A DNA stretch of 64,000 nucleotides from Escherichia virus TH22. The notes under the pieces are model-generated. The model was given only the letters and a program-made list of their open reading frames with translations, did not search any database and was not told the origin of the DNA. How positions within the stretch are numbered: the stretch's first letter is position 1; the number at the start of each line of letters is the position of its first letter. The stretch lies in sequence record MT446396.1, one strand, 5' to 3'. A program made the translations under genes and the position numbers. Below, piece by piece: positions 1 to 64,000 of the stretch.

Positions 1-10
1 AATCTTAAAT

Positions 11-26
11 GGGGGCGAAAGCCCCC
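11..26 (+). other. GC-rich stem-loop GGGGGC-GAAA-GCCCCC (GNRA tetraloop) just upstream of the first ORF; no U-run
   Basis: Perfect 6-bp inverted repeat with GAAA loop read directly; followed by GAGGA Shine-Dalgarno and ATG at 41. Confidence 0.4.
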
Positions 27-40
27 TTGAGGAAAATACT

Positions 41-331
41 ATGTTTATGACTACTTACTTTGATACACGTAAAAATTTCTGTGAAGTTGTTTTCTCTAAA
101 AAAGGCCCTAATGTTCCTGCTGGGTGTGAACCAACACGTGATTCCATTAAGAACTATGTTGATGTAGTTTGCCCACTAGAATTCCGGACTGTTAATGGAC
201 GCGATACTCTGGCAATCACTAAGCTTAGTCGTGACATTAATATTGACCCAACCGTGGCGCGCGAAATTAATTCATCTGATATTAATGGCGGTAATGTTAA
301 ATCACACGGTTTCCAGATGAGGTTCCAATGA
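41..331 (+). CDS. hypothetical early protein (96 aa)
   Basis: ATG-initiated ORF with upstream GAGGA; stop overlaps the next start (ATGA); no recognisable motif. Confidence 0.4.
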   Translation: MFMTTYFDTRKNFCEVVFSKKGPNVPAGCEPTRDSIKNYVDVVCPLEFRTVNGRDTLAITKLSRDINIDPTVAREINSSDINGGNVKSHGFQMRFQ

Positions 332-522
332 AATTATTCTTATCACAAACTGTTCAGTTAAAAGGTGTGGGTATTCCTGGAATGATTTCAAAGGTCCTGC
401 CTACGTTTAAATTAGGCAATACCCAAATTAAAGAAGCATATGCAGTCTTGTGGGTTGATGGAACTGAAGACGTTCGCATGGGTGGTGAGTTGTCTGTAAT
501 CAAATGCTTAAAGCGAGGATAA
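328..522 (+). CDS. hypothetical early protein (64 aa)
   Basis: ORF coupled by ATGA overlap to the upstream ORF; same strand as the ligase operon. Confidence 0.35.
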   Translation: MKLFLSQTVQLKGVGIPGMISKVLPTFKLGNTQIKEAYAVLWVDGTEDVRMGGELSVIKCLKRG

Positions 523-523
523 T

Positions 524-736
524 ATGTTTAAGAAACTGATTCAGAAAATTTTGGGAACGGAAATGGTTGAAGTTACTTATCGCGTGACTGACGTAAGTCC
601 ATGGGCCCGAAATATTGAACCATATACTAAAACAATTAAAATGCTGAAATCTGACGGTGGATTATCTATTAAAGACCGTTTACCTGGTTATGGTCATTGG
701 GCTGATGTAGAGATTATCAGTGTCAAAAATGTCTGA
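524..736 (+). CDS. hypothetical early protein (70 aa)
   Basis: Tightly packed ORF in the early operon upstream of the ligase. Confidence 0.35.
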   Translation: MFKKLIQKILGTEMVEVTYRVTDVSPWARNIEPYTKTIKMLKSDGGLSIKDRLPGYGHWADVEIISVKNV

Positions 737-1187
737 GTTAGAAATCAGAAGCAATTTCCCATGGCCATCATGTGCATTAAGTAACTTTGCTAAATGGCCT
801 TTTGTTATGGAGGGTATCCAGTTTGGAGGTCTTGAAGGCTTCCTACAAGGGTGCAAGGTGAGAAATCATGAACAACAAAAACGTATATTTGGGATGTCCG
901 GATTGGCCGCCCAGCAAAGTGGAAGAGCTTATGCAAGAGCTGCGGACCGTGGGACGCTTTTCTGGCTTGGAATTCCCTTTTCAAGATACTCTGCAGCATG
1001 GAAAGAGCTGTATACAAATGCATATTTTGAAGCAGCGCTCCAGAACCAAGGATTCCGCAATGCGTTACAATCCACAAAAGGCAAAGTTTTAAAGCATTCG
1101 ATGGCGAGCCACCTTACTGTTCATGATACAATATTGACTGAACAAGAATTTATTGACATACTTAACCAATTGAGAGATGCATTATGA
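729..1187 (+). CDS. NADAR-domain (YbiA/DUF1768-like) protein, putative ADP-ribose N-glycosidase/hydrolase
   Basis: Motif LSNFAKWPFVMEGIQFGGLEGFLQGCKV resembles the YbiA signature FSNFAAWP...SEHYFQAQKF as recalled; internal ATG at 729 chosen over the GTG at 720 in the ORF track. Confidence 0.5.
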   Translation: MSELEIRSNFPWPSCALSNFAKWPFVMEGIQFGGLEGFLQGCKVRNHEQQKRIFGMSGLAAQQSGRAYARAADRGTLFWLGIPFSRYSAAWKELYTNAYFEAALQNQGFRNALQSTKGKVLKHSMASHLTVHDTILTEQEFIDILNQLRDAL

Positions 1188-2008
1188 AACCCGTTATTTT
1201 AACAGATATTGATGGCGTATGTTTGTCATGGCAGTCTGGCTTGCCTTATTTCGCTCAAAAATATAATTTACCCCTGGAACACATCCTTAAGATGATTCAG
1301 GATGAAAAATTTGTGACCCCTGGTAAACTTTTCAATTGTGATGAAGAGTTAGGCGCGCAGTTAATTGAAAAATATAACTGTTCAGACTTTATTCGCTATT
1401 TGTCTCCTTATGCGGATGCATTAAGGGTTATCAATAACCTCAAAGAGCAATATGATTTTGTGGCTGTTACAGCCCTGGGTGATTCTATTGATGCTCGCCT
1501 GAATCGTCAATTCAACCTGAATGCTTTGTTCCCTGGGGCATTTAAAGAAGTGATGATGTGCGGCCATACAGCTTCTAAAGAAGATTTGTTTCAGAAAGCG
1601 AAGACCAAATATAATGTCGTTTGTTATATTGATGACCTTGCCCACCATTGCGACCATGCGAGTGAAATTCTCGAGGTTCCGGTTTATTGGATGGCACGCG
1701 GCGAACGTGATGCTATTCCTAAAACAGCTTCCAAAGTTTTTAATTGGGACGATGTTGCTGGACAGCTTAAACTGAAACACAAAGATGAACCGGTCAAACC
1801 AGAATTCACTCCAGATGAACTCCGTAAACTGGAAGAGCTGTTTCGTGAAACTCGACGCCTTCAACAACAAATGCAGCAAGGCTGGCAGCCTGGTCAACCG
1901 TGGACTCCTGGGTATAATCCAGCATATCCATATCAATATGGTCAGCGTGTAGGTACTGGTATTGAATACTGGTACAATCAACCGACCGGTGGCCAAGGGG
2001 GTAATTGA
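1184..2008 (+). CDS. HAD-superfamily phosphatase, 5'(3')-deoxyribonucleotidase-like, with Q/P/Y/G-rich low-complexity C-terminal tail
   Basis: N-terminal LTDIDGV (HAD motif I DxDG) and later IDDL; C-terminal 50 aa is QQQMQQGWQPGQPWTPGYNPAYPYQYG...GGQGGN; ATGA overlap with upstream ORF. Confidence 0.5.
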   Translation: MKPVILTDIDGVCLSWQSGLPYFAQKYNLPLEHILKMIQDEKFVTPGKLFNCDEELGAQLIEKYNCSDFIRYLSPYADALRVINNLKEQYDFVAVTALGDSIDARLNRQFNLNALFPGAFKEVMMCGHTASKEDLFQKAKTKYNVVCYIDDLAHHCDHASEILEVPVYWMARGERDAIPKTASKVFNWDDVAGQLKLKHKDEPVKPEFTPDELRKLEELFRETRRLQQQMQQGWQPGQPWTPGYNPAYPYQYGQRVGTGIEYWYNQPTGGQGGN

Positions 2009-2286
2009 TGTTTGTCGTTCATACTATTTCTGACCGTGGTCCAACTACCACGATGGATTACGGTCATGTTAACCAGTTTATTCGTCATGTGAATTATAAT
2101 TACTCGTTTGATATTAATCCGGCTAAAGATAACCCCGTTTGGCGTGAATGCGTTGAGCAAGGATTTATCTATGTTCACTTCATGACCAAAATGAAACCAG
2201 ATGGGGCAACTAAATTTGTGTTCACTTATCATAAGCGGCTGGATTTGCTTTTGGAAGACGTGGCATATAATAGAGTCAACGACTAA
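2008..2286 (+). CDS. hypothetical early protein (92 aa)
   Basis: ORF starting at the ATG that overlaps the upstream TGA; GAGG Shine-Dalgarno of the ligase follows its stop. Confidence 0.4.
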   Translation: MFVVHTISDRGPTTTMDYGHVNQFIRHVNYNYSFDINPAKDNPVWRECVEQGFIYVHFMTKMKPDGATKFVFTYHKRLDLLLEDVAYNRVND

Positions 2287-2296
2287 GAGGTGATTA

Positions 2297-3829
2297 ATGA
2301 TTTTAGATATTTTAAATGAAATTGCTGCAACTGATTCTACGAAAGAGAAACAAGCTATCTTGGAATCGTATTCTGATAATGAAACCCTTAAACGTGTGTA
2401 TCGTTTGACATATTCCAAAGGCATCCAGTTCTATATCAAGAAATGGCCAAACGCTGGGTTAACTACCCAAAGCTTTGGCATGCTGAATATCGATGATATG
2501 CTTGACTTTATCGAATTCACATTAGCCGCGCGCAAATTAACAGGTAATGCTGCAATCGAGGAATTATCTGGCTATATTGCAGATGGTAAAAAAGATGATG
2601 TTGAAGTCTTGCGCCGCGTGATGATGCGTGACCTGGAATGTGGTGTGTCTGTATCAATTGCGAATAAGGTTTGGAAAGGTTTAATTCCTGAACAACCACA
2701 GATGCTCGCTTCTTCTTATGATGAAGCCGGTATTGCTAAGAACATTAAGTTCCCGGCATTTGCACAATTGAAAGCCGATGGTGCTCGGTGTTTTGCAGAA
2801 GTTCGTGGCGATGAGTTGGATGATGTTCGATTGCTATCCCGAGCTGGTAACGAATACCTTAAGCTTGACCTCCTTAAAAAGGAATTGATTGAAGCTACCC
2901 GTGAAGCGCGCGAGAGACATCCTGAGGGCGTTTTAATTGATGGCGAGTTAGTATACCATGAGCAGAAAGTAGCTCCCCAGAATGACGGTTTGGGCTTCCT
3001 TTTTGACGATTCAGATGAGATTGCTCCTGCAAAAGAATTTGCAGAATCAAGAACCTTTTCAAATGGCATGGCAAACAAATCATTAAAAGGAACTATTTCT
3101 GCGGCAGAAGCTTCTTGTATGAAATTCCAGGTTTGGGATTATGTTCCACTGATTGAAGTCTATTCTGATGTTAAGATTCTCAATCCACTGAAATATGATG
3201 TGCGTTTTGCTGTTCTGGAAAAGATGATTGCAGATAATGTGGTATTGCATGGTTTTGACCGCATGATTCTGATTGAAAACCATGTTGTTAACAATCTCGA
3301 TGAAGCGAAAGTTATCTATAAGAAATATGTAGATGAAGGTCTTGAAGGTATTATCCTTAAGAACATGGCATCGATTTGGGAAAACAAGCGCTCAAAGAAC
3401 CTGTATAAGTTCAAAGAAGTAATTGACATTGCAATGGAAATCATTGGATATTACGAGCACGATAAAGACCCGAATAAGATTGGCGGTGTGGTGCTTCGTT
3501 CTTCTTGTGGTAAGATTACAAATAACTGTGGTTCTGGTTTTAAAGACACAACTCAAGTCAAAGATAAGAAAACCAAAAAATGGGTTACTATTCCGATTGA
3601 GGAGCGTCATGAAATGGACCGTGAAGCCTTGATGGTTAAAGCACGTAAAGGTGAATTGGTTGGAATGATTGCCGACTGTGAATGCAATGGTTGGTTGACT
3701 TCCGAGACTCGTAAAGATAATACGGTTGCATTGTTCCTGCCGATTATTAAAGGGTTCCGTTTCGATAAAGACCATGCAGACACATTCGAAGATGTATTTG
3801 GCGACTGGTCAAAGACCGGGTTAAAATAA
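2297..3829 (+). CDS. 30: ATP-dependent DNA ligase
   Basis: 510 aa; N-terminus MILDILNEIAATDSTKEKQAILE and long colinear stretches (e.g. FAQLKADGARCFAEVRGDELDDVRLLSRAGNEY) match T4 gp30 as recalled. Confidence 0.95.
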   Translation: MILDILNEIAATDSTKEKQAILESYSDNETLKRVYRLTYSKGIQFYIKKWPNAGLTTQSFGMLNIDDMLDFIEFTLAARKLTGNAAIEELSGYIADGKKDDVEVLRRVMMRDLECGVSVSIANKVWKGLIPEQPQMLASSYDEAGIAKNIKFPAFAQLKADGARCFAEVRGDELDDVRLLSRAGNEYLKLDLLKKELIEATREARERHPEGVLIDGELVYHEQKVAPQNDGLGFLFDDSDEIAPAKEFAESRTFSNGMANKSLKGTISAAEASCMKFQVWDYVPLIEVYSDVKILNPLKYDVRFAVLEKMIADNVVLHGFDRMILIENHVVNNLDEAKVIYKKYVDEGLEGIILKNMASIWENKRSKNLYKFKEVIDIAMEIIGYYEHDKDPNKIGGVVLRSSCGKITNNCGSGFKDTTQVKDKKTKKWVTIPIEERHEMDREALMVKARKGELVGMIADCECNGWLTSETRKDNTVALFLPIIKGFRFDKDHADTFEDVFGDWSKTGLK

Positions 3830-3834
3830 CAAAA

Positions 3835-3852
3835 GGGCTTCGGCCCTTTTTT
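3835..3852 (+). terminator. rho-independent terminator GGGCC-UUCG-GGCCC + U6 after the ligase
   Basis: Hairpin plus T6 run read directly. Confidence 0.8.
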
Positions 3853-3854
3853 AG

Positions 3855-3862
3855 TATAAATA
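3855..3862 (+). promoter_or_regulatory. T4-type late promoter TATAAATA upstream of alt
   Basis: Exact TATAAATA about 25 nt upstream of the alt ATG. Confidence 0.6.
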
Positions 3863-3887
3863 CATCATATTTTATAAGGAACCTATT

Positions 3888-5948
3888 ATGTCTGAACAAT
3901 TAAATGAACTCTTTGACAAATATATCGAAGCCTTCGGTTATCCTGTCATTAATATGAATCCAAAATACAAGGTCCCACAGGTTTGGCAATTTGGTGTTCC
4001 TGGGACCAATTCTCTTATGGCTCGTTTGATGCAATTCACGGGCAAAGAAACAGTTAAACAATATAAACGCGGCGATGCAATTGCCGAGGTATTCCTGTTA
4101 TCCGGAACTTCACACGGTCATGCTGTTCCTCTGAAGGGTGGTTTAGGTGAAAAACCTCTTGATGCAATTAACTTGATTTTTACTACAGTCTGGGAAAGCA
4201 TTAAACTAGGCAAACCTGATGTAGTCTTGTTCCGTTTCCCATCCAAAAAGATGAAAGGACAAGACCAAGCTATTATTCGTATTATGAATCGACTGATTCA
4301 AATGAAAACCAGCGGACGTTATCATGTTCTTCCGAATGCTTCTGGCCTTGGTAAAAAGAACGCTTATGTAATTATGTACAAAAGGGGTGTTGACCTGCTT
4401 TCAGTCGATGGTATGCCACCAGTCCCTGAGAAATATAAAAAAGTCGAAACTAAAGTTGGTGATGTATTCACCAATAAAGATAATGGTGCACAAGTATCCA
4501 AACAAGAAATTGCAGCCGAGATTCTGATTGACGCAGCAAACAAAAAGACCGATGCTGCTGTTGCCCAGAAAACTAAAATCAGTCGCCGAGCTATTGCACA
4601 AGCCCAGTACGCTCCAAGTGATTCCGTGCCAGAAGGTTGGGACGAAATCGATGCAGAAGCTGCTAAGTTTAGTCGACCGGCTACGGCAGAACTTATCGAT
4701 GATTATGAAGAACTGGAAATTTTTGTTCGACCTTCCGAAACGAATACTATGGCTCGTATGCGCGCAGCAGATACGGCTATGCGAGCAAATGGTGTTTGGA
4801 AAGAAGAAATTCGTGTTGAAGACTCTGACCCAATTTTTAACCGTATGCATCGCGAACTTAAACGTGCTCCAGTTGGTAGTATGAAGCAGATGCAGATTTT
4901 TGCCGAATCATGCGCAGAGATTCTTAACCTTCGCAAAGCCGCATTTATCGAAAGAAAAATGAATGATGCTCCTCCTAATGTGGATGCAGCCACTTATGCA
5001 GCCTCGCTCTGGGAAAAAGAATACACAAGCGCCATTCGTGTTGCAGTTAAAGACTTTGCTGAAGAAGCATCAGAAAATACTCTTAATTTCACAGCAGGGT
5101 ATACTGACAACCGTTTCCATTATGGTCAGCGAGAAGCAATTGCAGATTATTGTGGAGCAAACTATGCCGATATTAATAATTATTTGATGGGCAAATATTA
5201 TGAAGAAGAAGCTGAATTCCTAAATCTAGACAGAGTTGTCGAAACAATTAAGGAATTGGATTCGGCCTTTGAAATTGGACATAAGTTGCCACCTAATACA
5301 ACTCTTTGGCGTGGTCAATATTTAAACGTTCCTACATTTGATAAAATTAAGAAATCTAAATTATTTTATTTCAGGAACTATGTATCAACGTCGTTTAAAC
5401 CGATTATCTTTGGTGGCTGGGTGGCGAACGTTGCTATGGCTGCAGTTCATCAGGACTATCGTGATGGGACATCTTTCCAGGCTGATGACGAAATTGTTTT
5501 ACCAGATATGCCGGAAGCACGCCGCGACCACGTAATGATGCATGTTGGTTGGAAAATTTCTGGGGCGGACTTAATTAACGTAATTGTTCCTGGGGAATTG
5601 TCAGGCAACCCATCCGAGCAGGAAGTTATTCTTCCTCGTGGGACTGTAGTTAAGATTACCAAAATTACTGATGCTTCGTATCAAGGAAACGCGAACGTCA
5701 AAATGCTGGAAGCTGATATCCAGACTACGGACCAACTGGATGAAAATGCAGTTATCTATGATGGTGATGTGTTGATGGAAACTGGTGAGCTTGTCGTTTA
5801 TCAGGGCGAGGAAACAGAAGAGCCAGTAGAATCTGTTGACTTTGCATCGTTTGCATCCTCTGGGGTAACGAAGAAAGTCAATCAAGGTCTTGGTATTCTT
5901 GCTAGTTGTATTAATTTGGAAGCTATTCCTCCTAAATTCCTTTCGTAA
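3888..5948 (+). CDS. alt: Alt-like ADP-ribosyltransferase (capsid-packaged, injected)
   Basis: 686 aa (T4 Alt about 682 aa); position between ligase and gene 54 as in T4; C-terminal R-S-E motifs (LWRGQ, YVSTSF, EQEVILPRG). Confidence 0.85.
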   Translation: MSEQLNELFDKYIEAFGYPVINMNPKYKVPQVWQFGVPGTNSLMARLMQFTGKETVKQYKRGDAIAEVFLLSGTSHGHAVPLKGGLGEKPLDAINLIFTTVWESIKLGKPDVVLFRFPSKKMKGQDQAIIRIMNRLIQMKTSGRYHVLPNASGLGKKNAYVIMYKRGVDLLSVDGMPPVPEKYKKVETKVGDVFTNKDNGAQVSKQEIAAEILIDAANKKTDAAVAQKTKISRRAIAQAQYAPSDSVPEGWDEIDAEAAKFSRPATAELIDDYEELEIFVRPSETNTMARMRAADTAMRANGVWKEEIRVEDSDPIFNRMHRELKRAPVGSMKQMQIFAESCAEILNLRKAAFIERKMNDAPPNVDAATYAASLWEKEYTSAIRVAVKDFAEEASENTLNFTAGYTDNRFHYGQREAIADYCGANYADINNYLMGKYYEEEAEFLNLDRVVETIKELDSAFEIGHKLPPNTTLWRGQYLNVPTFDKIKKSKLFYFRNYVSTSFKPIIFGGWVANVAMAAVHQDYRDGTSFQADDEIVLPDMPEARRDHVMMHVGWKISGADLINVIVPGELSGNPSEQEVILPRGTVVKITKITDASYQGNANVKMLEADIQTTDQLDENAVIYDGDVLMETGELVVYQGEETEEPVESVDFASFASSGVTKKVNQGLGILASCINLEAIPPKFLS

Positions 5949-5951
5949 GGG

Positions 5952-5981
5952 GTTTACAAGCACAAGGAAGTGCGATACAAT
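5952..5981 (+). promoter_or_regulatory. early promoter (GTTTAC-18 nt-TACAAT)
   Basis: -35 GTTTAC and -10 TACAAT with 18-nt spacer, then GAGGA and ATG at 6013. Confidence 0.55.
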
Positions 5982-6012
5982 GTTCATATCAATTGTACAT
6001 GAGGAAAACAAA

Positions 6013-6303
6013 ATGAAATCATCTTTTCGCTTTAACGGTCAGGAACTGGTAGTTGAGAATGTTATCCCGGCTTCAGAAGAGTTTGACAGCGCAGTGGGTA
6101 ATGAATTACGCCGTGTATTTGGTGAAGATAAGAAGTTTGACCTTCGCCCTGTTGAGAACTTTGTAAATTCTGAACAAACAGAAAATATTTTTAATGGTGT
6201 AGTAACTGGTCAGCTTGAATCTGAAGCGCCAATTGCAATTACAGTCTTTGCTAAGAAAGAAGCTGTAATGACTGCAGCAGGTTTCATTTCATTCCGCAAA
6301 TAA
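6013..6303 (+). CDS. hypothetical early protein (96 aa) between alt and gene 54
   Basis: ATG with GAGGA Shine-Dalgarno and own promoter; the ORF-track start at 5890 would overlap alt and lacks an RBS. Confidence 0.45.
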   Translation: MKSSFRFNGQELVVENVIPASEEFDSAVGNELRRVFGEDKKFDLRPVENFVNSEQTENIFNGVVTGQLESEAPIAITVFAKKEAVMTAAGFISFRK

Positions 6304-6332
6304 AAAAGGGACCTTCGGGTCCCTTTCTTTTT
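6302..6332. terminator. bidirectional terminator AAAAAA-GGGACC-UUCG-GGUCCC-UUUCUUUUU
   Basis: Hairpin flanked by A-run and T-run; sits between convergent genes. Confidence 0.8.
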
Positions 6333-7290
6333 ATAATATACGTTGACTTCCACCAGAGACTGTTCTCCCAGAACCAGTGAACGTATTGTATAGACTTGTT
6401 AATCCAGATTGGGCACCAGACAAGCGGCTCAATTTGGCAACTTCTGCGTTCAAGTTGTTATCTGAACTAATACCAGATACACCCTTAATAACCTTATCTT
6501 CTAACCATTCCAATGCAGCAGCTCTTCCCACCGCACCAGTTGACATAACGCGATAAGCAAAAGTCACATCAAATGTAGCTATCTGATTATCCCCTTCATA
6601 ACTCAATTCAGGCGCTGATACACTTACAGGAACACAACCAGTTAACATAACAACCGTATGCGGCAATCCATTACGTGAGTGAAGGTTAACCTGAATATCA
6701 GCTTCAACGTCTTCAGGCAAGGCCCTTAGCTGGGTAACCGGGTCTTGCACAGAGTTAACCCAATCGTTAAATGCTCTGTAGTTCCCTGCCTCTGAATCCA
6801 TTCTAAAGCTCAATACCAATGGAGAATATTCTCTTCCTGTTATCTTAATATTTGGTGCGTTATGGTTGAGGTCCATTTCGTAGTTCAACGTGTTATCCGG
6901 AAGCTTAACAGAGTGGACCAATAGACCAGCCGTTGGATATGCCATATTAAAGAAATCAAGCAGGTAAGTACCAACCTCAAATTCCCCCAATAATGATTGC
7001 ACAACACGGTTACTCATTGCCCCGATAAGATATTTGCTTATCCCTGATTTGCGAATAAGCTTTTGTGTCCCAGCAGTAACAAGAGTTGTTATCCCTTGAG
7101 TTAAGTCGCCTTGCGTTAAACCAAACCAATCTGAGTTAACAGGAAGGTTGCTGAATAATGCGCCACCAAACTGGTCCAGAAGATTCTGAGATTTGGAGGA
7201 AGGCGTGGTCGCGAAGACCACACTAAAAAGGTTATTCCTTTGTAAGTCGATATTAATCGCCTGCGTTTGGAATTCTTGTAAAGTAAACAT
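6331..7290 (-). CDS. 54: baseplate tail-tube initiator
   Basis: 319 aa (T4 gp54 about 320 aa); position and order 54-48-29 as in T4. Confidence 0.8.
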   Translation of the reverse strand: MFTLQEFQTQAINIDLQRNNLFSVVFATTPSSKSQNLLDQFGGALFSNLPVNSDWFGLTQGDLTQGITTLVTAGTQKLIRKSGISKYLIGAMSNRVVQSLLGEFEVGTYLLDFFNMAYPTAGLLVHSVKLPDNTLNYEMDLNHNAPNIKITGREYSPLVLSFRMDSEAGNYRAFNDWVNSVQDPVTQLRALPEDVEADIQVNLHSRNGLPHTVVMLTGCVPVSVSAPELSYEGDNQIATFDVTFAYRVMSTGAVGRAAALEWLEDKVIKGVSGISSDNNLNAEVAKLSRLSGAQSGLTSLYNTFTGSGRTVSGGSQRIL

Positions 7291-8384
7291 TAGAAACCCT
7301 CCGCATATAACGAGCCACGGTTAAGCGTAATGATTTCACGGAAAGTGATTTCAAGTACAAAAGTCGATGGCAGGTTAGGAGCAATAGCTAATCCGCCGAA
7401 ATGACCATCCGGAGATTTATCAAATCTTATGCTCTGAATCTGACATGGCCCAAATAGCTCCCCACGACCATCGTACGAGCTTGTATCACCAAAGTTGCGG
7501 ATATACCAGATAGTAGGGTTAGAGACCACCAGAACGTTCGTTAGGAAGCTTGTTATCTCTTCACCGAGCAACTTGCCGTCAAAGTTATCGATTGCTTCCT
7601 TTTTGAAGGTGGATTTATACCATGTATCGATTTTTTCTTTCAGCTCGGAAGCAAACGAACTTTTACCAGTTTCCCCATATGAGTAATAGTTAAAAATCTC
7701 GTATATCTTCACTATCTGGATTAAGTCCTGGGCCGAACGTGGAGTCATTTCCCATGTGTAAACTTTTGTCCTGTTATCCGGGCCAGCGTACATGCTTCTT
7801 GCCGTTGTGTAAATCTGTTCACCGTGGTCGGCCATTACACCGTTTGTAACTGATTCGAGTGCGCCGAAAACTGCAGTCGATGCGATGTTACTAAGAATAC
7901 CGGTGGCTGAGCCACCCCCTTTCGTAATAAGAGATTCACCAACATCATTGAATCGATGCGACACGGATTCTACATCAGACTTCGAACGAGGCAATAGGAT
8001 ATTTGCAACAGCGTTCGAATCAAAACTTTTACCTGTTGAGCCGGCGCCGGTTAATTTCGATTTAGCAAAAGATGTTAAACTTTTAACCGGGTTAAATGAA
8101 GCACCATTTGAAACGTTCTTTAATGAAGTCAATTGGCTTGACCTATCTGAGCGTAATTCCGGAGATGTTCTTGAACTGAAATTGTATGCCGTGAATAACA
8201 GACCATTTTTATAAAGGTCATTAACTCGCATATCATCTGAAGAATCATTACCGGAAGCTCGTTCTGCTGGATATTGCGCCACAATAGTAGCTTGAGTCGG
8301 GGCAGCTTTTGACTGCCCCGCGGAGGTCTTAGAACCTCCGTTAAACAAACCCGCAATATCAATATCGAGTTCTTTTACTTTCAT
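7290..8384 (-). CDS. 48: baseplate tail-tube cap/junction protein
   Basis: 364 aa, same length as T4 gp48; synteny. Confidence 0.8.
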   Translation of the reverse strand: MKVKELDIDIAGLFNGGSKTSAGQSKAAPTQATIVAQYPAERASGNDSSDDMRVNDLYKNGLLFTAYNFSSRTSPELRSDRSSQLTSLKNVSNGASFNPVKSLTSFAKSKLTGAGSTGKSFDSNAVANILLPRSKSDVESVSHRFNDVGESLITKGGGSATGILSNIASTAVFGALESVTNGVMADHGEQIYTTARSMYAGPDNRTKVYTWEMTPRSAQDLIQIVKIYEIFNYYSYGETGKSSFASELKEKIDTWYKSTFKKEAIDNFDGKLLGEEITSFLTNVLVVSNPTIWYIRNFGDTSSYDGRGELFGPCQIQSIRFDKSPDGHFGGLAIAPNLPSTFVLEITFREIITLNRGSLYAEGF

Positions 8385-8392
8385 ATTATTCC

Positions 8393-10138
8393 TTAGTTAA
8401 TTCTCGTAGCCTGTCTCATGCCAGGGGCAGGGGTTGAACTTTGGGGAGGCATATTGTATTGCGTCCTGGAAGTCTTCTGAATATTATTGACTGTGTTAAT
8501 TTGGGCCTGAGCCGGTGCATCCTTGTATTTATTTTCTTTGGCCTTCATGCCTTCATCGACCTTCGCAGCTTGTTGTGCATCTGGAGAAGTCTTAATGTCT
8601 GGCGGTTTAACCTTCGGTTCATCTTTGAACTTCTCAAGAGACTTATCAAGTTTTTCCAGGAGAGCACGCATATTCAAGTCTTTCGGAGCTCCACCTTTCG
8701 CCATAGCAGGGTCAGCTAATTGTTTTTCAATGTTAGCTCTCATTTCCAGCGCATTCTTTTTATCGGTCGCATCTGGCTTCATTAGGTTGTCAGCAGTTTG
8801 GGTCAAACGAATAATATCAGCCTGTGCTTTGTCACGCTTCTTGAAATAGTCCAGACGTTCTTCTTCTGGAAGGTCTCTGAAGCTTGTATCAATACCACCC
8901 GCGCGAAGCTGGTCAGCTTGTTCCTTGGTAAGGTTACCATATTTTTCGGCTTGATTAATTAGTTCAGGTTTATCCTTATACTTCTTATTCATCTTCTCTG
9001 CAGCTTCCATTGCTTCGGCCGAACGTTTGTCATGATATTTTGCTATCTTGGTTTGGTCTTCATCATCCAGAGTTGCCCCTGTATTTTGCTGATAAGACAT
9101 CAAAGCCGAGGCCTCCACATTATCTGCTAAATCACCCATCCCAGGGATTTTGCTTAAGATAGCTGAAATCAGTTTCGAAATCCCAAGCATAAGAAGTTGA
9201 GCCATGTTCTTCGTTAAGTTAACCATCCCACGGATAATAGCTTCAGCTAATCCCAACCAGTTCCTTTCACTAAACATCGCTTCAGCATTCTTAGCCCAAG
9301 TCATTAGTCCTTCGAGTAACGGTCCCCATTCTTTGAACTTGTCATTAAATTCGGCCCATCCTTTTTCGAATTGCTTCATGAAATATTGAAAATAAACTCG
9401 TATCGCATCGATACCAAATACCAACAGCAATAATCCACCAATAAGCTTGGCTGCTTCAGCAGCGGCCGTAATTGTGTATTTGAACAGCATCCCGGAGATT
9501 CGGTCAGCAACAGAAATCGATGCCTTAAATCCTTTTTCGGTTATCTTCGAAAGGGTGTCAAGCTTATCGCCAAGTGACCAGGTATTAGTCTCTTTGCCTT
9601 CTGCATCGTTTTTTGGTTGTTCTGGTTCTGGAATGAAGTCTGCGTCTGGCTTTTGTTCTTCTGGCGGTATGAGCTCTGGAACGCTCGCCGTGGGCTTATT
9701 CTCTTCAGGCTCTGGTAATGCATCCTCCACAGGTTTAAGGCTTTCAGAACCAGCCACAGGAGACGTGACGCCTAGTTTACCGCTTATCATTGCACTGAGT
9801 TTGTCGAGTTTATCCGAGAGAATATCCGTGAGGTTTTTAATCCCTTGTTGAGTCTTCTCGGTGGCTTCGGCCGTCAGTTCGACCCCAGCACTGATATCCT
9901 GGAGGACTCCATTATTGGTTTGGATATTCTCGATAATCTGATTACCCTTATCCTCAATAGCTTCCGACACAAGTTCGGTTGCAGCTTGTGTATTTGTAAG
10001 AGTTGTATTCAGATTCGATAGTTCATCATTCTGTTCGGCAGAGAGGGCTTCCGCCCTCCTTTGTGGTGCTAATTCTTCAATAAGCTTTTTATTCGGTCCA
10101 CTGCGTCTGAAGCTCGTTTGTTCGGAGTTCTTATTCAT
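8393..10138 (-). CDS. 29: baseplate hub subunit / tail-length tape measure
   Basis: 581 aa (T4 gp29 about 590 aa); synteny. Confidence 0.8.
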   Translation of the reverse strand: MNKNSEQTSFRRSGPNKKLIEELAPQRRAEALSAEQNDELSNLNTTLTNTQAATELVSEAIEDKGNQIIENIQTNNGVLQDISAGVELTAEATEKTQQGIKNLTDILSDKLDKLSAMISGKLGVTSPVAGSESLKPVEDALPEPEENKPTASVPELIPPEEQKPDADFIPEPEQPKNDAEGKETNTWSLGDKLDTLSKITEKGFKASISVADRISGMLFKYTITAAAEAAKLIGGLLLLVFGIDAIRVYFQYFMKQFEKGWAEFNDKFKEWGPLLEGLMTWAKNAEAMFSERNWLGLAEAIIRGMVNLTKNMAQLLMLGISKLISAILSKIPGMGDLADNVEASALMSYQQNTGATLDDEDQTKIAKYHDKRSAEAMEAAEKMNKKYKDKPELINQAEKYGNLTKEQADQLRAGGIDTSFRDLPEEERLDYFKKRDKAQADIIRLTQTADNLMKPDATDKKNALEMRANIEKQLADPAMAKGGAPKDLNMRALLEKLDKSLEKFKDEPKVKPPDIKTSPDAQQAAKVDEGMKAKENKYKDAPAQAQINTVNNIQKTSRTQYNMPPQSSTPAPGMRQATRIN

Positions 10139-10649
10139 TTAGGAGTTCCATTATTTTCAGTAACCCCTTAACAGGACCATTCGGTCCCGGGATTGCTAAT
10201 GTGCTTGTGATATCGTCTGCCCACTTAGCAACAAAAGCAGGCATATCCAGAAAGTCTGGAACGTCTTCCCCGAGATAAAGAGTCTCCAGAAGATTGTCAA
10301 CTGGTCCGAATTCTTCATACGGTTTATTAGAGCGGAATTTAAATGTTTTTCCTTGATAAGAGAATTCAAGGCGCTGACAGATATAAACATCATCCAGCTT
10401 ATATGTAAACCCATCAATCTCACGTTTGTCTTTTAGCTTACCATTAAATTCCAGAAGATGTAAAGATACAAAGTCGGATTCAGCTGCTGTAAGATTAGGG
10501 AATATCGATTGCATAATCTTTCTTAATGCAGCGTATGGGTTAGGTTCGTTTTTAATCAGATTGTGATGTTTAAGACCCAGCTTAGGAATGTGAATCTCTT
10601 TATCACCCAGCTGTATTTTCTTCGTCGGCAGAATCAGTTTTAAGTTCAT
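10131..10649 (-). CDS. 28: baseplate distal hub subunit
   Basis: 173 aa from internal ATG with AAAGG Shine-Dalgarno (T4 gp28 about 177 aa); the ORF-track start at 10691 would overlap gene 27 by 89 nt. Confidence 0.65.
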
Positions 10650-11772
10650 TTTTAACCTTTGGTGGCTCTTCAACTTCAATAGGCTTACCATTGGTAAACA
10701 TATAGAGGTTTGTAATTGATGTATTGTTACTCACTTCATGAATAACTTCGTCTACGTAAAAATCATATTTGAATTGGTTCTTCGGGTCATAGAAATTTAT
10801 CTTATCACCCGGGGTTAATTCAAAGTTCCCGTATGTTTTGCAATGCGCGTAACCATCATATTGAGACATGGTTATTAATCGTTGCGCTTCTTCGAAACCG
10901 TTTCGGTATGTATAATCCGAATAGCCGCCTGAACGAGATACCAGAATGCTGTTTTGTCCTTCCCCAAAAGTTATTCTGGTTGCGTTCTTGTCAAGGAATG
11001 AATGTGCATACACGGTTGCGTTTTCGTATGGTTTTCTTGTGTGTTGGTTCGCCTTTGTTAACCATTCAAAATCGAAGGCCAATGGAGTCTCGAGGTTTTG
11101 TACAAACTGGCCAACCAATCGAGGTTCACCCACCACGAAATTAATTGGCTCTTGTGATGTTAACCATTCATAATCCTGGATACTTATTCCATCAATATCT
11201 TCCCATACAAAAACAAATTTATCAGTTTCTACTGCCAAACCAACTTCCCTTATGAATTCCATATATCGGTTCATCGAATCACACCATGGAACGTTAGGAG
11301 CATAAACGTTTATGCCGTTTATTGGTGGAGAAAGCAACGGTCTATCCTGATAAATTACCCCGGTCATTTCGACTAATGTTTCTTGTACACTCGGGTAAAA
11401 CATACGACTAAATTTCAGGTCTTCAATTTCGTGAATAGGAGCCAGCTGAATTGTAATTATATTATCGCCTTTTGAATCCACAGAAACTGCAAAGTGTTTG
11501 CTTCCATATATTCTGGATTGGGTTCGGTCTGAGTTGGCATTCTTAACGGAGACTTGTATAATTTGTTCACCGTTCATTTTTGTATGTAAGTTCTTTGTGT
11601 CGTAGAATTGCAATAGACCTTCGTTTCTTCCGTAAAGGGAATCACGCATGGTCATGGTTGTAAATGTTGCAGCCAGTTCTACAAAACGGTGTTCGAGCCA
11701 GGCATCATAATCTTCGTAAAGGCGTATGCTGATATTAGGAAAGCCTTCACGCTGCATAGATTTAGCTGTCAT
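10603..11772 (-). CDS. 27: baseplate hub subunit
   Basis: 389 aa (T4 gp27 391 aa); [27 protein letters not shown] matches the T4 gp27 N-terminus as recalled. Confidence 0.85.
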
Positions 11773-12521
11773 TTCTTCAAGTCCTTCTCAACTAACGATA
11801 AAGCAATACCTCGTTCGATAGGAATCATGTGCATGATGCTATCCAGTGTATATTGATTCTTTACCAGTAAGTGGTTAATTTGATAAAATACAAAGACTTC
11901 ATCCGGGTTAAGGATAAGCTTAAAGACATCAATCAAGTCTGTATATTCGGTTTTGTGTTTTTCGCAGCAACCATATGTAAATGGAATATAAACTGAATGC
12001 ATTTTCTTAAGGAGCTCTTCGAGACTCTCTATATCAATTGCATCAATAACCTGCATCTTCGTTTCTTCAGGAAGGTCTTCCCAATTGTATTTTTGTTCTG
12101 AGTCTTCGACAGTCTGGATGGTGTTTAGAACAAGCTCTGACTTATCTTTATATTCTACTTCAGGGAACTTAAATTGTATTTTTATCCCCGCGGTTTCCAT
12201 TGTTGGATTTGTCAATGGACCTTGGCTCATATTAAACAAAGTCTGCTTTGTCTTTTTACATTTTTGACATTCGAACGCTACCGGGACTTTTGTCTTACCG
12301 ATAGAGGAAGTGAATACCTTCAAGAATATGTATGGTCTCCATGCTTTCGGATACTCTCCAAAATAATCTTCCAACAGTTCGTCTAATAATTGTTTTTGTT
12401 CTTCGACGGGTTTGTTGTTCATGTCGTTTCGCACAAGCAGTAAATCACGGTAATCAGCGACTGTAAACGGTTTGAAACGATGAACTCCGTCTGGCATTTC
12501 ACATCTTACGATATTGGCCAT
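11769..12521 (-). CDS. 51: baseplate hub assembly catalyst
   Basis: 250 aa (T4 gp51 249 aa); synteny; ATGA overlap with gene 27. Confidence 0.8.
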
Positions 12522-12545
12522 AGAATCCCCTTTTATCTTTATTGA

Positions 12546-12557
12546 TATTTATAAATA
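12546..12557. promoter_or_regulatory. palindromic divergent late promoters TATTTATAAATA (gene 51 on -, gene 26 on +)
   Basis: TATAAATA readable on both strands, overlapping by 4 nt, between divergent late genes. Confidence 0.6.
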
Positions 12558-12574
12558 CAGTAAAGGAGCAAATT

Positions 12575-13198
12575 ATGACTTATGAATTTATTGTCCAAAT
12601 TAAAAATAAAACTATAAATTGTAGGGCTTTTACATTGCGCGAATACAAAGATTTGCTTCAGGCAAAATTAGAAAAGCGTATGGAACCTGCAATAATTGAA
12701 CTGCTTAATAAATGCACTGATGCTAAAGGGTTAAACAAACAGGAAGCCGAGCTGCTTCTTATTAATCTCTGGGCAAATAGTCTCGGAGCTGTTAACGTCG
12801 AGCATACGTGGGTATGTGAGTGTGGAAAGGAACAAGATATTCCTGTGACTATAAGTCGTGCAAGCATCGTGGATGAGTCTGAAGTTATTCGTGATTTCGG
12901 GGCATTTAAAATTAAATTCCGTTATCCTGGGTTGTTTGAAGACGGCGATAAAGGTAAAATGATTGCTTGTTGTATCGAATATATTATCACGGAAGGTGGC
13001 GAGCGCATCGTTGTTGATGACTTAAATGAAGCCGAAATCGAGGACCTATACAACGCAATTACCCTCGATGATATAAATGCACTAACCGAAGAACTTCTCA
13101 AGCCACAGGTCCAAATGGCTATTCCTATCTCTTGCGAGTGCGGAGCGCATTCTGTCCATGTAATTAAGGGGCTTAAAGAATTCTTTAAGTTTATGTAA
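12575..13198 (+). CDS. 26: baseplate hub subunit
   Basis: 207 aa (T4 gp26 208 aa); ATG with AAGGAG Shine-Dalgarno; the ORF-track TTG at 12542 overlaps the promoter and was rejected. Confidence 0.8.
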   Translation: MTYEFIVQIKNKTINCRAFTLREYKDLLQAKLEKRMEPAIIELLNKCTDAKGLNKQEAELLLINLWANSLGAVNVEHTWVCECGKEQDIPVTISRASIVDESEVIRDFGAFKIKFRYPGLFEDGDKGKMIACCIEYIITEGGERIVVDDLNEAEIEDLYNAITLDDINALTEELLKPQVQMAIPISCECGAHSVHVIKGLKEFFKFM

Positions 13199-13588
13199 AT
13201 GAATATAAACAAAATGTATAGCGATGTATCTCCCGACTTATCTACAAGTTGGGATAAAGACGTTGCTAAAGTAACTGGTGCAAGGTCTGTTAAGAACAGT
13301 CTTCTGGGAATAATCACCACAAGAAAAGGGTCACGGCCTTTTATGCCTGAATTTGGATGTGATATAAGTAATCAGCTTTTTGAGAATATCACACCGTTAA
13401 TTACAGATACCATTAAACGCAACATCGTCTCCGCGGTGCGGAACTTCGAACCAAGAATAAGCAATCTACAGGTTGCAGTTGTCCCTATGTATGATGATAA
13501 CTCCATTATCGTAACGGTTCAGTTCAGCATTGTTGATGACCCTGATACCCTCGAACAAATTAGGATTCAGTTAAGTCAAAACGGTTAA
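13199..13588 (+). CDS. 25: baseplate wedge subunit (lysozyme-like fold)
   Basis: 129 aa (T4 gp25 132 aa); TAA/ATG junction with gene 26. Confidence 0.85.
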   Translation: MNINKMYSDVSPDLSTSWDKDVAKVTGARSVKNSLLGIITTRKGSRPFMPEFGCDISNQLFENITPLITDTIKRNIVSAVRNFEPRISNLQVAVVPMYDDNSIIVTVQFSIVDDPDTLEQIRIQLSQNG

Positions 13589-13613
13589 TGCTTTAATTTT
13601 ATGGCTGTATAAT
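13587..13613 (+). promoter_or_regulatory. MotA-dependent middle promoter (MotA box aaTGCTTtA, 12 nt, TATAAT) for uvsY
   Basis: TGCTT at 13589-13593 and TATAAT at 13608-13613 with canonical spacing; followed by conserved GGTTCTAGACCC. Confidence 0.65.
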
Positions 13614-13641
13614 GGTTCTAGACCCTTACATTGGATACATT

Positions 13642-14076
13642 ATGAAAACAGAGATTGAATATAAGTTAGAAGTCTTTCAGGATGAGTTAGATGCGGATTT
13701 AAAAATTGATGGTACGCAACTTCAATATGAAACACAAAACAACGTTTTGTTGCATAGCAAATGGTTGAGATTGTATACCAACTGCAAGAAAGAAATAATG
13801 CGTCTTGAGATTCAGAAGAAAACTGCACTGAAAAAACGACTAGACCATTATACTGGAAGAGGTGACCCAGGGGAAGAGGTATGCATGGATGTATACGAGA
13901 AGTCGGAATTGAAAACAGTCATGGCAGCAGATTCAAACATACTGAAGATTGATACTTCAATTCAGTATTGGGCACTACTCCAGGACTTCTGTAGCGCTGC
14001 ATTAGATGGTGTTAAGTCGCGAAGTTTCGCACTTAAACATATGTTAGAAATAAGACAATTCGAGGCAGGCAAATAA
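13642..14076 (+). CDS. uvsY: recombination mediator UvsY
   Basis: 144 aa from internal ATG; LQYETQNNVLLHSKWL and C-terminal RSFALKHMLEIRQFEAGK match T4 UvsY as recalled. Confidence 0.85.
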   Translation: MKTEIEYKLEVFQDELDADLKIDGTQLQYETQNNVLLHSKWLRLYTNCKKEIMRLEIQKKTALKKRLDHYTGRGDPGEEVCMDVYEKSELKTVMAADSNILKIDTSIQYWALLQDFCSAALDGVKSRSFALKHMLEIRQFEAGK

Positions 14077-14309
14077 TGCGATATTCTATCGACGATGCGT
14101 TTAACCAAGACGAAGAGTTCGAAGAAGAAATTAAGTATATGATGAAGGAATGGAAATTGAATCGTGCAGATATTCGTATCTGCGCTGACCACCCTTGTGG
14201 TGAAGATGTTATCTATGTTAAAGGTAAATTTGCAGGATACATCGATGATGCGTTCTATTCTCACAATATGGGGATAGATACTGGTATGAGATACTTTAAG
14301 GAAAATTAA
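14076..14309 (+). CDS. conserved small protein downstream of uvsY (uvsY.-1-like)
   Basis: 77 aa; TAATG coupling to uvsY; position as in T4. Confidence 0.5.
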   Translation: MRYSIDDAFNQDEEFEEEIKYMMKEWKLNRADIRICADHPCGEDVIYVKGKFAGYIDDAFYSHNMGIDTGMRYFKEN

Positions 14310-14420
14310 ATGAAAAATATTAGTAAGATTCTCGACGAGATGGTTATCTCTGCAAACCGAATAACTGAAATTGTTAATGAGATGAAAGCTCGTGCTGCTA
14401 TTATGAAGAGCACTAAATAG
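14310..14420 (+). CDS. very small ORF (36 aa), uvsY.-2-like
   Basis: ATG immediately after the upstream stop; below the ORF-track size cutoff; weak. Confidence 0.25.
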   Translation: MKNISKILDEMVISANRITEIVNEMKARAAIMKSTK

Positions 14421-14448
14421 ATATGTAAGTTTAACTGAGGAGACAATC

Positions 14449-14616
14449 ATGTCAGATAAGATTTGTGTTGTCTGTAAAACTCCAATCGATTCTGCATTGG
14501 TTGTGGATACAGACCAAGGTCCGGTGCATCCGGGCGCCTGTTATAATTATGTTCAGAGTTTGCCAGTTACGGAAAATACAGAAGAGCAACTGAACGAGAC
14601 CCAACTTTTAATTTAG
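14449..14616 (+). CDS. small CxxC mini-protein (55 aa), possible zinc ribbon
   Basis: GAGGA Shine-Dalgarno then ATG; sequence contains CVVC and HPGAC. Confidence 0.3.
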   Translation: MSDKICVVCKTPIDSALVVDTDQGPVHPGACYNYVQSLPVTENTEEQLNETQLLI

Positions 14617-14643
14617 CTAGTGTTGTTAACCATTTTTGGTTTT

Positions 14644-14674
14644 GCCCCTTCCTTTTGGTTGGGGCCTTTTTATT
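14644..14674 (+). terminator. rho-independent terminator (GCCCC...GGGGC hairpin + U-run)
   Basis: Hairpin GCCCCTTCC-TTTT-GGTTGGGGC followed by CTTTTTATTT. Confidence 0.65.
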
Positions 14675-14901
14675 TAGAAATCTTCGTCTTCATCATCGTC
14701 CATATCCTCAAGCTCGGCGCGTTTACCGGCAAGAGCATCACGAACACTGATATCATCGGAATCTTTTAGTTCAGCTTCTTTGCTGCGTTTTTTATAATAG
14801 CTTTCCAACTCCTTCAGACCGTCTATGGTCTGGCAGGAACCAATCTTAGCCATAAAGCCTTCAATTGATGCTTCGTACATAATTTCTTCAAAGGATTTCA
14901 T
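14674..14901 (-). CDS. uvsW.1: UvsW.1-like small acidic protein
   Basis: 75 aa ending DMDDDEDEDF; own GGTGGA Shine-Dalgarno; TAATG overlap with uvsW. Confidence 0.7.
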   Translation of the reverse strand: MKSFEEIMYEASIEGFMAKIGSCQTIDGLKELESYYKKRSKEAELKDSDDISVRDALAGKRAELEDMDDDEDEDF

Positions 14902-16400
14902 TATATTTCCACCTGTTTAATTACATAATTGAATTTTTCGTCTGCATACCGTTGAATACGTTCTAGTGCATGTTTAAGCGCAAAGTTAATATGAACATAT
15001 TTCTTTTTAGCGTTTGCTGATTTGGGTTTGACCCCCATATCATCCACAATGTCCCACACGTTTGCGGTCGATTTAGATTCATGTTTTCGAAGCACACGGC
15101 CAATTGTCTGGAGTACAATTACCTTTGATTTGACCGGGTGAGCGAAAATAATATGATGGAGGTTTTTAACGGAAATACCCGTCGAGAATACACCATATGA
15201 AGCTACAACGATAATTCCCTTTCCATTCTCTGCCATGACCTTCAGAGCATTACGGGTTTCGGTATCAACTTCCCCGGAAACATAATACACTTTCTCATGC
15301 CCAGCTTCCTTAAGCATTTCAAACATCGATTTGCCATGCTCGATATTCTTAAACATCAAAAAGACGTTTTCATCTTTTTTAGCAAGCTTGATAGCAAGAT
15401 TTGTTACCCATTTATTTCGGCGCGTAGCTTTTGTAATTACCTTAATTTCATCCTGATAAGTTTTACCTTTCATTTTAACGGTAAATTCATCAGGGTAACG
15501 AAGGAAAATACTATTTATTTTAAGGTCAGTGACCTGACCATCTTCCATCAATTTAGATGTTGATACTGGTTTAAAGATATCACCAAACAGACCCATATAT
15601 TGCATAAGGTTGGCTTTGCCGTCACGGAGTGAACCGGACAAACCAAATTTAAACATACAATTCGTAAGGCCTTCGATAACCGTCGAAATTGATTTACCTG
15701 TAGCCATATGACATTCGTCATTCATAAACTGACCAAACTGTTCAAACCATTCTTTAGGTTGTTTTACAGCCGTCTGATAAGTCGATACATAAATCATCGC
15801 ATCAGAATCGCGTTTGGTACCAGAACGAATACCCAGACAAGCTTCACGAGGGAACAGACGATAATCAACAAAGTCATTAATCATCTGGTCAACAAGCGCG
15901 GTTGTAGGAACAAGGATAAGTACCTTGCCTTCATAGTTCTCGAGATAATATCGCGCCAGAAGCGCCTGGATGAGACTTTTACCTGCAGACGTAGGTAAGT
16001 TCAGAATCTTTCTTCTGTTGACCAGACCATCATATACGGCGTCAGATTGATACCAATGGGGCGTTATCTTAGTATTGCCTGAATAGATTTCTTTTGACTC
16101 AACCCATTTGTCGAATTCTTCGCGAGAGATTTCTTCTTTCTCGGTGATTTGTGGGTCAATCCAGAATGAATAGCCAAACTGGTCAGCGAACTTTTTAATT
16201 TGATTAACCAAACCGTATGGTAATTTACGATTGTAATCCAGGAGGCGGATTCGTCCGTCCCAAACTCCCTGCTTGAATTTTGGATTGAAGCGATAGTTTT
16301 CAGCTTCGAAGCTGAAGTAATCACGGAGTTCGTAGAAGATTCCATCTTCACATTCAACATGCACGTGACTAAAATTTAGAAAGTTGATTTTAATATCCAT
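14901..16400 (-). CDS. uvsW: UvsW RNA-DNA / DNA helicase (SF2)
   Basis: 499 aa from MDIKINFLNFSHVHVECEDGIFYELRDYF, matching the T4 UvsW N-terminus as recalled; helicase motifs present; the ORF-track start at 16439 overlaps the late promoter. Confidence 0.9.
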   Translation of the reverse strand: MDIKINFLNFSHVHVECEDGIFYELRDYFSFEAENYRFNPKFKQGVWDGRIRLLDYNRKLPYGLVNQIKKFADQFGYSFWIDPQITEKEEISREEFDKWVESKEIYSGNTKITPHWYQSDAVYDGLVNRRKILNLPTSAGKSLIQALLARYYLENYEGKVLILVPTTALVDQMINDFVDYRLFPREACLGIRSGTKRDSDAMIYVSTYQTAVKQPKEWFEQFGQFMNDECHMATGKSISTVIEGLTNCMFKFGLSGSLRDGKANLMQYMGLFGDIFKPVSTSKLMEDGQVTDLKINSIFLRYPDEFTVKMKGKTYQDEIKVITKATRRNKWVTNLAIKLAKKDENVFLMFKNIEHGKSMFEMLKEAGHEKVYYVSGEVDTETRNALKVMAENGKGIIVVASYGVFSTGISVKNLHHIIFAHPVKSKVIVLQTIGRVLRKHESKSTANVWDIVDDMGVKPKSANAKKKYVHINFALKHALERIQRYADEKFNYVIKQVEI

Positions 16401-16428
16401 GATGATTCCAAGGTAATAAATATATCTA

Positions 16429-16436
16429 TATTTATA
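16429..16436 (-). promoter_or_regulatory. late promoter TATAAATA (minus strand) for uvsW
   Basis: Plus-strand TATTTATA is TATAAATA on the minus strand, about 30 nt upstream of the uvsW ATG. Confidence 0.6.
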
Positions 16437-16454
16437 CACTAACCGAGGTTCATC

Positions 16455-17123
16455 ATGATTGACAAGAACTACATTGAGGAAATTCGTGTCCTCGAGAAAA
16501 AAGAAGCTAAAGAAAAATTAGCCGAATACGCAGCATCACTTGGCGTTGATGTTAAGAAAACAAAAACCTTTGATAATATGTTGGCTGACCTGGAAGCAGG
16601 ACTTAAAGCATTTGCTGACATGCCTATGCCTGATGATAATGAAGGTCTGAGCATCACTGACCTTATCGATGCCGACGATGAATTATCTGGTGCTAAATTC
16701 GAAGGCGATGAGTCTGCTAAAGAAGAAGCCAAACTATTATTTGATGCTCCGACCGAAGCAAAGGTTGAAGTTGTAGAAATTGAAAAACCTGCAACAGTTT
16801 TGGTTGAAGAAGATGTTCCTTTTATCGAAGAAAAGTTCGAAGCAGCTGTTGCTAAGGTTATCGAATCTGAAAAACCTGTATTTGCTCTACCAAAAAACTT
16901 TAGTCCAAATCTTATGCTTATTGGCAAGAACCCTGGATTCTGTACTGTTCCATGGTGGATTTATCAGTGGATTTCTGAGACTCCGGATTGGAAAGAACGT
17001 CCAACTGCTTTCCCACATCCCACCGCACATCAAACCCTATTCAGTTTGATTTATTACATCAATCGTAATGGGTCTGTTCTAGTACGAGAAACTCGTAACT
17101 CATCTTTTGTCACTTTAAAATAA
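16455..17123 (+). CDS. inh: Inh-like inhibitor of prohead protease
   Basis: 222 aa (T4 Inh about 226 aa); position next to hoc as in T4; acidic A/E-rich N-terminal half. Confidence 0.65.
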   Translation: MIDKNYIEEIRVLEKKEAKEKLAEYAASLGVDVKKTKTFDNMLADLEAGLKAFADMPMPDDNEGLSITDLIDADDELSGAKFEGDESAKEEAKLLFDAPTEAKVEVVEIEKPATVLVEEDVPFIEEKFEAAVAKVIESEKPVFALPKNFSPNLMLIGKNPGFCTVPWWIYQWISETPDWKERPTAFPHPTAHQTLFSLIYYINRNGSVLVRETRNSSFVTLK

Positions 17124-17132
17124 GGGTTTATT

Positions 17133-18266
17133 ATGGCTTATACCGTAGCTATTGCTCCTTTGGCGGCTACGGCCGTTATTGGAGCAACAACCAATTTCAC
17201 TGCAACCGGCTCTGGTGCTGCAGCTGAAGGTGTTGAATCATTTGTATGGACCGTTGATGGCGTTCCTCAATCTTCTGTGACTGCAGCAATGGCTTATGTC
17301 GCTGTTGGCCCAGCAGGCAGTAAGACTATTAAAGTTGTTGCAACAACTACACCAGCGGACGGCGAACCGGAAACTGCTGAGGCTGAGACGACTTTAACTA
17401 TCCAGAATAAAACAATGCCGGCAATCACGCTGACTTTAGACCCAGCCTCTGTTACTAAAGAAATAGGACAATCTCAAGTTGTTACTGCTAACGTGACAGG
17501 CGCTCCTTCTGGTGCAACAATCGCTTACGTTTGGAAACGTAACACTAGCGTAATCGCAGGTCAAACTGGTAAAACTATTACCGTCACCGAATCAGCAGAA
17601 GCAAATTATACATTGAACTGTGAAGTTACTGTTTCTGCACCCGATTATAATAATGGCACCGCATCTAAAGGAGCTGCGGTAACTTTTGTTAAGAAAACTA
17701 TGTCGGGTGTTTCTGTTACTTTAGCACCGACCTCTATTAATGTTCCTGAAGGAACTCCGGCTTCTTTTAAAGCTACTGTAGCCGGTGCGCCTGCTGGTGC
17801 TACTTTTGCCTATTCTTGGAAGAAAGATGGTTCACCAGTCGCTGGTACCACGGATACTTTAGCAATCGATACAAGCGCCGAAGGTTCCCAGTTAATTGAA
17901 GTTTCTGTTGTTGTATCTGCTACAGATTATAACCCTGTAACCGTTACCAAAACTGGTAATGTAACAGTCACGGCTAAAGTCGCACCAGTTCCAGATGGCG
18001 AATTACCATATATTCACCCATTGCCAGTACGTAATTCAGCTTATATCTGGTGTGGTTGGTGGGTTATGGATGAAATTCAGAAAATGACTCTTGCCGGACA
18101 AGACTGGAAAACTGATGACCCAGATAGCCCGTATTATTTGCACCGATACACACTTCAAAAAATGATTACCGACTATCCAGAGGTTGATGTACAAGAATCT
18201 CGTAATGGTCGAGTTATTCATCGCACCGCTTTAGAAACTGGTATTATATACGATTACGTTTATTAA
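17133..18266 (+). CDS. hoc: Hoc, highly immunogenic outer capsid protein (Ig-like domains)
   Basis: 377 aa (T4 Hoc 376 aa); repeated Ig-like segments and conserved C-terminal capsid-binding region. Confidence 0.85.
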   Translation: MAYTVAIAPLAATAVIGATTNFTATGSGAAAEGVESFVWTVDGVPQSSVTAAMAYVAVGPAGSKTIKVVATTTPADGEPETAEAETTLTIQNKTMPAITLTLDPASVTKEIGQSQVVTANVTGAPSGATIAYVWKRNTSVIAGQTGKTITVTESAEANYTLNCEVTVSAPDYNNGTASKGAAVTFVKKTMSGVSVTLAPTSINVPEGTPASFKATVAGAPAGATFAYSWKKDGSPVAGTTDTLAIDTSAEGSQLIEVSVVVSATDYNPVTVTKTGNVTVTAKVAPVPDGELPYIHPLPVRNSAYIWCGWWVMDEIQKMTLAGQDWKTDDPDSPYYLHRYTLQKMITDYPEVDVQESRNGRVIHRTALETGIIYDYVY

Positions 18267-18273
18267 TTAAAAA

Positions 18274-18299
18274 GGGACCTTCGGGTCCCTTTATTTTTA
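18274..18299 (+). terminator. rho-independent terminator GGGACC-UUCG-GGUCCC + U-run after hoc
   Basis: Hairpin plus TTTATTTTTAT read directly. Confidence 0.8.
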
Positions 18300-18388
18300 T
18301 GGTACTGAGCAAACGTTGCCTGGCCCCCTTTCTCTAGTGAGTCCTTGTGGTCATACCATAACAATTGTTCATCTGGCATAAAAATCAT

Positions 18389-18418
18389 GTTTACAAGTTA
18401 AAAATTCCATGTTAAGAT
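18389..18418 (+). promoter_or_regulatory. early promoter (GTTTAC-18 nt-TAAGAT)
   Basis: -35 and -10 hexamers with 18-nt spacer upstream of ORF 18436. Confidence 0.5.
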
Positions 18419-18435
18419 AGCTTCACTAACTCAAC

Positions 18436-18639
18436 ATGAGAATCATTATGGATAAGGTTAAAGTACATTTTCTGCATGAATCTGGCATGACATTTATTGA
18501 AATCGCCAAGGTATTAGGCGGGACTGCTAAAGAGATGGCAAAGGCCTGGGTTGATGTAGAACAAGCCAAAGCTAAATTTAAAGCGAAAGAAAAGATTGTT
18601 TATCGTAAACGTTTGAATAACAAAAAGGTGAAGAAATGA
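18436..18639 (+). CDS. hypothetical small basic protein (67 aa)
   Basis: ORF after an early promoter; lysine-rich C-terminus. Confidence 0.4.
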   Translation: MRIIMDKVKVHFLHESGMTFIEIAKVLGGTAKEMAKAWVDVEQAKAKFKAKEKIVYRKRLNNKKVKK

Positions 18640-18899
18640 CATTCGCAGAAGAACTACGCCAAATAGCCAAAGAGTCACAAGATAAAGTTGCAAATGACTT
18701 TATTTCTATATTTCGCAAAGTGGCTATTGCCGCCGCCGAGAACGGCAAAGATGCTGTTAATATGGCAGTTTCTGAAAAAGAGTATGAAGAAGGAAACCGT
18801 GCAAAGATATCTGAATTTCTGCGAGCAGAAAAATTTACATCTTTTACCTGGAATTATGATTGGCAAGAATCCAAGCCAATGCTGTATGTAAAATTCTGA
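18636..18899 (+). CDS. hypothetical protein (87 aa)
   Basis: ATGA-coupled to the upstream ORF. Confidence 0.4.
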   Translation: MTFAEELRQIAKESQDKVANDFISIFRKVAIAAAENGKDAVNMAVSEKEYEEGNRAKISEFLRAEKFTSFTWNYDWQESKPMLYVKF

Positions 18900-18903
18900 C
18901 CCT

Positions 18904-18932
18904 TTTTGCTTCAAATAAAAATGCGGTATAAT
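18904..18932 (+). promoter_or_regulatory. MotA-dependent middle promoter (tttTGCTTcA, 13 nt, TATAAT) upstream of rnlB
   Basis: TGCTT at 18907-18911 and TATAAT at 18927-18932; followed by conserved GGTTCTAGACCC. Confidence 0.6.
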
Positions 18933-19029
18933 GGTTCTAGACCCTTTGCAACTATTAATTCCTTTCAGAGAAAGAAAGTATAGTGGGTCTAATTTATAAT
19001 GATATTTATAACATCAAAAGTGAGAGATT

Positions 19030-20037
19030 ATGTTTAAGAAATACAACAGCCTTGAAAATCACTATAATAACAAGTTCATTGAAAAGATTCGCCTGCAAGG
19101 CTTCACCAGCGGTGAATGGGTAGCTCGTGAAAAGATTCATGGTACCAACTTTAGTTTAATCATTGAACAAGACAATGTGACATGCGCGAAACGCACTGGA
19201 CCTATTCTACCTGCAGAAGATTTCTATGGTTATGAAATTGTATTAAAGAACTACGCAGATTCTATTAAATCTGTGCAGAAACTTTTACAGGATATTAATT
19301 ACCAGGCTTACCAGATTTATGGCGAGTTTGCTGGTACAGGTATTCAGAAGAATGTGGATTACGGCGATAAAGATTTCTATGTGTTTGATATCCGCGTTAC
19401 TAAGGAAGATGGCTCTGAATCCGTCCTGACTGACACACTTATGGAAGCCTTTTGTATTATTCATAAGTTTAAAGTTGCCCCACGCCTGGCCACAGGTAGC
19501 TTTGAAGACTTGATTAAGCTCCCTAATGACCTGGATTCTGTGGTCCCTGATTACAATTTTACAGTGGATAACGCAGGATTGACTACAGCAAATACCACTG
19601 ATTTTGATGCAAAGGTGGAAGGTAAAGTATTCACTGCTGAAGGATTTGTATTAAAACCTGATGTTCCTGCATGGTTACCTAACGGCGAGCGTGTAGCGAT
19701 TAAATGTAAGAACTCTAAATTCAGCGAAAAGAAAAAGTCTGATAAGCCTATTAAGGCTGCTGTTGTGTTGTCCCAGGAAGACCTGGATGTTTTATGGAAG
19801 TTTACTGATTATGTGACTGTCAACCGTATCAATAATGTTATCAGTAAGATTGGGGAAGTAACACCTAAGGATTTTGGGAAGGTAATGGGTTTGACTGTCC
19901 AGGATATCCTGGAAGAAGCGGGTCGTGAAGGCCTTGAATTGACCCAAACAGAAAATCCTGTTGAAGTTAAAAAGCAACTTATCGCAAATGTAAGAGAAAC
20001 ATTAAGACATGTTTGGATTGCATTAATTAGTGAATAA
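19030..20037 (+). CDS. rnlB: RNA ligase 2 (Rnl2)
   Basis: 335 aa; [19 protein letters not shown]...[12 protein letters not shown] and [18 protein letters not shown] match T4 Rnl2 as recalled, including the KxHGxN nucleotidyltransferase motif. Confidence 0.9.
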
Positions 20038-20068
20038 AAAAAGGGCCGCAAGGCCCTTATTCTTTTTC
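20036..20068. terminator. bidirectional terminator AAAAAAA-GGGCC-GCAA-GGCCC-UUAUUCUUUUU
   Basis: Hairpin flanked by A-run and T-run between convergent rnlB and gene 24 paralog. Confidence 0.8.
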
Positions 20069-21340
20069 CAGCGGTGGAAGTTTAACACCAAGATAAGAAC
20101 TCAATTGACTTTGGTTAGCCATCTTATCCATATCAGCTCCATCAATAAGGCGAGCTTCTTTATCATCTTTAGCAACGGTGTAAGGGTTCGCAGTCAAAGC
20201 ATAACGAGCTAACAGTGCAACCGTAGGCTGTAAGCTTTCAGGGTCAACAATAACCTTGAATTCCCCAACCGAGGTATCACCCTCATCATCAACTTCGCTA
20301 AGCCCTTCCGTATAAGGCGCATAATACAAAGATGCGACCGTCTGACCTTCACCCATATCTGCATTTACACCAACAATAACATAATCACATGGACTATTCA
20401 TATCAGCGTAAAGAGGCAAACCGTTCTTCAGAACACCATAGGCCAATTCATCCTGGTCTTCCTTTTTCTCAACCCAGCCAGAAGCGGCTAAAATAGCTGC
20501 ACAACGGGAAGAAGCAACCGCATATGTACCAGCAAACGAAGTCTGACGTTGAACTGCAGAATTCATTTCACACATATAATAATACAGGGTTCGCGCGCGG
20601 TCCTGCGCGTTATCATATTTCGGGTCAGTAAGATTCAATACACCTTTTTCCGAAACACCTTGCACCTTGAAGCGGGAACTAACAGTAATAAGGGATTGCA
20701 ATACATCCTTATTAATTTCCTCTGCCATTTGAATGCCGAGAATATTATCGATGAAGTCTGTTGCATCAAAACCGTTTGCTTCCAGGTCCTGGGCAAGCTC
20801 GACAGTTAAAGAAGTTTTCAACTTTCTGGATTTAACTTCAGTCTGCCATTTATCGATACGAAAACCAGCTTCAGCAATTTCAGGATGCCCCTTTTCAAAT
20901 TTATCAGTGAAAGCAGCATCTGACATCATTCTTATATGCCCAGCAGCAATGGCTTCAGAAATAACTTCACCTAAATCAGTTTCGAGTGTACCGGCGAATG
21001 GGGATGCTTCCAAAACTTTGAACACAACACTTTCAAACTGGAACATATCGCCGACTGCATAAGCTTCGTCTTTGTTTGTAAATTCTGGAATATTCTTACG
21101 CTCGAACATACCAATCTGACCTGCAAATGTTGCTCCACCGAGATAAGTCATTTTATCATCTGGGTTCAGAACACGAACACCATACAGCGCTGCAACAGGC
21201 TGGGTAGTTTTCTGTTCGGCCACGAGCGCTTTAAAAATTCGTTTATTCGTGGCTTGAGTATAAGAAAGCAAATTAGGACGGGCGACCTGGTTGGCCGCCG
21301 TTAATGTTGATTCGTGAATTAGTGCATTAATCTTTTGCAT
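20057..21340 (-). CDS. capsid vertex protein paralog (divergent second copy of gene 24)
   Basis: 427 aa; colinear with the adjacent gp24 (MQKINALIHEST versus MAKINKLLREST, shared RKLKT..TVELAQDLEANGF, ANPYTVAKDDKEARLIDG) but clearly more divergent. Confidence 0.8.
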   Translation of the reverse strand: MQKINALIHESTLTAANQVARPNLLSYTQATNKRIFKALVAEQKTTQPVAALYGVRVLNPDDKMTYLGGATFAGQIGMFERKNIPEFTNKDEAYAVGDMFQFESVVFKVLEASPFAGTLETDLGEVISEAIAAGHIRMMSDAAFTDKFEKGHPEIAEAGFRIDKWQTEVKSRKLKTSLTVELAQDLEANGFDATDFIDNILGIQMAEEINKDVLQSLITVSSRFKVQGVSEKGVLNLTDPKYDNAQDRARTLYYYMCEMNSAVQRQTSFAGTYAVASSRCAAILAASGWVEKKEDQDELAYGVLKNGLPLYADMNSPCDYVIVGVNADMGEGQTVASLYYAPYTEGLSEVDDEGDTSVGEFKVIVDPESLQPTVALLARYALTANPYTVAKDDKEARLIDGADMDKMANQSQLSSYLGVKLPPLEKE

Positions 21341-22621
21341 TTACGCCTCATAAATGATTGGCGGAAGTTTAACACCGAGCAGATAAGACATATTGCTCTG
21401 ACCGGCCATTAAATCCATATTGGTTGCATCGATAATACGAGCTTCTTTATCGTCTTTAGCAACGGTGTACGGGTTAGCTGAAAGTGCGTAACGAACCATC
21501 AGAGAGATAGATGGCTGCAAGCTGTCTGGGTCCACAATGACCTTAAACGCACCAACGTGCTCTTCATCATCCAAGTCCAGGCCTTCGGTATAAGGAGCAT
21601 AGAAAATTGCGCCTACGACTTCGTTTCCGCCGTAATTTTCTTTAACACCAACAGTTACATAATCCAATGGACTGTTAACATCACAGAATACAGGGAGGCC
21701 ATTAATCAAATAACCGTACGCTGTTTCGGGGAGCCACTGTTCGTCTTCTGGTCTGTGTTTCAACCAACCAGAACCGGCCAACATAGCAGCAACACGGCTA
21801 GAGGCAACAACAAAGGTACCGGAATAAGATGTAGTTTTCTGAATTTCGGAGTTCATTTCGCAAACCAGTTCGTACAGTTTACGTGCACCTTCTGGGGCTG
21901 CATCGTATGTTAAATCGATGGTGCCATTGTCAGAAACGCCAGTTACTTTATAACGCTTGGAAACGGTAATAAGAGACTGAAGAACATCTTTGTTAATTTC
22001 ATCTGCCATAATAGTGGCAAGCAGGTCTTCTAAGAAAGCAGGAGCATTAAAACCATTTGCTTCCATATCCTGGGCAAGTTCAACAGTTAATGCAGTTTTC
22101 AATTTACGTGTTTTAACCGGAGCATTCCATTTGTTAACCTGGAATACAGCATTGCTAATTTCAACATCACCGGCTTCGAATTTTTCAGTGTGTGCGGCAT
22201 CAGGAACAAGGCGAATAGTCGATGCAATAAGACCTTCTTGCAGAACATCAGATAACACTGTTTCTGTGGTCGATGCAAATGGATTATCAACCAGAGCTTT
22301 GTAAACGATATTTTGGTATTTTATATATTCGCCTTTAGCCACAGGCTGAGTGGCTGTAGTTAATTCTGGAATAGTTGTGCGGTCTTTAGAACCGACTTCG
22401 CCTCCATAAGTAGCGCCCGTCTGGAAACTGAATTCATTATCAGGAGTAAGATATTTAACACCATACAGTGCAGCAACAGGTTGGTTAGTACGTTGTTCAG
22501 CGATGATATCGCGGTAAATCAATTTAGTCGTAGCGCGGGTCAAAGCAACAAGATTCGGGCGGCCCAAGGAGTTGCTGGTAGTAATAGTTGACTCGCGCAG
22601 TAATTTGTTAATCTTTGCCAT
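21341..22621 (-). CDS. 24: capsid vertex protein
   Basis: 426 aa; MAKINKLLRESTITTSNSLGRPNLVALTRATTKLIY closely matches T4 gp24 (427 aa) as recalled. Confidence 0.9.
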   Translation of the reverse strand: MAKINKLLRESTITTSNSLGRPNLVALTRATTKLIYRDIIAEQRTNQPVAALYGVKYLTPDNEFSFQTGATYGGEVGSKDRTTIPELTTATQPVAKGEYIKYQNIVYKALVDNPFASTTETVLSDVLQEGLIASTIRLVPDAAHTEKFEAGDVEISNAVFQVNKWNAPVKTRKLKTALTVELAQDMEANGFNAPAFLEDLLATIMADEINKDVLQSLITVSKRYKVTGVSDNGTIDLTYDAAPEGARKLYELVCEMNSEIQKTTSYSGTFVVASSRVAAMLAGSGWLKHRPEDEQWLPETAYGYLINGLPVFCDVNSPLDYVTVGVKENYGGNEVVGAIFYAPYTEGLDLDDEEHVGAFKVIVDPDSLQPSISLMVRYALSANPYTVAKDDKEARIIDATNMDLMAGQSNMSYLLGVKLPPIIYEA

Positions 22622-22647
22622 TTGCGCTTTCCTTTTGTGATATACTT

Positions 22648-22655
22648 TATTTATA
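22648..22655 (-). promoter_or_regulatory. late promoter TATAAATA (minus strand) for gene 24
   Basis: Plus-strand TATTTATA about 27 nt upstream of the gene 24 ATG. Confidence 0.6.
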
Positions 22656-22661
22656 AAAGTT

Positions 22662-22708
22662 GTTTACAACCAGATTAAGATAAGACATAATGATTCCATA
22701 CTGAGTTA
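22662..22708 (+). promoter_or_regulatory. early promoter GTTTAC-18 nt-CATAAT followed by conserved leader GATTCCATACTGAGTTA
   Basis: Hexamers read directly; the same leader recurs at 60795, 61681 and 62209. Confidence 0.6.
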
Positions 22709-22733
22709 ACAAACAAAACCTTGGAGTTTAAAA

Positions 22734-23015
22734 ATGAACAAAGCAACTTTCCTTCTGAACACCTTTAAAAAATTGGAAATTGAAGTTATTACATTGGTCA
22801 ACAAATACCCAAATGGTGTTAATGGTAATGCTCTGAACAAACTAGTTAAAAAATATGAAAACTTAGCATATGACACTGATTTCTGGTGGAATGGTAATTA
22901 TTCTACTCACACTAAAGATAAAAATGGTAACTGGTTGAAACTTCAAGAAAACAATGTTAACTTCAGAGACCTCATCAAGCGCCGGGTAGAAGTTCATTTA
23001 AATGGTATGGTATGA
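22734..23015 (+). CDS. hypothetical early protein (93 aa) between genes 23 and 24, opposite strand
   Basis: ORF with own promoter, GGAG Shine-Dalgarno and downstream terminator; N/K/W-rich. Confidence 0.45.
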   Translation: MNKATFLLNTFKKLEIEVITLVNKYPNGVNGNALNKLVKKYENLAYDTDFWWNGNYSTHTKDKNGNWLKLQENNVNFRDLIKRRVEVHLNGMV

Positions 23016-23023
23016 AAACAAGA

Positions 23024-23050
23024 AAGGGACCTCAAGGGTCCCTTTTTATT
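23024..23050. terminator. terminator GGGACC-UCAA-GGGUCCC + U-run (A-rich on the other side)
   Basis: Hairpin between convergent ORF 22734 and gene 23. Confidence 0.75.
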
Positions 23051-23065
23051 TAACTTAATCTAGGA

Positions 23066-24625
23066 TTAAATTCCTTTAACATATACGCGGCGGAAGTAAC
23101 CGTTCAAGCCGAGGCTGTTAACGATGTCTGGCATGCCGTTCTGAATGCGCTTGGTCGGAGCCTGAGCTACCGGGTCAGCGAACGGGTTAATACCGATACC
23201 GTAACGGGTTTTGAAGCCCATAACCGGCTGGAAGTTTTTCGGGTCAGAGCCACGCAGCGGGGTCAGTGCAACATATGGTGCGTAGTAGATACCAGCATCC
23301 ATTTCGTTAGCGCCTTTGTAACCGATGGTGAAATAGTCTGCACGAGCATACTGGTCGATGTATACACGGTATTTGCCACCCAGAACACCAGCGAACACAG
23401 CTTTAGTGGTGTCAACGTTGAAACCTTTACCCAGACCCTGAGCAGCATAAGATACGGAGGTATCAACTGCAGCCAGTACGTTAACTACGTTACGGGAAGC
23501 GATGATGAAGTTACCTGCACCACGGCCAGTCTGACGAGCGATTTCAGCGGCTTCTTTATCAATCTGGAACAGTAAAGCTTTGAAGCTTTCACCAGCCCAA
23601 CGAGCGCCACGGATATCAATCGGGTCCTGGAAGTCAAACACACCAGCTTTAGCGCCAACGGTGTTGGTCATACCAGATTTACCAACCTGTGCGGAGTAGT
23701 TAATCCAATCGATAACTTCGCGGTTGATTTCCAGCATAATTTCGGTAGCCAGAATACCACTCAATTCGGCATCAGCATCCATACCATGAACAGCGCGCAG
23801 GTCCTGTGCCAGTTCGATGGAGTAACTTGCTTTCAGCTGACGGGATTTAGCTTCGATAACTTGTTTATCGATACGGAAGCCCATTTCGTTCCACGGGTTA
23901 TCAGTAGAACCGTTGAAGCCTTCCTGCAATTCGGCGATAGAGGTAGCCATACCTTCAGCGATTTCGGCCAGCTTACCAGCTTCGAGCAGTTTGGTAACTT
24001 CGGCGTCAAGTTTAGCGGCATCAGTAGCAGCAGCATCAACGGTTACAGCTTCAACAGCCTGGAAGTGCGCGGCACCGGTTGCTTCGAAGAAGTGAGAATA
24101 AATTTTACCAACGGTAAGAACTTTGCTTGCAGCCAGAGCTTCGAAAGCCTCAGCAGCGCCCTGACCAGAGAACATAGCATTTGGAGCATACATCGGGTGG
24201 AAAGCTTCTTTAGCACCAGCAGCTACAGGGTCTTTACCGTAAACTGCACGCAGGGCAAATACCTGGCCAGTCGGGTTGTTCAGAGGCTGTACGCCACAAA
24301 TATCAAACGCAATCAGATGTGGGATAGCACGACGAACCATACCCATAACTGCCGGCCCAATCTGAGTTACTGCACCAGAGGTCTGGCCAGCAGCGATATT
24401 GGTAGCATCATAACCATGGTCACCACCGATTTCAGCTTCGGTCAGGAAAGAACCAAATGCTTCGGAGATTTTTTCGTCACGGTATTCAGGAGCGGTCAGA
24501 ATATCTTGTTCCTGGTTTTCAAAGATTTTAGCGATGATAGCTTGTTTAGAAGCACCAACGATTTCCGGAAGAGCTTCGTTTTCCAGCAGAGCGGACCATT
24601 TTTGAACTAATGCATTCTTTTTCAT
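23066..24625 (-). CDS. 23: major capsid protein
   Basis: 519 aa (T4 gp23 521 aa); paralogous to gp24; position between 22 and 24. Confidence 0.95.
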   Translation of the reverse strand: MKKNALVQKWSALLENEALPEIVGASKQAIIAKIFENQEQDILTAPEYRDEKISEAFGSFLTEAEIGGDHGYDATNIAAGQTSGAVTQIGPAVMGMVRRAIPHLIAFDICGVQPLNNPTGQVFALRAVYGKDPVAAGAKEAFHPMYAPNAMFSGQGAAEAFEALAASKVLTVGKIYSHFFEATGAAHFQAVEAVTVDAAATDAAKLDAEVTKLLEAGKLAEIAEGMATSIAELQEGFNGSTDNPWNEMGFRIDKQVIEAKSRQLKASYSIELAQDLRAVHGMDADAELSGILATEIMLEINREVIDWINYSAQVGKSGMTNTVGAKAGVFDFQDPIDIRGARWAGESFKALLFQIDKEAAEIARQTGRGAGNFIIASRNVVNVLAAVDTSVSYAAQGLGKGFNVDTTKAVFAGVLGGKYRVYIDQYARADYFTIGYKGANEMDAGIYYAPYVALTPLRGSDPKNFQPVMGFKTRYGIGINPFADPVAQAPTKRIQNGMPDIVNSLGLNGYFRRVYVKGI

Positions 24626-24646
24626 GTGTTGTATAACCTTATTAAA

Positions 24647-25465
24647 TTAAGAAATTCGTGATGCTGCGAGAGCAGACAAGTCCGCGAAGGACAGGGTAGG
24701 CTTGGCGCCTTTTTCTTCAACTGCTTCTGAAATGTAATTCAGTGCCGCAGCATCGTCTACATTTTTATTTATAGCGGCTTCGGTGATTGGTTTGTCGGTG
24801 GGTTCTACCTGACCTTTAACCATTTCAACGATAGCGCCAATTTTGGTACCGAATGCATCAGAGTATTCCATGCCTTCTACCAGAGAACCAACTTTTTCTT
24901 TTTGAGATTCAGTCAGGTCTTTAGTCGCTTCAGTCAACGCAACTTCACGTTGGACATAATTGATATAAGCATCACGCTTAGCAACTTCTTCGAACAGATT
25001 AGCGGTTTCTTCTTTCTGTTCAGCCAGTTCTTCCTGCATTTCTGCAACAACATCGACAGATTCTTCTGGAACAACAACGTTGTGCTCAACGAACAGTTCT
25101 TTCATGCCGGTGAACATGGATTCGAACAGGTCAGCTTTAATGCCACGGTCGACAGCCAGTTTATTTTCAGCGAGCCATTCTTTAGCAACGTGGTCCAGGA
25201 ATTTAGCTGCAGATTCTTTCAGTTTTTTCTCTGCTTTTTCGTCGGCTTCTTCTTTATTCTTTTCGACTTCTTCTTCAGCTTTTTCAGCGATGGCGTGAAT
25301 GTGAGATTCTGCCAGTTTGATGGCGTGTTGCTTGACGGTAGCTTCGAATACAGTGCCGAAGGTAGCTTTCGCTTCCGGGGACAAATTAACTGATTCGAAA
25401 ATACTATCGAGAGCAACGGAAGCATCGATATTCTGAGCTTCAGAAATGAGTTGTTCTTTAAGCAT
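24647..25465 (-). CDS. 22: prohead core scaffold protein
   Basis: 272 aa (T4 gp22 269 aa); E/K-rich coiled-coil; synteny. Confidence 0.85.
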   Translation of the reverse strand: MLKEQLISEAQNIDASVALDSIFESVNLSPEAKATFGTVFEATVKQHAIKLAESHIHAIAEKAEEEVEKNKEEADEKAEKKLKESAAKFLDHVAKEWLAENKLAVDRGIKADLFESMFTGMKELFVEHNVVVPEESVDVVAEMQEELAEQKEETANLFEEVAKRDAYINYVQREVALTEATKDLTESQKEKVGSLVEGMEYSDAFGTKIGAIVEMVKGQVEPTDKPITEAAINKNVDDAAALNYISEAVEEKGAKPTLSFADLSALAASRIS

Positions 25466-25497
25466 TTTGTAGTCCTGTTGTTAAGATATACATTTAT

Positions 25498-26136
25498 TTA
25501 TAACGTCTTTAAAGCCTCTGCGAGAGCCATAAAGGCGTCATCGGCACTGGTATCGGCAACTGCCGTTTGTGATTCTGTAATCTGCTTTGGTTTGACCCAA
25601 GCGTCCGGAGCACTTGGCCCCCATACTGCATCTACTCCAACCGTCAATTTAAAACCTTCATTAACGATGCTATAACCTTTTGCTGATTTAGTCAAGGAAC
25701 CAAGTCCACGACTAGATACACCTGGAATCCAACCTGCTCTTATATTTGCAGCAAGTTTATCACCTGGGCCATGGTCGCCTTCGATAATGCGCGCGCGACC
25801 ATATACATCATTACCTTTCCACCACATATCTTCAATAATAATAGCGGCTTGCATAGGGTCGACGTTAGCACGGGGCGGATGATTTAATTCTCCTAAAGCT
25901 TGTTTAGTAGCAACCTGTTCTGCCATATAATCAGCAACGGCTTTTTCCAAAATATGTTTAGGATAAAGTCGTTTATTACGGTTAACAACTTCAGCTTGTA
26001 GGAAAATACCTTCAATATAAAGTCCTGGCTTTAAATCGCTGTTGGAACCGTCATGAGATTCCAACATCGGTACACCATCTTTAATTTCGCCCGGTTGACC
26101 CCAGTGTTCGATTAGTAACTCTGGTTTCTGTTCCAT
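25498..26136 (-). CDS. 21: prohead core protein / maturation protease
   Basis: 212 aa, same length as T4 gp21; synteny. Confidence 0.9.
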   Translation of the reverse strand: MEQKPELLIEHWGQPGEIKDGVPMLESHDGSNSDLKPGLYIEGIFLQAEVVNRNKRLYPKHILEKAVADYMAEQVATKQALGELNHPPRANVDPMQAAIIIEDMWWKGNDVYGRARIIEGDHGPGDKLAANIRAGWIPGVSSRGLGSLTKSAKGYSIVNEGFKLTVGVDAVWGPSAPDAWVKPKQITESQTAVADTSADDAFMALAEALKTL

Positions 26137-26564
26137 TAATCAAGTCCGAATGCTTTACGCTTAGCTCGAGCTTTTTTGCGCTTGCGCTCTGCTCTGATTT
26201 GCGTAGATGGGTTTGCTCTTTTCGTTTTAGTAGCCAGACGGGCAATTTGACGACGTTTAGCTTTAGAAAGACCAGTTGTTTGGAAAGCATTACGCTTACG
26301 AGTAGCTAGGTCTTTTGTGCGGGTTAACTCACCGCGAGACGATACATGTTTAACGATAAATTCGTTAAGCTGAACACCTTCATTCAGCGCGCCGATAACC
26401 GTTGCTTTTTCATATTCACCGGCTGCAAACATGTTTTCTACAATAATATTTATATCGTCTTTTTCTAAGGCTTCAGATAATGAATCAAATTGTCCCTGAG
26501 CTTCTTCGGAAACACTTTCAATGTTTTCAAGAGTTAATTCGTAATCATCAGGGATAATAAACAT
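26136..26564 (-). CDS. 68: prohead core protein
   Basis: 142 aa (T4 gp68 141 aa); basic C-terminus; synteny. Confidence 0.75.
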
Positions 26565-26818
26565 TATTCATCGTCCTCATCATCATCTTCGTCATCGTCG
26601 CCTTCGTCGGCGTCATCAGATTCTTTTTTGTCTTTCTTTTCTGCTTTACCGTCTTCATCATCTTCTTTAGGCTCTTCGCCTTCAATCATGATGGAACGTG
26701 CAATTTCAATCTTACGTTCTTCAATCAAACTACCGCATACTGGGCCAATGTTTTCAGCAAAATATTTGCGAACGGCTACGAGGTCGTTTGATTTAATGGC
26801 TTCAAATAAATCATCCAT
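26564..26818 (-). CDS. 67: prohead core protein (acidic)
   Basis: 84 aa with poly-D/E C-terminus (T4 gp67 about 80 aa); synteny. Confidence 0.75.
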
Positions 26819-28392
26819 TAGAAATCCTCTTCTTCTTCTTCAGGGTTTTGGAAACGAGCCTCTTTGGACTCCAATTCAATTTGCTTAGCTTCTTGATTAA
26901 TTTCTTCATCAGACATCTGGAGGAAGTCCTTCATAGCCGTTTGATGCGAAATATATTTACCGATAAACGGTTCAGCCATCGTTAGCATATTGATTCTGCG
27001 TTCCATGATTTCTGCGTCTTTCATTTCGGTGAAATAGCTATCACGGTTGAACGTAACTTTAATATTATTTAGTTCCTTTTCCCATTCCTCTTCTGAAATA
27101 ATTTTTTTCAGGATAAGGTTGGTTTTAAGCGGGTCGAGGAAAACTTCTTCAAATTTATTCTGTAGCTGCCTAATCCATTTAGAGAAATTCAATTCATCGC
27201 GAGTAATTGTCGCGCCCGCATCAAACATAACGCCGCTGTTTTGGTCATTAGGGATACGAGATAATGGAATTCGGAGAGCCTGATATAGGTTGTTCTTAAA
27301 CCAGCGAACATCGTCCATATCCGACATGCCTTGTGCACCCGGGAGTGTATCAACTTCGGTGACTGCTTTACCATCACGACGTTGCAACCAATAGTCTTCT
27401 GTCATTGACATGTTGTGCTGTTGGTTTTTGATTTTACCCGTGGTTGCATCATATACGACACGGTTTTTCATCGTATTCATAATATGTTGCATGTGTGCTG
27501 CTGCTTTACGAGACGGCATATTCCCAGTATCGATATAAAAGACTCGGCGGTCTGGGGCACGAGTTATACGATAAATGACTAAAGCATCTTCTAATAGTTT
27601 TAATTGGTTTGCAGGTTTAATTGCTCGTTGTAAGTATCCGATGATATTCTTGCCACAGCAATCGAGTAATCCAGAATGCGCATATACAATCGCCGCACGA
27701 GGAATTTTTATTTTAGTACCTGCTTCATATATACGACCATCGGCACAATAACTTTCGTGGCCAGTATCGTATACAAAATATTCTCTGTAACCGTCGACAA
27801 TTTTTGTGCCATTTTCCATGCGTGTAACGATTTCACGGATGAACTGGATTTGTCTTGGGTCAAGGCGACGAAGTTCTTGAACTCCATCTTTAAGTTTTGA
27901 AGGGTTGATAATTTTGTGGAAGAAAATTCGAGAATCCACATACCAACGTTTAAAGTGGTCAGAACCTTTACGCTCGAAATTAAGGAGGTTATTAACTTCC
28001 GCGAATTCTTCGAGGATTCGGTCTTTAATTTTCTGACTAAATTCGGTAGCATCAAGATTAAGAGCTACAACATCTTTACCGTCTTCAAAAACGATAGCAT
28101 CAGACACAATTTCTTGCACCGCGTTATCAACTTCATAATTATTTAGTAAGTTGCGGTAGGTGTCAATTAATTCCCTGGTATTTTTTACTTCAGGTTCATT
28201 ACTCCCGAACATCTGTTGCATCAATGCATTATACGGGACGTTTTGTTCTTGTGACTCAATTTCGCGAGCCCCATCGTCAAACTTCGGCCCGGTCATTGAC
28301 TCTAAATTATTTTTTTCTTGTTGCTTATATTCTTGTTCATCTTCTTTAGCCCAAGGCTTAAGAAAATTTAGTATTGTGTTAAAACCTGCCAT
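26818..28392 (-). CDS. 20: portal vertex protein
   Basis: 524 aa, same length as T4 gp20; synteny. Confidence 0.95.
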
Positions 28393-28440
28393 TAGAGTCT
28401 CCGAAGTTTGGGAAATGAGGCCGAAGCCTCATAATAACTT

Positions 28441-28448
28441 TATTTATA
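28441..28448 (-). promoter_or_regulatory. late promoter TATAAATA (minus strand) upstream of gene 20
   Basis: Plus-strand TATTTATA about 50 nt upstream of the gene 20 ATG. Confidence 0.5.
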
Positions 28449-28449
28449 C

Positions 28450-28941
28450 TTATTCCCACCAGTCAATTGCGAACGTTGCTTCGAACGTTTCAATTTCGTT
28501 GTTACTGTCCCAATCCATCTGGACTTCCCCAACGTTGGTTGGCCACATGCCGGTAATAACAACTTCTTTCGTAACGGTCTTACCATCACGATGGAACTGA
28601 CGAACAGTAGCGGTTTTCTTATAATCAGCAGGAGCTGCACCGGTGATTTCGTTAGTCATACCGTGACACAGGTTTTGCCAATCAACAATTGCTTGACGAA
28701 CTTTATGAGCATCGTCGTTATAAATCGTAATAGTCCAGTCATCAAATGTACGGTCGCCCGCAACGTTGATTTTACGGTTCATGTAACCGACAGGAACTTT
28801 TTCTACAATGCCTGCTGGCATCGGGGCTGCTTTACAATGGAAAGCAAAGTTTTTACCCAGGAATGGGATTTCGACTTCGAACAGGTTAGGGCGAGCAAAG
28901 TCGCCGGATTCGAAAGCGCGTGTGATATCGGTCAACTCCAT
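28450..28941 (-). CDS. 19: tail tube protein
   Basis: 163 aa from MELTDITRAFESGDFARPNLFEVEIPFLG, matching the T4 gp19 N-terminus as recalled; GAGGA Shine-Dalgarno; the ORF-track start at 28992 was rejected. Confidence 0.9.
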   Translation of the reverse strand: MELTDITRAFESGDFARPNLFEVEIPFLGKNFAFHCKAAPMPAGIVEKVPVGYMNRKINVAGDRTFDDWTITIYNDDAHKVRQAIVDWQNLCHGMTNEITGAAPADYKKTATVRQFHRDGKTVTKEVVITGMWPTNVGEVQMDWDSNNEIETFEATFAIDWWE

Positions 28942-29072
28942 TAAGGAATCCTCTTTATAGACACAGGTCGCGCGAACGCGTCCCTGATGCATGTATTTAT
29001 ACTAGGTAATATGATTCATCATCTCAAGATAATGGCTTCCCAGAATCAACCACAGGAGCCCGTAGAACCGAT

Positions 29073-29110
29073 TATGCTTTTATTTATATCACTGTATAAT
29101 GGTTCTACGG
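29073..29110 (+). promoter_or_regulatory. orphan MotA-box middle-promoter-like element (TGCTT, 13 nt, TATAAT, GGTTCTACGG) pointing antisense into gene 18
   Basis: Same architecture as the uvsY and rnlB middle promoters; no plus-strand gene downstream. Confidence 0.4.
29081..29088 (-). promoter_or_regulatory. late promoter TATAAATA (minus strand) for gene 19
   Basis: Plus-strand TATTTATA in the 18-19 intergenic region. Confidence 0.55.
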
Positions 29111-29145
29111 TTTCTAACTGATTAATTCATTCTAAGCGATGATAA

Positions 29146-31125
29146 TTATTGTGGCCCAATCAGCTCATCAAAATCAGCACCAGTGCTAGTGGCTACGAAG
29201 TTAAGAGTGATGTAGTTGATGCTGCGCGCAGGTTTAAAATAAATGCTAGCAACAAACTCATTTCGGTCTATGACCGACGGGGTGTTGTTAGTAGTATCAC
29301 AAACTACACGACCTTCATAAATGCCACCAAGTGCACGAATACCATCCAAGTATTGAGAAGTTTCCATACGGAATGATGCACGAGTGAAGTTATCGTTAAG
29401 CTCAAACAGTTTATATTTGGATGCATCACCGATATTTTTCTTCAGCATATTCGTAAGACGACGAACGTTAATATGGTCCATCGGAGATGGAACTTTAGTT
29501 GCAGTCTTATCACCATACAGAACAAAACCATCACCACCTGCGAAACCAACAACCGGGTTGATAGCTTCTTGATACATGCGGTCACGTTGGGTCTGACGTG
29601 GTTCAACAGCCAATTTCAGAACGTTCAGAATCTGACCGCGGTTATAACCAGCCGGAGACATCCAAGGCTGAGAAACATCATCAGTACGAGCACACAGACC
29701 AGCCATATCAGCTGCCAGAGGAACCCAACGGTTAACGTCATTATATTTATCATACTGATATTTATAGTTGCCATCAATCGCTGCATAAGTCGTGCTGATA
29801 TTCATGTTATCAGTATCAAATGCGCCAGCACCTGTACGCCAGTCAATCAGGTTATCCACTGCACGGGTCAGAGGAACGTTAACCAACAGACCTTTCGGCG
29901 GGGAAATAAATGCCAGACAATCCTGACGTTCGTCAGCAATAGAAACCACGTGTTTCTGAACAGTGGAAGCGGTTGCATCACCTTCACCAGCTACTGCACC
30001 AGCGATAAGCAGGTTAATATGCAGTGCTTCACGGTCAGCAAACAGGTCCCAACCTTGCATCAAATCACCAGCGGTAATCTTATCGTTTGCAGAAATACCA
30101 CCTGACAGATTGATGATACCACTGAAGCCTGCAGGCCAGTTGCGAGATGTTGCATAGATGTAGTTGGAAGTACCTTTTGCAAAGTAGTCATCCAAGTAAA
30201 TGTTATTACCGTAAACATCTTTTTCGCCCTGCTTGGTAGACAAAACAACGTTTTCGACGATTGCACCATCGCGGCGAACGATAATTGCATATTGGTTTTC
30301 AGACTGTGGGCCATAGTTAAACACGGCACGAGCCACAGAAGCACGCGTTCCGCCGCCCGGGAAAATATTCAGATTTGCAGCTGCGCCTTTTTCAAATTCA
30401 GCTTTAGATACGATTTCAACTTCCAGAGTCGAACCGATTTCACCTGGATAAAGAGCAACAACACCTGGCATTGCATATTTTGCTAATGATGCCTGGAATT
30501 CCAGAGAAGTAATTGCTTCTTCACTATTTTCTGCTTCAGTCAACAGAATGCCAGAATCGGTAACAATTTTCCCAACGGTGATGGTACCAGATACGCCAGA
30601 AGAAGTGGTTGTAACTTCTGCAGTCCATGCACTACCTAAATTAGGATACTGGTTAATAGTTTTGGCAAATGCAATAATCTTATCGGTAGGAATAAAGATT
30701 GCCTGAATTTTACCATCAACGTCGACCTTGGTCACACGGCCAGCCGGTTCAACAACAGTCTGGTTGTGTTTAACCTGAATAACATCACCGACAGCATAGT
30801 TTGTACCAGCAGTTACGATGGTAGTTTCAATATTGCCAGCAATAGGGGATGCGTTTTTAGCTTCGTCACGGTTAACAACACGTACAGTACGGAGGTCGTT
30901 ACCATATTGCAGGAAGTTCATCCCACTCATAAAGTAATCTGCTGTTTCATTATTCGGACCACCAAACAAATCAACAAGTTCAACTTCGTTTGTAATTTGA
31001 GTTACCTGGAAAGCTGGGCCCCACTGGAATTTACCAACCAGCGCCGCACGACCCGTCGCGTTACGAACAACAGTGCTTTGTACCGTTGTTTCTTTGAGCT
31101 CAATGCCCGGGGATAATAAAGCCAT
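29146..31125 (-). CDS. 18: tail sheath protein
   Basis: 659 aa, same length as T4 gp18; synteny; GAGGA Shine-Dalgarno. Confidence 0.95.
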   Translation of the reverse strand: MALLSPGIELKETTVQSTVVRNATGRAALVGKFQWGPAFQVTQITNEVELVDLFGGPNNETADYFMSGMNFLQYGNDLRTVRVVNRDEAKNASPIAGNIETTIVTAGTNYAVGDVIQVKHNQTVVEPAGRVTKVDVDGKIQAIFIPTDKIIAFAKTINQYPNLGSAWTAEVTTTSSGVSGTITVGKIVTDSGILLTEAENSEEAITSLEFQASLAKYAMPGVVALYPGEIGSTLEVEIVSKAEFEKGAAANLNIFPGGGTRASVARAVFNYGPQSENQYAIIVRRDGAIVENVVLSTKQGEKDVYGNNIYLDDYFAKGTSNYIYATSRNWPAGFSGIINLSGGISANDKITAGDLMQGWDLFADREALHINLLIAGAVAGEGDATASTVQKHVVSIADERQDCLAFISPPKGLLVNVPLTRAVDNLIDWRTGAGAFDTDNMNISTTYAAIDGNYKYQYDKYNDVNRWVPLAADMAGLCARTDDVSQPWMSPAGYNRGQILNVLKLAVEPRQTQRDRMYQEAINPVVGFAGGDGFVLYGDKTATKVPSPMDHINVRRLTNMLKKNIGDASKYKLFELNDNFTRASFRMETSQYLDGIRALGGIYEGRVVCDTTNNTPSVIDRNEFVASIYFKPARSINYITLNFVATSTGADFDELIGPQ

Positions 31126-31154
31126 TTTGAGTCCTCTAATAGTTTGCTTTACTT

Positions 31155-33461
<2,307 letters not shown>

Positions 33462-33465
<4 letters not shown>

Positions 33466-34337
33466 AGTGGTACCCTATTTTTTCTTGGGGCTGGCGGTGC
33501 TGGGTCAACCGGTACAGGAATATCCTGCGAATATGTTTGAACAGATTCACCTTGCCAGTCTTCTTGGTCGACGTCTCGTGGAACAGCTTCCGAGTCAACA
33601 GATTCGAAATTGCCCTCCGGTGCAAGCTCTCTGGAATTTGCAAAGAAGTCAAGATAGATAGTACGGATTTCCCCGGCTACTTCCTTGACCGGTGGATATA
33701 ACCAACCGTTAACTTCGAACATAATGGACCATTCGAGTCTACGACGAGTCATTGCATCACCTTCAATTTGCTCATCCATTGCTATGGACTGCAATACGAT
33801 TCTTATATCACGTTCGAACGTAATTTCATTCGTATAAAGTTCAGTGATGGTTGTATTAAAATGTGGCTGGAAGTAAGGCATGATTTGTTCGATAATCTGG
33901 AACATATCATCTTGATGCCTTGTATATATTCCAAGCTCGAAAATCATTTTGACCGGTACAGGAGAATATTGAGATATCTGCTTGCGAGGGTCGTTATTAG
34001 CAAATCGCGCCTGTGTGTGATTCTGGAGAGCCGTTTTATATTGCCCATTATACATCAAGTCAACCATATGTAGGTTCATACGGGGCAATATGGTCTCGAT
34101 TTTAGCCTTCTGAGCAGCACGTTCTTGTGGTGACATGTCAGGAGTCGGTGTATTCTGAATAGCGGTCCATTTTCCAAGCTGCATCATGAATTTTTCTTTT
34201 GAAGCATAAGAAATAGGGACCTTAATATATTTAAGTCCAGTGTCTTCTCTGGTTCTGGCCACTTGTACATGGGAAAATAAATCGCCCATTAAAACGATAT
34301 AGCGACGCAGAGACGAATTATAAAAATGCCCAAACAA
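33462..34337 (-). CDS. 15: tail sheath stabiliser / tail completion protein; apparent TTG start
   Basis: N-terminus [13 protein letters not shown] matches T4 gp15 MFGYFYNSSFRRY as recalled; first codon reads TTG, preceded by GGAGG 5 nt upstream. Confidence 0.85.
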
Positions 34338-34380
34338 AGTAACCTCCAGGCGCCCAGTTCGGGCGCATTAATAAATGTAT

Positions 34381-35166
34381 TTATTCATCAAAGAAACTAT
34401 CGTCAAAGCTATCCTGTTTTGCCTTAGGTGGAGCCTCAAGTCCACGACCATTCTGCACAAAATATGGTTTAACATATTCAGCTGCTTCTGCGTTAATCTC
34501 ATTGGATTCAGCATAAGGGATATCGCTGATATCTGTAAGACCATCGATATTGTGGATTGGTTGTAAATCGAGCTCACTGAATTCTGGAATATTAATACCT
34601 TCATTTCGTTGCAATTCGGGTTTAAGCTCTTCTCCGGAGTAAATGTATTTGCTCGCGGTGATTTTACGGATAGCATTTTGACCTACCTGATAGAATGGGT
34701 CATAAGGTTGCACCCATGTAATTTCGAACAGGCTGTTATCAAGAGGGAAATAAATCAAATCCCCGGCAATAGGTTCAGTTCCATTGCATTGGTGTTTAAA
34801 CAGATTAGGGTTAATGGATATTGTAATTTCATCGTTCACAGTCATACCGAATTTACTAAAGATAGAACCATCACCCTGATATGCATCGAACGTATCCAGA
34901 TATCCAGCAAATTTCCATGCTTTATCAAATTTACTCTGGAGGTCTTCACCAAATAACAAATCCGGTTTAACGAATTGCCTTGGGATATAATAAAGAGACA
35001 TTCCGCGCATCTGAATACTTTCAGCAACAATAGCATCGGCTAAAGTCTGGGTATTTTCATGATGCATAAAGTTTACATAAGGGTTCAATATCTCTGTAGC
35101 ATTGGTATTGTCATACCCGGTCCCGTCTTCGAGCCGGGCGAATAATCTTGCGTCATAAGTAGCCAT
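34381..35166 (-). CDS. 14: neck protein
   Basis: 261 aa (T4 gp14 256 aa); synteny. Confidence 0.85.
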
Positions 35167-36104
35167 TAGCCCACCAATATAGGAGTCGGTGCATCCAGCA
35201 GGTCAAGTTCCTCACGAAGACGTTCTTTTTCCATACGAGCTTCTTCAATTAAACGAACACCATCAACCGTGGTACCACCTGGCATCATCATCCCCTGGTG
35301 TTTAGCCAATACGTTGCCGTTAACTTCCTTAACGAGCGCCGTGGCATAGTCTTTCACCCAACGGTTGTTGTATGCGCCATCTTGAAGTCCAAGGTCCTCA
35401 CCTGCTCTCATGCCGCTTATTCTGCGTGCCGGGTTATCCCACTGTGCGCCAGCATTCCACGGATTATCACAATCGGCCGAAGCAAAACCATATCCAGCTG
35501 TATTACCTACCATTGAATCCACGCCGTTATACGATTTGGTATAAACTTCAATTACAATCACATCTCCCTGACGGAAGTTGCCCATAATTTTAAGTTGTTC
35601 AGTATCGTCATTATACCAGTAATCCGGAAGCGGAACCATCAGGTCTTGCATCATTGAACGATATTGCATAAGCTGTGTAAAATAACCAAGGTCTGCACCA
35701 AAAGCATTTGGACCAAAGCTGTTACATGAGCTACCCATTCCACCGTTAATCCCGGCCAGTCCCAGAACAAAATCTGTGAACCATGGATATGTAGCTTGAC
35801 CATCCATCGAAGTTAATGAACCGACGTTAGTACGAATAATCTGCGTTACTGCAAAAATATTACGGCCTTTTAAATCGAAAACACCATCGCGAAATTTCTG
35901 TTGTGAAACGTCATCATGACCGATATAAAAAGCCTGATAACCTTTGTTATAACCATTATAATGATATTCGCCATATAATTCTAATGCACGCTGGATGCAA
36001 TCATAGACCTGTTCGGTCGTAACTTCGATATTCGTAATTGGAGCACCAAGACGTCGAAGGATTGCATCTTTTAATTGTTTCGGGTTGTATGATTCAGTTG
36101 CCAT
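35166..36104 (-). CDS. 13: neck protein
   Basis: 312 aa (T4 gp13 309 aa); synteny. Confidence 0.85.
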
Positions 36105-36122
36105 ATGTTTTCCTCTTTACTG

Positions 36123-36130
36123 TATTTATA
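36123..36130 (-). promoter_or_regulatory. late promoter TATAAATA (minus strand) for gene 13
   Basis: Plus-strand TATTTATA 19 nt upstream of the gene 13 ATG. Confidence 0.55.
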
Positions 36131-36132
36131 CG

Positions 36133-36154
36133 AAAAAAGGGCCGAAGCCCTTTT
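36133..36154. terminator. terminator AAAAAA-GGGCC-GAAG-CCC-UUUU after wac
   Basis: Hairpin flanked by A-run and T-run. Confidence 0.7.
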
Positions 36155-36155
36155 G

Positions 36156-37781
36156 TTATGGTCCAACAGTCACGAATGTAGACAAAAGAACCCATGCATT
36201 ATCAACGAGCACATAAGGGAGACCATCAGCTGCAGGAGCGACAGGAGGCCTTTTGGCGAGCTCTGTTTCTAAGGCTGATACTTTACCTTCTAAAGTAGTT
36301 ATCTTCGCCTCGGCCGCATCCAGGCGACCAGGGAGCGGAGTTACTGTACCTTCAAGGGTTGTCACGCGAGTGGTTAATGGTGCAATTTTTGCAGTATCGA
36401 GTTTAATTGCATCAATCTCGGTTCTGGTATCGATAATTTCAGTCCAGTTTCCTTGCTTGCGACCATATAACTTATTGTCCAATGGTGCGTCGTTCAGCTT
36501 GGACGCCATCAGCATATCCAAGTTAATTACAACCGGAAGAACACCACGTTCAGCCACGGTAGCACCGTTAGGGTTTGTACCATTCATCTGGCTAGTTAAA
36601 GTCAAAATAGAGCCTTTCATACCAGTGTTATTTGTACCGATTTCGGCCTGTACATCCTGAAGGCCTGATGCAGTTTCGTTAGCCAGTGTAGTGGTCGCAT
36701 TCAACTTATACGTGATAGTGTTTGGCTCCGGAGATTGCTCTGTACCGATTCTCTGAGAAAGCCATGCAGTGGTTCCGCGTAAACCAGAGCTTGAATCCTG
36801 GCCAACAACAACCTGTAAGCCATTAACATCCGAACGCAAAGCACTGATTCGACCATTAATTGTTAACGGTTCCAGAGCGGTGCCGATATCAGCTTCAACC
36901 TTAGCAAGTCTTGGTTTGATATCCACAATATCTGTTTCATTGACCGAAACACGTCCACCAAGATTTTCAACGCGAGTTGTAATTGCAAGTCCGGTACCAA
37001 AACCAATAGCTTCTTGAATGTTGGCAATATCTTCGTCAATTTCAACTGCTTTACCATCAAGAGTATTCAGTCGAACAAATACAGCCGGTTTACCTGTTGC
37101 TAAAGTAGACTCACCTAATTCTTCACGAATTTTAATTACTTTTACGTTAAGAGAACCAACATCAGAATCATGATAGTTATCTTCAAGAGTCTTAATACGA
37201 ACTCCATGAGCAACAATAGCCGAACTGTTATCGATGATGCGGCGTTTCATGCCTTTTGACGGATTGCCGATAACCTGGAGACCATTTATATCTTGGTCAA
37301 CATACTGGCCTAATTCATTTTTAATCCATACGAGGTCATTACGAACTGTGCGATAATATGAATCGGTTAACGGGTCATAAACACCAACATCTTCTTTTAA
37401 CTTTTTAAGGTCTTCAGATGTTTCGCTTGATAACAATTCGGTATTAAATTGACGTTCATCAAGGTCAAGAATATCCGTACGGTTTTTTTCAATTTGTTTA
37501 ACAACTTCCGTGTTAGTTGTTATATTCAAAGCTTCCTGAATATTATTGACGTTATCAATAATTTCGTTTATTTTTTCTTTAGATGCATTTGAGTTGTCGT
37601 CGAGTGTATCTACGTTTGTTTGAACGCCAACTGCAGCGGCGTTCAAATTACCATCATGACCATATTTGGTACTGGCCGCAGTCATACAATCGCCGTTTTG
37701 TATCCAACGAATTCTCTGTTGACCTTCGTCTGGAATACCGATGCTATACGGCAGTTCTTTGAGACTGAGTTTATTAATCAT
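36156..37781 (-). CDS. wac: fibritin (whiskers) with C-terminal foldon
   Basis: 541 aa from MINKLSLKELP; N-terminal GQQRIRWIQNG and C-terminal DGLPYVLVDNAWVLLSTF resemble T4 fibritin and its foldon as recalled; longer coiled-coil than T4 (487 aa). Confidence 0.85.
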   Translation of the reverse strand: MINKLSLKELPYSIGIPDEGQQRIRWIQNGDCMTAASTKYGHDGNLNAAAVGVQTNVDTLDDNSNASKEKINEIIDNVNNIQEALNITTNTEVVKQIEKNRTDILDLDERQFNTELLSSETSEDLKKLKEDVGVYDPLTDSYYRTVRNDLVWIKNELGQYVDQDINGLQVIGNPSKGMKRRIIDNSSAIVAHGVRIKTLEDNYHDSDVGSLNVKVIKIREELGESTLATGKPAVFVRLNTLDGKAVEIDEDIANIQEAIGFGTGLAITTRVENLGGRVSVNETDIVDIKPRLAKVEADIGTALEPLTINGRISALRSDVNGLQVVVGQDSSSGLRGTTAWLSQRIGTEQSPEPNTITYKLNATTTLANETASGLQDVQAEIGTNNTGMKGSILTLTSQMNGTNPNGATVAERGVLPVVINLDMLMASKLNDAPLDNKLYGRKQGNWTEIIDTRTEIDAIKLDTAKIAPLTTRVTTLEGTVTPLPGRLDAAEAKITTLEGKVSALETELAKRPPVAPAADGLPYVLVDNAWVLLSTFVTVGP

Positions 37782-37789
37782 TTTGGTCC

Positions 37790-39340
37790 TTAGTAATGAA
37801 TTTTGATAATATAGTTTAAAGACATATTCCATGGGCGAGTTTCATAACCAATAAGACCTTCACGGTTTAACGTACCTAAAGCATCTCTGCCGCCACCGAG
37901 TTCAAATCCATCGTTAGTAAAATATGAAGCGTTATCCCAGTCTGCATATTTTCTTGTACCCAGATAACCTTGATAAACTGATGCACCAAATGGAGCTTCG
38001 TTACGTTGGTATTCACCCCAACCACCCGCGTGTTTATGATATGACATTTGCTGAGCTTGTACACCACCGACCCATGAACCATCACAACCAACACCCAAAC
38101 GGTCTTTGCCATAACCATCTTGACCGCGGTTATTCAGAATATGTCCACCGGTACCAGCACCACGAACAAACAAACCACGCATATCAGGAATACCGACGTT
38201 GGTCCAATCGCCACCGAAACGAGTTCCAACAGTATTTCGATAGTCAGGGAATTGGTCACCATTAACGGTGCCGCCGTGACACATAATCCAGCCAGGAGGA
38301 GCACTATCACCTGCGAACATCATCACCGTTCCAACTGGAACCCGTTCAGAAGCATAACGCTGTGTAGAAAGTAATTGACCGCCCATATGAGCTGTATTGG
38401 AATCAAAATTGCCGGTGGAAATATAATCTAAAGAAAGACTTCCATTAATTCGTTGACCACCGCGAGTGTTGATTACATCAGCATTCCAAGCCAGTGCACC
38501 GGCACCATCACCACCAGGAGCAACCCCAGCCTGAGTAGTTAATCTAACGACGCCGCGATTATCGGTTGTGGCTCCACGACCATTAAGAGTTGCGCCAGTT
38601 ACCGCAACACCATCAGCACTGTTATTAATCTCTGACTGATTACCAAGACGAATAATCCCAGCGCGGTCTTGTGTTGCTGTACGAGCATTTAAACCTGCTG
38701 GAGAAATTGCTACACCGTCACCCAGGGTTCCTGCTTGCACTTCAGCATTTGTAGCAATTCGTACTAAACCAGAAACAGTTTGTGTGGCAGTTGAATAAGT
38801 TGGAAGCGCCGCTGTTGCTTTGCCAATTGCCAGAGCAACTTTCAACGGAGACATAGCGGTTGTGTCATCTGTGCCAGCTAAAGCTGCATCCTCGGTACTA
38901 ATACGAAGAACACCCAGGTTATTTTCAGTACCAACACGAACAGTAAAAACATCATCAATTGTTGCTTTTAATGAAGATGGAACAATAGCTGCATCGGTTA
39001 CTGTCCCGGCAATTGCTTCGGCATTGGTTGCATAACGGGTAATACCTACATAAGTTTCTGTAGCTTGCGTAGGAATGTCTAAACGAGCTTTTAAGGTCGC
39101 TGGAGTAACTGCAGAGTCTGGACTAATACCATCAATAACTTCTTGTGTGGTGGCTAGCCTGATGAGTCCTGCGGTCGTTTCGGATGAGGCTGGGATATAT
39201 CCATCTAACGCAATTTTATTAAGAGACCCTAAAGCCTCTTGCACGTTGGTAACAGTCGACGGGAAAGCTGTTCCCGTCGGGTCGAATGTTTTATATTCGG
39301 ATTTATCGCTAATGTGTTTTAGCGTGTTAGTCGTTGTCAT
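37790..39340 (-). CDS. 12: short tail fibre protein
   Basis: 516 aa (T4 gp12 527 aa); synteny. Confidence 0.85.
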   Translation of the reverse strand: MTTTNTLKHISDKSEYKTFDPTGTAFPSTVTNVQEALGSLNKIALDGYIPASSETTAGLIRLATTQEVIDGISPDSAVTPATLKARLDIPTQATETYVGITRYATNAEAIAGTVTDAAIVPSSLKATIDDVFTVRVGTENNLGVLRISTEDAALAGTDDTTAMSPLKVALAIGKATAALPTYSTATQTVSGLVRIATNAEVQAGTLGDGVAISPAGLNARTATQDRAGIIRLGNQSEINNSADGVAVTGATLNGRGATTDNRGVVRLTTQAGVAPGGDGAGALAWNADVINTRGGQRINGSLSLDYISTGNFDSNTAHMGGQLLSTQRYASERVPVGTVMMFAGDSAPPGWIMCHGGTVNGDQFPDYRNTVGTRFGGDWTNVGIPDMRGLFVRGAGTGGHILNNRGQDGYGKDRLGVGCDGSWVGGVQAQQMSYHKHAGGWGEYQRNEAPFGASVYQGYLGTRKYADWDNASYFTNDGFELGGGRDALGTLNREGLIGYETRPWNMSLNYIIKIHY

Positions 39341-40005
39341 TACGATACTCGCTTATAATGGTAAAGTGAAATTGCGCCATCTGCTGTGCCACCTGATAAT
39401 GTCTGGGTTGAAGTTCCAAGATATTCCCAGGAACCATAACCACCGCGCGGTTGCTGTATAATAGTCTGGCTAAGCGTACAACCATATTGAGCAAAAGGTG
39501 CAAAATTATGGTTTTGATAGTCGTTATATGTAATATTTAATATAGACTGGTCTACACTATCAATTGCAGAGCTTGACACAATTAAACTATCAGCAACAGC
39601 CGCCAGCAAAGCATCGTTAACCTTGGAAGCAACTAATACAGCCGAATCCCCGACAATAACCTCAACTGGAATACCAAAAATGAAAAATAAAACAGTATCA
39701 CCAACCCCAGCACCAGAAATAGACCCGGTAAATTTAATTTTATCCGACTGACTGATTGCTGCAGGAGAAAGGTTATTCGTATTAGTAATTACACTGCCAA
39801 CCGGAAGCTCATATCGAAACGCAATATCATCTATTGCGCTCTGAACTGTTGGATAAAAAATACCTTCGGTTGTTTGTGTTGCGGATGGGCCGCCGATTGC
39901 TCGTTGACCCATGACAGCCGTAATATTTTTTGATGTATTTTGAAATTCTAAGCAACTAGCAAGGCGGGAAATTACTCCAGCCTTTTTATTCGTTAATGTT
40001 TTCAT
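39340..40005 (-). CDS. 11: baseplate wedge subunit / short tail fibre attachment
   Basis: 221 aa (T4 gp11 219 aa); synteny. Confidence 0.85.
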   Translation of the reverse strand: MKTLTNKKAGVISRLASCLEFQNTSKNITAVMGQRAIGGPSATQTTEGIFYPTVQSAIDDIAFRYELPVGSVITNTNNLSPAAISQSDKIKFTGSISGAGVGDTVLFFIFGIPVEVIVGDSAVLVASKVNDALLAAVADSLIVSSSAIDSVDQSILNITYNDYQNHNFAPFAQYGCTLSQTIIQQPRGGYGSWEYLGTSTQTLSGGTADGAISLYHYKRVS

Positions 40006-41816
40006 TAAGCAATCCTTACCCAGCGATGAGCAATCAAATATGGAGGCATTGTATAAACCGGTTGAGCTTGAGGGTCTTGCGCCTGATTAATGGTGGCTTT
40101 GTCTTCTCTGTATTTGGTATAGGCTGGACCTTGTGCATCTGGGTCTACCTGACAACCACCGACAACAATCGGGCCATTATCATCAACAACTAAAACCTTC
40201 TCATCAGTTTCAAGTTTAGGTACGTTTATATCTTTAATATGAACTTCAACGCTACCACCTGTACCACCTGCTGTCGCTTGTGGGTTACCACCAGAATCCA
40301 GGTCATTATTGTTTGTATGGAAGTTTGAGGCAGGGTCGTCTGACCAGGCAACAATTACACGTTCTTTCAAACGTTTCCATGAACCAAATCCCATATAAGT
40401 AACCGGGTTATTTGGGTTAACCGTATTTTCGTAAATTGTACCGACCGGATAGAATAATTCAAAGATAACGCCAACAGAAGATGGAACAACTTCCTGAAGA
40501 CCGACTGGTTCAACGTTTGGTGCAAACGGATTATCAAAATCTGTAATACGCACACGACCGGTTAGGCTCAACGTATTTCCCTGAGAAACATAAAGAGTAT
40601 CAGTCTCATCACGGATTTCATCCATGGTCATAGTTGTGCCGATATCGTTATTGTACCAAATGACTGACAGAATATCACCGTCTTCAAATTCACGGTAAAT
40701 GCTAATGCCTTCGATACGGTTATCATCATCAAATTGCAGCAAATAATCCTGGTTTGATTCAGACCAGCTACCACCATTTGCACTACATTCTGCAGCAGTA
40801 GAACCTTGTGCACCTTCACAATAAAATACTGGAGTTCCCGCAGTACCAGCTTGATGTTGCAAAATACTGTTAATGAATACCTGACATGCGTTTGGGTTAA
40901 TTGGGCTACCAGGAGAAATACCAAGTTCTTCAATTGTAAAGGTGTGTTTGGTTGTCAAATCTGTAACAATCAAAGAACCATTAATTGTTGTTTCTTTGGT
41001 CCTGTCTTGACTACGAACAAGTATATCACGACGATTATACGAACTACGCCATTGAGCAATACCATCATTAAATGTTCGGATGATAACAGTATCACCTTCA
41101 GCACATGGCATTTTCAGACGGATGCTTTTACCATCAAGCGCAACGATTTCACCAGGGTTTGCACCAGGGGAACCAAATTCAGCATTCACCGGGTCAAAAA
41201 TATCATCTTTACCATAAAACAGGTCGTTACCACGATGTTTGACTTCTAAGTTCGATACGCTATATGGAATAGCACCAAACACATTGATAAAGTCAGTTTG
41301 TCCTTCGGTGGCAATAAACTGTTGGGATGCAACTGTGGCAACGTCGTTATTTGAAATTTTATCGACTTGTTTATTATCGATATATTCCCAACGACCTGGT
41401 GAACAATATACAAGTTCAAGGTCAGCTAAGTTGCGTTTAATTTCTACTGGATTCGGTGAGCCTTTAATCGTATCCCCGACTGCAGGAACAATTGTCACCG
41501 GGTTGATTTGCCAGGTAGCAAACACATCACGCAAGCGAATTACATAATTGTATTCTTGAGTTGTTCCTTTCGGAAGGACGACTCGAACGGCACCCGCTGA
41601 TGTATCGATGGTATAGCTTCGGCCCATAACAGCGGACAACTCGGTACCTTCTTGCGTAGTCCAAGTTTTCCATGCACCAGCTGCATGGGGATTTTCACCG
41701 TCCCCTAGCTGATAATAAAGGTCATCAAAGTTATTATTTATTTTTTGACCGCCGAGACGAAGGTAATCACCAGTACCATCATCAACCATATTGCCAATTT
41801 TTAAATTCTGTTTCAT
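40005..41816 (-). CDS. 10: baseplate wedge subunit and tail pin
   Basis: 603 aa (T4 gp10 602 aa); synteny. Confidence 0.85.
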   Translation of the reverse strand: MKQNLKIGNMVDDGTGDYLRLGGQKINNNFDDLYYQLGDGENPHAAGAWKTWTTQEGTELSAVMGRSYTIDTSAGAVRVVLPKGTTQEYNYVIRLRDVFATWQINPVTIVPAVGDTIKGSPNPVEIKRNLADLELVYCSPGRWEYIDNKQVDKISNNDVATVASQQFIATEGQTDFINVFGAIPYSVSNLEVKHRGNDLFYGKDDIFDPVNAEFGSPGANPGEIVALDGKSIRLKMPCAEGDTVIIRTFNDGIAQWRSSYNRRDILVRSQDRTKETTINGSLIVTDLTTKHTFTIEELGISPGSPINPNACQVFINSILQHQAGTAGTPVFYCEGAQGSTAAECSANGGSWSESNQDYLLQFDDDNRIEGISIYREFEDGDILSVIWYNNDIGTTMTMDEIRDETDTLYVSQGNTLSLTGRVRITDFDNPFAPNVEPVGLQEVVPSSVGVIFELFYPVGTIYENTVNPNNPVTYMGFGSWKRLKERVIVAWSDDPASNFHTNNNDLDSGGNPQATAGGTGGSVEVHIKDINVPKLETDEKVLVVDDNGPIVVGGCQVDPDAQGPAYTKYREDKATINQAQDPQAQPVYTMPPYLIAHRWVRIA

Positions 41817-42685
41817 TATACCGGTACTCCGATTGTTTGGGCGGAAATTACTTTAATAGCGAGCTTCATGGCAGTGGGTGAGCTTATAGCCGCCTGTATG
41901 ATGTCCTGGTTATCAATTCTAAAATCGATAGCATATATCTCATCATCGTCGTTAGCTTGTCCACGTCTGATTACAGCGTATTCTGTGCTATATACCTTGC
42001 GGTCCTTAAGGTCGATGTAAAGTAACATTTCTGATGCTTTGTATTTAGTTTCGTCTGTTGAAATAGCCGTAAGCATCAATTTGATAGTTTTATAATCTGC
42101 GCGGTAAGCGATTGGAATATCACGAACAACCGAGCTCATATTGTATGTTTTGTCGAGCAATACAGATTGGTTACCAAACATACTTTCAATTTTGTAGTCC
42201 CAGGTCCCTACGCCGTTAGCATCGTCAATACACCACAATGTAATTTTTGTATAAGGCTGAGTAAATTTCATTTTGTTCGTTGCAGCGGTCAGGAATGAAT
42301 CCGTGCCTTGTAGTTCAACTTCCAGAGGCATCGAGGTAGATAATGAACCATTGGAGTTAATAAAGATAACACCTTCGCCTGCTTTACCTTTTGCAATTCT
42401 TGCGGTGATAACACCTTCGGCAGTATTGACATCACGCATAGAACCGAGAGCAACAGTTGAGTTCCATTCGATGATATTTGTAGCTTTTTGATAGTACCCA
42501 GTCGCATGAAGGACCTGGGTGTTTTCTCCATTGTTCACAGAGTACAGACGTTGGTCGCCAAATGTATTATACAAACTGTCTAAATCCACGTTCAGTTTAC
42601 GACCGCCTTCATATAGAATATCACCGGTGCTAGCGTTACCAATCTCGCCGATGTCTACTAATAATTTTGGGGTTTGATTAATCAT
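41816..42685 (-). CDS. 9: baseplate wedge, long tail fibre socket
   Basis: 289 aa (T4 gp9 288 aa); synteny. Confidence 0.85.
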   Translation of the reverse strand: MINQTPKLLVDIGEIGNASTGDILYEGGRKLNVDLDSLYNTFGDQRLYSVNNGENTQVLHATGYYQKATNIIEWNSTVALGSMRDVNTAEGVITARIAKGKAGEGVIFINSNGSLSTSMPLEVELQGTDSFLTAATNKMKFTQPYTKITLWCIDDANGVGTWDYKIESMFGNQSVLLDKTYNMSSVVRDIPIAYRADYKTIKLMLTAISTDETKYKASEMLLYIDLKDRKVYSTEYAVIRRGQANDDDEIYAIDFRIDNQDIIQAAISSPTAMKLAIKVISAQTIGVPV

Positions 42686-42712
42686 AGGTAAGCCTCGTTA
42701 TTGATATAGCTA

Positions 42713-42720
42713 TATTTATA
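42713..42720 (-). promoter_or_regulatory. late promoter TATAAATA (minus strand) for gene 9
   Basis: Plus-strand TATTTATA about 28 nt upstream of the gene 9 ATG. Confidence 0.55.
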
Positions 42721-42723
42721 GAA

Positions 42724-42746
42724 TAAAAAAGGGACCCGAAGGTCCC
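42724..42746 (-). terminator. terminator after gene 8 (GGGACC-CGAA-GGUCCC then U-run on the minus strand)
   Basis: Hairpin with A7 on the plus side. Confidence 0.7.
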
Positions 42747-42749
42747 TAG

Positions 42750-43754
42750 TTAGAATTCAAAAATAATGTTAACTTCTTCTGTCTGGTCCATTGCACGAAT
42801 AATTGGTGGGCGGTTTTCCATATAAATCATTTCCCCAGAATGACGGTCCAAATCAATTGCATCGTAGTATTCTTTGATTGCTTTGATATTTGGGTCATTA
42901 GGATGTACTTTAACTTCAAGTGGGTTGGATATAATCGACAGCTGTCGGAAGCCTTTGTTTCCCGGGAGACTGAATTCCGGGAAGTAAATGGAATCCATAA
43001 ATGCTTTAAATCTGATTGTATATCCTTTGATTCTATATATTAAACCGAAATCATCTTGTTGCCAGCTGATATTATCTTTGTAACCCCAGCGTGACGGGTC
43101 TTCTTCGATTTCTTCAGGCCATGGAACAACAATATATTCGTTAGTACAACGGTTGATGGATACATCAGGCGGAATCTCATACAAATATTCCCAGAGATAA
43201 CCATCGCCCATATCAACTCGTCCTTCAGTGTCGCCAGTCCCTGCTGGAGCTCTCGTCGAGTTATATTCTGCCGTCCATTTACCACCGAGTTTTAAGCACT
43301 CTTCTTTATTGATAATGGAATAAATGGAGCAAGTCCCAACATCAGGAACATCCACGCAACGATAAACCATCCAACCTTTACCAACATCAGTTCGGTTATA
43401 TGGAGCACTGTTAGCTACAACAATTTCCCCTACCTGGAAGTTAAGCGGATTAGGATATCTGATATCGCCCCAGTCTTTACGTGGGACAACACAATCAAGC
43501 ATTGACTTATAAACTTTGACTGCCCCCATCATATTGGTCCAAGTATCTTCAACACCTTGTGCTGTATCAACCGGATAAGGAGGGGCGAACCCCGGGTCAT
43601 TCTCATTCGAAGCCCAGGGTTCAGCCCGACCGAATGTTACATACATCGTATTCTGGTCAGGCTCGTTACCAATCATTTTATAAAAGTTATACATTTTTTC
43701 AGTTCGAAATTTCGAGGTAATTATCGAACGATAAACTACAGATGAATTATTCAT
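42750..43754 (-). CDS. 8: baseplate wedge subunit
   Basis: 334 aa, same length as T4 gp8; synteny. Confidence 0.85.
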   Translation of the reverse strand: MNNSSVVYRSIITSKFRTEKMYNFYKMIGNEPDQNTMYVTFGRAEPWASNENDPGFAPPYPVDTAQGVEDTWTNMMGAVKVYKSMLDCVVPRKDWGDIRYPNPLNFQVGEIVVANSAPYNRTDVGKGWMVYRCVDVPDVGTCSIYSIINKEECLKLGGKWTAEYNSTRAPAGTGDTEGRVDMGDGYLWEYLYEIPPDVSINRCTNEYIVVPWPEEIEEDPSRWGYKDNISWQQDDFGLIYRIKGYTIRFKAFMDSIYFPEFSLPGNKGFRQLSIISNPLEVKVHPNDPNIKAIKEYYDAIDLDRHSGEMIYMENRPPIIRAMDQTEEVNIIFEF

Positions 43755-46700
43755 TTACCTTTACCTGTGTGGGTTCTTTCGGGTCGCGTGGATTACCAAT
43801 ATCATCCTTAAGACGTTGATTAACCAAATTGCGCCAGTTAGCAAAAGTCACGGCAGACTGGTCAAACAATGGACTGTATTTTTTACGACGTTCAGACGGG
43901 AGAGTCCCATGAAAATCTGAAAAATCGTTTTCGGCATCATAATCTGCTGGTAATGGGAATGGTAAACCTGCATTAGGAGCAATATTATATACCGCTTCAC
44001 CTGTAACAGGACTACGCTCAATGTTTCCATCGGCCCCAATAACTGCGATACGGTCGCACCATTCTGACGGAATACCTGACGACCAACGATAGTTGTTCAG
44101 TTTATTGATAATAGTTTCGGTATGTTTTAATGACAGACCAGCATTAACAAACATTGTCAATAATGTAATTCCAACGAATCCAAATCCAACCGGATGAACA
44201 AATCGCAATACGTCATTACGATAACGAGATGTTGGGAGACTTGATTTAATGGTCATTACATAGTAAGAACGATTTCGGTTGATATAATCGATGTTGTTGC
44301 TAAGTAATTCTTTCCCACGAACACCCTGAACAATCATACCTTCAAAGGAAGTCCTTTCGGATTTAATTTCTTGCCCAACAATAAAGCGACCAAGTAAGTT
44401 ATGAATCGTGATACGCCATCTCAATTTACCCTGTTTGTAGTCACGTTCCATATAAGTAACGTTACTGCGACCAGTTGGTGTGTAAATTGTTTGTCCAACA
44501 ATATCTTCGCTGATGTTATCAGATTCGACGATTATGTCATACTCGGTTCCGTTCTTGGATTCAATATCGATTTCAACGTCTTCATTATATAACAATTTGA
44601 ACAAAAATTTATAGGATGCTTCAGTACCCTTAGTGGCCCAAAAATCAGACTGTCTTGCTTCAAAGAAACGAACTACTTCGTCACGCTTGGTCTTTGACAA
44701 ATATATATTTCTTTTGTACATTTCGCTCCAAAGGTATTCCCATGCATCTTCCTCGCGCGGGTACTGGTTGCGAATTAAGTTCAAAAGGTTGTTATAATAT
44801 GTACCAGAGCCATCACTGATAAACTGCAAATAATATTCACAGAATTTTTCAAAGTTGCTATCCTGGAGCAAATAACTATCTGGAACCATCTTTGTTAAAA
44901 GAGGACGCAAGTCTGGGTCTTTCTCTTGTTCGTCATTATCTGGTGTCCATGGAATATCATGTTCCTGGTTCTGTAATTCTGCAGTGAACATAACTTCTTT
45001 CGGTTTCCAGATTAATCTAACTTCATCACGCCTACGATAGTCAAATTCAAAATAGCCAATAAGCTCTCCAGTATTTTTGTGTAACATAATACCCGAGGCG
45101 TATTTTTTAAAGCCATTGAATTCGATGTTAGGAGAAGTAACTTTTACTTGACCTTTATTCCAGTATTCGTGTACAATACGTTCAGGGGATGAACCACCAA
45201 AGGTATCGATAATCTTTTGATACAGCATGTCATTATATACAACCAGAGCTCTGTCTGACGTAGTAATCCAACAACGAGTATCATCACGACGAGACCAGTT
45301 AAAGAACGGTTCAGCGTAATATGACATACGGCCAGGTTTAAACTCTTCCCAACCTGAATCTTTATTCGACCTAAAACTCATCATCAAATAATGCTTGTCA
45401 TGTATCCATTGTTCGTCATACACATATTTGACTGCTTCATTAACTTCTTCAGGATACTTAGCAGGGAGTTCAGTATCCGGCTCTACGGAATAACGGAAGT
45501 TACTTGAACTGATAAAAAGTTCAATTCCGTCGGTTGACATGCTTGTGTAACCATGTTCAATACGTCGACGTTCATCCTCTGTGTTACCAAAAACTCGTGT
45601 CCATGTATCGGTGTCAGCATTTAATTTATAAACGCCCTTAGATAACGAATCGACAACGTTTTCAGGTTTAGTCGGGTCTTGTCGCTCTTCTTTTACTTCC
45701 CCCGTGATTAATGCAAATACTTCACCATCAATTGCATCCATCTTATAACAAACAGCTTTTGGATTACCACTTATTGTGCTATATCCAGCTTCAAATAATT
45801 TTTCACCGAATGTTGGGGAGTTGGGGTCGTTATCAATTGGAGCATCAGAAGATTTAGCTTTGTACACACGGTCGCGCCCGGCAACGTAAATCATGGAATC
45901 GGTCGTAGTGATTGCTTCAGCAATTGTCGAGATATAAGCAGGAAGTCTTGCGTATGTGCCAAATATTTCAATATCAAATCCAAGATTGATATCCGAACCA
46001 ATTTTTGCAAATGTTATATCCTGGGAACTGAATCGAACATCATCAGCAGACCATCTTATGTCACTTGATTTGCGGCCGTAAAAAATTCGGTCATACCCGA
46101 GTACGTAAGTTGTCGTATCTGATTGATAATAAATTGTGCGCGATACTGGGTTACCGATACGGTCATTAAACAATTTTACATAATACCAGTTCTGCCCTTT
46201 ATCATTGGAGACTTTGACAGTTGTCTGGAATCGTTCAAACAAATACAGTACGCCACCGAGTTCAGCAATCATTGTACGATTAACATCGTTACATACCGGC
46301 TGAATGCTACCCTGGATTTCGTGGTATTGGTCTTCTTTTAATACATAGTTTGAAATTGAAGACAAATGAGAATACGCAGGAGTAAAGCTAAAATCTTCAG
46401 ACATCAGCGATGCCATAATTGCATCATTATTAAAGTTGATATAAGCTTGGTTATTGTTTGTAAATTTTTCTTCGATGAATTTATTTGTTAATGTAAATTC
46501 ACGCATGTGCTCAAATGTGTATGCGTTAGTTGCAAAGGTTTCAAATTCTTCGGTATAAACCCAATCAGATTGTTCAAAACCCATTGCTGCAACAGCAACA
46601 CGCATTTTGTAAAATGATACTGGACGAATAAAATCTTGTTCGAACCATTCATTGTCTGGAGTATAACCTAAATTCCTCCATAACAGATTTTCTTCTGGAA

Positions 46701-46845
46701 TAGCAACACCATTTTCTTTTGTCGTAGCAATCTCAACAAAATAATAAAAGTTGGCGCCAACATTATCCCATTTTATGCTAACCTGGTTAGCAGATAGTTT
46801 ATCAATCCGTAAGCTGGTTACATAAGGGGCTTTAACACTCATCAT
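43747..46845 (-). CDS. 7: baseplate wedge initiator
   Basis: 1033 aa from MMSVKAPYVTSLRIDKLSANQ (T4 gp7 MTVKAPSVTSLRISKLSANQ, 1032 aa, as recalled); AAGGA Shine-Dalgarno; the ORF-track start at 46938 would overlap gene 6. Confidence 0.9.
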   Translation of the reverse strand: MMSVKAPYVTSLRIDKLSANQVSIKWDNVGANFYYFVEIATTKENGVAIPEENLLWRNLGYTPDNEWFEQDFIRPVSFYKMRVAVAAMGFEQSDWVYTEEFETFATNAYTFEHMREFTLTNKFIEEKFTNNNQAYINFNNDAIMASLMSEDFSFTPAYSHLSSISNYVLKEDQYHEIQGSIQPVCNDVNRTMIAELGGVLYLFERFQTTVKVSNDKGQNWYYVKLFNDRIGNPVSRTIYYQSDTTTYVLGYDRIFYGRKSSDIRWSADDVRFSSQDITFAKIGSDINLGFDIEIFGTYARLPAYISTIAEAITTTDSMIYVAGRDRVYKAKSSDAPIDNDPNSPTFGEKLFEAGYSTISGNPKAVCYKMDAIDGEVFALITGEVKEERQDPTKPENVVDSLSKGVYKLNADTDTWTRVFGNTEDERRRIEHGYTSMSTDGIELFISSSNFRYSVEPDTELPAKYPEEVNEAVKYVYDEQWIHDKHYLMMSFRSNKDSGWEEFKPGRMSYYAEPFFNWSRRDDTRCWITTSDRALVVYNDMLYQKIIDTFGGSSPERIVHEYWNKGQVKVTSPNIEFNGFKKYASGIMLHKNTGELIGYFEFDYRRRDEVRLIWKPKEVMFTAELQNQEHDIPWTPDNDEQEKDPDLRPLLTKMVPDSYLLQDSNFEKFCEYYLQFISDGSGTYYNNLLNLIRNQYPREEDAWEYLWSEMYKRNIYLSKTKRDEVVRFFEARQSDFWATKGTEASYKFLFKLLYNEDVEIDIESKNGTEYDIIVESDNISEDIVGQTIYTPTGRSNVTYMERDYKQGKLRWRITIHNLLGRFIVGQEIKSERTSFEGMIVQGVRGKELLSNNIDYINRNRSYYVMTIKSSLPTSRYRNDVLRFVHPVGFGFVGITLLTMFVNAGLSLKHTETIINKLNNYRWSSGIPSEWCDRIAVIGADGNIERSPVTGEAVYNIAPNAGLPFPLPADYDAENDFSDFHGTLPSERRKKYSPLFDQSAVTFANWRNLVNQRLKDDIGNPRDPKEPTQVKVNE

Positions 46846-46852
46846 GGTTTCC

Positions 46853-46876
46853 TTAAAAAGCCTCCGAAGAGGCTTA
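46853..46876 (-). terminator. intra-operon hairpin/terminator between genes 6 and 7 (AGCCUC-CGAA-GAGGCU + U5)
   Basis: Hairpin overlapping the gene 6 stop, followed on the minus strand by a U-run; probably partial. Confidence 0.45.
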
Positions 46877-48820
46877 TAGTGTAATCGGTTCAAGGTCAAT
46901 CTTTGTATATTGCGGACGAAGGTCATTCTCAAATACAATCAGTGAACCATCTTGCGTGTATATATTATCTTGGTTGGGACTTGCATAAAGTTCGATTGAT
47001 TGAACTTCAAAGCGCTCGGAGGTCAATCCAATCGCGGCGATATCCCAAAAAATATAATCAGAGTAATAGTCAATTTCGCCAATTGCGTAATAAACTGTTT
47101 GGTCAGCCGGAGCTTCCATTTTATTAAAGTCATCTTGGAGGTAAGGCTGGATGTTTACGTTTTCGATAACATCACCCGGACGGAATGGACCAATTACCAT
47201 TTTGCCATCACCGCGAGAATCTTTATCAGTTGCAACAATGCGAACGTTATAGGCTTCACCCGTAGTCGGAACAAATTCAAATTCGCTTGATTCGACTGAA
47301 CGGTTGCCATACTGGTTATAGTATTTAATGCCGGATTCCGGAGTCTTAAAGAAGTTCAGGACTTCACGCACCATCGAAATGGTTGCAGACGAGCCAAGAA
47401 TACTATGGTCGGTATTATCCACATATGTAAGCATTTTTGACTTAGCAAAACTTCTGTTAAAGATTTCAACTTCATCGATATAATAACGGTCAATCTGATT
47501 AATGATTTGTGCTTGCAACCATTGTTCAGATTCTTGCAATTTGTTCAGCGCATAAGACACTTTGATATTATGTTTAAGGAACAAATAATCCGGAGAAATT
47601 ACCGATGGTGTAATTGTTGATACGTTGAACTCGCTAAGGTAGTTCTGGATGTCCTCACGCTGCACTGCAGTGAGATACAAGCCCGATTTAGGCTTAACTG
47701 ATATAAACGCATATCCAGGTTTATTAGCGTCTGTAAACGTCTGCACGGCTTGTACAATTGACCCAAATCTTTCGGATACGAAGGTATCATAATCTGTTCC
47801 GGTGACAGCACGCATCTGCGCTTCACGTTTAACAACAGCCAGTTCACGGATACGTTCGATATCTTCTGGGTCACCACCACCATCAGCACCGACATAATCA
47901 GGGTCATTATTGTAGTTTTCAGTAATCTTATCCACTGTGATATAAGACAACGTATCAGCATAACTGAAATCGACAGCGCCGTTTGCATCTGCCCCGGAAG
48001 TACGAAGATACTCAATAACAATTGTTGAATCTTGCACAGGTTTAAGACCGCCAATATAGTTGGCTTCCATAACGCCACCGGCCACAGATTTGGTGGATTC
48101 GCCTTCACCGAAGAAAAATTCGGTATAGCCATCGATTGTTTCACGCATATAAAATATGGTGGAAGTCGAACCAGCGTGAACCATTGATTTGTTCGTCCAG
48201 TCATCCCACTCAACACCATTCACATATAACTTAACTTCTTTGCGGTCAATATCCGGGTCGCGGATAAGAATAGGTTGTTTCGGGTCATATAAAAGTTCCG
48301 TACGAATAATACGACCCTGTGCCAGAGATACAATCGGAAGGTATTGGTTGTTAATATCTTTAACCGCGATAACGTTTTCCGTGGTAACAAAAACATAAGG
48401 GTCAGCTGATGTATCACGAGCATAAGCCAGGAATTTAGTTCCTCGTGGGATTTCAATATTCGACGGCTGCAAAGCATGAGAACATGTCAACATAACCGAA
48501 GTCTTTGCAGCCGAGCGAGAAGATGGAAGATATCCATTATCCTGCGCAGCCTGAACAACTGAAGACCTTAAGTTTGCAGTTCCAATAAATGATTCATAAA
48601 CCGCTGTATTAGCAAACTGCTGCATATACAATGTATTATATGCAAGCATGTCAATCAGGATATTCATTCGCGAACCTACGAAATCATAATCCTTAAATTC
48701 ATCCTGGCTTGATAACCAGTCGATGATATTCTTTTTAATTTCTTCAAACGTAGCTCCCACAAATACTTTTGGGATAGCGTTAACGGTTCTTGTTAATTGG
48801 TAATTCGTAGGAGTAGCCAT
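46874..48820 (-). CDS. 6: baseplate wedge subunit
   Basis: 648 aa; MATPTNYQLTRTVNAIP matches T4 gp6 MANTPVNYQLTRTANAIP as recalled. Confidence 0.9.
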   Translation of the reverse strand: MATPTNYQLTRTVNAIPKVFVGATFEEIKKNIIDWLSSQDEFKDYDFVGSRMNILIDMLAYNTLYMQQFANTAVYESFIGTANLRSSVVQAAQDNGYLPSSRSAAKTSVMLTCSHALQPSNIEIPRGTKFLAYARDTSADPYVFVTTENVIAVKDINNQYLPIVSLAQGRIIRTELLYDPKQPILIRDPDIDRKEVKLYVNGVEWDDWTNKSMVHAGSTSTIFYMRETIDGYTEFFFGEGESTKSVAGGVMEANYIGGLKPVQDSTIVIEYLRTSGADANGAVDFSYADTLSYITVDKITENYNNDPDYVGADGGGDPEDIERIRELAVVKREAQMRAVTGTDYDTFVSERFGSIVQAVQTFTDANKPGYAFISVKPKSGLYLTAVQREDIQNYLSEFNVSTITPSVISPDYLFLKHNIKVSYALNKLQESEQWLQAQIINQIDRYYIDEVEIFNRSFAKSKMLTYVDNTDHSILGSSATISMVREVLNFFKTPESGIKYYNQYGNRSVESSEFEFVPTTGEAYNVRIVATDKDSRGDGKMVIGPFRPGDVIENVNIQPYLQDDFNKMEAPADQTVYYAIGEIDYYSDYIFWDIAAIGLTSERFEVQSIELYASPNQDNIYTQDGSLIVFENDLRPQYTKIDLEPITL

Positions 48821-48828
48821 TTTATTTC

Positions 48829-49122
48829 CTATTTTATAAAGACTTTTGATGAGGCTTGAGCCACAGTATCACCACATGAAATCGGGTCTGCCATTTGAAC
48901 AGCTTTCTTACCAGTAACAAATACCTTTGATGTACGCGGTTGTGTTACTCCGCCGTGGGTTTCATATGGTTTTTTAATTTCGGTATGCTCGGTAATAGGG
49001 TCTCCGGCGACTAATACTGGAATTCCCCCGGTGAATACTTTACCTTGAGTTGCATTAATTACAGTCGGCGGCCATGCTTCGTGGCCTGCTGTAACACATT
49101 GATTAAAACTTAATCCAGCCAT
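48829..49122 (-). CDS. 5.4: PAAR-repeat spike tip protein
   Basis: 97 aa, same length as T4 gp5.4; position next to gene 5. Confidence 0.75.
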
Positions 49123-49643
49123 TAATCCCTCGCGTATACGTATGAACGCAATTTATCGGCCCATCTTGACCAGTTGCCAACGATAGTTTTTGTGTAAACT
49201 TTTGTCATTGTCTTTCTTACTGGAGCAGGAGGTGGGTCGGTCTCATTACCTGTACGGCTATTACTGCCACCAGAGTTCCCTGTGTCTCCGCCAGAGCTCT
49301 CTTCTTGAAAATCATAGGTTAGGGTTACCGTGTATGAAAAGACCTTCTGGAGGCTCGATGGGGCCCTCCAGAGATACAATTGAGTACTCTTATCGGTAGG
49401 AAGGTCTTCCCATGAACCAGCAGTTTTAAATTCATCATTAAGCCGATATTTAAGTGCATCATCTGCAAATCCAAACACGGATTCATAAACACCATAAAGA
49501 TGATTTCCCTCAACATTAACGCCAGGGGTGACCTCATATTCAGTTATATTTATTTCGACTAATGTTTCGTTTGTTTCTAATTGAGCTGTAAACGTAACAT
49601 CGATTGAGGCTCCTTCCATGGAGTCTCCTAGGTCAGTGCTCAT
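49122..49643 (-). CDS. 5.1: gene 5.1-like hypothetical protein
   Basis: Start uncertain: the ORF-track start is TTG inside gene 5; ATGs at 49679 or 49643, neither with a clear Shine-Dalgarno. Confidence 0.45.
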
Positions 49644-49653
49644 CGGAAGTATA

Positions 49654-51396
49654 TTAGCCAATGTCAATCCTCGAACCATCAATAGTATATTGACCAGATG
49701 CAATAGAACTCATTGAAGCCATAGTCTCGGACCAAGCACCTGCACAAGTCCAAGATACGGTACCATTTACAGTCCAGTTTAAATTACCATTAGTCGTGCG
49801 AGTTTCATTACCTTCTACTAAGGTAGTCGCATCACCCTTAACAGTAACATCAGCATTTCCTTCAACAATAACAGTAACGTTGCCTTTAACTCTGAGTGTT
49901 CCATTACCTTCTACAGTTTTCTCTTCGTTACCACGAATATGGATGGTTTCGTTTCCATCGGTCTGACGACGAACGTTAGCCATATTGTAATAGGTTTCAT
50001 CACCACCAACGTTGACTTTATTATTCCCACCAACATAAGTGCTTGAATCGCCCTGGGTCATATAATAGCCATCGGCTACCGTCTTCGAAGTCTTACGACC
50101 ATCTGGTGCAACTTCCTCATAGGAACCGGTCGGATGAATCAGTCGATAACGTTCTTGTCCTGGAGTGTTATCAAATTCCTGAATATGACCGCCTTCAGTT
50201 TGCATTGTCTGCACGTAAGGATATTCACCTTTGTAACTTGATTCTGGCTCTTTAAATAGAATCCTCGTATCTTCTGGAGTCCACGGGTCGGCCGGGTCGG
50301 AATTTGTAGGGGCCACAAAGGTTTGAATCATCCTGTATGAACGCCCTTTAAATGACCTTTCTTTAGGGGCCATAATACCATATGATTCCATGTTACCTGT
50401 GAGGATAATCATTGATACCCTTGATGCACGGCCTTTAGTTTGGTTAAACCATACAGAATCACGAGCGGCATCAAATGCTTTCTTATAATCTCCGGCTAAC
50501 ATTGCAGCGAGCATCGTTTTAAATTTAGCAAGTCCACCTAATCCCATTTGGAAAGCCATGTTTTCAAGAGCCATTTGTCTTGAACGGTTTTCTTTATTGT
50601 AAACCGGACCTACAACACTATGTCTACCTATATCATTTTGGACTTTTTTAAGGTCTTCTTGGAATAACTTAGAAGCCTCGTCCATTGATATTGCACCAGG
50701 GTTACCTTTAACTTCACGGCCTATTTGATTGGATAATATTTTGTTTATCTGATTCATATCTCTAATAGGTTGTGGTGTAATTAAGTGTCCTATACCTATA
50801 GTAGGATAACCTTCAGTGTCCCAATATACTTTCAGACGAAGACCTTCATCGCGGTGAAGCATGTTTTCTATTGTGAAATTAGGATTATCATCAGGCTTAA
50901 CTTGGCTTAAATCTAACCCGTCTGGATTAATACCTACATCAGTGTTTGCATCTTGTATTACGTTTGAAGTGTCATCATAACCGACCTCACCGCCTCGGTT
51001 AAGCGCAGCAGCATCATTGCCCACATAAAGCGGATATTGCCCTGTGGGGTCACTAAAACCTTCTGTTGTGTTTGCCTTCTGTCTTGATGCTGAGCCATAT
51101 GTACCAAGGACTAATCCATTGAGCTTCCACTTGTCCAAAAAGTGACCATATACTTGAGTACCCGGGACCATACCAGTCATGGCAGTTTGAATACCGGAAA
51201 CCGATGCAGATGATGTTGGCATCAATACAGACATCCAGGGCAGGTCTTCAGTTCTGATACCTTTTACAGGCCCTTGCGATTTCTCATATGGATGCATACC
51301 CCATACACGAACACGAACACGACCTTGTTGAAGTGGGTCCATTCGGTCTTCGACAACACCGACGAACCAACTTACACTATCTGACATATTAATCAT
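49654..51396 (-). CDS. 5: baseplate hub/central spike with lysozyme domain
   Basis: 580 aa (T4 gp5 575 aa); C-terminal beta-helix repeats (VEGN/VKGN) ending IDGSRIDIG. Confidence 0.9.
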   Translation of the reverse strand: MINMSDSVSWFVGVVEDRMDPLQQGRVRVRVWGMHPYEKSQGPVKGIRTEDLPWMSVLMPTSSASVSGIQTAMTGMVPGTQVYGHFLDKWKLNGLVLGTYGSASRQKANTTEGFSDPTGQYPLYVGNDAAALNRGGEVGYDDTSNVIQDANTDVGINPDGLDLSQVKPDDNPNFTIENMLHRDEGLRLKVYWDTEGYPTIGIGHLITPQPIRDMNQINKILSNQIGREVKGNPGAISMDEASKLFQEDLKKVQNDIGRHSVVGPVYNKENRSRQMALENMAFQMGLGGLAKFKTMLAAMLAGDYKKAFDAARDSVWFNQTKGRASRVSMIILTGNMESYGIMAPKERSFKGRSYRMIQTFVAPTNSDPADPWTPEDTRILFKEPESSYKGEYPYVQTMQTEGGHIQEFDNTPGQERYRLIHPTGSYEEVAPDGRKTSKTVADGYYMTQGDSSTYVGGNNKVNVGGDETYYNMANVRRQTDGNETIHIRGNEEKTVEGNGTLRVKGNVTVIVEGNADVTVKGDATTLVEGNETRTTNGNLNWTVNGTVSWTCAGAWSETMASMSSIASGQYTIDGSRIDIG

Positions 51397-51995
51397 AGCG
51401 CCTTCTCCATCTCGCGGATTAATGCCGAAATAAATGATTCGATATCATTAGGGTCGATTATCTTTATTTCTCGTTTATATTCATTTTTGCGAATAGCATC
51501 TTCGTAGATATCCACTGCAGCTAATGGGCCTTCATACTGTGGGTATAATTTGTTCTTATCACCTTTATCATACCATGTGTATGGATTATCAGGATAAGAA
51601 ACAAGATTCCAGAATTTTTCACCATCTTCATTTACATGATAAAGAACCTGATTACCACCTATATTCGAATAGCGTTGAATTGATGCCTGATATGATGATT
51701 CTTGTGAACATATCCAACCATAATACGGGTCATAGATATTATTAAGCATAAGGAGAACCCAATAGAGTTGAGTATTACCATAGAGCTGATATGCAAGTTC
51801 TTCAGGTCTCGGAGCTCCGGCGATGTAATATGTTTTCGGTGTATAATTAACCGCGACCTTATCAAAATATGCACGATAGTTTCTGAAGATGTCAGTCATT
51901 GGGATGCTTAAGACATCTTCTTTCGTTAATGATGCCGAGTTTTTTCTGATTGTTTTAGCATCATAATCAATTGGGTTAAAAAATGAAAAAAGCAT
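51393..51995 (-). CDS. 53: baseplate wedge subunit
   Basis: 200 aa (T4 gp53 196 aa); ATGA overlap with gene 5. Confidence 0.8.
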   Translation of the reverse strand: MLFSFFNPIDYDAKTIRKNSASLTKEDVLSIPMTDIFRNYRAYFDKVAVNYTPKTYYIAGAPRPEELAYQLYGNTQLYWVLLMLNNIYDPYYGWICSQESSYQASIQRYSNIGGNQVLYHVNEDGEKFWNLVSYPDNPYTWYDKGDKNKLYPQYEGPLAAVDIYEDAIRKNEYKREIKIIDPNDIESFISALIREMEKAL

Positions 51996-52035
51996 AAAGC
52001 CTCCATTTACAATATGGTTTAAGTATGATATACTC

Positions 52036-52047
52036 TATTTATAAATA
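52036..52047. promoter_or_regulatory. palindromic divergent late promoters TATTTATAAATA (gene 53 on -, HNH/gene 4 on +)
   Basis: Same 12-mer palindrome as at 12546. Confidence 0.6.
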
Positions 52048-52065
52048 CATATGAGGAAAATATAA

Positions 52066-52773
52066 ATGAACTATCTAAAACATTACAATAACTTAATCCA
52101 ACGAGCTAAAAATCGAGCACCCATTGATGGTTACAAAGAGAAACATCACATTATTCCAAGATGTATGGGCGGATTAGATACTGATGAAAATTTAGTCGAG
52201 CTTACCGCTCCTGAACATTTTGTCGCCCACCTGTTATTGGTTAAAATTTATCCAGATAATCACTCGTTAGCACATGCTGCGAAAATTCTAATGGGTTCCA
52301 ACAATTACAATAACAAACAATTTGAATGGGTGCGCATCCGCGCTGTTGAGACTTCCATTAAGTTTCACACTGGACGTAAACGTTCAAAACAAACATGTGA
52401 AAATATTTCAAAAGCTCTTAAAGGTAAGAAATATGGCCCGCGCTCTGAAGAGCATTGCAAAAAGTTGTCAGAAGCAGCAAAGGGTAAAAAGTTCTCTGAA
52501 GAACATTGTAAGAAATTATCAGAAAGAGTGTTTACAGATGATTGGCGAGCAAAAATATCCAAGGCAAATAAAGAAAGAGTTTTGGTAAATCATAGCGAGA
52601 AAATAAAGCAAGGTATTACTGATGATGTCAGAAAACGTTTATCAGAGCTTAATAAAAATGCTCCCCGTCACACCTGTGAACACTGTGGAAAAATAACAAA
52701 TCCAGGCAACTATAAACGTTGGCATGGTGAAAATTGTAAGGTACTTAAAAATGGCGTACTCCGGGAAGTTTAA
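52066..52773 (+). CDS. HNH homing endonuclease (Mob-like) inserted between genes 53 and 4
   Basis: 235 aa; HHIIPRCMGG...ENLVELTAPEH HNH core, C-terminal CEHCGK...NC zinc-binding motif; 3' end overlaps the gene 4 start by 23 nt. Confidence 0.8.
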   Translation: MNYLKHYNNLIQRAKNRAPIDGYKEKHHIIPRCMGGLDTDENLVELTAPEHFVAHLLLVKIYPDNHSLAHAAKILMGSNNYNNKQFEWVRIRAVETSIKFHTGRKRSKQTCENISKALKGKKYGPRSEEHCKKLSEAAKGKKFSEEHCKKLSERVFTDDWRAKISKANKERVLVNHSEKIKQGITDDVRKRLSELNKNAPRHTCEHCGKITNPGNYKRWHGENCKVLKNGVLREV

Positions 52774-53200
52774 ACCAACAAATCTAGAAAAATATAAAGG
52801 TGATTGGAAGAAAATACAGTACAGGTCGAGTTGGGAGGCATATATGTTCAAGTGGCTCGACACTCACCCCAATGTTGTTCAATGGGGTTCTGAGACTGTT
52901 GTTATTCCATATTTTAGCAATGCTGATGGCAAAAAGCGCCGTTACTATATGGATATATGGTGTAAATTTGATACCGGCCAGCAATTTTTTATTGAAATAA
53001 AACCATTCAAAGAAACACAGCCCCCAAAAATTCCTGTAAATAATACAGCAGCCAGTAAGAAACGTTATATAAACGAAATGTACACTTATTCTGTGAACAG
53101 GGATAAGTGGAAAGCTGCACAAGCTACCGCAGATAAAATGGGTATTACATTTCGCATTCTAACCGAAAACGGCCTGAAAAAATTAGGATGGAAAGGATGA
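52751..53200 (+). CDS. 4: head completion protein
   Basis: 149 aa from [18 protein letters not shown], matching T4 gp4 [18 protein letters not shown] as recalled. Confidence 0.85.
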
Positions 53201-54024
53201 GTATTTTTACATTTATCAATGAATCTGCAGATAAACCAGGTCCGAAACCCAGTAAATCAGAACAACAATGGGTTGAGATAGGGGTTGAATTTTATACAGC
53301 AAAAGAAAAAGGAATGACCTCGAAGAAGTTTGCTGAAGAGAAAGGAATCAACTATTCGACCTTTACCAAAAGCATGTCGAGGTATCATTCAAGAATTCAG
53401 ACTGCTTATAAAGTATCCAAGCTCAAAAAGAAACCTGCTGGTAAACTTACGAAGGCTGAACGCCAGCTGATAATGGTGAATAGCTTTAGGAAGAGCATAA
53501 GAGATAAGATTGCTAACGAAGGCGCTGCAAGCAACACCAAATCTGCCAGATGGTTCGCAGAGACAATTAAGAAATCAGTTCGCGGCCACGTAACGGCTAA
53601 ACCTCAACCAGGTAAACTTTATGCTTATATCTATGATGCAAAGCATAAGGATACTCTTCCATACTGGGACAAATATCCGTTAATCATTTATCTTGGTCTA
53701 GGTAAGCATAATTTGATGTACGGTTTGAACTTGCACTATATTCCACCGAAGGCACGTCAAGAGTTCCTTGAGGAACTTCTTAAGCAATATGCTAATACTC
53801 CTACGATTACAAACAAGACTCATCTGAAGATTGATTGGTCAAAGGTGAAGGGATTTAAAGGGGCTGACCAGATGATTAAAGCATATATACCCGGCAATAT
53901 AAAAGGTACTATCACTGAAATCAAGCCCAGCGACTGGGCAAATGTGGTATTACTCCCCCTTCAGCAGTTTTTTTCAAAAGGCAAAAGATATTCTTCCCAG
54001 AAAGTATGGAGAAATTCACTTTGA
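53197..54024 (+). CDS. 2: DNA end protector protein
   Basis: 275 aa from [16 protein letters not shown] (T4 gp2 about 274 aa); ATGA overlap with gene 4. Confidence 0.8.
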
Positions 54025-54680
54025 ATTATCAGTTTATATATTCATCGTTAATTGAAAGGGCCTGTAACAGGGTCCTGATTTCATATAAAGAATCTCATCA
54101 CATCATTCCGAAATGTATGGGTGGTTCAAATGACCCAGATAATCTGGTCGATTTGACTCCTGAGGAACATTATGTAGCCCATCAACTATTGGTTAAAATA
54201 TATCCTACAAATCCAGGTTTAAGTTTTGCTGCTACATCCATGTGCCAGTCAAGCAAGTATTTGAAACGCAATAATAAATTATTTGGTTGGTTAAGACGTA
54301 GACACGCTGACAATATTTCTAAAAGTCAAACCGGTAAAGTTTACTTTAATAATGGTGTCAAATCGATAAAACTATTTCCATGGGAAAATATTCCGGATGG
54401 GTTTGTCAAAGGAAGACATTACAGTCCAACCAAGGGTACAAAACATTCTCGCAATAATGGTCATTTTAAAAATAAAGAGATTCAGGATGAATTGAGAAAG
54501 CGCCGGTGGGAAAAAGATAGGCAAGAAATGTGTAAAAACTTCGGAGTTGATACCGTCGAGCAAGCTCGAGAGTTGGTCTTAGCATATAAAAAGGAATTGC
54601 ATCCTCGATACTGGGTAAAGCCAATGTTGGAACGTTATCCGTTTATGACTAAGCTAAGACTTAACACATTAATAAAATAA
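54006..54680 (+). CDS. HNH homing endonuclease (Mob-like), second copy, inserted between genes 2 and 3
   Basis: 224 aa; [10 protein letters not shown]...[11 protein letters not shown], paralogous to ORF 52066; 5' end overlaps the gene 2 stop by 19 nt. Confidence 0.8.
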
Positions 54681-54715
54681 TCTATTATCGGTCAGTGTTA
54701 TTGGTAAGGACAAAA

Positions 54716-54754
54716 GGTCTAGAACCATTATAACACTGATTGTTTTAAAGCAAA
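54716..54754 (-). promoter_or_regulatory. orphan MotA-box middle-promoter-like element on the minus strand (TGCTTTA, 13 nt, TATAAT, GGTTCTAGACC), pointing antisense into the HNH gene
   Basis: Reverse complement of 54716-54754 reads tttGCTTTAaaacaatcagtgtTATAATGGTTCTAGACC. Confidence 0.4.
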
Positions 54755-54765
54755 CAAGGTGCATT

Positions 54766-55365
54766 ATGTCAGGTTTATATAATCAAACTAACACGACTAA
54801 CTTTATATTAGAGGTAAGCGATTCAAACCTCACACAGACCTTTAAACTCAACGTTCAAGACGTTACCCTCCCAGGGGTTCACATCCCTGTGACAGATGTT
54901 CCTGGGGGAACACAAGGTATAAATCGCTCCAGTCTTCCTGGTAGTACAATAGAATTCGACCCACTGATTGTTAACTTTCTGTGTGACAAAGACCTAAGAG
55001 CATGGCTTGACATTTATAAATGGATGCTCTCGCTCAACAACTACATCACACACGAATCAAAAGCATGGCATCCGAAGGGTCGTCCCGAAGCGGTCACGCT
55101 TCATATCTTAGATAACAACAAGGACAAAATTGTCATGTCAATCCATTACTATGGAGCATGGCCGTCCGACCTGTCAGAGATTCAGTATTCATATAAAGAA
55201 GATTCTGACCCGGCTATCAATGCAACAGCAACTTTTAACTTTAAGTCTTTTGCTGTAGAAATTGATGGTATAATAATAGAAGGTAGACCACAGATTGATA
55301 GTAATGCAGCAATGCAACAGGAAATCAGGTCTAAGTCAATGCATCCATCTATGAGAAACGTATGA
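54766..55365 (+). CDS. 3: tail completion / sheath terminator protein
   Basis: 199 aa; position between genes 2 and 1 as in T4 (T4 gp3 about 176 aa). Confidence 0.7.
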   Translation: MSGLYNQTNTTNFILEVSDSNLTQTFKLNVQDVTLPGVHIPVTDVPGGTQGINRSSLPGSTIEFDPLIVNFLCDKDLRAWLDIYKWMLSLNNYITHESKAWHPKGRPEAVTLHILDNNKDKIVMSIHYYGAWPSDLSEIQYSYKEDSDPAINATATFNFKSFAVEIDGIIIEGRPQIDSNAAMQQEIRSKSMHPSMRNV

Positions 55366-56038
55366 AATTAATTGCGATTGTGGGTAAAAAACGCAGTGGT
55401 AAAGATACGACTGCTGATTATGTTATTAGTCAAAACGGAACAAAGTGGCAGCTTGCAGGTCCGATTAAAGAAGCGCTTTATAAAGCGTGGATTCGTCAAG
55501 ACCTGCCACACAATTTGACCCTGGAAAATTTTGATGGACAAGGTTATGACCGTGAAAAAACCTTGATAATGAACAACACCGAAGCTTATATTCTTCTGGT
55601 TGATGCTCTTGAATGGTTGAAACAACAATACAATCTTGACCTTCCGAATCCAGATATGGTTCGTAAAATCATTGAATTTCACACACTAAATAATGTTGAG
55701 CCCTGGACAGTTAGACGTTTCATGCAGACCCTTGGAACTGACATCGTTTGTACAGAGTTCGACAGCATGTTTTGGATTAAAACTTTTGCGTGCGATTATC
55801 TTGACAACCTCTATTCTGGATATAAATATTACGTTGTCCCAGATGTTCGTCAAAAGAACGAACTTGATTCGCTTCGGGCGATGGGTGCTACAATAATCTT
55901 TGTAGAGCGCGATGAAGCAAATCATTCTACTGATACACACATTACGGAAGCTGGACTTCCACCACTAGCTAGTGACATTGTTATTAAAAACGATGGCACA
56001 CTCGAAGAACTTTTTGATAAAATTAATAAGGTAATATA

Positions 56039-56039
<1 letters not shown>
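55362..56039 (+). CDS. 1: deoxynucleoside monophosphate kinase
   Basis: 225 aa; P-loop VGKKRSGKDT near the N-terminus; position before 57A as in T4. Confidence 0.85.
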
Positions 56040-56729
<690 letters not shown>

Positions 56730-56730
<1 letters not shown>

Positions 56731-56759
56731 TGTACAAATGAGTGTAGGTGCAGTATTAT
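56730..56759 (+). promoter_or_regulatory. early promoter (ATGTAC-18 nt-TATTAT)
   Basis: Hexamers with 18-nt spacer upstream of ORF 56791. Confidence 0.5.
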
Positions 56760-56790
56760 GTTCCTACACCAACGAACAAACGGAGTTAAT

Positions 56791-57123
56791 ATGAACATCA
56801 AAACTTACAACGAGTTTTTAGCCGAATCCGCCATCAATGAGACCAAATCAATTGATGATAGTGAAGGCTCTCTGAAATTTGGTTTAACCAAAAATGCAGA
56901 TGGTGTTTTCTTTCAGATTGGTAATGAACGTTTTCAAACGTCCAAATATTCCAAAGCTGCAGTTGAAGCTGTCCTGAAATCTGGTGGCAAGTGGAAAGGC
57001 AAAGAAGGTACTAAAGAAATTGGTATCGCTGTTGACGGTGGTATGGCTTATTTTAAAATTGGCGATGAACAATTTATTATGTCTGCTCGCGGACGTAAAG
57101 AACTGGCAAAACTTTATAAATAA
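56791..57123 (+). CDS. internal-protein-like small protein with N-terminal capsid-targeting-like sequence (MNIKTYNEFLAE)
   Basis: 110 aa from ATG with GGAG Shine-Dalgarno; N-terminus resembles the T4 IP capsid-targeting sequence MKTYQEFIAE as recalled. Confidence 0.6.
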   Translation: MNIKTYNEFLAESAINETKSIDDSEGSLKFGLTKNADGVFFQIGNERFQTSKYSKAAVEAVLKSGGKWKGKEGTKEIGIAVDGGMAYFKIGDEQFIMSARGRKELAKLYK

Positions 57124-57131
57124 GGTTTCTT

Positions 57132-57404
57132 ATGAAAACTTTCAATGAATTTTTCAACGAGTCCCAACTGAATGAAGAAGTAAAAATTAGTAAAGCAGTC
57201 AAAGCTATGATTGACAATATCAATCACCTGTATAGCATTGACTTGACTGACCATATAACAATTGGTAACAAACGCAACTTTTTCGCGTTTGACATTTCAG
57301 AACTTGACCAGAACCAAATTAATAACATTGAGCGTTTTGCCAATGACAAGGGTCTCCGCCATGAGACAGCTGGTTATAAAAAATACGCAATTTATCTAAA
57401 ATAG
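57132..57404 (+). CDS. internal-protein-like small protein (MKTFNEFFNE)
   Basis: 90 aa; capsid-targeting-like N-terminus ending in Glu. Confidence 0.6.
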   Translation: MKTFNEFFNESQLNEEVKISKAVKAMIDNINHLYSIDLTDHITIGNKRNFFAFDISELDQNQINNIERFANDKGLRHETAGYKKYAIYLK

Positions 57405-57412
57405 GATTTCAA

Positions 57413-57712
57413 ATGCAAACGCTCCATGAATTTTTGGTAGAAAACAATTATCTGGCAGAAGCAAAAACCTGGCCTCTGGGCCTTCAGAAGAAAAACACCT
57501 ACAAATGGGTTGACTTCAAAGGTAAAGGCGACGCTGAAGACTTTGACCAGCTGTGTAAAAATGGTTATACCTTCCTTGACTCTAACTATAATAAAATTAC
57601 CTCATTTAGTCAGAAATCCAGCATTGCATATATTGAAACTGGTAAGAACACCCCTAAGAACATCACTGACGACTTCGCAGCTTATGGCGTGATTCGCGGT
57701 TCAAAAATGTAA
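57413..57712 (+). CDS. internal-protein-like small protein (MQTLHEFLVE)
   Basis: 99 aa; degenerate capsid-targeting-like N-terminus. Confidence 0.55.
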   Translation: MQTLHEFLVENNYLAEAKTWPLGLQKKNTYKWVDFKGKGDAEDFDQLCKNGYTFLDSNYNKITSFSQKSSIAYIETGKNTPKNITDDFAAYGVIRGSKM

Positions 57713-57748
57713 TGTACATGATGGGATAACTGCAGTATAATTATCCCA
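57712..57748 (+). promoter_or_regulatory. early promoter inside inverted repeat TGGGATAA...TTATCCCA (promoter stem-loop cassette)
   Basis: -35 ATGTAC, 18 nt, -10 TATAAT at 57736-57741; 8-bp inverted repeat brackets the -10. Confidence 0.6.
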
Positions 57749-57781
57749 TCAACTACTGGAGACAACATGAAAACTTATCAA
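57715..57781 (+). repeat. 67-bp perfect direct repeat, copy A (promoter + RBS + first 5 codons)
   Basis: Identical to 58013-58079. Confidence 0.85.
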
Positions 57782-58009
57782 ACATTTATAACAGAATCTT
57801 CCCATGGTATGGAAGTTAAACTTGGTCAAGCCCTTGCTGAAGCAGAGCGCCTGTTTGCACGTATCAAAGAACTTGCTGATTCTGTAGATGCATCATCTTT
57901 TAAAGGCGACCAGGGTAAAGTTAAAGCTCTCCTTGCTCTTTGTTCTGATGCAGGCGAAATTGCTAAGAATGGTACCAAGATGAAAAAACGCCTAGAAGAC
58001 TTAAAATAA
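57767..58009 (+). CDS. internal-protein-like small protein (MKTYQTFITE)
   Basis: 80 aa; capsid-targeting-like N-terminus. Confidence 0.65.
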   Translation: MKTYQTFITESSHGMEVKLGQALAEAERLFARIKELADSVDASSFKGDQGKVKALLALCSDAGEIAKNGTKMKKRLEDLK

Positions 58010-58048
58010 GTATACATGATGGGATAACTGCAGTATAATTATCCCATC
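58010..58048 (+). promoter_or_regulatory. early promoter inside inverted repeat TGGGATAA...TTATCCCA (promoter stem-loop cassette)
   Basis: -35 GTATAC, 18 nt, -10 TATAAT at 58034-58039. Confidence 0.6.
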
Positions 58049-58079
58049 AACTACTGGAGACAACATGAAAACTTATCAA
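58013..58079 (+). repeat. 67-bp perfect direct repeat, copy B
   Basis: Identical to 57715-57781. Confidence 0.85.
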
Positions 58080-58298
58080 GAATTTATTAATGAAACTGCT
58101 GATGTTAAAGTGCAATTCATTTACACCGGCAAGAAAGATAAAATGGGCGAAATGCCTTATGGAACTCTCCGCGACGCCTTAGATAATTACGGTCAGCTCG
58201 GCGGTGAAGAGTTTGGGGACTATTTTGTTATCCAGGGTCCGGCAGAAGTTATCGAGAAATGGGCTAACAAGTATAAATCAATTTTCCGTAAAAAATAA
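58065..58298 (+). CDS. internal-protein-like small protein (MKTYQEFINE)
   Basis: 77 aa; N-terminus nearly identical to the T4 capsid-targeting sequence MKTYQEFIAE as recalled. Confidence 0.65.
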   Translation: MKTYQEFINETADVKVQFIYTGKKDKMGEMPYGTLRDALDNYGQLGGEEFGDYFVIQGPAEVIEKWANKYKSIFRKK

Positions 58299-58340
58299 GT
58301 GTACTTTTAGATATGGGATAGTGTATAATTATCCCATCAA
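58299..58340 (+). promoter_or_regulatory. early promoter inside inverted repeat GGGATA...TATCCC (third cassette copy)
   Basis: -35 GTGTAC, -10 TATAAT at 58324-58329, then GAGGAG and ATG at 58358. Confidence 0.55.
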
Positions 58341-58357
58341 CTACTGAGGAGAATAAA

Positions 58358-58543
58358 ATGAAACGTTGCGAATTAATTAGAAATGTTACTGCCCTTGTTG
58401 CTGTTACCGCTTTTGGTTTTAGCATGTTTGCTGGCTTTATGTTGAATATGCTTTCAACTTCTGAGAATATAATCTCTTTAGTAGTTGCATTCTTAATTGG
58501 TTCAATCTCTTTCGTTATGGATAAAATCTCTAAAGGTGAATAA
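58358..58543 (+). CDS. small hydrophobic protein (61 aa, probably two transmembrane helices)
   Basis: Hydrophobic stretches VTALVAVTAFGFSMFAGFML and IISLVVAFLIGSISFV. Confidence 0.45.
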   Translation: MKRCELIRNVTALVAVTAFGFSMFAGFMLNMLSTSENIISLVVAFLIGSISFVMDKISKGE

Positions 58544-58950
58544 TGAACGTTGAATATTATGTATATGCAGATTATGAAAATAATCCGTCTAAAGATGAAG
58601 ATAATCGTTTAGGTGTAGATGCTTTCGATTCCCCTGCTGCCGCGTGGCAATGGGTTGAAAGAACCGATATTCCTTACCGTTATATTGAAGTGGTCGACCA
58701 CGCAGGAAACAAGTATCCTAAGGAAGCATATGTTCCTTCTGGGAAGGTGAATTTCCTTCTGTTTGCAGGTGATAACTATTATCCACGCGGTGGGTATACC
58801 GATTTAATCGCTAAAGCATTTTCTGAAGATGAACTGCGTGAAATTATAGAACAGAACAGTAGAAAACCGATGTATGGTTCTGACCGTTTTGACTGGTGGC
58901 AAATTGTTAATGCCAATACCCATACTGTTGTTGATGAGGGTTGTTTATGA
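58543..58950 (+). CDS. hypothetical protein (135 aa)
   Basis: ATG overlapping the upstream stop (TAATG). Confidence 0.45.
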   Translation: MNVEYYVYADYENNPSKDEDNRLGVDAFDSPAAAWQWVERTDIPYRYIEVVDHAGNKYPKEAYVPSGKVNFLLFAGDNYYPRGGYTDLIAKAFSEDELREIIEQNSRKPMYGSDRFDWWQIVNANTHTVVDEGCL

Positions 58951-59423
58951 ATATTAAATTTGGACAGACTATCCCTAAAGGTTATGTTGTTGAAATTGAA
59001 ACCTGGGAAAATGACGGTGATAACTATAAAACCCAGACAATATTTGGTGTAGAAGAACAAGAAATCCAACAGTACAAATATATCCTAGAACTTTTCCATG
59101 GTTCGCATTGCAACAACCCGGATAAATGTGGTAATTCAGAATGGGACGTAGTTAAAGACTTTATTATCGCACACATTGAATCTGGTGTAAAATCTGGCCA
59201 ATTAACTCCTGAATTCATTAACAAAACACTTTGTATTGAAAATCTGGAAAACCTGGTTGAAGGTGGCAATGGCCAGGAATTTGAATTATTGTGTTCTCTC
59301 CAGGAATTGCTGGGCGAGCCGGTGGAATATGATAGCGTTTTGCGCGTAGTTTCGTGGGTAAAATTATACATCATCGAAGAAGAAATCCAAATACCAAACG
59401 TTAAAGCACTTGATATGCTTTAA
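58947..59423 (+). CDS. hypothetical protein (158 aa)
   Basis: ATGA-coupled; the ORF-track TTG start at 58941 rejected. Confidence 0.45.
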   Translation: MNIKFGQTIPKGYVVEIETWENDGDNYKTQTIFGVEEQEIQQYKYILELFHGSHCNNPDKCGNSEWDVVKDFIIAHIESGVKSGQLTPEFINKTLCIENLENLVEGGNGQEFELLCSLQELLGEPVEYDSVLRVVSWVKLYIIEEEIQIPNVKALDML

Positions 59424-59501
59424 TAAAAACGCGTTATTATTAATAAGTACCCTCTATTACCAAAGGTTCTTCCCTCAAAGAGCCTTTCATAATAGAATTA
59501 A

Positions 59502-59575
59502 GGCCCTGTAGCTGGACGGTCAAGCGAGCGACTCATAATCGCTGGATGGTGGTTCGATTCCACCCAGGGCCACCA
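59502..59575 (+). tRNA. tRNA with CAT anticodon (Met, or Ile if lysidine-modified)
   Basis: Hand-folded cloverleaf: acceptor GGCCCTG/CAGGGCC, anticodon stem AGCGA/TCGCT with loop CTCATAA, T-arm GGTGG-TTCGATT-CCACC, encoded CCA. Confidence 0.75.
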
Positions 59576-59595
59576 AACTTATTTTAAATTATCAT

Positions 59596-59700
59596 GGCGA
59601 TAGGTATTGTAGATGCGGTTCGATTCCGTCCGGGGTAAGTGCCCTAGCATGCTTGGAGCATGAGTGACTTAATATTGGTGGTTCGAGTCCACCCCGCTAT
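59596..59700 (+). ncRNA. tRNA-like / degenerate tRNA region with two T-arm-like motifs but no canonical cloverleaf
   Basis: GCGG-TTCGATT-CCGT and GGTGG-TTCGAGT-CCACC present; no matching 7-bp acceptor stem found by hand. Confidence 0.25.
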
Positions 59701-59709
59701 GAACAAACA

Positions 59710-59785
59710 CGAGGCATAGCTCAGAAGGAAGAGCAAGGACCTTCTAAGTCCTAGGTCGTAGGTTCGATTCCTACTGTCTCGACCA
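59710..59785 (+). tRNA. tRNA-Arg (anticodon TCT)
   Basis: Hand-folded cloverleaf: acceptor CGAGGCA/TGTCTCG (one G-U), D-stem GCTC/GAGC, anticodon stem AGGAC/GTCCT with loop CTTCTAA, T-arm GTAGG-TTCGATT-CCTAC, encoded CCA. Confidence 0.8.
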
Positions 59786-59958
59786 AACAAGAAACCGGGT
59801 CGCTACCGGTAAGTCGTCGGACTGAAGTTCCCTGTTTAAGGACTGGCATTAATAAATCTTTACGATTTGTTGATGTCCCCTTATATCACAGCTGAAACGG
59901 CGCACCTAATTAACGATTCGAGGAAATATCTTTGCCGTAAGCCGAGTAGCGTTTTTGA

Positions 59959-60050
59959 CGGAACGTTCGGATATGGTCGAGATATGGCCTTTTAAAAATA
60001 TTGAGTAGCGTCAACTACTTGATAACCGGGTTCAAATCCCGGCGTTTCGT
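59959..60050 (+). ncRNA. tRNA-like RNA (92 nt) with acceptor stem, T-arm and a long internal hairpin but no canonical anticodon arm
   Basis: CGGAACG pairs with CGTTTCG; T-arm CCGGG-TTCAAAT-CCCGG; internal hairpin AGTAG-CGTCAA-CTACT. Confidence 0.3.
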
Positions 60051-60101
60051 ACAAACACTTGCCTAGCAGGTGGAACCCCGACAAGGTTGCCACAAGGTAT
60101 A

Positions 60102-60129
60102 GCCCCTTCCGAAAGGTTGGGGCTTTTTT
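60102..60129 (+). terminator. rho-independent terminator after the tRNA cluster
   Basis: GCCCCTTCC-GAAA-GGTTGGGGC hairpin followed by T6. Confidence 0.8.
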
Positions 60130-60136
60130 ATAAATA
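60129..60136 (+). promoter_or_regulatory. late-promoter-like TATAAATA upstream of ORF 60163
   Basis: Exact TATAAATA about 27 nt upstream of the ATG. Confidence 0.45.
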
Positions 60137-60162
60137 TAACGTACCCATAACTAAGGAAATTT

Positions 60163-60717
60163 ATGAAACTTTTAAAATATCTAAGCTGGATTCTGTTAGT
60201 ACCACTGGATTTCATTTCAATGATTCTGGCTGTTATCCTTGCACCATTTGTAGTGCCGTTCCATAACAAAAAGACTGGTAAGCTTCCGTTCGGATTTGAC
60301 TGGATGATGACATACGATAATCCAATTGATGGTGACCGTGGTCATGTTAAACGCTGGGAAAAAATCAGAAAATGGCCGTTAGGCGTTTACTTCCAGCGAG
60401 TGGCCTGGCTCTGGCGAAACAAAGCCTACAATTTTGCTTATCATAAGCTGGGCCGCGATTGCGATTCTAAATTCCATTATAAAGGTAATCCTGATGTTGA
60501 ATCGGGCTCCCCGGATAAAGCTCACCATGGCTGGCTCTGGATGTGGAATGATAATGCATGGGGCGTGTTCGCTTCCGTACCTTATCTTAAAGTTGGTGGA
60601 ATCACCTTTTATCTGCGCGTGTATTGCGGTTGGAAGCTCAAAAGTCTTCTGTCCCGTCCTATCCCGAAAGCTATGTTAGCCTTTCATATCAATCCCTTCC
60701 GTTTTTATAAGAACTAA
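60163..60717 (+). CDS. hypothetical protein with N-terminal transmembrane segment (184 aa)
   Basis: AAGGA Shine-Dalgarno; hydrophobic N-terminus LSWILLVPLDFISMILAVILAPFVV; Trp/His-rich body. Confidence 0.5.
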   Translation: MKLLKYLSWILLVPLDFISMILAVILAPFVVPFHNKKTGKLPFGFDWMMTYDNPIDGDRGHVKRWEKIRKWPLGVYFQRVAWLWRNKAYNFAYHKLGRDCDSKFHYKGNPDVESGSPDKAHHGWLWMWNDNAWGVFASVPYLKVGGITFYLRVYCGWKLKSLLSRPIPKAMLAFHINPFRFYKN

Positions 60718-60720
60718 TCA

Positions 60721-60746
60721 AACCCGCTCCGGCGGGTTTATTTTTA
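60721..60746 (+). terminator. rho-independent terminator (AACCCGC-UCCG-GCGGGUU + U-run)
   Basis: Hairpin plus TATTTTTA read directly. Confidence 0.8.
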
Positions 60747-60764
60747 ATATTTCTTCAAAAAGTA

Positions 60765-60812
60765 GTGTACATCCGAATTGACCGGGTGCATAATGATTCC
60801 ATACTGAGTTAC
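60765..60812 (+). promoter_or_regulatory. early promoter GTGTAC-18 nt-CATAAT with conserved leader GATTCCATACTGAGTTAC
   Basis: Same module as at 22662, 61651 and 62179. Confidence 0.6.
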
Positions 60813-60844
60813 ACACTGAATCACAAAAACTTTGGAGAAATAAA

Positions 60845-61270
60845 ATGAACTTTCTGACCCTGACCTCTGCATTTTCTGTTACCCGCATCACTAACAAAAT
60901 GGTTGCTGACGAAGTATGTGAAATCTGCATTCGTGAAGATGCACTTATCCATCTGACTTCAACCCAGATTGTTGCCATCGCTAAGTCCCTTAATTCTGAA
61001 CTGAAGGTAAACACCAAACAGTCAAAAGAATCCATCATTGAATTAATCCAAGCTGAAATGATTGAATTCCCAATTGAAGAAGTTAAAGAAGAAAAAATCC
61101 AGTCCAAATCTGGTAACGCCCGTGACATTTGCTTCCAGGCATTTGCAGAAATTGATATGAATGATAATGCAGCTCGCCGCGCTCTGATTGATGTTCTGGT
61201 TACCACCCATGATATCAAAAAGACTGTTGTTCAGTCATATGCTTCCAACTTCCGCAAAGCTCAAAAATAA
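60845..61270 (+). CDS. hypothetical early protein (141 aa), paralog of ORF 61723 in its C-terminal domain
   Basis: C-terminus NDNAARRALIDVLV...VVQSYASNFRK shared with ORF 61723. Confidence 0.5.
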   Translation: MNFLTLTSAFSVTRITNKMVADEVCEICIREDALIHLTSTQIVAIAKSLNSELKVNTKQSKESIIELIQAEMIEFPIEEVKEEKIQSKSGNARDICFQAFAEIDMNDNAARRALIDVLVTTHDIKKTVVQSYASNFRKAQK

Positions 61271-61282
61271 TTGAGAAAAGTG

Positions 61283-61316
61283 TTTTACTTCCAGGTGGGA
61301 TAGTGTATAATTATCC
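61283..61316 (+). promoter_or_regulatory. early promoter inside inverted repeat GGGATA...TATCCC
   Basis: -35 TTTTAC, -10 TATAAT at 61306-61311 flanked by GGGATA/TATCCC; leader variant CATACTGAGTTG. Confidence 0.5.
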
Positions 61317-61352
61317 CATACTGAGTTGCCAAATAAAACACTGGAGAATAAA

Positions 61353-61649
61353 ATGTTTAACGCACCTGCATGGCACGCTACCCAAGCTCAAGAAGAAAAC
61401 AAAGCAATCATTTCTGCTAAAATTGAAGCTCAACTGAATGAATTGTGCGAAACTGCTTCTGAAGAAGTTGTTGCAATCATCAAACAGTATCCTGCATCCA
61501 ACTATTCTCTGGCATGCATTAAAACAGAAATGGTTAACTTATGGCGCAAGAACAAGAAAACTTTCTTGGGTATGCAGTATCAAGCAATTGCATCTGCAGT
61601 AGTAAACATGTATGACTTTGAAGTTTATTTCCCAACTTCTGAAAATTAA
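61353..61649 (+). CDS. hypothetical early protein (98 aa)
   Basis: ATG with CTGGAG Shine-Dalgarno; the ORF-track start at 61326 lies inside the leader. Confidence 0.45.
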   Translation: MFNAPAWHATQAQEENKAIISAKIEAQLNELCETASEEVVAIIKQYPASNYSLACIKTEMVNLWRKNKKTFLGMQYQAIASAVVNMYDFEVYFPTSEN

Positions 61650-61650
61650 T

Positions 61651-61698
61651 GTGTACTTTGGAATTTGACTAAGGCATAATGATTCCATACTGAGTTAC
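61651..61698 (+). promoter_or_regulatory. early promoter GTGTAC-18 nt-CATAAT with conserved leader GATTCCATACTGAGTTAC
   Basis: Read directly; third copy of the module. Confidence 0.6.
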
Positions 61699-61722
61699 CA
61701 AATAAACAAACGGGATAATAAA

Positions 61723-62166
61723 ATGAAAACTTCAAAACTGGTTAAGTACGTTAAACTGGCATTAAACAACTCTTCTGAAGCTGAAGCACAATCCGCAGCA
61801 CGTATGTTCTTCAAACGTCTGACAGCTGAAGGTATTTCATTTAACCCGGCAGTATTTGGTATCACTCGTGGCGAAGCTGTTAAACTGGCAACTCTGGCAG
61901 GTAAAATTTTTAAAGGTCTGAATGATGGACAGGTTAAAGCAGAAGTTAAACCTACTCCTAAAGCTGAACCAAAAGCTGAGCGTAAGGCACCTAAACGCTC
62001 CGGTATGAGCAACAAAGATTTATGCTATGATATGTTCAAAACTGTTAATATGTCTAATGGTGCCGCTCGTAGGGCTGTTATTGATATGATTGTGCGTGAG
62101 TTTGGATTCAACAAAGCATCAGTTCAGTCTTATGCTTCCAACTTCCGCAAAGAATTTGAAATTTAA
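61723..62166 (+). CDS. hypothetical early protein (147 aa), paralog of ORF 60845 in its C-terminal domain
   Basis: C-terminus SNGAARRAVIDMIV...SVQSYASNFRK. Confidence 0.5.
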   Translation: MKTSKLVKYVKLALNNSSEAEAQSAARMFFKRLTAEGISFNPAVFGITRGEAVKLATLAGKIFKGLNDGQVKAEVKPTPKAEPKAERKAPKRSGMSNKDLCYDMFKTVNMSNGAARRAVIDMIVREFGFNKASVQSYASNFRKEFEI

Positions 62167-62174
62167 TTCAAAAA

Positions 62175-62226
62175 GGGGGTATACAAGCCCCCTGCTTTAA
62201 GGCATAATGATTCCATACTGAGTTAC
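62175..62226 (+). promoter_or_regulatory. terminator-like hairpin (GGGGGU...AGCCCCC) overlapping an early promoter GTATAC-18 nt-CATAAT plus conserved leader
   Basis: The -35 hexamer lies in the hairpin loop; leader GATTCCATACTGAGTTAC at 62209-62226. Confidence 0.5.
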
Positions 62227-62249
62227 ACAATAAAACACTGGAGAATAAA

Positions 62250-62555
62250 ATGAAATTCATCATCAACCTGGCGCTTGTTGACTTTGATAAAACTGGTAAT
62301 TTCGCATCTGCTGAAAATATGATTCGTAACACCAAGTTTAAAGTGCAAGTTCAACAGGCGGTAGCAAAAGAGTTCTTTACTGATAAATTAACTAACGTTG
62401 TTAATCACCTGAATGTGCAAGTTAAATTTACTCGTGAAGCAGAAACTACTGTTGCATTTGATTTTGACTGCCAATACCATGATGAATATGTTCGCCGTAT
62501 CCTGGATATTGTGTCTGATGAACTTTACTATGGTGTGCAGGAAAATAAAATCTAA
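62250..62555 (+). CDS. hypothetical early protein (101 aa)
   Basis: CTGGAG Shine-Dalgarno and ATG. Confidence 0.45.
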   Translation: MKFIINLALVDFDKTGNFASAENMIRNTKFKVQVQQAVAKEFFTDKLTNVVNHLNVQVKFTREAETTVAFDFDCQYHDEYVRRILDIVSDELYYGVQENKI

Positions 62556-62559
62556 ATCA

Positions 62560-62595
62560 GTGTACACTTTAATGGGAACATGATAGTATGTTCCC
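62560..62595 (+). promoter_or_regulatory. early promoter (GTGTAC-18 nt-TAGTAT) with -10 bracketed by inverted repeat GGGAACA...TGTTCCC
   Basis: Read directly; a different inverted-repeat sequence but the same stem-loop architecture. Confidence 0.5.
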
Positions 62596-62631
62596 TGGAT
62601 AATAAAACATTAACCAACTGAAGGAAATACC

Positions 62632-63225
62632 ATGAATACTTTAAAGAAACTTGTTGAATTCATCCGCTCCAAACTGGGTACTGCAATGGCAAAAAACCTG
62701 TCTATTGAAGACCAATATACTCAAGCGGCGTCTACCCTGATTGACAAGATTACTGAGCTCCAGACTGCACACGTTAAGTCTGTTAATGAAGAAAAACGCA
62801 TCCGCGAATTAGCAAATGAAAAAGACCAACTCGCCGCTTCAAAAGAGCGGGAAATCCGCAAACTGATTGCTGATGGTGCTGATGTCCAGGTCCATGCTAA
62901 ACTGGGCCTCCTGTATCGTCGCACTGCTAAACAACTTCGTAAGAAGGCAGATGATTATGTTGAAATGCGTAATGAAATTAAATTGAAAGTTAAAGAGCTG
63001 GATGATTCTCGTCAGGAACTAGCTGTTAAACTGGAATACATCCGCGAAACCCGTAAGGTATCTGCCCTGGGTATTGCGACTGCAGATGATGTTGTTGAAA
63101 TCGCTGCATTGACTAAGATTGATATTGAAGACACCCTGATGCGTGTTGAAACCTTCAAAGGTCCACAGGTTGGTGTGGATACCACGTCAGCTGACATTGA
63201 AGAATACATCAATTCACTTAAGTAA
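62632..63225 (+). CDS. hypothetical coiled-coil protein (197 aa)
   Basis: AAGGAAA Shine-Dalgarno; heptad-like charged helical sequence; family assignment not possible by eye. Confidence 0.45.
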
Positions 63226-63233
63226 GATAAAAG

Positions 63234-63248
63234 GGGGCTTTGCCCCCT
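63234..63248 (+). terminator. hairpin GGGGGC-UUU-GCCCCC (weak U tract)
   Basis: Perfect 6-bp stem; downstream TTAATT only. Confidence 0.4.
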
Positions 63249-63269
63249 TAATTGGGAGAGGAGAATATT

Positions 63270-63824
63270 ATGACTTCATACGATAATCTTATATCAAATG
63301 TAGACTGGTTTGGTGGTAGTGGCCTTGCTACTGAAACTAATACAGTTCTTTATAGAATCCGTGGTGACTTGGGTTATTCCAATGATTTCTTAAGAAGAAC
63401 AACAAGTCGCGGCGATACTACCAAATTGCCTTTTATTTTTGCTTTAGCTGAAGACCTTTCTTTCGCAGATGCCTTGGAAATTATTGACGTAAATCTGGGT
63501 ATTCAACGAGTGGAATTCGCTGGACTACGTTATTCAGTATATGCTTTAAACGAGAGCAATGATTGCATACTTCTTAATATGGCAGATGATGATTACCATT
63601 TAGTATGTTATGTGGCGCTAGAAAATGGTGATGTATTTGGAATGGTTGACCGACGGCCAGCTTATACTGATATTAAAAATTATGATAAAGCTGAGCTTGC
63701 TATTTTGACTAATGAGTACACATTAGAATGTCATAAACAAAAACGAAAGCTTAATCGTTTTATTACTGAATGTCGTGAATATGCTAAAGGGGTTCAAAAT
63801 GCGAACGCTATATCTGCCAAGTAA
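63270..63824 (+). CDS. hypothetical early protein (184 aa)
   Basis: ATG with GGAGAGGAG Shine-Dalgarno; the ORF-track TTG at 63252 rejected. Confidence 0.45.
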   Translation: MTSYDNLISNVDWFGGSGLATETNTVLYRIRGDLGYSNDFLRRTTSRGDTTKLPFIFALAEDLSFADALEIIDVNLGIQRVEFAGLRYSVYALNESNDCILLNMADDDYHLVCYVALENGDVFGMVDRRPAYTDIKNYDKAELAILTNEYTLECHKQKRKLNRFITECREYAKGVQNANAISAK

Positions 63825-64000
63825 ACCAGAAAAATTTGTATATGCAGACAAAATTGATAAAGACCTTATGCCTCCATTTGGGGCTCTGTCCATGTGCATC
63901 GTTGGGGTTATAATGATGGTGCTTTGTGGGGATATGGGTATCATTAGTGTTGGAGCCGCCTGGGCACTAATAATTGCAGCTCCTTTTATTACAGTCCTGG
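63799..64000 (+). CDS. partial ORF (5' end) of a small membrane protein, continuing beyond the window
   Basis: ATG at 63799 opens a frame with no stop to the window end; hydrophobic ALSMCIVGVIMMVLCG...GAAWALIIAAPFITVL. Confidence 0.35.
   Translation, partial: MRTLYLPSKPEKFVYADKIDKDLMPPFGALSMCIVGVIMMVLCGDMGIISVGAAWALIIAAPFITVL

Follow-up and report, generated by a model that had tools for sequence, protein, structure and literature searches.

The spacer between the tail sheath gene 18 and the tail tube gene 19 of Escherichia virus TH22 carries what appears to be a selected, compact regulatory node that would work on both strands. On the plus strand, 36 bp would serve as a MotA/AsiA-dependent middle promoter with a start at about A29107 and no gene to express. 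On the minus, late strand, the same DNA would place a late promoter (TATAAATA) in the loop of a 15-bp stem that closes the gene 18 message, a local version of the T4-type 18-19 unit of hairpin plus late promoter. Judging from its sequence, the plus-strand element probably fires in vivo as a functional promoter. Comparison of related genomes indicates that the element is conserved in three genera and absent from T4. The single most likely specific role to emerge from our analysis is that of a cis-acting primer or R-loop RNA for replication initiation, a role that we put forward tentatively.

The 18/19 element and its parts

The window, the whole 64,000-nucleotide stretch of DNA analysed, is by its sequence a Gaprivervirus (VR7/SP18-like, among the T4-like Tevenvirinae). 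In the 18/19 region it matches Escherichia phages TH55 and UPEC07 at 100% identity and VR20, VR25, SP18 and VR7 at 92-99%. Comparison with the VR7 annotation makes the minus strand that of late genes 5 to 23 and the plus strand the early/middle strand with uvsY and rnlB. The genes motA and asiA are annotated in the congener VR7, neither of them lying inside the window. From the ATG of gene 19 to the stop of gene 18, the spacer measures the 204 bp given in a first-pass annotation, which had also placed TGCTT at 29075 and the two arms of an inverted repeat at 29060 and 29096. All of these positions are correct, with TGCTT at 29075-29079, TATAAT at 29095-29100 and GGTTCTACGG at 29101-29110 (Table 1).

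The plus-strand sequence has the parts of a T4 middle promoter in the usual order. Nine of the ten positions of its MotA box TTATGCTTTT fit the consensus (a/t)(a/t)(a/t)TGCTTtA, for which a spacing of 12+/-1 bp between box and -10 has been published (PMC2988021). The spacer of 13 bp, the upper limit of that range, is found here and at the rnlB and gene 2/3 copies described below, with 12 bp at uvsY. The earlier count of 13 nt holds when it is made from the end of the 10-nt MotA box; from TGCTT to TATAAT the distance is 15 nt. The mapped T4 PuvsY start at 115371 is the A of TATAATGAATCTA, which is homologous to A29107, and this homology is the ground for predicting the transcription start there. 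The segment from -10 to +1, GTATAATGGTTCTAcGG, is nearly identical to that of PuvsY in Gaprivervirus and Dhakavirus.

Several counts support its identity as a promoter. The pattern TGCTT-N12-16-TATAAT occurs seven times in the window against 0.34 expected, and TATAATGGTTCTA occurs there exactly four times, at 13608 on the plus strand (uvsY), 18927 on the plus strand (rnlB), 29095 on the plus strand (18/19) and 54720 on the minus strand (gene 2/3). Beyond the promoter itself, the four copies have no sequence in common. The first-pass annotation had likened the element to the uvsY and rnlB promoters, both of which indeed carry TATAATGGTTCTA exactly, and had overlooked the fourth copy at 54720. 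In the complete VR7 genome, which we put together from five annotated pieces for promoter counts, 24 of the 26 matches to [CT]GCTT-N13-15-TATAAT lie on the early strand, the 18/19 orthologue among them, a bias which implies that chance matches to the pattern are rare. Downstream of the box, TATAATGG(T/G)TCT is present in 7 of these 26 sites, which makes it a discriminator and start region typical of the genus.

A promoter matrix built from 23 VR7 early-strand sites, with the 18/19 orthologue excluded, ranked the 18/19 site fourth among roughly 128,000 positions on both strands of the window, a rank that is partly circular in that the uvsY and rnlB orthologues of the training set also carry GGTTCTA. 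Only uvsY, rnlB and the 54720 copy scored higher, and the gene 30 promoter was tied with the 18/19 site. The earlier classification as a MotA-type middle promoter of the uvsY/rnlB sub-family thus finds support in the common TATAATGGTTCTA, the matrix rank and the presence of motA and asiA in the genus. A scan of a viral collection with the 14-mer GTATAATGGTTCTA returned at least 120 contigs, mostly unrelated, and was uninformative because a 14-mer is too short for that collection.

The minus strand of the same DNA carries late promoters. TATAAATA is present 22 times in the window against 4.9 expected, and its copy at PL-a, which agrees with the T4 late-promoter sequence from -13 to -6, is invariant across 13 members of the genus. 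An overlap with a minus-strand late promoter had been proposed at first pass, and an exact TATAAATA does lie at 29081-29088 inside the middle-promoter spacer, its eighth base (29081) falling within the MotA box. In phage VR26, PL-a is the sole late promoter upstream of an HNH gene.

Both promoters are enclosed by an inverted repeat of 10+5 bp, and no other inverted repeat was found in 28900-29200. Perfect inverted repeats of at least 10 nt (gap 3-40) number eight in the 64-kb window, the 18/19 repeat included, against 2.8+/-1.7 in dinucleotide shuffles, and two of the eight coincide with the two gene-less promoters of the window. The suggestion that the repeat could fold in a transcript is borne out by a stable predicted fold on either strand, with z about -5 to -6. 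The hairpin is predicted at -18.5 kcal/mol on the late strand (z = -4.9) and at -23.2 kcal/mol on the plus strand (z = -6.1), a stability reached by none of 200 shuffles. Its loop is 20 nt long and is followed by GGGCUCCUGUGG on the late strand and by just UUUCU on the plus strand; a terminator scan made no call of an intrinsic terminator at this hairpin. Covariation is evidence neither way, since the 12 sequences in which the arms occur show no difference in them.

Table 1. Coordinates of the 18/19 element, its sister promoters and the flanking genes in the window
Feature	Position	Strand	Remarks
Gene 19 (tail tube)	28450..28941	-	context; ATG 28939-28941
Late promoter PL-b, TATAAATA	28994..29001	-	53 nt 5' of the gene 19 ATG; kept in 12 of 13 aligned spacers
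Inverted repeat, left arm	29060..29075	.	CCGTAGAACC 29060-29069, bulged G 29070, ATTAT 29071-29075
MotA box TTATGCTTTT	29072..29081	+	consensus wwwTGCTTtA; centred near -30; TGCTT invariant in 13 genus members
Late promoter PL-a, TATAAATA	29081..29088	-	exact; back to back with the middle promoter; in hairpin loop
13-bp promoter spacer	29082..29094	+	29082-29088 is the complement of part of the late promoter
-10 hexamer TATAAT	29095..29100	+	perfect sigma-70 match; invariant in 13 genus members
Inverted repeat, right arm	29096..29110	.	ATAAT 29096-29100 and GGTTCTACGG; holds most of the -10 and the start site
Discriminator and start GGTTCTA	29101..29107	+	predicted start A29107
Gene 18 (tail sheath)	29146..31125	-	stop 29146-29148; 3' end read into by the gene-less promoter
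Sister promoter 5' of uvsY	13589..13620	+	TGCTT-N14-TATAATGGTTCTAGACC; orthologue of T4 PuvsY/oriF
Sister promoter 5' of rnlB	18907..18939	+	shares TATAATGGTTCTA
Second gene-less copy	54692..54752	-	TGCTT 54752-54748, TATAAT 54732-54727, GGTTCTAGACC

The element is one of several promoter copies without a gene. The copies at uvsY and rnlB, by contrast, have genes to serve and lack an inverted repeat. The copy at 54720 on the minus strand has its own perfect 10-nt inverted repeat (54692-54701 and 54730-54739), which includes the -10. It lies between the HNH gene mob (54006..54680, plus strand) and gene 3 and is oriented antisense into mob as well as gene 2; most relatives lack mob, yet keep this promoter in an 85-bp gene 2-3 spacer. 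A third gene-less copy is found in the srd-modA spacer of VR7, where the core is about 85% identical to that of 18/19 and the inverted repeat is formed with the -10 of the srd promoter. These gene 2/3 and srd/modA copies are the only VR7 pattern matches on the 'wrong' strand, and they are oriented opposite to all annotated T4 origin primers. The description of the 18/19 motif as an orphan therefore stands insofar as the site is gene-less and fails insofar as it implies uniqueness.

Conservation within Gaprivervirus and in other genera

The element is present in 33 phage records, every one of them a Gaprivervirus. Searching for the motif in relatives, which had been named at first pass as a check, showed the core kept at the same position across 13 aligned Gaprivervirus spacers, and positional counterparts came to light beyond the genus, in Dhakavirus and Marfavirus. 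In the alignment, the core TATGCTTTTATTTATAnCAnnGTATAATGGnTCTA varies only at three spacer positions outside TATAAATA and at one position after the -10; the sequence immediately 3' of the predicted start is variable. The motif is absent from the close lineage L008-L013.

The 13 spacers fall into three mosaic contexts. A distance of 38 nt separates the core from the gene 18 stop in the window type. In the VR7 type, gene 18 and the element are parted by 19.1, a gene of 201 aa that has a hairpin and a late promoter of its own; its protein is probably HNH-like, to go by the C-terminal motif and its relatives, and a Pfam scan of it gave no match. VR26 has unrelated sequence on both flanks, homology being confined to the 36-bp core, with a separate G+C hairpin 3' of gene 18 and a different HNH-like gene between core and gene 19. 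An 11-nt deletion in VR26 takes out one arm and leaves no hairpin (z = +1.2), and both promoters are intact. Thus, the promoters, not the hairpin, are the constant feature, and on this sequence comparison the hairpin is dispensable for the conservation of the promoters.

Outside Gaprivervirus, the spacer was compared across 79 T4-like loci collected via gp19. A hairpin 3' of gene 18 is present in almost every T4-like phage, usually beside a TATAAATA. In Dhakavirus (the JS98 group) and Marfavirus (the group of Klebsiella phage F48), the early strand has a promoter-like site with a perfect TATAAT and a GCT about 15-17 nt upstream of it, the rest of the spacer having diverged. This site is 122-134 nt from the gene 19 start, the position it has in the window, and by chance a shuffled spacer would contain a motif of this kind in about 0.5% of cases. 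The Dhakavirus box variant, GCTG, is the variant of that genus's own uvsY promoter at an equal distance of 15 nt. In both Dhakavirus and Gaprivervirus the two HNH types take opposite sides of the element, one on its gene 18 side and the other on its gene 19 side, and a Marfavirus record annotates the homologous hairpin as the gene 18 terminator. The T4 18-19 spacer has no antisense promoter motif and instead has two units of hairpin plus TATAAATA; among the published T4 middle promoters none is listed between P1 and PrnlB, and no T4 origin maps to 18/19.

Two readings that tie the promoter to mobile genes were set aside. That it is cargo or relic of a mobile HNH cassette is contradicted by the 18/19 element in genomes most of which are without 19.1, and by the gene 2/3 copy in genomes that lack mob. 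The insertion of HNH genes on either side in two genera marks the element as a fixed resident landmark rather than cargo. That it is the relic promoter of a once-inserted early-strand gene is likewise unsupported, as the insertions in the 79 loci all encode late-strand HNH-like proteins.

These comparisons also bear on whether a plus-strand promoter exists at all. The sequence might be kept for late-strand functions, namely the late promoter, the hairpin or an RNA motif in the gene 18 3' region, the MotA-type match being a by-product. The half of the spacer proximal to gene 19 is also nearly invariant, which makes conservation alone weakly discriminating, and the complement of the -10, CAUUAUAC, always lies within the late-strand hairpin in the three genera; a hairpin at this place is, as noted above, common to almost all T4-like phages. 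However, neither TGCTT nor TATAAT is part of TATAAATA, and both are invariant even in the hairpin-less VR26, the distance from box to -10 is about 15 nt in all three genera, and the box variant tracks the PuvsY of its own genus. The 13-mer in common with bona fide promoters, the fourth rank in the window and the near confinement of pattern matches to the early strand, with false positives correspondingly rare, further weigh against a by-product, and we regard this explanation as the least probable of those considered, indeed as quite improbable.

Alternatively, the element may be a terminator-promoter module of the PeSL/PmSL type and a recombination joint. The hairpin would end transcripts, the promoter would restart them, and the short conserved sequence would serve mainly for cassette exchange; the promoter may then fire and its transcript be functionless. 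PmSLs, made up of a Mot box, a -10 and a stem-loop, are known from T4-like phages beside insertions and deletions (PMC4122927). Consistent with such a module, the element has two kinds of HNH gene around it in two genera, VR26 is homologous only over the core, perfect inverted repeats fall on both gene-less promoters of the window, the Marfavirus hairpin is annotated as a terminator, and divergence at the gene 18 3' end is unusually high, as is expected near a recombination joint. In a PeSL, however, the stem-loop precedes the promoter, and a Shine-Dalgarno sequence and a start codon follow, whereas here the arms enclose the promoter and no gene comes after. PeSLs are, moreover, rare in structural-gene regions (PMC4122927). 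A perfect -10 and a box kept in three genera despite diverged flanks point to selection on promoter function, and the module explanation is in our judgement unlikely.

Possible roles of the probable gene-less promoter

A coding or structured antisense RNA is an unlikely product of the promoter. The absence of a plus-strand gene downstream, with the promoter pointing antisense into gene 18, was correctly recognized at first pass: the plus strand there holds just spurious ORFs antisense to gene 18, none of them with a ribosome-binding site, and the 44-aa ORF annotated in UPEC07 (28987..29121, plus strand) begins upstream of the promoter. A search of Rfam gave no family match. Synonymous constraint is likewise absent from the 3' end of gene 18, where synonymous divergence in the last 30 codons (0.355 against 0.174 overall) is the highest of the gene. 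The transcribed sequence differs completely between the three contexts, being the gene 18 3' end in the first, the HNH gene in VR7 and spacer plus hairpin in VR26. As the promoter is invariant, no ORF follows and the transcribed sequence is unconserved, selection appears to act on initiation at the site, not on the RNA sequence. Antisense regulation is not the best-supported use of the putative transcript. The literature that we consulted offered nothing usable on anti-late RNA or on T4 start-site maps covering late regions.

Under the origin reading, the transcript would act in cis as an RNA-DNA hybrid, either R-loop or primer, as at T4 oriG. We favour an oriG-like role because the promoter is on the early strand, is antisense to a late gene and has a -10 to +1 region of the PuvsY/oriF type. 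Two features of an R-loop origin can be read directly from the DNA, a middle-mode promoter and its position on the early strand antisense to a late gene. The region from +1 to +50 has 66% A+T and a duplex dG of -60.3 kcal/mol, the 17th percentile of window 50-mers, a value that does not discriminate since the VR7 orthologue of the oriG promoter is at the 69th. The origin role is a possibility well below even chances because the unwinding test is powerless, T4 has no origin there and the other gene-less copies are reversed. The reversal of the gene 2/3 and srd/modA copies also means that an origin role is not an obvious common explanation for all three. The proposed chain as a whole, from initiation through to a role in replication, is possible and put forward with reserve.

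A more specific form of this proposal is unlikely in our estimate, namely that Gaprivervirus, Dhakavirus and Marfavirus carry an 18/19 replication origin absent from T4, at which the primer-template junction could load the gp45 sliding clamp in addition to its part in priming DNA replication. The polarity of that junction is reportedly the one needed for T4 late-promoter activation in the nick-enhancer work of Geiduschek. If the proposal is true, the most abundant virion genes would have their expression coupled directly to origin firing, the overlap of middle and late promoter would be a built-in middle-to-late switch, and a gene-less middle promoter would lay RNA on the non-transcribed strand of late genes.

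A functional promoter could also act by interference or by antisense control. RNA polymerase bound at the site or firing from it in the middle period would occlude the late promoter and would also make RNA antisense to the gene 18 3' end (or to 19.1 in genomes that have it), so that premature late-strand transcripts would be silenced or destabilised until middle promoters shut off. In favour of such a use, the two promoters are back to back on the same DNA with TATAAATA within the middle-promoter spacer, each of the two gene-less copies of the window is directed into a gene from immediately 3' of it, and the transcribed stretch is precisely where HNH genes insert. Antisense RNA needs no sequence conservation and so fits the divergent gene 18 3' end; T4 homing endonucleases are silent until late, and invading elements create antisense transcripts (PMC2988022). 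Nonetheless, gene 18 is a late gene opposite to early transcription, which leaves no obvious premature transcript to silence, most element-bearing genomes have no adjoining HNH gene, and in VR26 the GC hairpin between promoter and gene 18 could stop the transcript beforehand. We consider this use of the promoter doubtful.

The site may mark an unrecognised replication origin, given that P34i, the only well-studied gene-less middle promoter of T4, proved to be a replication origin. The 18/19, 2/3 and srd/modA sites make up a small, defined set of conserved gene-less middle promoters, and their natural variants, with and without the hairpin and with three downstream sequences, are test material for replication priming as well as for antisense control or interference. 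The element also indicates that one stretch of 26 bp can hold a middle promoter on one strand and a late promoter on the other, and the 18-19 spacer emerges as a hot spot for the insertion of two kinds of HNH gene about a fixed landmark.

Comparison with known systems

The closest likeness is to T4 P34i, a MotA-dependent middle promoter, and oriG (ori34). In minimal form, T4 oriF and oriG each comprise a middle promoter and an unwinding element for which heterologous sequence can be substituted; DNA synthesis is primed by the origin transcript, which is present as a persistent R-loop (PMC3016281). The same review leaves open what enables a T4 promoter to give rise to an origin R-loop (PMC3016281). 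According to the T4 record, the primer RNAs of oriG and oriE are both early-strand, the first running against gene 34 and the second complementary to the transcript of gene 5. In VR7, too, the P34i orthologue lies antisense within gene 34. P34i and the 18/19 element are both early-strand middle promoters in a late structural region, gene-less and antisense to a late gene, and in neither does the downstream sequence need to be conserved. P34i, however, is inside a coding sequence, whereas the 18/19 element is intergenic, shares DNA with a late promoter and has the arms of an inverted repeat around it. Moreover, oriG is a known origin and the 18/19 element a candidate one, T4 having neither promoter nor origin at 18/19.

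With T4 PuvsY/oriF, the element has in common the box, the spacing, the -10 and the homologous start A; PuvsY expresses uvsY, and the 18/19 promoter has no downstream ORF. T4 oriE is similar in producing an early-strand RNA complementary to the transcript of a late structural gene, but its promoter is early rather than middle, and it encodes RepEA and RepEB.

PeSL/PmSL elements (Arbiol 2010; Comeau 2014, PMC4122927) also combine a stem-loop with a Mot-box promoter in intergenic DNA. Like the 18/19 element, they adjoin insertion/deletion polymorphisms (here HNH genes) and have a short conserved core with unrelated flanks. Unlike them, the 18/19 element has arms that enclose the promoter, no Shine-Dalgarno sequence or start codon thereafter, an orientation against its neighbours and a place in the structural core instead of a hyperplastic region. 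The 18-19 spacer of T4 itself has two hairpins, each followed immediately by TATAAATA, and in the window, too, this spacer contains a pair of late promoters and a pair of hairpins. The T4 units have TATAAATA after the stem, whereas in the window it is in the loop of a stem that is not rich in G+C, and the other strand additionally bears a middle promoter. Nothing about the 18/19 element is mechanistically unprecedented. As far as its sequence indicates, it combines known kinds, a P34i-like gene-less antisense promoter of the MotA type fused with a late promoter in a hairpin.

Further predicted gene-less promoter copies

A second predicted gene-less middle promoter lies in the spacer before gene 3, between the plus-strand genes at 54006..54680 and 54766 (Table), and is oriented so that its transcript would run antisense into both mob, an HNH gene, and gene 2. 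Its -10 element contributes to a perfect inverted repeat of 10 nt (54692/54730); the hairpin read in the late direction has a folding energy of -22.6 kcal/mol. The mob gene itself occurs in only 8 of the 36 matching phage records, the gene 2-3 spacer being 85 bp in the remainder, and relatives without mob still keep the promoter. The third copy, found in phage VR7, shares about 85% identity with the 18/19 core, the gene-less predicted MotA-type middle promoter of the gene 18-19 spacer. This copy and the -10 region of srd's divergent promoter make up a 15-nt inverted repeat. Additionally, two identical copies of a perfect inverted repeat, spaced about 300 bp, lie close to another promoter of the middle type, at 58449 (+).

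Table. Gene-less promoter copies and other features
Feature	Position	Strand	Sequence or remark
G+C-rich hairpin, gene 19 leader	28964-28986	-	CAGGGACGCGTTCGCGCGACCTG
44-aa ORF	28987-29121	+	hypothetical protein in UPEC07, pEC-M719-6WT.2 and P8 annotations
Second block common to several genera	29005-29020	+	late-strand reading (A/T)AATTATATTACC; also L027, L029 and L035 spacers of relatives
HNH (MobB-like) endonuclease gene, 224 aa	54006-54680	+	insertion between genes 2 and 3
Second gene-less middle promoter, predicted	54692-54752	-	TGCTT-N15-TATAATGGTTCTAGACC
Perfect inverted repeat, 13-nt gap, two identical copies	57719-57751 and 58017-58049		TGATGGGATA
Third gene-less copy, VR7 srd-modA spacer	L205, about 11620-11700	non-early	CGCTTTTATTTTTACCGTGTATAATGGTTCTAAGG

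The gene 18-19 spacer and its insertions

The 44-aa ORF runs across the promoter/hairpin element, begins upstream of the predicted transcription start, and is probably an annotation artefact. The G+C-rich hairpin is flanked on one side by the second late promoter (28994-29001) and on the other by the ribosome-binding site of gene 19, with variation inside it in a few relatives (TH15, TH54, P479 and PSD2001). The second shared block is immediately upstream of the late promoter of gene 19, and its opposite strand reads as a -10-like GGTAATATAAT, which is TATGAT in the window.

Two related HNH-like genes insert in this spacer, making it an insertion hot spot (relatives' loci L002, 2238-2843, VR7 19.1; L006, 1814-2497 region, VR26; L012, L014 and L015). 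Type A adjoins gene 18 and type B adjoins gene 19, in Gaprivervirus and Dhakavirus alike, and both types have the C-terminal motif AYQLDHKVS...NLE..WE.NR.K; the VR7 19.1 protein was not recognised by Pfam. Across five Gaprivervirus genomes, the last 30 codons of gene 18 (29146-29235) show the highest synonymous divergence within the gene (0.355 versus 0.174 overall), which fits recombination or co-conversion tracts beside the HNH insertion site.

uvsY promoters across relatives

The segment TATAATGG(T/G)(T/C)C(T/C)A is kept in all uvsY promoters examined (L225-L232), whereas their MotA box drifts: Gaprivervirus has TGCTT, Dhakavirus has TGCTG, and the 175-kb group has either TGCTC or AGCTT. 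Judged from these sequences, the activator site of this origin-associated promoter, the orthologue of T4 PuvsY/oriF, is less conserved than the segment from -10 to +1.

Follow-up and report, generated by a model that had tools for sequence, protein, structure and literature searches.

Two Mob-type HNH homing endonuclease genes at the boundaries of genes 4 and 2 of a T4-type Gaprivervirus phage

We examined 64,000 nucleotides of Escherichia virus TH22 (MT446396.1; this whole stretch is referred to as the window) and found two genes, HNH1 and HNH2, which on the evidence of their sequences are intact and belong to the T4 Mob (HNH) family of free-standing homing endonucleases. It is very likely that both encode functional homing endonucleases that were acquired independently, HNH1 acting on the 5' part of gene 4 and HNH2 on the 3' end of gene 2. 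The window comes from a VR7/SP18-like T4-type phage of the genus Gaprivervirus, and the phages UPEC07 and TH55 are 99.9% identical to it. GenBank already labels both of them as homing endonucleases (in the near-identical phage UPEC07), and neither reveals a new kind of element: this is a clear but ordinary case. The open reading frames given in a preliminary description of this DNA, 52066-52773 (235 aa) and 54006-54680 (224 aa), were both recovered; the features discussed here are listed in Table 1.

Table 1. Features in and around the two endonuclease loci (window coordinates)
Feature	Coordinates	Strand	Basis
Gene 53, baseplate wedge (left neighbour)	51393..51995	-	Pfam Phage_gp53, 1.6e-73
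Module 1, inserted/divergent relative to ECML-359	52010..53173	+	Mismatch/gap maps, variable-site tables, segment identities
Palindrome TATTTATAAATA, putative bidirectional late promoter	52036..52047	.	T4-type late promoter box TATAAATA on both strands
GAGG Shine-Dalgarno of HNH1, 9 nt before ATG 52066	52053..52056	+	Sequence
HNH1, Mob-type free-standing HNH homing endonuclease, 235 aa	52066..52773	+	ORF; PHROG 655; MobE similarity
HNH1 catalytic core, residues 22-58	52129..52239	+	Alignment; AlphaFold model
HNH1 NUMOD3-type helical repeats (SxEHxxKLS units)	52372..52665	+	Pfam NUMOD3, three stretches
HNH1 C-terminal CxxC...H...C motif, residues 204-224, putative zinc knuckle	52675..52737	+	
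TAAGGT Shine-Dalgarno of gene 4, in last HNH1 codons (Cys-Lys)	52737..52742	+	Sequence
Gene 4, head completion	52751..53200	+	Pfam TnsA-like N-terminal domain, 1.5e-20
Gene 2, DNA end protector	53197..54024	+	UPEC07 annotation, alignment, C-terminal translations
HNH2-linked gene 2 patch	53943..53991	+	16 substitutions in 49 nt relative to ECML-359
Precise 659-bp HNH2 insertion	54018..54676	+	Alignment with SP18 and phage 212; gap run
HNH2, Mob-type free-standing HNH homing endonuclease	54021..54680	+	ORF; PHROG 655; MobE similarity; start-codon comparison
Hairpin followed by UUGUUUU, between gene 2/HNH2 and gene 3	54689..54742	+	
Gene 3, tail completion (right neighbour)	54766..55365	+	99% identity to ECML-359

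Both proteins match PHROG 655 ('homing endonuclease'; 6.6e-61 for HNH1 and 6.9e-57 for HNH2), and in BLASTP comparisons both are similar to the N-terminus of T4 MobE (70% identity over 63 aa, 6e-31, for HNH1; 53% over 88 aa, 2e-28, for HNH2). The HNH core pattern is present in 63 out of 64 homologues, and E25, H27, H28, P31, G36, N42, H51 and H55 are invariant in the 64 aligned homologues (including both ORFs); the catalytic residues, on whose conservation the preliminary description had made its reading depend, are thus all kept. The core of HNH1, HHIIPRCMGGLDTDENLVELTAPEH, carries the invariant E25, H27, H28, N42, H51 and H55 in a predicted strand, strand, helix arrangement, and the AlphaFold model of the protein (pLDDT 93) places the core strands at residues 25-28 and 43-46 and the helix at 48-61. 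The core of HNH2 comprises 25 protein letters. A single core had been quoted for both genes; both do contain one, but the literal LTPEEH occurs in HNH2 only. The gathering cut-off of the Pfam HNH family (PF01844; 21.4 bits) was reached by neither protein: HNH2 scored 20.4 bits and HNH1 gave no match to it, its sole Pfam match being NUMOD3 (21.3 bits). The Mob-type HNH core is a divergent branch, and this shortfall touches the Pfam label, not membership in the Mob family. A sequence search of the PDB returned non-significant HNH motif matches only (McrA, pyocin AP41 and a group II intron maturase; E 0.09-0.4), and a search of NCBIfam returned nothing useful.

Outside the catalytic domain the two proteins are different. 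In the AlphaFold model of HNH1, helices span residues 108-198, and the NUMOD3-type repeats presumably form a DNA-binding arm. The C-terminal Cys/His motif noted earlier for this protein is indeed there (CEHCGKITNPGNYKRWHGENC); the CxxC...H...C pattern is found in 44 of the 64 homologues, and the match of the HNH1 C-terminus to Zn_ribbon is weak (E 0.017). No Pfam match was found for the C-terminal 135 aa of HNH2, a region that we presume to be DNA-binding as well. The dN/dS ratio is 0.03 for HNH1 (compared with phage 212) and 0.10-0.16 for HNH2, low values which indicate that the proteins are functional and under purifying selection.

The two genes had been called paralogous, which holds for them as members of one family. 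In the N-terminal 137 aa HNH1 and HNH2 are 45% identical (E 7e-31), their C-termini are unrelated, and their overall identity is 37%, whereas the identity of each to its same-site orthologues from other genera is 56-69%. A recent local duplication was rejected on the strength of this difference, and since each gene is nearer to its same-site orthologues than to the other gene, the sequences indicate two independent acquisitions. Both genes are free-standing, lie at gene boundaries and leave genes 4 and 2 uninterrupted; homing into conserved structural genes, as proposed before, is therefore an apt description of the targets but not of the insertions, which are not inside genes. We also considered an intron-encoded HNH endonuclease (I-HmuI or I-TevIII type), and rejected it, as genes 4 and 2 are uninterrupted and no Rfam family, group I introns included, matches between 51300 and 55500.

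The distribution of the genes is patchy. Among 27 distinct Gaprivervirus relatives (at least 90% identity), HNH1 is found in three and HNH2 in six: two genomes have both genes, one has HNH1 alone, four have HNH2 without HNH1 (with another kind of insert between genes 4 and 2 in two of the four) and 20 have neither. Clean empty sites are seen in many of these relatives, so the ORFs are not universal at these positions; it was universal presence that the preliminary description had named as speaking against mobility. The positions themselves are constant: HNH1-type genes are always just 5' of gene 4 (even in Aeromonas phage 25, which has gene 5.1 on the upstream side), HNH2-type genes are always just 3' of gene 2, and orthologues of both occupy the same two sites in other genera. 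Seg-like genes are present at the neighbouring 5/53 and 4/2 sites in the relatives P479, P8 and PSD2001, which makes the 5-53-4-2-3 block a four-site endonuclease hotspot in Gaprivervirus.

Comparison with the empty relative ECML-359, which served as the reference for our mosaic maps and is ~99% identical to the window outside two patches, shows that each divergent tract adjoins one endonuclease gene. The first tract (Module 1 in Table 1) contains a remodelled 53/4 intergenic region, HNH1 and nucleotides 1-423 of gene 4; the break in homology to empty genomes that is due to HNH1 extends over 52010-52750, and gene 53 to its left is untouched by the insertion (99.7% identity to ECML-359). Gene 4 of the window is 74-83% identical to gene 4 of other Gaprivervirus phages and 98.7% identical to that of phage 212. 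The whole of Module 1 is common to the window and phage 212 at ~97-99% identity, while gene 53 is merely 88% identical between them. Among database phages no closer match to this gene 4 allele was found (best 79%), and it is a foreign allele, ~21% divergent at the DNA level, possibly from an unsampled donor.

Module 1 also carries expression signals. The palindrome upstream of HNH1 contains the only two TATAAATA matches between 51300 and 55500, one per strand: the box on the + strand (52040-52047) faces HNH1, gene 4, gene 2 and HNH2, and that on the - strand (52043-52036) faces gene 53. By analogy to the T4 late promoter consensus these boxes probably act as late promoters, and HNH1 would be expressed late from the box at 52040-52047. 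A sigma-70-like TTTACA-17-TATACT is also present at 52006-52034. HNH1 does lie between the divergent late promoter and gene 4, as described before, but the promoter is within the segment that differs from empty genomes, so the event was more than an insertion of HNH1 between gene 4 and a promoter that stayed as it was. Empty genomes have GGAGG as the Shine-Dalgarno sequence of gene 4, and TAAGGT takes its place in the window; a TGY-AAG-G arrangement is likewise found in phages phiR1-RT and KpV477. The start of gene 4 at ATG 52751 (MAYSGKF) is the start in all relatives (a longer ORF from 52724 is an overlap artefact), and with this start the 23-nt overlap reported between the two genes is right: the HNH1 stop (TAA, 52771-52773) falls in codons 7-8 of gene 4. 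Fold prediction upstream of HNH1 gave no hairpin that would sequester the ribosome-binding site, of the type known for I-TevI and Aeh1 mobE.

The target gene of HNH1 is presumably gene 4. A cleavage site somewhere in gene 4 is to be expected, and if a position had to be named, nucleotides ~85-105 would be our weak guess, as the target within gene 4 is not localizable because the whole gene is replaced or divergent. Aeromonas phages 25 and 44RR were tried as a near-isogenic pair for the HNH1 site and set aside: they are ~70% identical, so the tract is unreadable.

The second tract (53943-54676) is smaller and cleaner, consisting of the 49-nt gene 2 patch and the 659-bp insertion. The insertion (with a 1-nt positional ambiguity) lies between the last sense codon of gene 2 and its original TAA stop; the insert extends gene 2 by one Leu codon followed by a new TGA stop, and the former gene 2 stop now serves as the stop of HNH2 (TAA, 54678-54680). 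The hairpin downstream (RNA fold -23.9 kcal/mol, z -3.9; conserved in five aligned sequences) is not part of the insert because empty genomes have it too. This precise insert and the homology break of Module 1, both seen against insertion-free relatives, support the mobility first proposed for these genes.

The overlap of HNH2 with gene 2 had been put at 19 nt, which is correct for ATG 54006 (224 aa), but TTG 54021 (219 aa) is most likely the start, judging from the aligned sequences: in RB32 and X20 the homologous MNY codon is the start of the HNH2 orthologue and forms an ATGA with the gene 2 stop, the upstream ATG is absent from VR7, and a GGAG (54008-54011) is found 9 nt upstream of the TTG. 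The overlap is therefore probably 4 nt (TTGA), and HNH2 may be translationally coupled to gene 2 through it.

The gene 2 patch points to where HNH2 may act. Compared with ECML-359, gene 2 is ~99% identical over nucleotides 10-755, 73% identical over nucleotides 756-815 and 100% identical over the last 16 nucleotides; the substitutions in the patch are mostly synonymous and lie 27-75 nt upstream of the insertion. The same localized gene 2 patch is seen beside the HNH2 orthologue when RB32 (occupied) is compared with T4 (empty). The linkage is imperfect, however: RZ has the HNH2-type patch but no HNH2, and VR7 has HNH2 (an 87% variant) on a patch type that is also found in the empty SP18. Gene 2 is presumably the target gene, and we infer that its nucleotides ~756-805 (53943-53991 of the window) are a candidate recognition or nicking region whose changes would make the host allele immune; the cut in empty gene 2 alleles would be expected within or next to GTTGTTATGCTTCCGTTGCAACAATTTATGTCGAAAGG.

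Taken together, the mosaic flanks and the presence of the HNH1/gene 4 module on two backbones indicate recent lateral spread, and with the exceptions of RZ and VR7/SP18 the flanks look co-converted with the endonuclease genes. By analogy to T4 MobE, each enzyme would act late in a mixed infection, nicking or cutting the cognate gene of a co-infecting relative that has no endonuclease gene there. The break would be resected and repaired by recombination with the endonuclease-carrying genome as template, so that the endonuclease gene would be copied together with adjacent sequence (co-conversion), and differences in the target sequence would protect the host genome. Both elements are also tied into signals of the host genes: the HNH1 segment brings the putative bidirectional late promoter and the ribosome-binding site of gene 4, and HNH2 gives gene 2 its stop codon and ends on the old one, all of which should make a simple deletion costly.

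Could the patchy distribution simply reflect vertical inheritance and repeated loss, the genes being inactive relics or housekeeping HNH nucleases for packaging or head completion? A functional link to the neighbours is conceivable, as gp4 has a TnsA-like nuclease fold and gp2 binds DNA ends, and the activity of HNH1 and HNH2 is predicted from sequence; that of T4 MobA to MobD is listed as not determined. But a gene 4 allele that is ~21% divergent, tightly linked to HNH1 and found on two backbones is not explicable by loss alone; nor is the localized patch in gene 2. A loss-only history was rejected on account of the foreign gene 4 allele and the module common to the window and phage 212. The dN/dS values and the full-length ORFs speak against decay, presence in only three and six of the 27 close relatives speaks against a housekeeping role, and we regard this explanation as highly improbable.

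A second explanation grants that the genes arrived by homing and holds that they are now kept as expression parts of genes 53, 4 and 2 (an addiction-like state) or as weapons against competitors, homing itself being weak or lost. The sole late promoter boxes of genes 53 and 4 are in the HNH1 segment, HNH1 codons contain the ribosome-binding site of gene 4 and HNH2 provides the gene 2 stop codon; retention of T4 endonuclease genes is favoured by embedded host signals (PMC2988022), and strong purifying selection attests to a protein function, whichever function that is. However, genes 53, 4 and 2 are expressed in most relatives without either endonuclease gene, the catalytic residues are all in place, and the lateral spread of the mosaic flanks and of the HNH1/gene 4 module is recent; we consider it improbable that this has replaced homing. 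A related and more speculative reading of HNH1 builds on the swap of the whole of gene 4, the segment's own bidirectional late promoter, the embedded ribosome-binding site and gene 4 indels in two other genera: HNH1 would be an obligate expression cassette of gene 4 (an addiction-like lock-in), and gene 4, an essential structural gene, would mutate repeatedly at a nicking site near nt ~95. This is unlikely in our opinion, if somewhat less so than the preceding explanations. Active homing by both enzymes remains the reading that we prefer. The two loci then provide a well-resolved natural example of free-standing homing endonucleases that set the limits of recombination and carry essential structural genes from one T4-type phage to another. 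They also lead to concrete predictions of the targets (nt ~756-805 of gene 2 for HNH2 and the 5' region of gene 4 for HNH1), and the four-site hotspot bears on phage engineering and on how mosaicism in therapeutic coliphages is interpreted.

The closest characterized system is T4 MobE, encoded by a free-standing gene between nrdA and nrdB; it nicks nrdB and drives homing, its target is in the neighbouring gene, distant from the insertion and marked by polymorphisms in carriers, and the flanks are co-converted (PMC2790892). HNH1 and HNH2 share with it the N-terminal HNH domain and the free-standing position at a gene boundary. Like mobE, HNH2 is without its own promoter; HNH1, unlike mobE, has a late promoter box immediately upstream. 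The C-termini are unlike that of MobE (HNH1 has NUMOD3 repeats and a Cys/His motif there, HNH2 a region of 130 aa that is uncharacterized), and so are the presumed targets, genes 4 and 2 instead of nrdB. Activity is demonstrated for just one of the five T4 Mob proteins and is listed as not determined for MobA to MobD (Table 1 of PMC2988022). GenBank notes label the genes at the gene 2/3 junction of VR7, VR25 and RB32 as 'similar to MobB'. HNH2 belongs with this group (RB32 ORF146c, VR7 ORF161c): its identity is 87-97% to the proteins of VR7 and VR25 and ~60% to RB32 ORF146c, and all of these genes are at the same site after gene 2; the locus of T4 mobB itself is different (alpha-gt/alpha-gt.2; Table 1 of PMC2988022).

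For HNH1 the nearest counterparts in other genera are the endonucleases of Yersinia phages phiR1-RT and TG1, Aeromonas phage 25 and Klebsiella phages KpV477 and KP182 (56-61% identity over the full length), which have NUMOD3 repeats and the Cys/His motif as in HNH1 and whose genes directly precede gene 4. The endonuclease genes of phiR1-RT and KpV477 also run into the start of gene 4 and contain its ribosome-binding site in their 3' ends, with an overlap of 11 nt as compared with 23 nt for HNH1 (none in phage 25). In these two phages, unlike in the window, gene 4 has 1-nt indels near nt 51 and nt 95, which scramble or split its 5' end. Enzymes of the I-HmuI type and the Seg (GIY-YIG) endonucleases are likewise modular, with a nuclease domain and an extended DNA-binding arm with NUMOD motifs, and their lifestyle of homing with co-conversion is like that proposed for HNH1 and HNH2; unlike I-HmuI there is no intron here, and unlike Seg proteins the catalytic domain is HNH, not GIY-YIG.

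Both open reading frames (ORFs) of the preliminary description, HNH1 (adjoining gene 4, head completion) and HNH2 (adjoining gene 2, DNA end protector), are found where it placed them, and the analysis supports its homing-endonuclease interpretation: both are intact, free-standing HNH genes of the Mob type, and both encode full-length proteins. They share 45% identity across the N-terminal 137 residues (E-value 7e-31), with nothing beyond. PHROG 655 ('homing endonuclease') matches both (1e-57 to 1e-61); the sole Pfam match for HNH1 is NUMOD3, and HNH2 matches HNH at 20.4 bits, below the cut-off of 21.4. Their N-termini resemble T4 MobE (HNH1: 70% identity, 6e-31; HNH2: 53%, 2e-28), the only Mob protein for which nicking and homing have been demonstrated (PMC2790892). 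The HNH core noticed in both is conserved: across 64 aligned homologues, the two ORFs among them, E25, H27, H28, P31, G36, N42, H51 and H55 never vary. In the AlphaFold model (pLDDT 93) these residues sit on a strand-strand-helix unit; a run of NUMOD3-type helices comes next, then a small hairpin-helix at the C-terminus with CxxC...H...C. Fold searches with the whole model were uninformative. Of the 64 homologues, 44 have this Cys/His motif, which was described for the first ORF; HNH2 lacks it. dN/dS is 0.03 for HNH1 (window versus phage 212) and 0.10-0.16 for HNH2 (versus VR25, P479, fPSFA and VR7), so both genes are under purifying selection. Existing annotations already call the UPEC07, VR7, VR25 and RB32 versions homing endonucleases.

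Escherichia phages UPEC07 and TH55 are 99.9% identical to the window over 51300-55400, and ∼30 further Gaprivervirus records (VR7/SP18-like T4-type phages) are 90-98% identical. Genes 5 and 53 are on the minus strand, followed by HNH1, 4, 2, HNH2, 3 and 1 on the plus strand. Across the close matches, which comprise 27 distinct phages, the two genes are not universally present: HNH1 is found in three (TH55, UPEC07 and phage 212), HNH2 in six (TH55, UPEC07, VR25, VR7, P479 and fPSFA), and both are absent from 20 (e.g. SP18, VR20, VR26 and ECML-359). Two more sites in the same 3-kb block (5/53 and 4/2) are sporadically occupied in relatives, and the 5-53-4-2-3 block is therefore a four-site endonuclease hotspot. 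The 242-aa ORF at 4/2 has a weak treble-clef zinc-finger match. In phages with a 4/2 insert, gene 4 is a third, distinct allele.

HNH1-type genes (56-61% identical) directly precede gene 4 in Tegunavirus (phiR1-RT), Tulanevirus (Aeromonas phage 25, although its upstream neighbour is 5.1, not 53) and Jiaodavirus (KpV477), and HNH2-type genes (60-69% identical) directly follow gene 2 in Tequatrovirus (RB32), Winklervirus (X20) and others. Both window genes are thus nearer to their site-matched orthologues than to one another, so the two are 'paralogous', as first described, in belonging to a common family, but not by local duplication. Beside the HNH1 orthologue, gene 4 of phiR1-RT has one extra nucleotide near nt 95, leaving its first ∼31 codons out of frame (it is annotated as a truncated 117-aa protein), and that of KpV477 lacks one nucleotide near nt 51 and gains one near nt 95, scrambling 13 codons. 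The window counterpart (gene 4 nt ∼85-105) lies inside an allele divergent throughout. These indels could mark a nicking site of the HNH1 lineage, or be sequencing errors.

Comparison with empty relatives (those lacking the gene at the site) gave the insertion boundaries. Empty gene 2 ends read ...GTATGGAGAAATTCA followed directly by TAATCTATTATCGG, and HNH2 carriers have exactly 659 additional bases at this junction (1-nt ambiguity), after the final sense codon of gene 2 and ahead of its TAA. Gene 2 gains one Leu codon and a new TGA stop from the cassette, and the HNH2 frame terminates at the former gene 2 TAA (54678-54680). The ORF from ATG 54006, with its overlap of gene 2, does exist, but this ATG is within pre-existing gene 2 sequence (Val-Trp codons), is found in empty genomes too and is absent from VR7. 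RB32 and X20 orthologues start with ATG at a homologous Met-Asn-Tyr, with an ATGA overlap with the gene 2 stop; in the window this codon is TTG 54021, preceded by GGAG at a distance of 9 nt. We therefore favour a 219-aa HNH2 whose start overlaps the gene 2 stop as TTGA, an arrangement suggestive of translational coupling between the two genes. Before gene 3 (tail completion) lies a strong conserved hairpin (-23.9 kcal/mol, z -3.9, then UUGUUUU), which is also present in aligned empty genomes and whose ACCATTATA core can be recognized in RB32 and X20; it has no Rfam match and may terminate transcription or stabilize RNA.

The 53/4 spacer of empty genomes has 48 nt, with TATAAATA and GGAGG for gene 4. 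Window homology is lost at 52010 and not regained until the ATG of gene 4. Within the remodelled part, the palindrome TATTTATAAATA gives one perfect late-promoter box per strand; 51300-55500 has no other such boxes. A second palindromic TATAAATA pair, with one box on each strand, lies elsewhere in the window, so the back-to-back late promoter design is not unique to this spacer. A sigma-70/T4-early-like match (TTTACA-17-TATACT, upstream TG, 10/12) spans the left junction; it may be chance, because the regional match count is not above shuffle expectation. HNH1 has GAGG 9 nt ahead of its ATG, with no inhibitory hairpin predicted before it. Its stop codon is within gene 4 codons 7-8, and the HNH1 codons for the last Cys-Lys in the zinc motif double as the gene 4 ribosome-binding site; in phiR1-RT (Yersinia) and KpV477 (Klebsiella) this site is likewise inside HNH1-type codons.

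Features of the two insertions, with identities to ECML-359, and occupied sites in relatives
Feature	Position	Details
Gene 53 (baseplate wedge)		99.7% identity
Sigma-70/T4-early-like match	52006-52034
HNH1 site, remodelled	52010-52063
Late-promoter palindrome	52036-52047
Second palindromic pair	12546-12557
HNH1 core extra DNA	52064-52750
HNH1 ORF (+)	52066-52773
Gene 4 ribosome-binding site	52737-52742	TAAGGT
Gene 4	52751-53200	74-83% identity throughout; dS saturated at 1.9
Gene 2 nt 10-755		∼99% identity
Gene 2 nt 756-815		73% identity; 16 changes in window 53943-53991
Gene 2 last 16 nt		100% identity
HNH2 insertion	54018-54676
HNH2 ORF (+)	54006/54021-54680
Hairpin	54689-54742
Gene 3		99% identity
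5/53 and 4/2 inserts, relatives	P479 (L005) 594-1229 and 2332-2979; RZ (L008) 1697-2425; also L007, L009, L010, L014	5/53: GIY-YIG + NUMOD3 gene; 4/2: second GIY-YIG gene or different 242-aa ORF
Gene 4 indels, relatives	phiR1-RT (L016) ∼2186-2300; KpV477 (L018) ∼2185-2300

There are only two tracts divergent from ECML-359, each abutting one endonuclease gene. HNH1 and gene 4 are 98.7% identical between the window and phage 212 while gene 53 differs by 12%, so this module has moved between backbones; its donor is unsampled, as the closest gene 4 in the collection is only 79% identical. The two phages have 33 differences, mostly synonymous, in 52101-52599 (the 5' two-thirds of HNH1), and only two in the ∼490 nt of 52600-53091 (its 3' third and most of gene 4), which suggests a more recent exchange covering the HNH1 3' end and gene 4. 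Gene 4 itself matches the Pfam TnsA-like endonuclease N-terminal domain (1.5e-20), and its annotation in one relative, EAWsc9, reads 'head completion nuclease'.

Four HNH2 carriers (the window, VR25, P479 and fPSFA) have the gene 2 patch in common. In an independent pair, RB32 (occupied) and T4 (empty), genes 4, 2 and 3 are 98-100% identical save a patch located at this position of gene 2. Two phages depart from the pairing of patch and gene: RZ has the patch but lacks HNH2, and VR7 (with an HNH2 variant, 87%) bears the patch type of empty SP18. RZ and SP18 may be resistant empty alleles, arising via partial conversion or precise gene loss.

Taken together, the comparisons support HNH1 and HNH2 as independently acquired Mob-type homing endonuclease genes, each with a co-converted flank. 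By analogy with MobE and other T4 work (PMC2988022, PMC2790892), the endonuclease would nick or cut the empty allele, and recombinational repair would co-convert flanking sequence. This analysis contributes the limits of both insertions and of the conversion tracts, a candidate target for HNH2, a corrected start codon and the way in which the elements interlock with host expression signals. The case illustrates a known phenomenon at textbook quality and does not represent a new kind of element. The gene 2 patch resembles the nick site of MobE in its neighbouring gene, which is polymorphic in carriers (PMC2790892), and gene 2 nt ∼756-805 is by this likeness the best candidate target of HNH2.

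Follow-up and report, generated by a model that had tools for sequence, protein, structure and literature searches.

The spacer in front of gene 3 of Escherichia virus TH22 carries, on the strand opposite to its neighbours, a module resembling a T4 middle promoter. This raises the questions of whether the module is a promoter at all, of what it would serve with no gene of its own downstream, and of whether it belongs to the phage or to the HNH endonuclease gene beside it. We addressed them in the stretch of 64,000 nucleotides taken from record MT446396.1, here called the window. On the minus strand, positions 54754-54716 read tttGCTTTAaaacaatcagtgtTATAATGGTTCTAGACC, and the MotA box, 13-nt spacer and -10 element that a preliminary description of this DNA had placed there agree with these letters exactly (Table 1). 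The hexamer TATAAT conforms to the sigma-70 -10 pattern TAnnnT, and TTTGCTTTA is a MotA box centred near -30 (consensus from PMC1524935 and PMC2988021). The distance between the two, 13 nt here and 12-13 nt in the orthologous elements, lies within the 11-13 nt range. In T4, the start of PuvsY has been mapped at 115371, the 7th nucleotide after the TATAAT hexamer (6 nt between), and by analogy transcription from the antisense module would start near A54720. In its letters, the module is shown to possess every sequence-defined feature of a MotA-dependent promoter.

Table 1 Features of the antisense module, of its copies and orthologues and of their surroundings. Positions are those of the window unless another genome is named.
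Feature	Position	Strand	Remarks
MotA box TTTGCTTTA	54754-54746	-	matches the consensus (a/t)(a/t)(a/t)TGCTTtA
13-nt spacer, MotA box to -10	54733..54745	-	sequence varies freely between lineages
-10 hexamer TATAAT, sigma-70 type, perfect	54732-54727	-	TGt before the hexamer makes an extended -10
Discriminator and initial transcribed block GGTTCTAGACC	54716..54726	-	directly after TATAAT
Predicted start	A54720	-	7th nt past the hexamer, by analogy with the mapped T4 PuvsY start
Spacer gene 2 (here HNH)/gene 3	54681..54765		85 bp; resident, conserved; identical in HNH-free genomes
Inverted repeat, distal arm TCAGTGTTAT	54692..54701		pairs with 54730-54739
Inverted repeat, proximal arm ATAACACTGA	54730..54739		overlaps the -10 and the last spacer bases
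Comparable repeat at the 29095 copy	29060-29069 / 29101-29110		late promoter TATAAATA in the loop
Sister copy, uvsY middle promoter	13590..13624	+	box, 12-nt spacer, TATAATGGTTCTAGACC; orthologue of T4 PuvsY, the oriF promoter
Sister copy upstream of rnlB-like RNA ligase gene	18908..18943	+	T4 counterpart site is the mapped PrnlB
Partial sister copy	29076..29111	+	GCTTTT, 13-nt spacer, TATAATGGTTCTAcgg; between late genes 19 and 18
Second endonuclease-like ORF	52066-52773	+	upstream on the plus strand
Genes 53 and 5		-	beyond the second endonuclease-like ORF
Gene 4	ends 53200	+	upstream of gene 2
Gene 2 (DNA-end-protector)	53188-54024	+	upstream of the spacer on the plus strand
HNH-type ORF	54006-54680	+	just before the 85-bp spacer
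Gene 3 (tail gene)	54766-55365	+	other side of the 85-bp spacer
T4 module aaTGCTTTAtaactgttggtggTATAATGGGTCTAAGTCC	T4, -10 at 75988	+	gene 3-gene 2 spacer, antisense
Dhakavirus module			GCTTAA-13-TATAATGGTCCTAGGTCT
Module of the 175-kb relatives			TATAATGGTCTTAGGTCT
Module of Serratia phage CHI14 relatives			TTTGCTAAA-12/13-TATAATGGTTTCAGGTCC
srd/modA orphan	T4 11885	+	intergenic, points back into modA
srd/modA orphan	UPEC07 record 164129	-	outside the window
TATAATGGTTCT sense sites, UPEC07	uvsY, rnlB, promoter matching T4 PnrdC.7		PnrdC.7 matched in sequence
TATAATGGTTCT antisense sites, UPEC07	19/18, 3/2, srd/modA		n = 3
Annotated T4 origins	oriA 16763, oriE 79355, oriF 115321, oriG 152947

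The window was assigned to Gaprivervirus (Straboviridae, Tevenvirinae), and the compared region shares 99.9% identity with Escherichia phages UPEC07 and TH55, the comparison with UPEC07 spanning 3.6 kb. The motA and asiA genes lie outside the window and were therefore sought in UPEC07, which encodes both MotA (PF09114 at 3e-11, PF09158 at 7e-9) and AsiA (PF09010 at 8e-21). Since these genes are present, and since sister copies of the module stand at T4 middle-promoter sites, the module appears to be of the middle-promoter type, in a phage equipped to use it. The plus strand of the window corresponds to the 'early' direction of T4, and the ORF positions confirm that the module faces the HNH gene, gene 2 and gene 4 in antisense, as had been proposed. 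A motif search found no late promoter TATAAATA in the gene 2-gene 3 spacer, the nearest plus-strand match being at 52040; the sense strand of the spacer is therefore read only within the late 4-2-3 unit.

The number of copies was then established. The preliminary description had counted four occurrences of an 18-nt motif; the exact 17-mer TATAATGGTTCTAGACC is found only three times in the window (13608 and 18927 on the plus strand, 54716 on the minus strand), against 0.27 matches expected even with 3 mismatches allowed. The remaining copy, announced at 29073, has its box at 29076 and its -10 at 29095; it does have the MotA-like box and TATAATGGTTCTA in common with the others, but diverges to cgg thereafter. 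The composite GCTTYW-N11-13-TATAATGG yields 4 matches in the window and 0.00 in 100 shuffles. By either count, the motif is far more frequent than chance would give. The two sense copies adjoin uvsY and the rnlB-like gene, at the same positions as T4 PuvsY and PrnlB, both of which are experimentally identified middle promoters (PMC2988021 Table 1). The partial copy, which is antisense to gene 18, is lineage-specific, the T4 18-19 spacer having no counterpart. In the complete UPEC07 genome, TATAATGGTTCT occurs six times, each time 12-13 nt past a GCTT[TC][AT] box.

Seven copies were aligned and agreed at the box and at -12..+10 alone. Copies within one genome have spacers and flanks that bear no relation to each other; they are therefore not block duplications, and a PeSL-like cassette was rejected on the same ground. 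The PeSL cassettes of T4-type phages, reportedly described by Arbiol, Comeau and Krisch in 2010, are said to be repeated promoter-containing intergenic modules with a stem-loop. PeSLs are early promoters found in hyperplastic regions and repeated as blocks, whereas the present element is of the middle class and syntenic across genera, and its copies share the box and -12..+10 alone.

The association with the HNH gene was examined by alignment with genomes that lack it. Shigella phage SP18 and Escherichia phage 212 have no endonuclease gene between genes 2 and 3, and their motif spacer is base-for-base identical to that of the window, which places the endonuclease insert between the gene 2 stop and ATAATCTATTATC. 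An endonuclease gene is found at the same gene 2-gene 3 junction in VR7 and VR25, and Dhakavirus QL01 has a non-homologous sequence there, in agreement with the endonuclease annotation of its record. The presence of the element is independent of HNH genes, as it is identical in SP18 and phage 212 and present in many insert-free lineages. The description of the module as lying next to an HNH gene is thus true of the present genome but incidental, and a linkage of the two is ruled out by the alignment. As judged from these alignments, the promoter is the resident and the endonuclease genes are the later arrivals, and the HNH gene is better annotated as a passenger beside a resident regulatory element than as the source of that element. 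Nor did the proposal of an endonuclease recognition site hold: endonuclease-plus and endonuclease-minus genomes show no difference across the motif, which also forms the uvsY and rnlB promoters, and it is therefore no self-avoiding HNH cleavage target.

The distribution of the element was determined among T4-like phages. Each of the 15 close gp3 loci drawn from IMG/VR has the antisense box/-10 module upstream of gene 3. A wider set of 47 loci was collected by gp3 profile, of which 43 were tallied, with the weaker candidates L072 and L088 set aside; here the module was found in 35 of the 43, at gp3 identities down to ~47%. The carriers include Serratia- and Klebsiella-type relatives, several lineages whose gp3 is only 47-56% identical, and T4 itself, in which the module can be written aaTGCTTTA-13-TATAATGGGTCTAAGTCC at 75988 (+). 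In an alignment of 12 sequences from six or more lineages, TATAATGG is invariant and the GCT of the box nearly so, at a mean column identity of 49%. Among 25 distinct orthologous sequences, which were selected for TATAAT but not for positions -6, -5 and -1, G is present at -6 in 100%, T at -1 in 96% and G at -5 in 88%, and the GCT of the box is again nearly invariant. The spacer is 12-13 nt long in all lineages, with unrelated sequences, and the flanks diverge. As read from these alignments, the pattern of selection is that expected for a promoter read from the minus strand, and the comparison shows the site as one under purifying selection in the antisense orientation. In Marfa-like Klebsiella phages, MotA is present but genes 2 and 3 abut, leaving neither spacer nor module, so the element is dispensable in some lineages; as a correlate, the distribution of MotA was uninformative, Dhakavirus contigs being missing from its scan for technical reasons. 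Together, the anatomy, the MotA and AsiA genes, the mapped T4 sister promoters and the positional conservation support, on comparative grounds, the middle-promoter reading of the preliminary description.

The alignments also bear on the near-palindrome in the core of the module, for which a role as a protein-binding site had been considered. At this place the 175-kb relative has GGTCT-TA-GGTCT, a direct repeat, Dhakavirus has GGTCCTAGGTCT and T4 GGGTCTAAGTCC, and GGTTTTGAGTTC occurs as well. The dyad symmetry is not kept among orthologues, which speaks against a dimeric operator, and a palindromic operator was discarded.

We then asked how common such wrong-strand promoters are in T4. On its late-direction strand, GCTT[TCA]A-N11-13-TATAAT is found at two sites only, 75988, which is the element between genes 3 and 2, and 11885, which lies between srd and modA; we refer to these two as orphans. 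The -10 block of the T4 srd/modA orphan, TATAATGAATCTAAGTCC, is identical to PuvsY over 18 nt, and this orphan is present in all 15 srd loci examined, which come from three or more genera and cover Gaprivervirus, T4-like phages, a 73%-identity lineage and Dhakavirus. Both T4 orphans share the -10-to-+6 block with PuvsY. They are alike in being antisense, intergenic, conserved and missing from the mapped set, but the srd/modA orphan would fire into the early genes modA and modB and the 3/2 element into late genes. Neither is among the 58 middle promoters that a table of 2010 gives as identified in T4 (PMC2988021), which may mean either that the sites are silent or that the late-direction strand was not probed, and the T4 GenBank and RefSeq records have no promoter features at either orphan. 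Within the accessible literature, nothing specific turned up on antisense T4 promoters, on 'anti-late' RNA or under the motif strings. Antisense starts do occur in T4, a recent dRNA-seq preprint reporting 150 starts of which 22 are antisense (bioRxiv 10.1101/2024.04.04.588121). By the same literature, the 3/2 site and its srd/modA partner are new relative to the mapped T4 set, while the promoter class and the antisense layout were already known.

The product of such a promoter would be non-coding. No conserved ORF follows the predicted start in the four lineages compared (T4, SP18, JS98 and L024), the frames and lengths being different, which bears out the earlier remark that the antisense copy has no sense-strand target and eliminates a hidden small gene. 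Rfam gave no match at E <= 1 in 54300-55000 on either strand. A short RNA ended by a terminator was also rejected, as the hairpin at 53939-53925 (-) lies inside the gene 2 CDS and is not kept in JS98, L024 or T4.

Considering these data, we hold it probable that the element is a functional MotA/AsiA-dependent antisense middle promoter with a regulatory or anti-late role; its firing, its start position and its part in antisense regulation or interference are what we infer. In the middle period, host RNA polymerase with AsiA-remodelled sigma-70 would bind the TATAAT at 54732-54727 and MotA the box at 54754-54746, and transcription would proceed from near A54720 on the minus strand. The non-coding transcript would cross the 3' end of the HNH gene in antisense and then genes 2 and 4, and in HNH-free relatives would enter gene 2 directly. 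This 'anti-late' RNA, together with convergent polymerases, could keep the late 4-2-3 unit, and the HNH passenger with it, silent, delayed or damped until middle transcription fades; the srd/modA orphan could likewise help to shut off modA and modB. In the HNH-free genomes, gene 4 has no visible early or middle sense promoter in front of it, and therefore an antisense 'guard' could act only on late or spurious transcripts. A guard against early read-through was rejected: upstream of gene 4 there is a sigma-70-like promoter, TTTACA-17-TGaTATACT, but it accompanies the first HNH cassette only, is absent in SP18 and VR7, and cannot explain the wide conservation.

Antisense transcription of gene 32 is known in T4, as is the classical 'anti-late RNA', which is made before replication and is complementary to late messages. 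Transcripts of this class are what the element would be predicted to produce, and to our knowledge the promoters of anti-late RNA have never been mapped. Sigma appropriation and R-loop-primed replication both have T4 as their reference system, and in this phage nearly all mapping of middle promoters has concerned the early-direction strand. A geneless MotA-type promoter, reversed and fixed in position across genera whose gp3 is ~50% identical, implies a selected non-coding function. Should it fire, it would offer a defined and mutable source of prereplicative antisense ('anti-late') RNA, and also a candidate, open to testing, for origin-like activity close to oriE.

The main alternative, which we regard as possible but unlikely, is that the element is an R-loop replication-origin promoter of the oriF/oriG type. 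A MotA-dependent non-coding transcript would then stay hybridised to an easily unwound downstream region and, once processed, prime leading-strand synthesis on the minus strand, toward the 4/53 divergence and gene 5. Of the two proven R-loop origins, one has PuvsY as its promoter and the other P34i, which is again an antisense, non-coding promoter in a late gene (PMC2988021; PMC3016281; T4 rep_origin notes). The nearest analogue of the element appears, from these comparisons, to be P34i (oriG) in layout and PuvsY (oriF) in sequence. P34i, the promoter of oriG or ori(34), is a middle promoter with a MotA box and TATAAT in a late-gene region, directed against a late gene and with no coding target, like the element, and it is conserved, its orthologue TATAATGGTCCCAGAGC lying in gene 34 of UPEC07. 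It differs in standing inside the gene 34 coding sequence, whereas the present element is intergenic, and in being an origin by experiment, whereas the element is known from sequence.

The relation to PuvsY, the promoter of oriF or ori(uvsY), concerns the extended block. The orphan shares the -12..+6 block with the uvsY promoter both in T4 and in the present genome, and the uvsY copy of the window is identical to the element over the 17-mer; in T4, PuvsY has TATAATGAATCTAAGTCC against TATAATGGGTCTAAGTCC in the 3/2 orphan. PuvsY is a sense promoter that expresses uvsY, whereas the element has no downstream gene on its own strand. The mapped T4 middle promoters are mostly AT-rich and unrelated in sequence after the -10, and among the 55 compared, PnrdC.7 and PuvsY alone resemble the orphan block (8.3 and 7.9 of 12, median 3.6). 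The oriG promoter P34i, however, with GGTCCCAGAG after its -10, is only moderately similar and takes rank 8 of 55.

The position and the surrounding DNA were also considered for the origin. A middle-mode promoter within ~100 bp, the minimal element (PMC3016281), is present by sequence, and the site lies 1.3-2.7 kb from a transcriptional divergence, as noted for oriE, oriF and oriG (PMC3016281), its T4 counterpart being 3.3 kb from the annotated oriE at 79355. Yet the T4 annotation places no origin at 76.0 kb or 11.9 kb, and the review describes oriE without a middle-mode promoter nearby (PMC3016281). Nearest-neighbour duplex stability, computed in 50-nt windows at +1 and +25, ranks the 50 bp downstream as easily melted (94th-98th percentile here, 88th in T4), but ordinary middle promoters give similar values and oriG scores no better, and the purine content of the transcript is unremarkable (rank 31-59 of 60). 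As neither duplex stability nor purine content separated the known origin promoters, these two measures say nothing either way. The HNH insert replaces everything past +40 without apparent cost; yet downstream unwinding elements are exchangeable (PMC3016281). A further-reaching version, in which the 3/2 and srd/modA orphans would be unrecognised R-loop initiation sites, is less likely again. They would act either as extra or partner origins firing clockwise to oriE and oriA or as sliding-clamp loading points for late transcription, and the -12..+10 block shared with the oriF promoter would be the signature of transcripts that stay hybridised. Were the R-loop reading true, that shared block would mark promoters whose transcripts hybridise with the template.

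The antisense promoter has also to be weighed against a structure in the sense RNA. The -10 and the start region are enclosed by a perfect 10-nt inverted repeat, which spans the promoter core and could serve another purpose. Against shuffles, the minus strand folds with a z-score of -4.2 and the plus strand with one of -3.5, plus-strand values ranging from -3.5 to -4.1. In the present genome, both arms are contained only in the sense RNA or in DNA, since the start of the antisense transcript would fall between the two. What is selected could then be a hairpin in the late 4-2-3 mRNA that stabilises the message, marks a processing site or partly terminates transcription between genes 2 and 3, the likeness to a promoter being secondary. 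In Dhakavirus and the 175-kb lineage, a stem of different sequence occupies this place, an A-T to G-C double change being among the differences (read by eye), and the antisense copy at 29095 has a similar repeat, which the two sense copies (uvsY and rnlB) lack. Against this, T4, L027, L028 and L030 have their hairpins elsewhere in the spacer, with z-scores of +0.6 to -2.9, while the promoter is kept. RNAalifold found no consensus structure among nine sequences, the stems not being alignable column by column, and Rfam offers no match to such an RNA. Moreover, the invariant TATAATGG and the GCT of the box sit in the loop or outside the stem and follow the logic of a promoter, and the 17/17 identity to two sense promoters would be left unexplained. 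We therefore judge the hairpin improbable as the primary function; the inverted repeat is probably a second, local layer, a hairpin in the late mRNA, which leaves the invariant promoter positions unexplained.

Least probable of all is that a sequence-specific factor binds the block GGTTCTAGACC, be it a start-site regulator or the adjacent HNH endonuclease: the within-genome copies do share only the box and -12..+10, so that the block itself is kept, and its lineage-specific form (TATAATGGTTCTAGACC in the genus, as against the T4 form) could reflect co-evolution with a trans-acting factor, but palindromic symmetry is not conserved across genera, and an endonuclease cutting a block that is identical in HNH-plus and HNH-minus genomes and forms part of two essential promoters, those of uvsY and rnlB, would attack the genome that encodes it. 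The G at -6/-5, the T at -1 and the A at +1 fit selection by RNA polymerase contacts instead, as sigma region 1.2 and discriminator contacts would select these bases. Free-standing T4 endonucleases, furthermore, are reported to cleave well away from where they are inserted, at distances of hundreds to thousands of bp from their own gene (PMC2988022).

For the antisense middle promoter, which we favour, the block differs by lineage, being GGTTCTAGACC in this genus and TATAATG[AG][AG]TCTAAGTCC in T4 PuvsY and both T4 orphans. Such a lineage-specific block could have arisen by short-patch conversion, by a shared RNA polymerase constraint or through a lineage-specific factor.

The spacer between srd and modA carries a second conserved orphan middle promoter, predicted from its sequence and directed back into modA. 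It was found in all of the 15 srd loci examined (L031-L045), and the 18-nt −10 block of the T4 copy is identical to that of PuvsY, the T4 oriF promoter. The 2010 table of 58 identified T4 middle promoters (PMC2988021) holds no entry for it. P34i, the promoter of T4 oriG, likewise has a conserved orthologue in UPEC07; it reads TTTGCTTCA-13-TATAATGGTCCCAGAGC and lies antisense in the coding sequence of gene 34.

Positions of promoters and associated features
Feature	Position	Strand	Remark
srd-modA orphan promoter	UPEC07 record 164113-164150 (L008 about 24113-24150)	minus	
srd-modA orphan promoter, T4	11860-11902	+	
Orthologue of T4 oriG promoter P34i	UPEC07 record 23222 (L006)	+	inside gene 34
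Partial module copy	window 29060-29111	+	spacer separating late genes 19 and 18; orientation antisense to gene 18
Sigma-70/early-like promoter TTTACA-17-TGaTATACT	52006-52034		accompanies first endonuclease-like ORF
First endonuclease-like ORF	52066-52773		NUMOD3 the only hit
Divergent overlapping late promoters	window 52036-52047		TATAAATA on each strand within 12 bp

At the junction that follows the gene 2 stop and precedes ATAATCTATTATC, the inserts differ by lineage (window 54024-54690; related-phage loci L018 and L023). The insert is an HNH/MobB-like gene in the window, VR7 and VR25, and that of Dhakavirus QL01 is non-homologous sequence, which the QL01 record labels an 'intron-like' endonuclease. 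From these sequences, the gene 2 junction looks like an insertion hot spot adjoining the conserved promoter. In the Marfa-like Klebsiella phages (L082, L083 and L085), genes 2 and 3 abut with a TAATG overlap and the orphan promoter is absent, although MotA is encoded on the same contigs (loci L117-L119).

In the public annotation of UPEC07, uvsY begins at window position 13612, within the initial transcribed block of its promoter. A likelier start of the gene is the in-frame ATG at 13642 (MKTEIEYK...), which follows the predicted start of transcription at about 13620. The rnlB promoter of this genus presents a uvsY-type block (window 18908-18943), in contrast to the mapped T4 promoter PrnlB (109763), in which TATTAT is followed by unrelated sequence. 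Within a lineage, promoter cores seem to have been homogenised.

The partial copy between genes 19 and 18, which is without counterpart in the T4 18-19 spacer, sits between the two arms of a perfect inverted repeat of 10 nt (CCGTAGAACC / GGTTCTACGG), the loop of which contains a minus-strand late promoter, TATAAATA (29081-29088).

Between genes 53 and 4, the early-like promoter is missing from the HNH-free spacer of SP18 and VR7, and it could launch early transcription of late genes 4 and 2 in the sense direction, in this genome only. One side of the divergent late promoters would serve gene 53, and the other the HNH/gene 4 unit.

Follow-up and report, generated by a model that had tools for sequence, protein, structure and literature searches.

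Internal proteins (Ips) are the first phage molecules to face host defences, and each new pair of Ip and target explains part of the host range of T-even phages and bears on the choice of phages for therapy. The published model of these proteins is reportedly that of Repoila (1994), Rao & Black (2010) and Silas (2025). Descriptions of the locus, the leader, the shuffling of cassettes and a role against restriction date back to 1994, and functional confirmation was obtained in 2007, 2022 and 2025. In phage T4, residues 1–10 of IPIII suffice to package foreign proteins into heads, and ejection into the host together with the DNA has been established only for the IPs of T4 (PMC9026906). The determinants of this capsid-targeting sequence (CTS) were assigned by Mullaney & Black (reviewed in PMC9026906) to positions 4 and 7 for targeting and positions 8 and 10 for processing. 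Each of Ip1, Ip2 and Ip3 blocks its own, different GmrSD enzyme, a Type IV nuclease, and Ip4–Ip10 gave no reproducible inhibition across 15 GmrSD groups (PMC12373910), so that an anti-Type-IV role is unproven for Ip5 and Ip9. Both Ip4–Ip10 and the more than 30 variants of T-even Ips go back to Repoila et al. 1994 EMBO J and Comeau et al. 2007, as cited in PMC2839356 and PMC12373910. Outside the T-even phages, the Dar proteins of phage P1 are described in PMC12810830 as head-packaged, injected and protecting DNA from restriction; DarA, DarB and Hdf are functional analogues that have no sequence relationship to the proteins considered here, follow a different incorporation pathway and counter Type I systems.

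Here, we analysed a window of Escherichia virus TH22 (the whole stretch of 64,000 nucleotides), which is from a Gaprivervirus, an SP18/VR20/VR25-like T-even phage. Its cluster of five small leader-bearing genes is an already catalogued and well-described T-even feature and introduces no new principle. The practical value of the cluster is as a list of candidates, in which ORF5 comes with McrBC as its likely target and ORF1 with a structural lead from a predicted model.

The ipI locus of TH22 and its cassettes

In the 64-kb window, read alongside the annotation of relatives, the ORF cluster lies between 57B (Acb1) and trna.4/trna.3, flanks like those of T4 ipI, and is the hypervariable ipI locus. 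The T4 order is 57B-ipI-trna.4, with which the TH22 window is syntenic, and relatives label the left-flank gene gp57B or Acb1. Five consecutive small ORFs of 77–110 aa had been proposed in the original prediction, and all of them are present on the + strand among the ORFs and translations of the window with the leaders that it gave. The start that it set for the cluster, 56730, falls on the final base of the stop codon of 57B, and the first gene begins at 56791. A longer ATG at 56758 was considered as the start of ORF1 and rejected; the ATG at 56791 has GGAG 5 nt upstream (6–9 nt before it). The gene structure of the locus is as follows, where a slash marks the expected cut after the leader.

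56275–56730, + strand: 57B homologue, anti-CBASS Acb1, the conserved left boundary of the ipI locus (Pfam PF23474 Acb1, E 1.2e-59)
56731–56771, + strand: cassette 1, TGTACA-17-TATTAT, serving ORF1-ORF2-ORF3 (promoter scan; promoter-like site at 56731–56759)
56791–57123, + strand: ORF1, 110 aa, leader MNIKTYNEFLAE/S, unnamed internal-protein family, VR7 gp156-like (phrog_3966)
57115–57122, + strand: TATAAATA box resembling a T4 late promoter, 9 nt before the ATG of ORF2 (6 such boxes on the + strand of the window)
57132–57404, + strand: ORF2, Ip9, 90 aa, leader MKTFNEFFNE (phrog_7673, E 1.7e-56)
57413–57712, + strand: ORF3, 99 aa, leader MQTLHEFLVE/N, internal head protein family, VR7 gp154-like (phrog_2667)
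57713–57766, + strand: cassette 2, TGTACA-17-TATAAT, serving ORF4 (promoter-like site at 57713–57741; repeats D1, D2 and I5)
57767–58009, + strand: ORF4, Ip5, 80 aa, leader MKTYQTFITE/S (phrog_3499, E 2.4e-41)
58010–58064, + strand: cassette 3, TATACA-17-TATAAT, serving ORF5 (promoter-like site at 58011–58039; repeats)
58065–58298, + strand: ORF5, Ip6, 77 aa, leader MKTYQEFINE/T (phrog_8111)
58299–58357, + strand: cassette 4, TGTACT-18-TATAAT, serving trna.4, the right boundary of the variable region (third copy of repeat D2)
58358–58543, + strand: trna.4 homologue, 61 aa, predicted membrane protein, the conserved right flank (phrog_1692; annotation in relatives and T4)

An early promoter for every gene had been proposed, which must be corrected: the five genes share three promoter/stem-loop cassettes, and ORF2 and ORF3, each of which starts 8 nt past the preceding stop codon, have no promoter of their own. 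In this the locus differs from that of T4, which also holds one gene where TH22 holds five. The stem-loop of cassette 1 (56739–56771; fold energy −14.8 kcal/mol, z −2.55) encloses the −10 box, cassette 2 has an 11-bp stem at 57719–57751 (z −3.68), and the stems of cassettes 3 and 4 lie at 58017–58049 (z −3.46) and 58313–58337, respectively. The same architecture of promoter and stem-loop is also found upstream of T4 ipI, ipII and ipIII. A direct repeat of 95 nt with 89% identity (57715–57809 vs 58013–58107) spans promoter, stem-loop and leader. These elements are analogues of the PeSL cassettes (Arbiol et al. 2010, PMC2839356; Comeau et al. 2014, PMC4122927), with which they share repeats of ~50 nt, a T4-early-type promoter (TGTACA/TATACA-N17-TATAAT) joined to an AT-rich stem-loop, and a position that flanks variable genes and coincides with breakpoints of gene presence and absence. 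They differ from PeSL cassettes in that the −10 box lies within the TH22 stem and in that the TH22 repeat runs into the coding leader.

The locus is a mosaic of such cassettes. Different subsets of genes were observed in six close relatives, with breakpoints falling at the cassettes, and the exact five-gene combination of TH22 was not found in the six closest relatives examined. Recombination between copies of the promoter/stem-loop/leader repeat would exchange cassettes and leave close relatives with different subsets of genes. The second Ip locus (e-denV), in which distant CTS-bearing relatives of ORF3 occur, is absent from the window, which ends ~6 kb past ORF5.

Leaders and packaging machinery

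The TH22 leaders are of the same type as the MKTYQEFIAE of T4 IPII and IPIII. All three T4 proteins had been thought to begin with this sequence, which is correct for IPII and IPIII, whereas IPI carries a 19-residue variant (MKTFKEFTSTTTPVSTITE). At the targeting positions, an aromatic residue at position 4 is combined with Phe at position 7 in ORF2 (F/F) and in ORF4 and ORF5 (both Y/F). The leader of ORF1 has Y and F at the targeting positions, displaced 2 residues from the N-terminus, and that of ORF3 has a non-aromatic L at position 4 and F at position 7. The gp21 motif L/I-x-E closes the leader in 4 of the 5 proteins (LAE/S in ORF1, LVE/N in ORF3, ITE/S in ORF4 and INE/T in ORF5). The ORF2 leader ends in FNE, with F instead of L/I at P3 (position 8), and is followed by LNE/E at residues 13–15, while ORF3 has a second cleavage-type site, LAE/A, at residue 16. 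Overall, ORF1, ORF4 and ORF5 have the full set of targeting and processing determinants, and ORF2 and ORF3 almost the full set. Compared with the T4 IPs, single determinant positions are changed in the leaders of ORF1, ORF2 and ORF3, and the P3 F of ORF2, the position-4 L of ORF3 and the two-residue displacement in ORF1 count against reading them as internal proteins.

Among related loci from IMG/VR, 27 of 28 carried 1–5 CTS ORFs straight after 57B, and no CTS pattern was found on the minus strand of the 28 loci. The 60 CTS ORFs of this comparative set fell into 15 body families with the leader consensus MKTY[QN]EF[IL]xE/[SA]. The likeness to T4 IPI–III further covers the ipI locus, the gp21 L/I-x-E motif, the promoter and stem-loop element and small size; by contrast, the mature bodies of TH22 have no detectable sequence similarity to IPI*, IPII* or IPIII*. 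Protease and scaffold genes were also observed in the window:

25507–26130, − strand: gp21 prohead protease, the expected remover of the leader (tblastn with T4 gp21, 87.5% identity, E 4e-123)
24653–25465, − strand: gp22 major scaffolding core protein, thought to be the partner of the CTS (tblastn with the T4 protein, 73% identity)
26208–26564, − strand: gp68, scaffolding core (tblastn with the T4 protein, 67% identity)

We favour, with a probability of roughly 0.8, the reading that these are Ips of the ipI locus that are packed by means of their CTS, trimmed by gp21 and co-ejected with the DNA, that counter host nucleases and that are exchanged as cassettes. The core of this reading, an injected anti-defence arsenal tagged by the CTS and trimmed by gp21, had been put forward in the original prediction; it is the established model for the ipI locus, and every feasible test agreed with it. 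Briefly, an N-terminal CTS of ~10 residues (consensus M-K-T-Y-x-E-F-[I/L]-x-E) would bind the gp22/gp67/gp68 core, and the protein would thereby be built into the prohead. The gp21 protease would then cut past the Glu of L/I-x-E, and mature bodies of 7–11 kDa would remain in the head, surrounded by DNA. In the following infection the bodies would be ejected with the DNA, and this co-ejection would place the internal proteins in the cell ahead of any phage gene expression. There, the injected bodies would neutralise ‘first-response’ host nucleases that attack modified phage DNA: McrBC, most likely, in the case of ORF5 (Ip6), and, in the case of the other ORFs, most likely further Type IV enzymes, GmrSD-like or similar, or different immediate defences, although ORF1 may instead act through nucleic-acid binding. 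The function of the CTS, the specificity of gp21 and the activities against GmrSD and McrBC have been demonstrated for homologues or analogues; for the five TH22 proteins we infer packaging, cleavage, injection and targets.

Mature bodies and candidate targets

Family membership was observed for all five ORFs, whose body families are present in 55–494 GenBank phage records. The PHROGs search, with E-values of 1e-20 to 1e-56 for the five ORFs, placed ORF2–ORF5 (4 of 5) in families of internal head or internal virion proteins. By the annotation of relatives, ORF2, ORF4 and ORF5 are the internal head proteins Ip9, Ip5 and Ip6, respectively, which are named families (Ip9 from RB15, Ip5 from RB51 and PP01), and ORF1 and ORF3 represent unnamed but equally widespread CTS-bearing families. 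In Pfam and NCBIfam none of the five proteins matched a family above threshold, and a sequence search of the PDB gave nothing significant for them. The genes had been called paralogous with bodies unrelated behind the leader. The bodies indeed showed no significant mutual similarity after removal of the leader (best E 0.13 in an 11-sequence database), and the term paralogous applies to the leader and upstream cassette only. No significant similarity of the bodies to T4 IPI, IPII or IPIII was detected either (best E 0.13, with only 11 sequences in the database); an IPI homologue among the five was rejected, as none reached E < 0.1 against the IPI body and none had a PDB sequence match. In the searchable literature, neither virion proteomics nor N-terminal sequencing turned up for these five proteins or for the Ips of any Gaprivervirus.

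ORF5 matched Bas37_0260 over its full length (BLASTP; 60 of 77 residues identical, 78% identity, 87% similarity, E 4e-46). Bas37_0260, from Escherichia phage KarlGJung (Bas37), is a CTS-bearing McrBC inhibitor, and its knockout renders the phage McrBC-sensitive, as reported for Bas37 only (HIDEN-SEQ preprint, bioRxiv 10.1101/2025.11.20.689424). The two proteins share the same leader and the same place immediately upstream of trna.4; they differ in that Bas37_0260 is a Tequatrovirus gene and ORF5 a Gaprivervirus gene, and in 17 substitutions that are clustered in residues 46–66. Judged by this similarity, ORF5 (Ip6) most likely inhibits McrBC. T4 also inhibits McrBC, by means of Arn, a functional analogue that is not packaged and has no sequence relationship to the TH22 Ips. 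The statement in the original prediction that the targets of the five proteins are unknown therefore needs amending for ORF5, whose 78%-identical ortholog blocks McrBC according to the preprint, and stands for ORF1, Ip9, ORF3 and Ip5. The body of ORF4 had 90% identity to PP01 ip5 and matches in 494 phage records, and in Bas37_0261 an ORF4-type body follows a 15-aa leader (MKTFKEFATKTTITE). ORF2 was 79% identical to RB15 Ip9 (Q38376), and its AF2 model (pLDDT 78) has the topology alpha-beta-beta-alpha-beta-beta.

The mature body of ORF1 (~98 aa, pI 9.3) is internally duplicated. Every member of its family carries the CTS, and elsewhere the family is labelled only ‘hypothetical protein’ or, in PHROG, ‘unknown function’. 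Its candidate fold in the predicted model is a duplicated Whirly/PUR-like one, a type typical of nucleic-acid binders, which would comprise two tandem beta-beta-beta-beta-alpha repeats, and a Foldseek search of the model against BFVD returned matches to its own family only. ORF1 might be an injected, basic Whirly/PUR-like nucleic-acid binder of an unrecognised functional class, and not a binder of Type IV nucleases, a tentative reading from the model that we regard as rather unlikely. It would in that case act on DNA or RNA, for example to shield incoming phage DNA, or the ends of that DNA, or to sequester a host RNA.

Alternative roles for the bodies and the leader

The five proteins could also be packaged and yet be generic head-internal DNA-associated proteins that assist in charge neutralisation, condensation or ejection, the diversity of their bodies reflecting weak constraint. 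The basic mature bodies of ORF1, ORF3 and ORF4 (pI 9.3, 9.0 and 8.8), which resemble T4 IPI–III (9.0–9.7) in this respect, are consistent with such a role, as are the Whirly/PUR-type fold predicted for ORF1 and the lack of reproducible anti-GmrSD activity of Ip4–10, but Ip9 and Ip6 are near neutral (pI 6.8 and 7.8). Moreover, all T-even Ips of determined function (Ip1, Ip2, Ip3 and Bas37_0260) are specific nuclease inhibitors, and each body family is 69–100% identical across hundreds of phages and is present or absent as a whole, which fits specific accessory functions and not relaxed constraint. We consider a purely generic role distinctly unlikely and prefer that of an injected anti-defence arsenal.

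Alternatively, the proteins could be unpackaged cytoplasmic early proteins, with a shared N-terminus that is part of a recombination/expression cassette and has nothing to do with capsid targeting. The repeat of ORF4 and ORF5 does continue unbroken past the promoter and into the opening codons. All recognisable cassette promoters are early-type, a late-promoter-like box being present for ORF2 only, and early-type promoters are at odds with late prohead assembly, a point against the internal-protein reading. In addition, IPIII without its CTS is still active in the cytoplasm when expressed in the cell, and the Ip9 body was found leaderless, as a stand-alone gene in a siphovirus and in metagenomic relatives, and Bas70_0057 is a leaderless homologue of Ip9. 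However, codons at the leader determinants varied synonymously among 45 distinct DNA versions while the amino acids were kept, which indicates that selection acts at the protein level. ORF2 and ORF3 retain the leader without a cassette, the first ten residues of IPIII package foreign proteins by themselves, and Glu 10 and L/I 8 fit the gp21 rule, which an explanation at the DNA level does not predict. These results make a leader that belongs to the cassette alone very improbable, and they argue for capsid targeting.

That the ORFs or their shared motif arose by chance in AT-rich phage DNA, for which only the small size of the ORFs speaks, is already refuted by the conservation data, as conserved homologues number in the tens to hundreds for every ORF, the PHROG E-values are those given above, and of the 736 ORFs in the window that start with ATG (at least 40 aa, six frames) a CTS regular expression matched only 5, all of them adjacent.

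Two minor new leads emerged from the analysis, namely the duplicated Whirly/PUR-like fold predicted for ORF1 and the occurrence of leaderless Ip9 bodies in other phage families. A search with an Ip9 alignment profile gave only 13 matches among 1.84 billion representatives, so the Ip9 family is small and has no functional annotation to offer. An Ip9 body outside the T-even phages would mean that Ips are anti-host modules of a generic kind, which T-even phages make into injected effectors simply with a 10-residue tag. Besides the siphovirus gene, the Ip9 body was also found as a domain in Ackermannviridae proteins of ~900–1000 aa.

A well-populated ipI locus

The region was assigned to Gaprivervirus by megablast (92–98% identity; SP18, VR20, VR25, VR26, TH40 group; T-even, Straboviridae, Tevenvirinae), with the gene order 3, 1, 57A, 57B, ORF1–ORF5, trna.4, trna.3, which is that of T4, where ipI occupies the variable slot. 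ORF1–ORF5 are five consecutive small genes:

ORF1: 56791-57123, + strand, 110 aa, N-terminus MNIKTYNEFLAE
ORF2 (Ip9): 57132-57404, + strand, 90 aa, N-terminus MKTFNEFFNE
ORF3: 57413-57712, + strand, 99 aa, N-terminus MQTLHEFLVE
ORF4 (Ip5): 57767-58009, + strand, 80 aa, N-terminus MKTYQTFITE
ORF5 (Ip6): 58065-58298, + strand, 77 aa, N-terminus MKTYQEFINE

At its longest, ORF1 could be read from 56758; the likely start is 56791, because this ATG has GGAG 5 nt upstream (6–9 nt before the ATG) and yields the leader. Among the 736 ORFs of 40 aa or more that begin with ATG, counted in all six frames of the window, ORF1–ORF5 alone matched the pattern of the capsid-targeting sequence (CTS), the N-terminal leader of T4 internal proteins (Ips); this and the coordinates confirmed the core observation of the original prediction. 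Its interpretation as CTS-tagged, injected anti-defence proteins was also supported: the feature is an already known one, a typical, well-populated T-even ipI locus of catalogued Ip family members. The leader MKTYQEFIAE, given there for all three T4 proteins, begins IPII and IPIII but not IPI, which starts MKTFKEFTSTTTPVSTITE. Compared by BLASTP without their leaders, the bodies showed no similarity to each other or to T4 IPI, IPII or IPIII (best E 0.13, database size just 11 sequences), in line with the claim that they are mutually unrelated. 'Paralogous' applies to the leader and the DNA directly upstream, but not to the bodies.

It was previously shown that IPIII residues 1–10 are sufficient for packaging (PMC9026906, citing Mullaney & Black 1996), that residues 4 and 7 act in targeting and 8 and 10 in processing, and that gp21 cuts following L/I-x-E (PMC9026906). 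The leaders of ORF4 and ORF5 are canonical at these determinants; that of ORF1 is canonical but begins two residues late: where the initiator Met usually stands it has Ile, preceded by a new Met-Asn. In ORF3, position 4 is Leu, and a second candidate site, LAE before A, occurs at residue 16. In ORF2, position 8 is Phe, so that the motif reads FNE, and the next L-x-E comes at residues 13–15; other Ip9 family members carry canonical MKTYQEFIxE. All 11 of 11 ORF1 homologs start MKTYxEF[LI]xE, and therefore ORF1 belongs to a genuine CTS family, notwithstanding the annotation of its relatives ('hypothetical protein, similar to VR7 gp156'). T4 IPI, IPII and IPIII each have one [L/I]-x-E, at the leader end, as does ORF5; ORF2, ORF3 and ORF4 have extra internal motifs of this type.

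In 27 of 28 IMG/VR loci, collected with 57B as probe, 1–5 CTS ORFs lay immediately 3' of 57B (60 ORFs, 15 body families; leader consensus M-K-T-Y-[Q/N]-E-F-[I/L]-x-E before [S/A]), and no minus-strand CTS matches were found in the 28 loci. Among 45 distinct leader DNA sequences, conserved residues were encoded by several synonymous codons (four for Thr3, three for Ile8, TAT/TAC 24/12 for Tyr4), which shows protein-level selection on the leader. That the ORFs or their shared motif are chance features is very unlikely.

We consider it about 80% probable that ORF1–ORF5 are packaged, processed and injected Ips. Following early and probably some late transcription, the CTS would, by inference from the T4 proteins, bring them into the gp22 core, gp21 would cut behind the leader Glu, and the products would stay in the DNA-filled head and be injected together with the DNA. 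Nucleases attacking modified DNA would then be inhibited at once. The window encodes gp21 (87.5% identical to T4), gp22, gp68, gp23, inh and an Alt-like protein. Alt is a further packaged and injected phage protein; the Alt-like ADP-ribosyltransferase here (3894-5942, + strand) has just 35% identity to T4 Alt, neighbouring structural genes being far less diverged. Paralogs of the capsid vertex protein gp24 lie in tandem on the - strand (22621-21353 and 21340-20069; 69% and 55% identity to T4 gp24).

Body families and probable targets

Annotated relatives identify ORF2, ORF4 and ORF5 as Ip9, Ip5 and Ip6, and ORF3 as 'internal head protein, similar to VR7 gp154'. None of the five proteins had a Pfam, NCBIfam or PDB sequence match; PHROGs assigned ORF2–5 to families of internal head or internal virion proteins (E 1e-20 to 1e-56) and ORF1 in phrog_3966, a function-unknown family. 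By tblastn with the body alone, 55 (ORF1), 172 (Ip9), 121 (ORF3), 494 (Ip5) and 230 (Ip6) GenBank phage records were found. Mature ORF1 is basic (pI 9.3) and has an internal sequence duplication (z 6.4), and its model contains two beta4-alpha repeats (pLDDT 77); this predicted fold is a structural lead at the fold level and does not count as evidence for homology or for a function.

Phages that are not T4-like carry the Ip9 body (phrog_7673) too. In the siphovirus Bas70 (43 kb) the body stands alone as a leaderless gene of 72 aa (PQ850619.1 36656-36874; 50% identity), first in an early operon, and in the Ackermannviridae phage YX22 a 972-aa protein (OR776998.1 57624-60542; phrog_3867, function-unknown) has it as C-terminal domain. 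A profile searched against 1.84 billion representatives recovered no more than 13 relatives, of which some have a CTS, some are leaderless and two lie inside proteins of about 900–1000 aa. This distribution fits a 'delivery tag plus portable cargo' design.

It was previously shown that ECOR17 infection requires IPIII, which is active without its CTS if expressed in the cell (Srikant et al. 2022), and that Ip1, Ip2 and Ip3 act against GmrSD Type IV nucleases, each inhibiting another one, while Ip4–Ip10 gave no reproducible inhibition across 15 GmrSD groups (Silas et al. 2025, PMC12373910). Escherichia phage KarlGJung (Bas37) needs Bas37_0260, a CTS protein of its ipI locus, against McrBC of E. 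coli K-12 (HIDEN-SEQ preprint, bioRxiv 10.1101/2025.11.20.689424). The Bas37_0260 gene was located at MZ501089 145553-145786, immediately upstream of trna.4, and ORF5 matches it over all 77 residues (78% identity, 87% similarity); therefore, McrBC is the likely ORF5 target. The original statement that the targets are unknown thus no longer applies to ORF5, but stands for the other four. That each of these (ORF1, Ip9, ORF3, Ip5) targets a restriction-type defence has, by analogy, slightly better than even odds; a role as generic DNA-associated head proteins is less likely. Directly upstream, 57B (56275-56730) encodes Acb1, an anti-CBASS nuclease (Pfam E 1.2e-59), and since it adjoins the Ip cluster, the anti-defence genes are contiguous and form a small counter-defence island. 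What is useful beyond the known locus is the probable McrBC target of ORF5, the four orphan Ips and the structural lead for ORF1.

Promoter cassettes and shuffling

The five genes have three promoter-like sites between them:

56731-56759: promoter-like site, TGTACA-17-TATTAT
57713-57741: promoter-like site, TGTACA-17-TATAAT
58011-58039: promoter-like site, TATACA-17-TATAAT

ORF2 and ORF3, whose start codons lie 8 nt past the preceding stop, lack their own promoter, contrary to the expectation of an early promoter for each gene. A fourth, similar cassette (promoter/stem-loop segment) precedes trna.4. In each cassette an inverted repeat surrounds the -10 box (8–11 bp stem, z-scores -2.0 to -3.7), an arrangement shared with T4 ipI, ipII and ipIII, and ORF4 and ORF5 share a 95-nt direct repeat (89% identity) that spans their promoter, stem-loop and first codons. 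Arbiol et al. 2010 (PMC2839356) credit Repoila et al. with PeSL-like promoter/stem-loop elements at both IP loci and put the known IP variants at more than 30. A TATAAATA box resembling the T4 late-promoter consensus, one of only six of this type on the + strand in 64 kb, lies at 57115-57122, where it overlaps the final ORF1 codons and the stop, 9 nt before ORF2, and could be the source of late ORF2–ORF3 expression for prohead assembly. That the five are early, non-packaged proteins is the less likely reading.

Gene content of the Ip cluster in six close relatives and this window.
Phage; ORF1; Ip9; ORF3; Ip5 slot; Ip6 slot
TH40, VR26; yes; yes; no; Ip5; Ip6
VR25; yes; yes; yes; none; Ip6
VR20; yes; yes; yes; unrelated CTS gene; Ip6
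ECML-359, EAWsc9; yes; yes; yes; Ip5; 36%-identical allele
This window; yes; yes; yes; Ip5; Ip6

The full five-gene combination of the window was absent from all six close relatives, in which flank identity was 95–100% and subset breakpoints coincided with the repeated cassettes. The Ip5 body follows the 10-residue MKTYQTFITE here versus a 15-residue IPI-like MKTFKEFATKTTITE in Bas37_0261 (MZ501089 145863-146120), both leaders finishing ITE before SS, which points to a leader swap or an internal deletion. Escherichia phage OLB35 'ip7' has only the C-terminal 33 residues (the NQFNNIQRFANDKGLRHEPGGYKKYAIYLK region) in common with Ip9 and differs in the N-terminal half, and therefore recombination occurs inside Ip bodies too.

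Downstream of the cluster, as in VR20, are tRNA-Met(CAT) (59502-59575), the counterpart of which is annotated as tRNA-Ile2 in EAWsc9, and tRNA-Arg(TCT) (59710-59785). In close relatives a further Ip locus, beyond the window (NC_028925.1 57491-59216), lies between e and vs.8 and has four additional CTS genes (T6-Ip5-like, Ip10, gp127-like, which is related to ORF3, and Ip7), and thus such phages encode about nine Ips in total.
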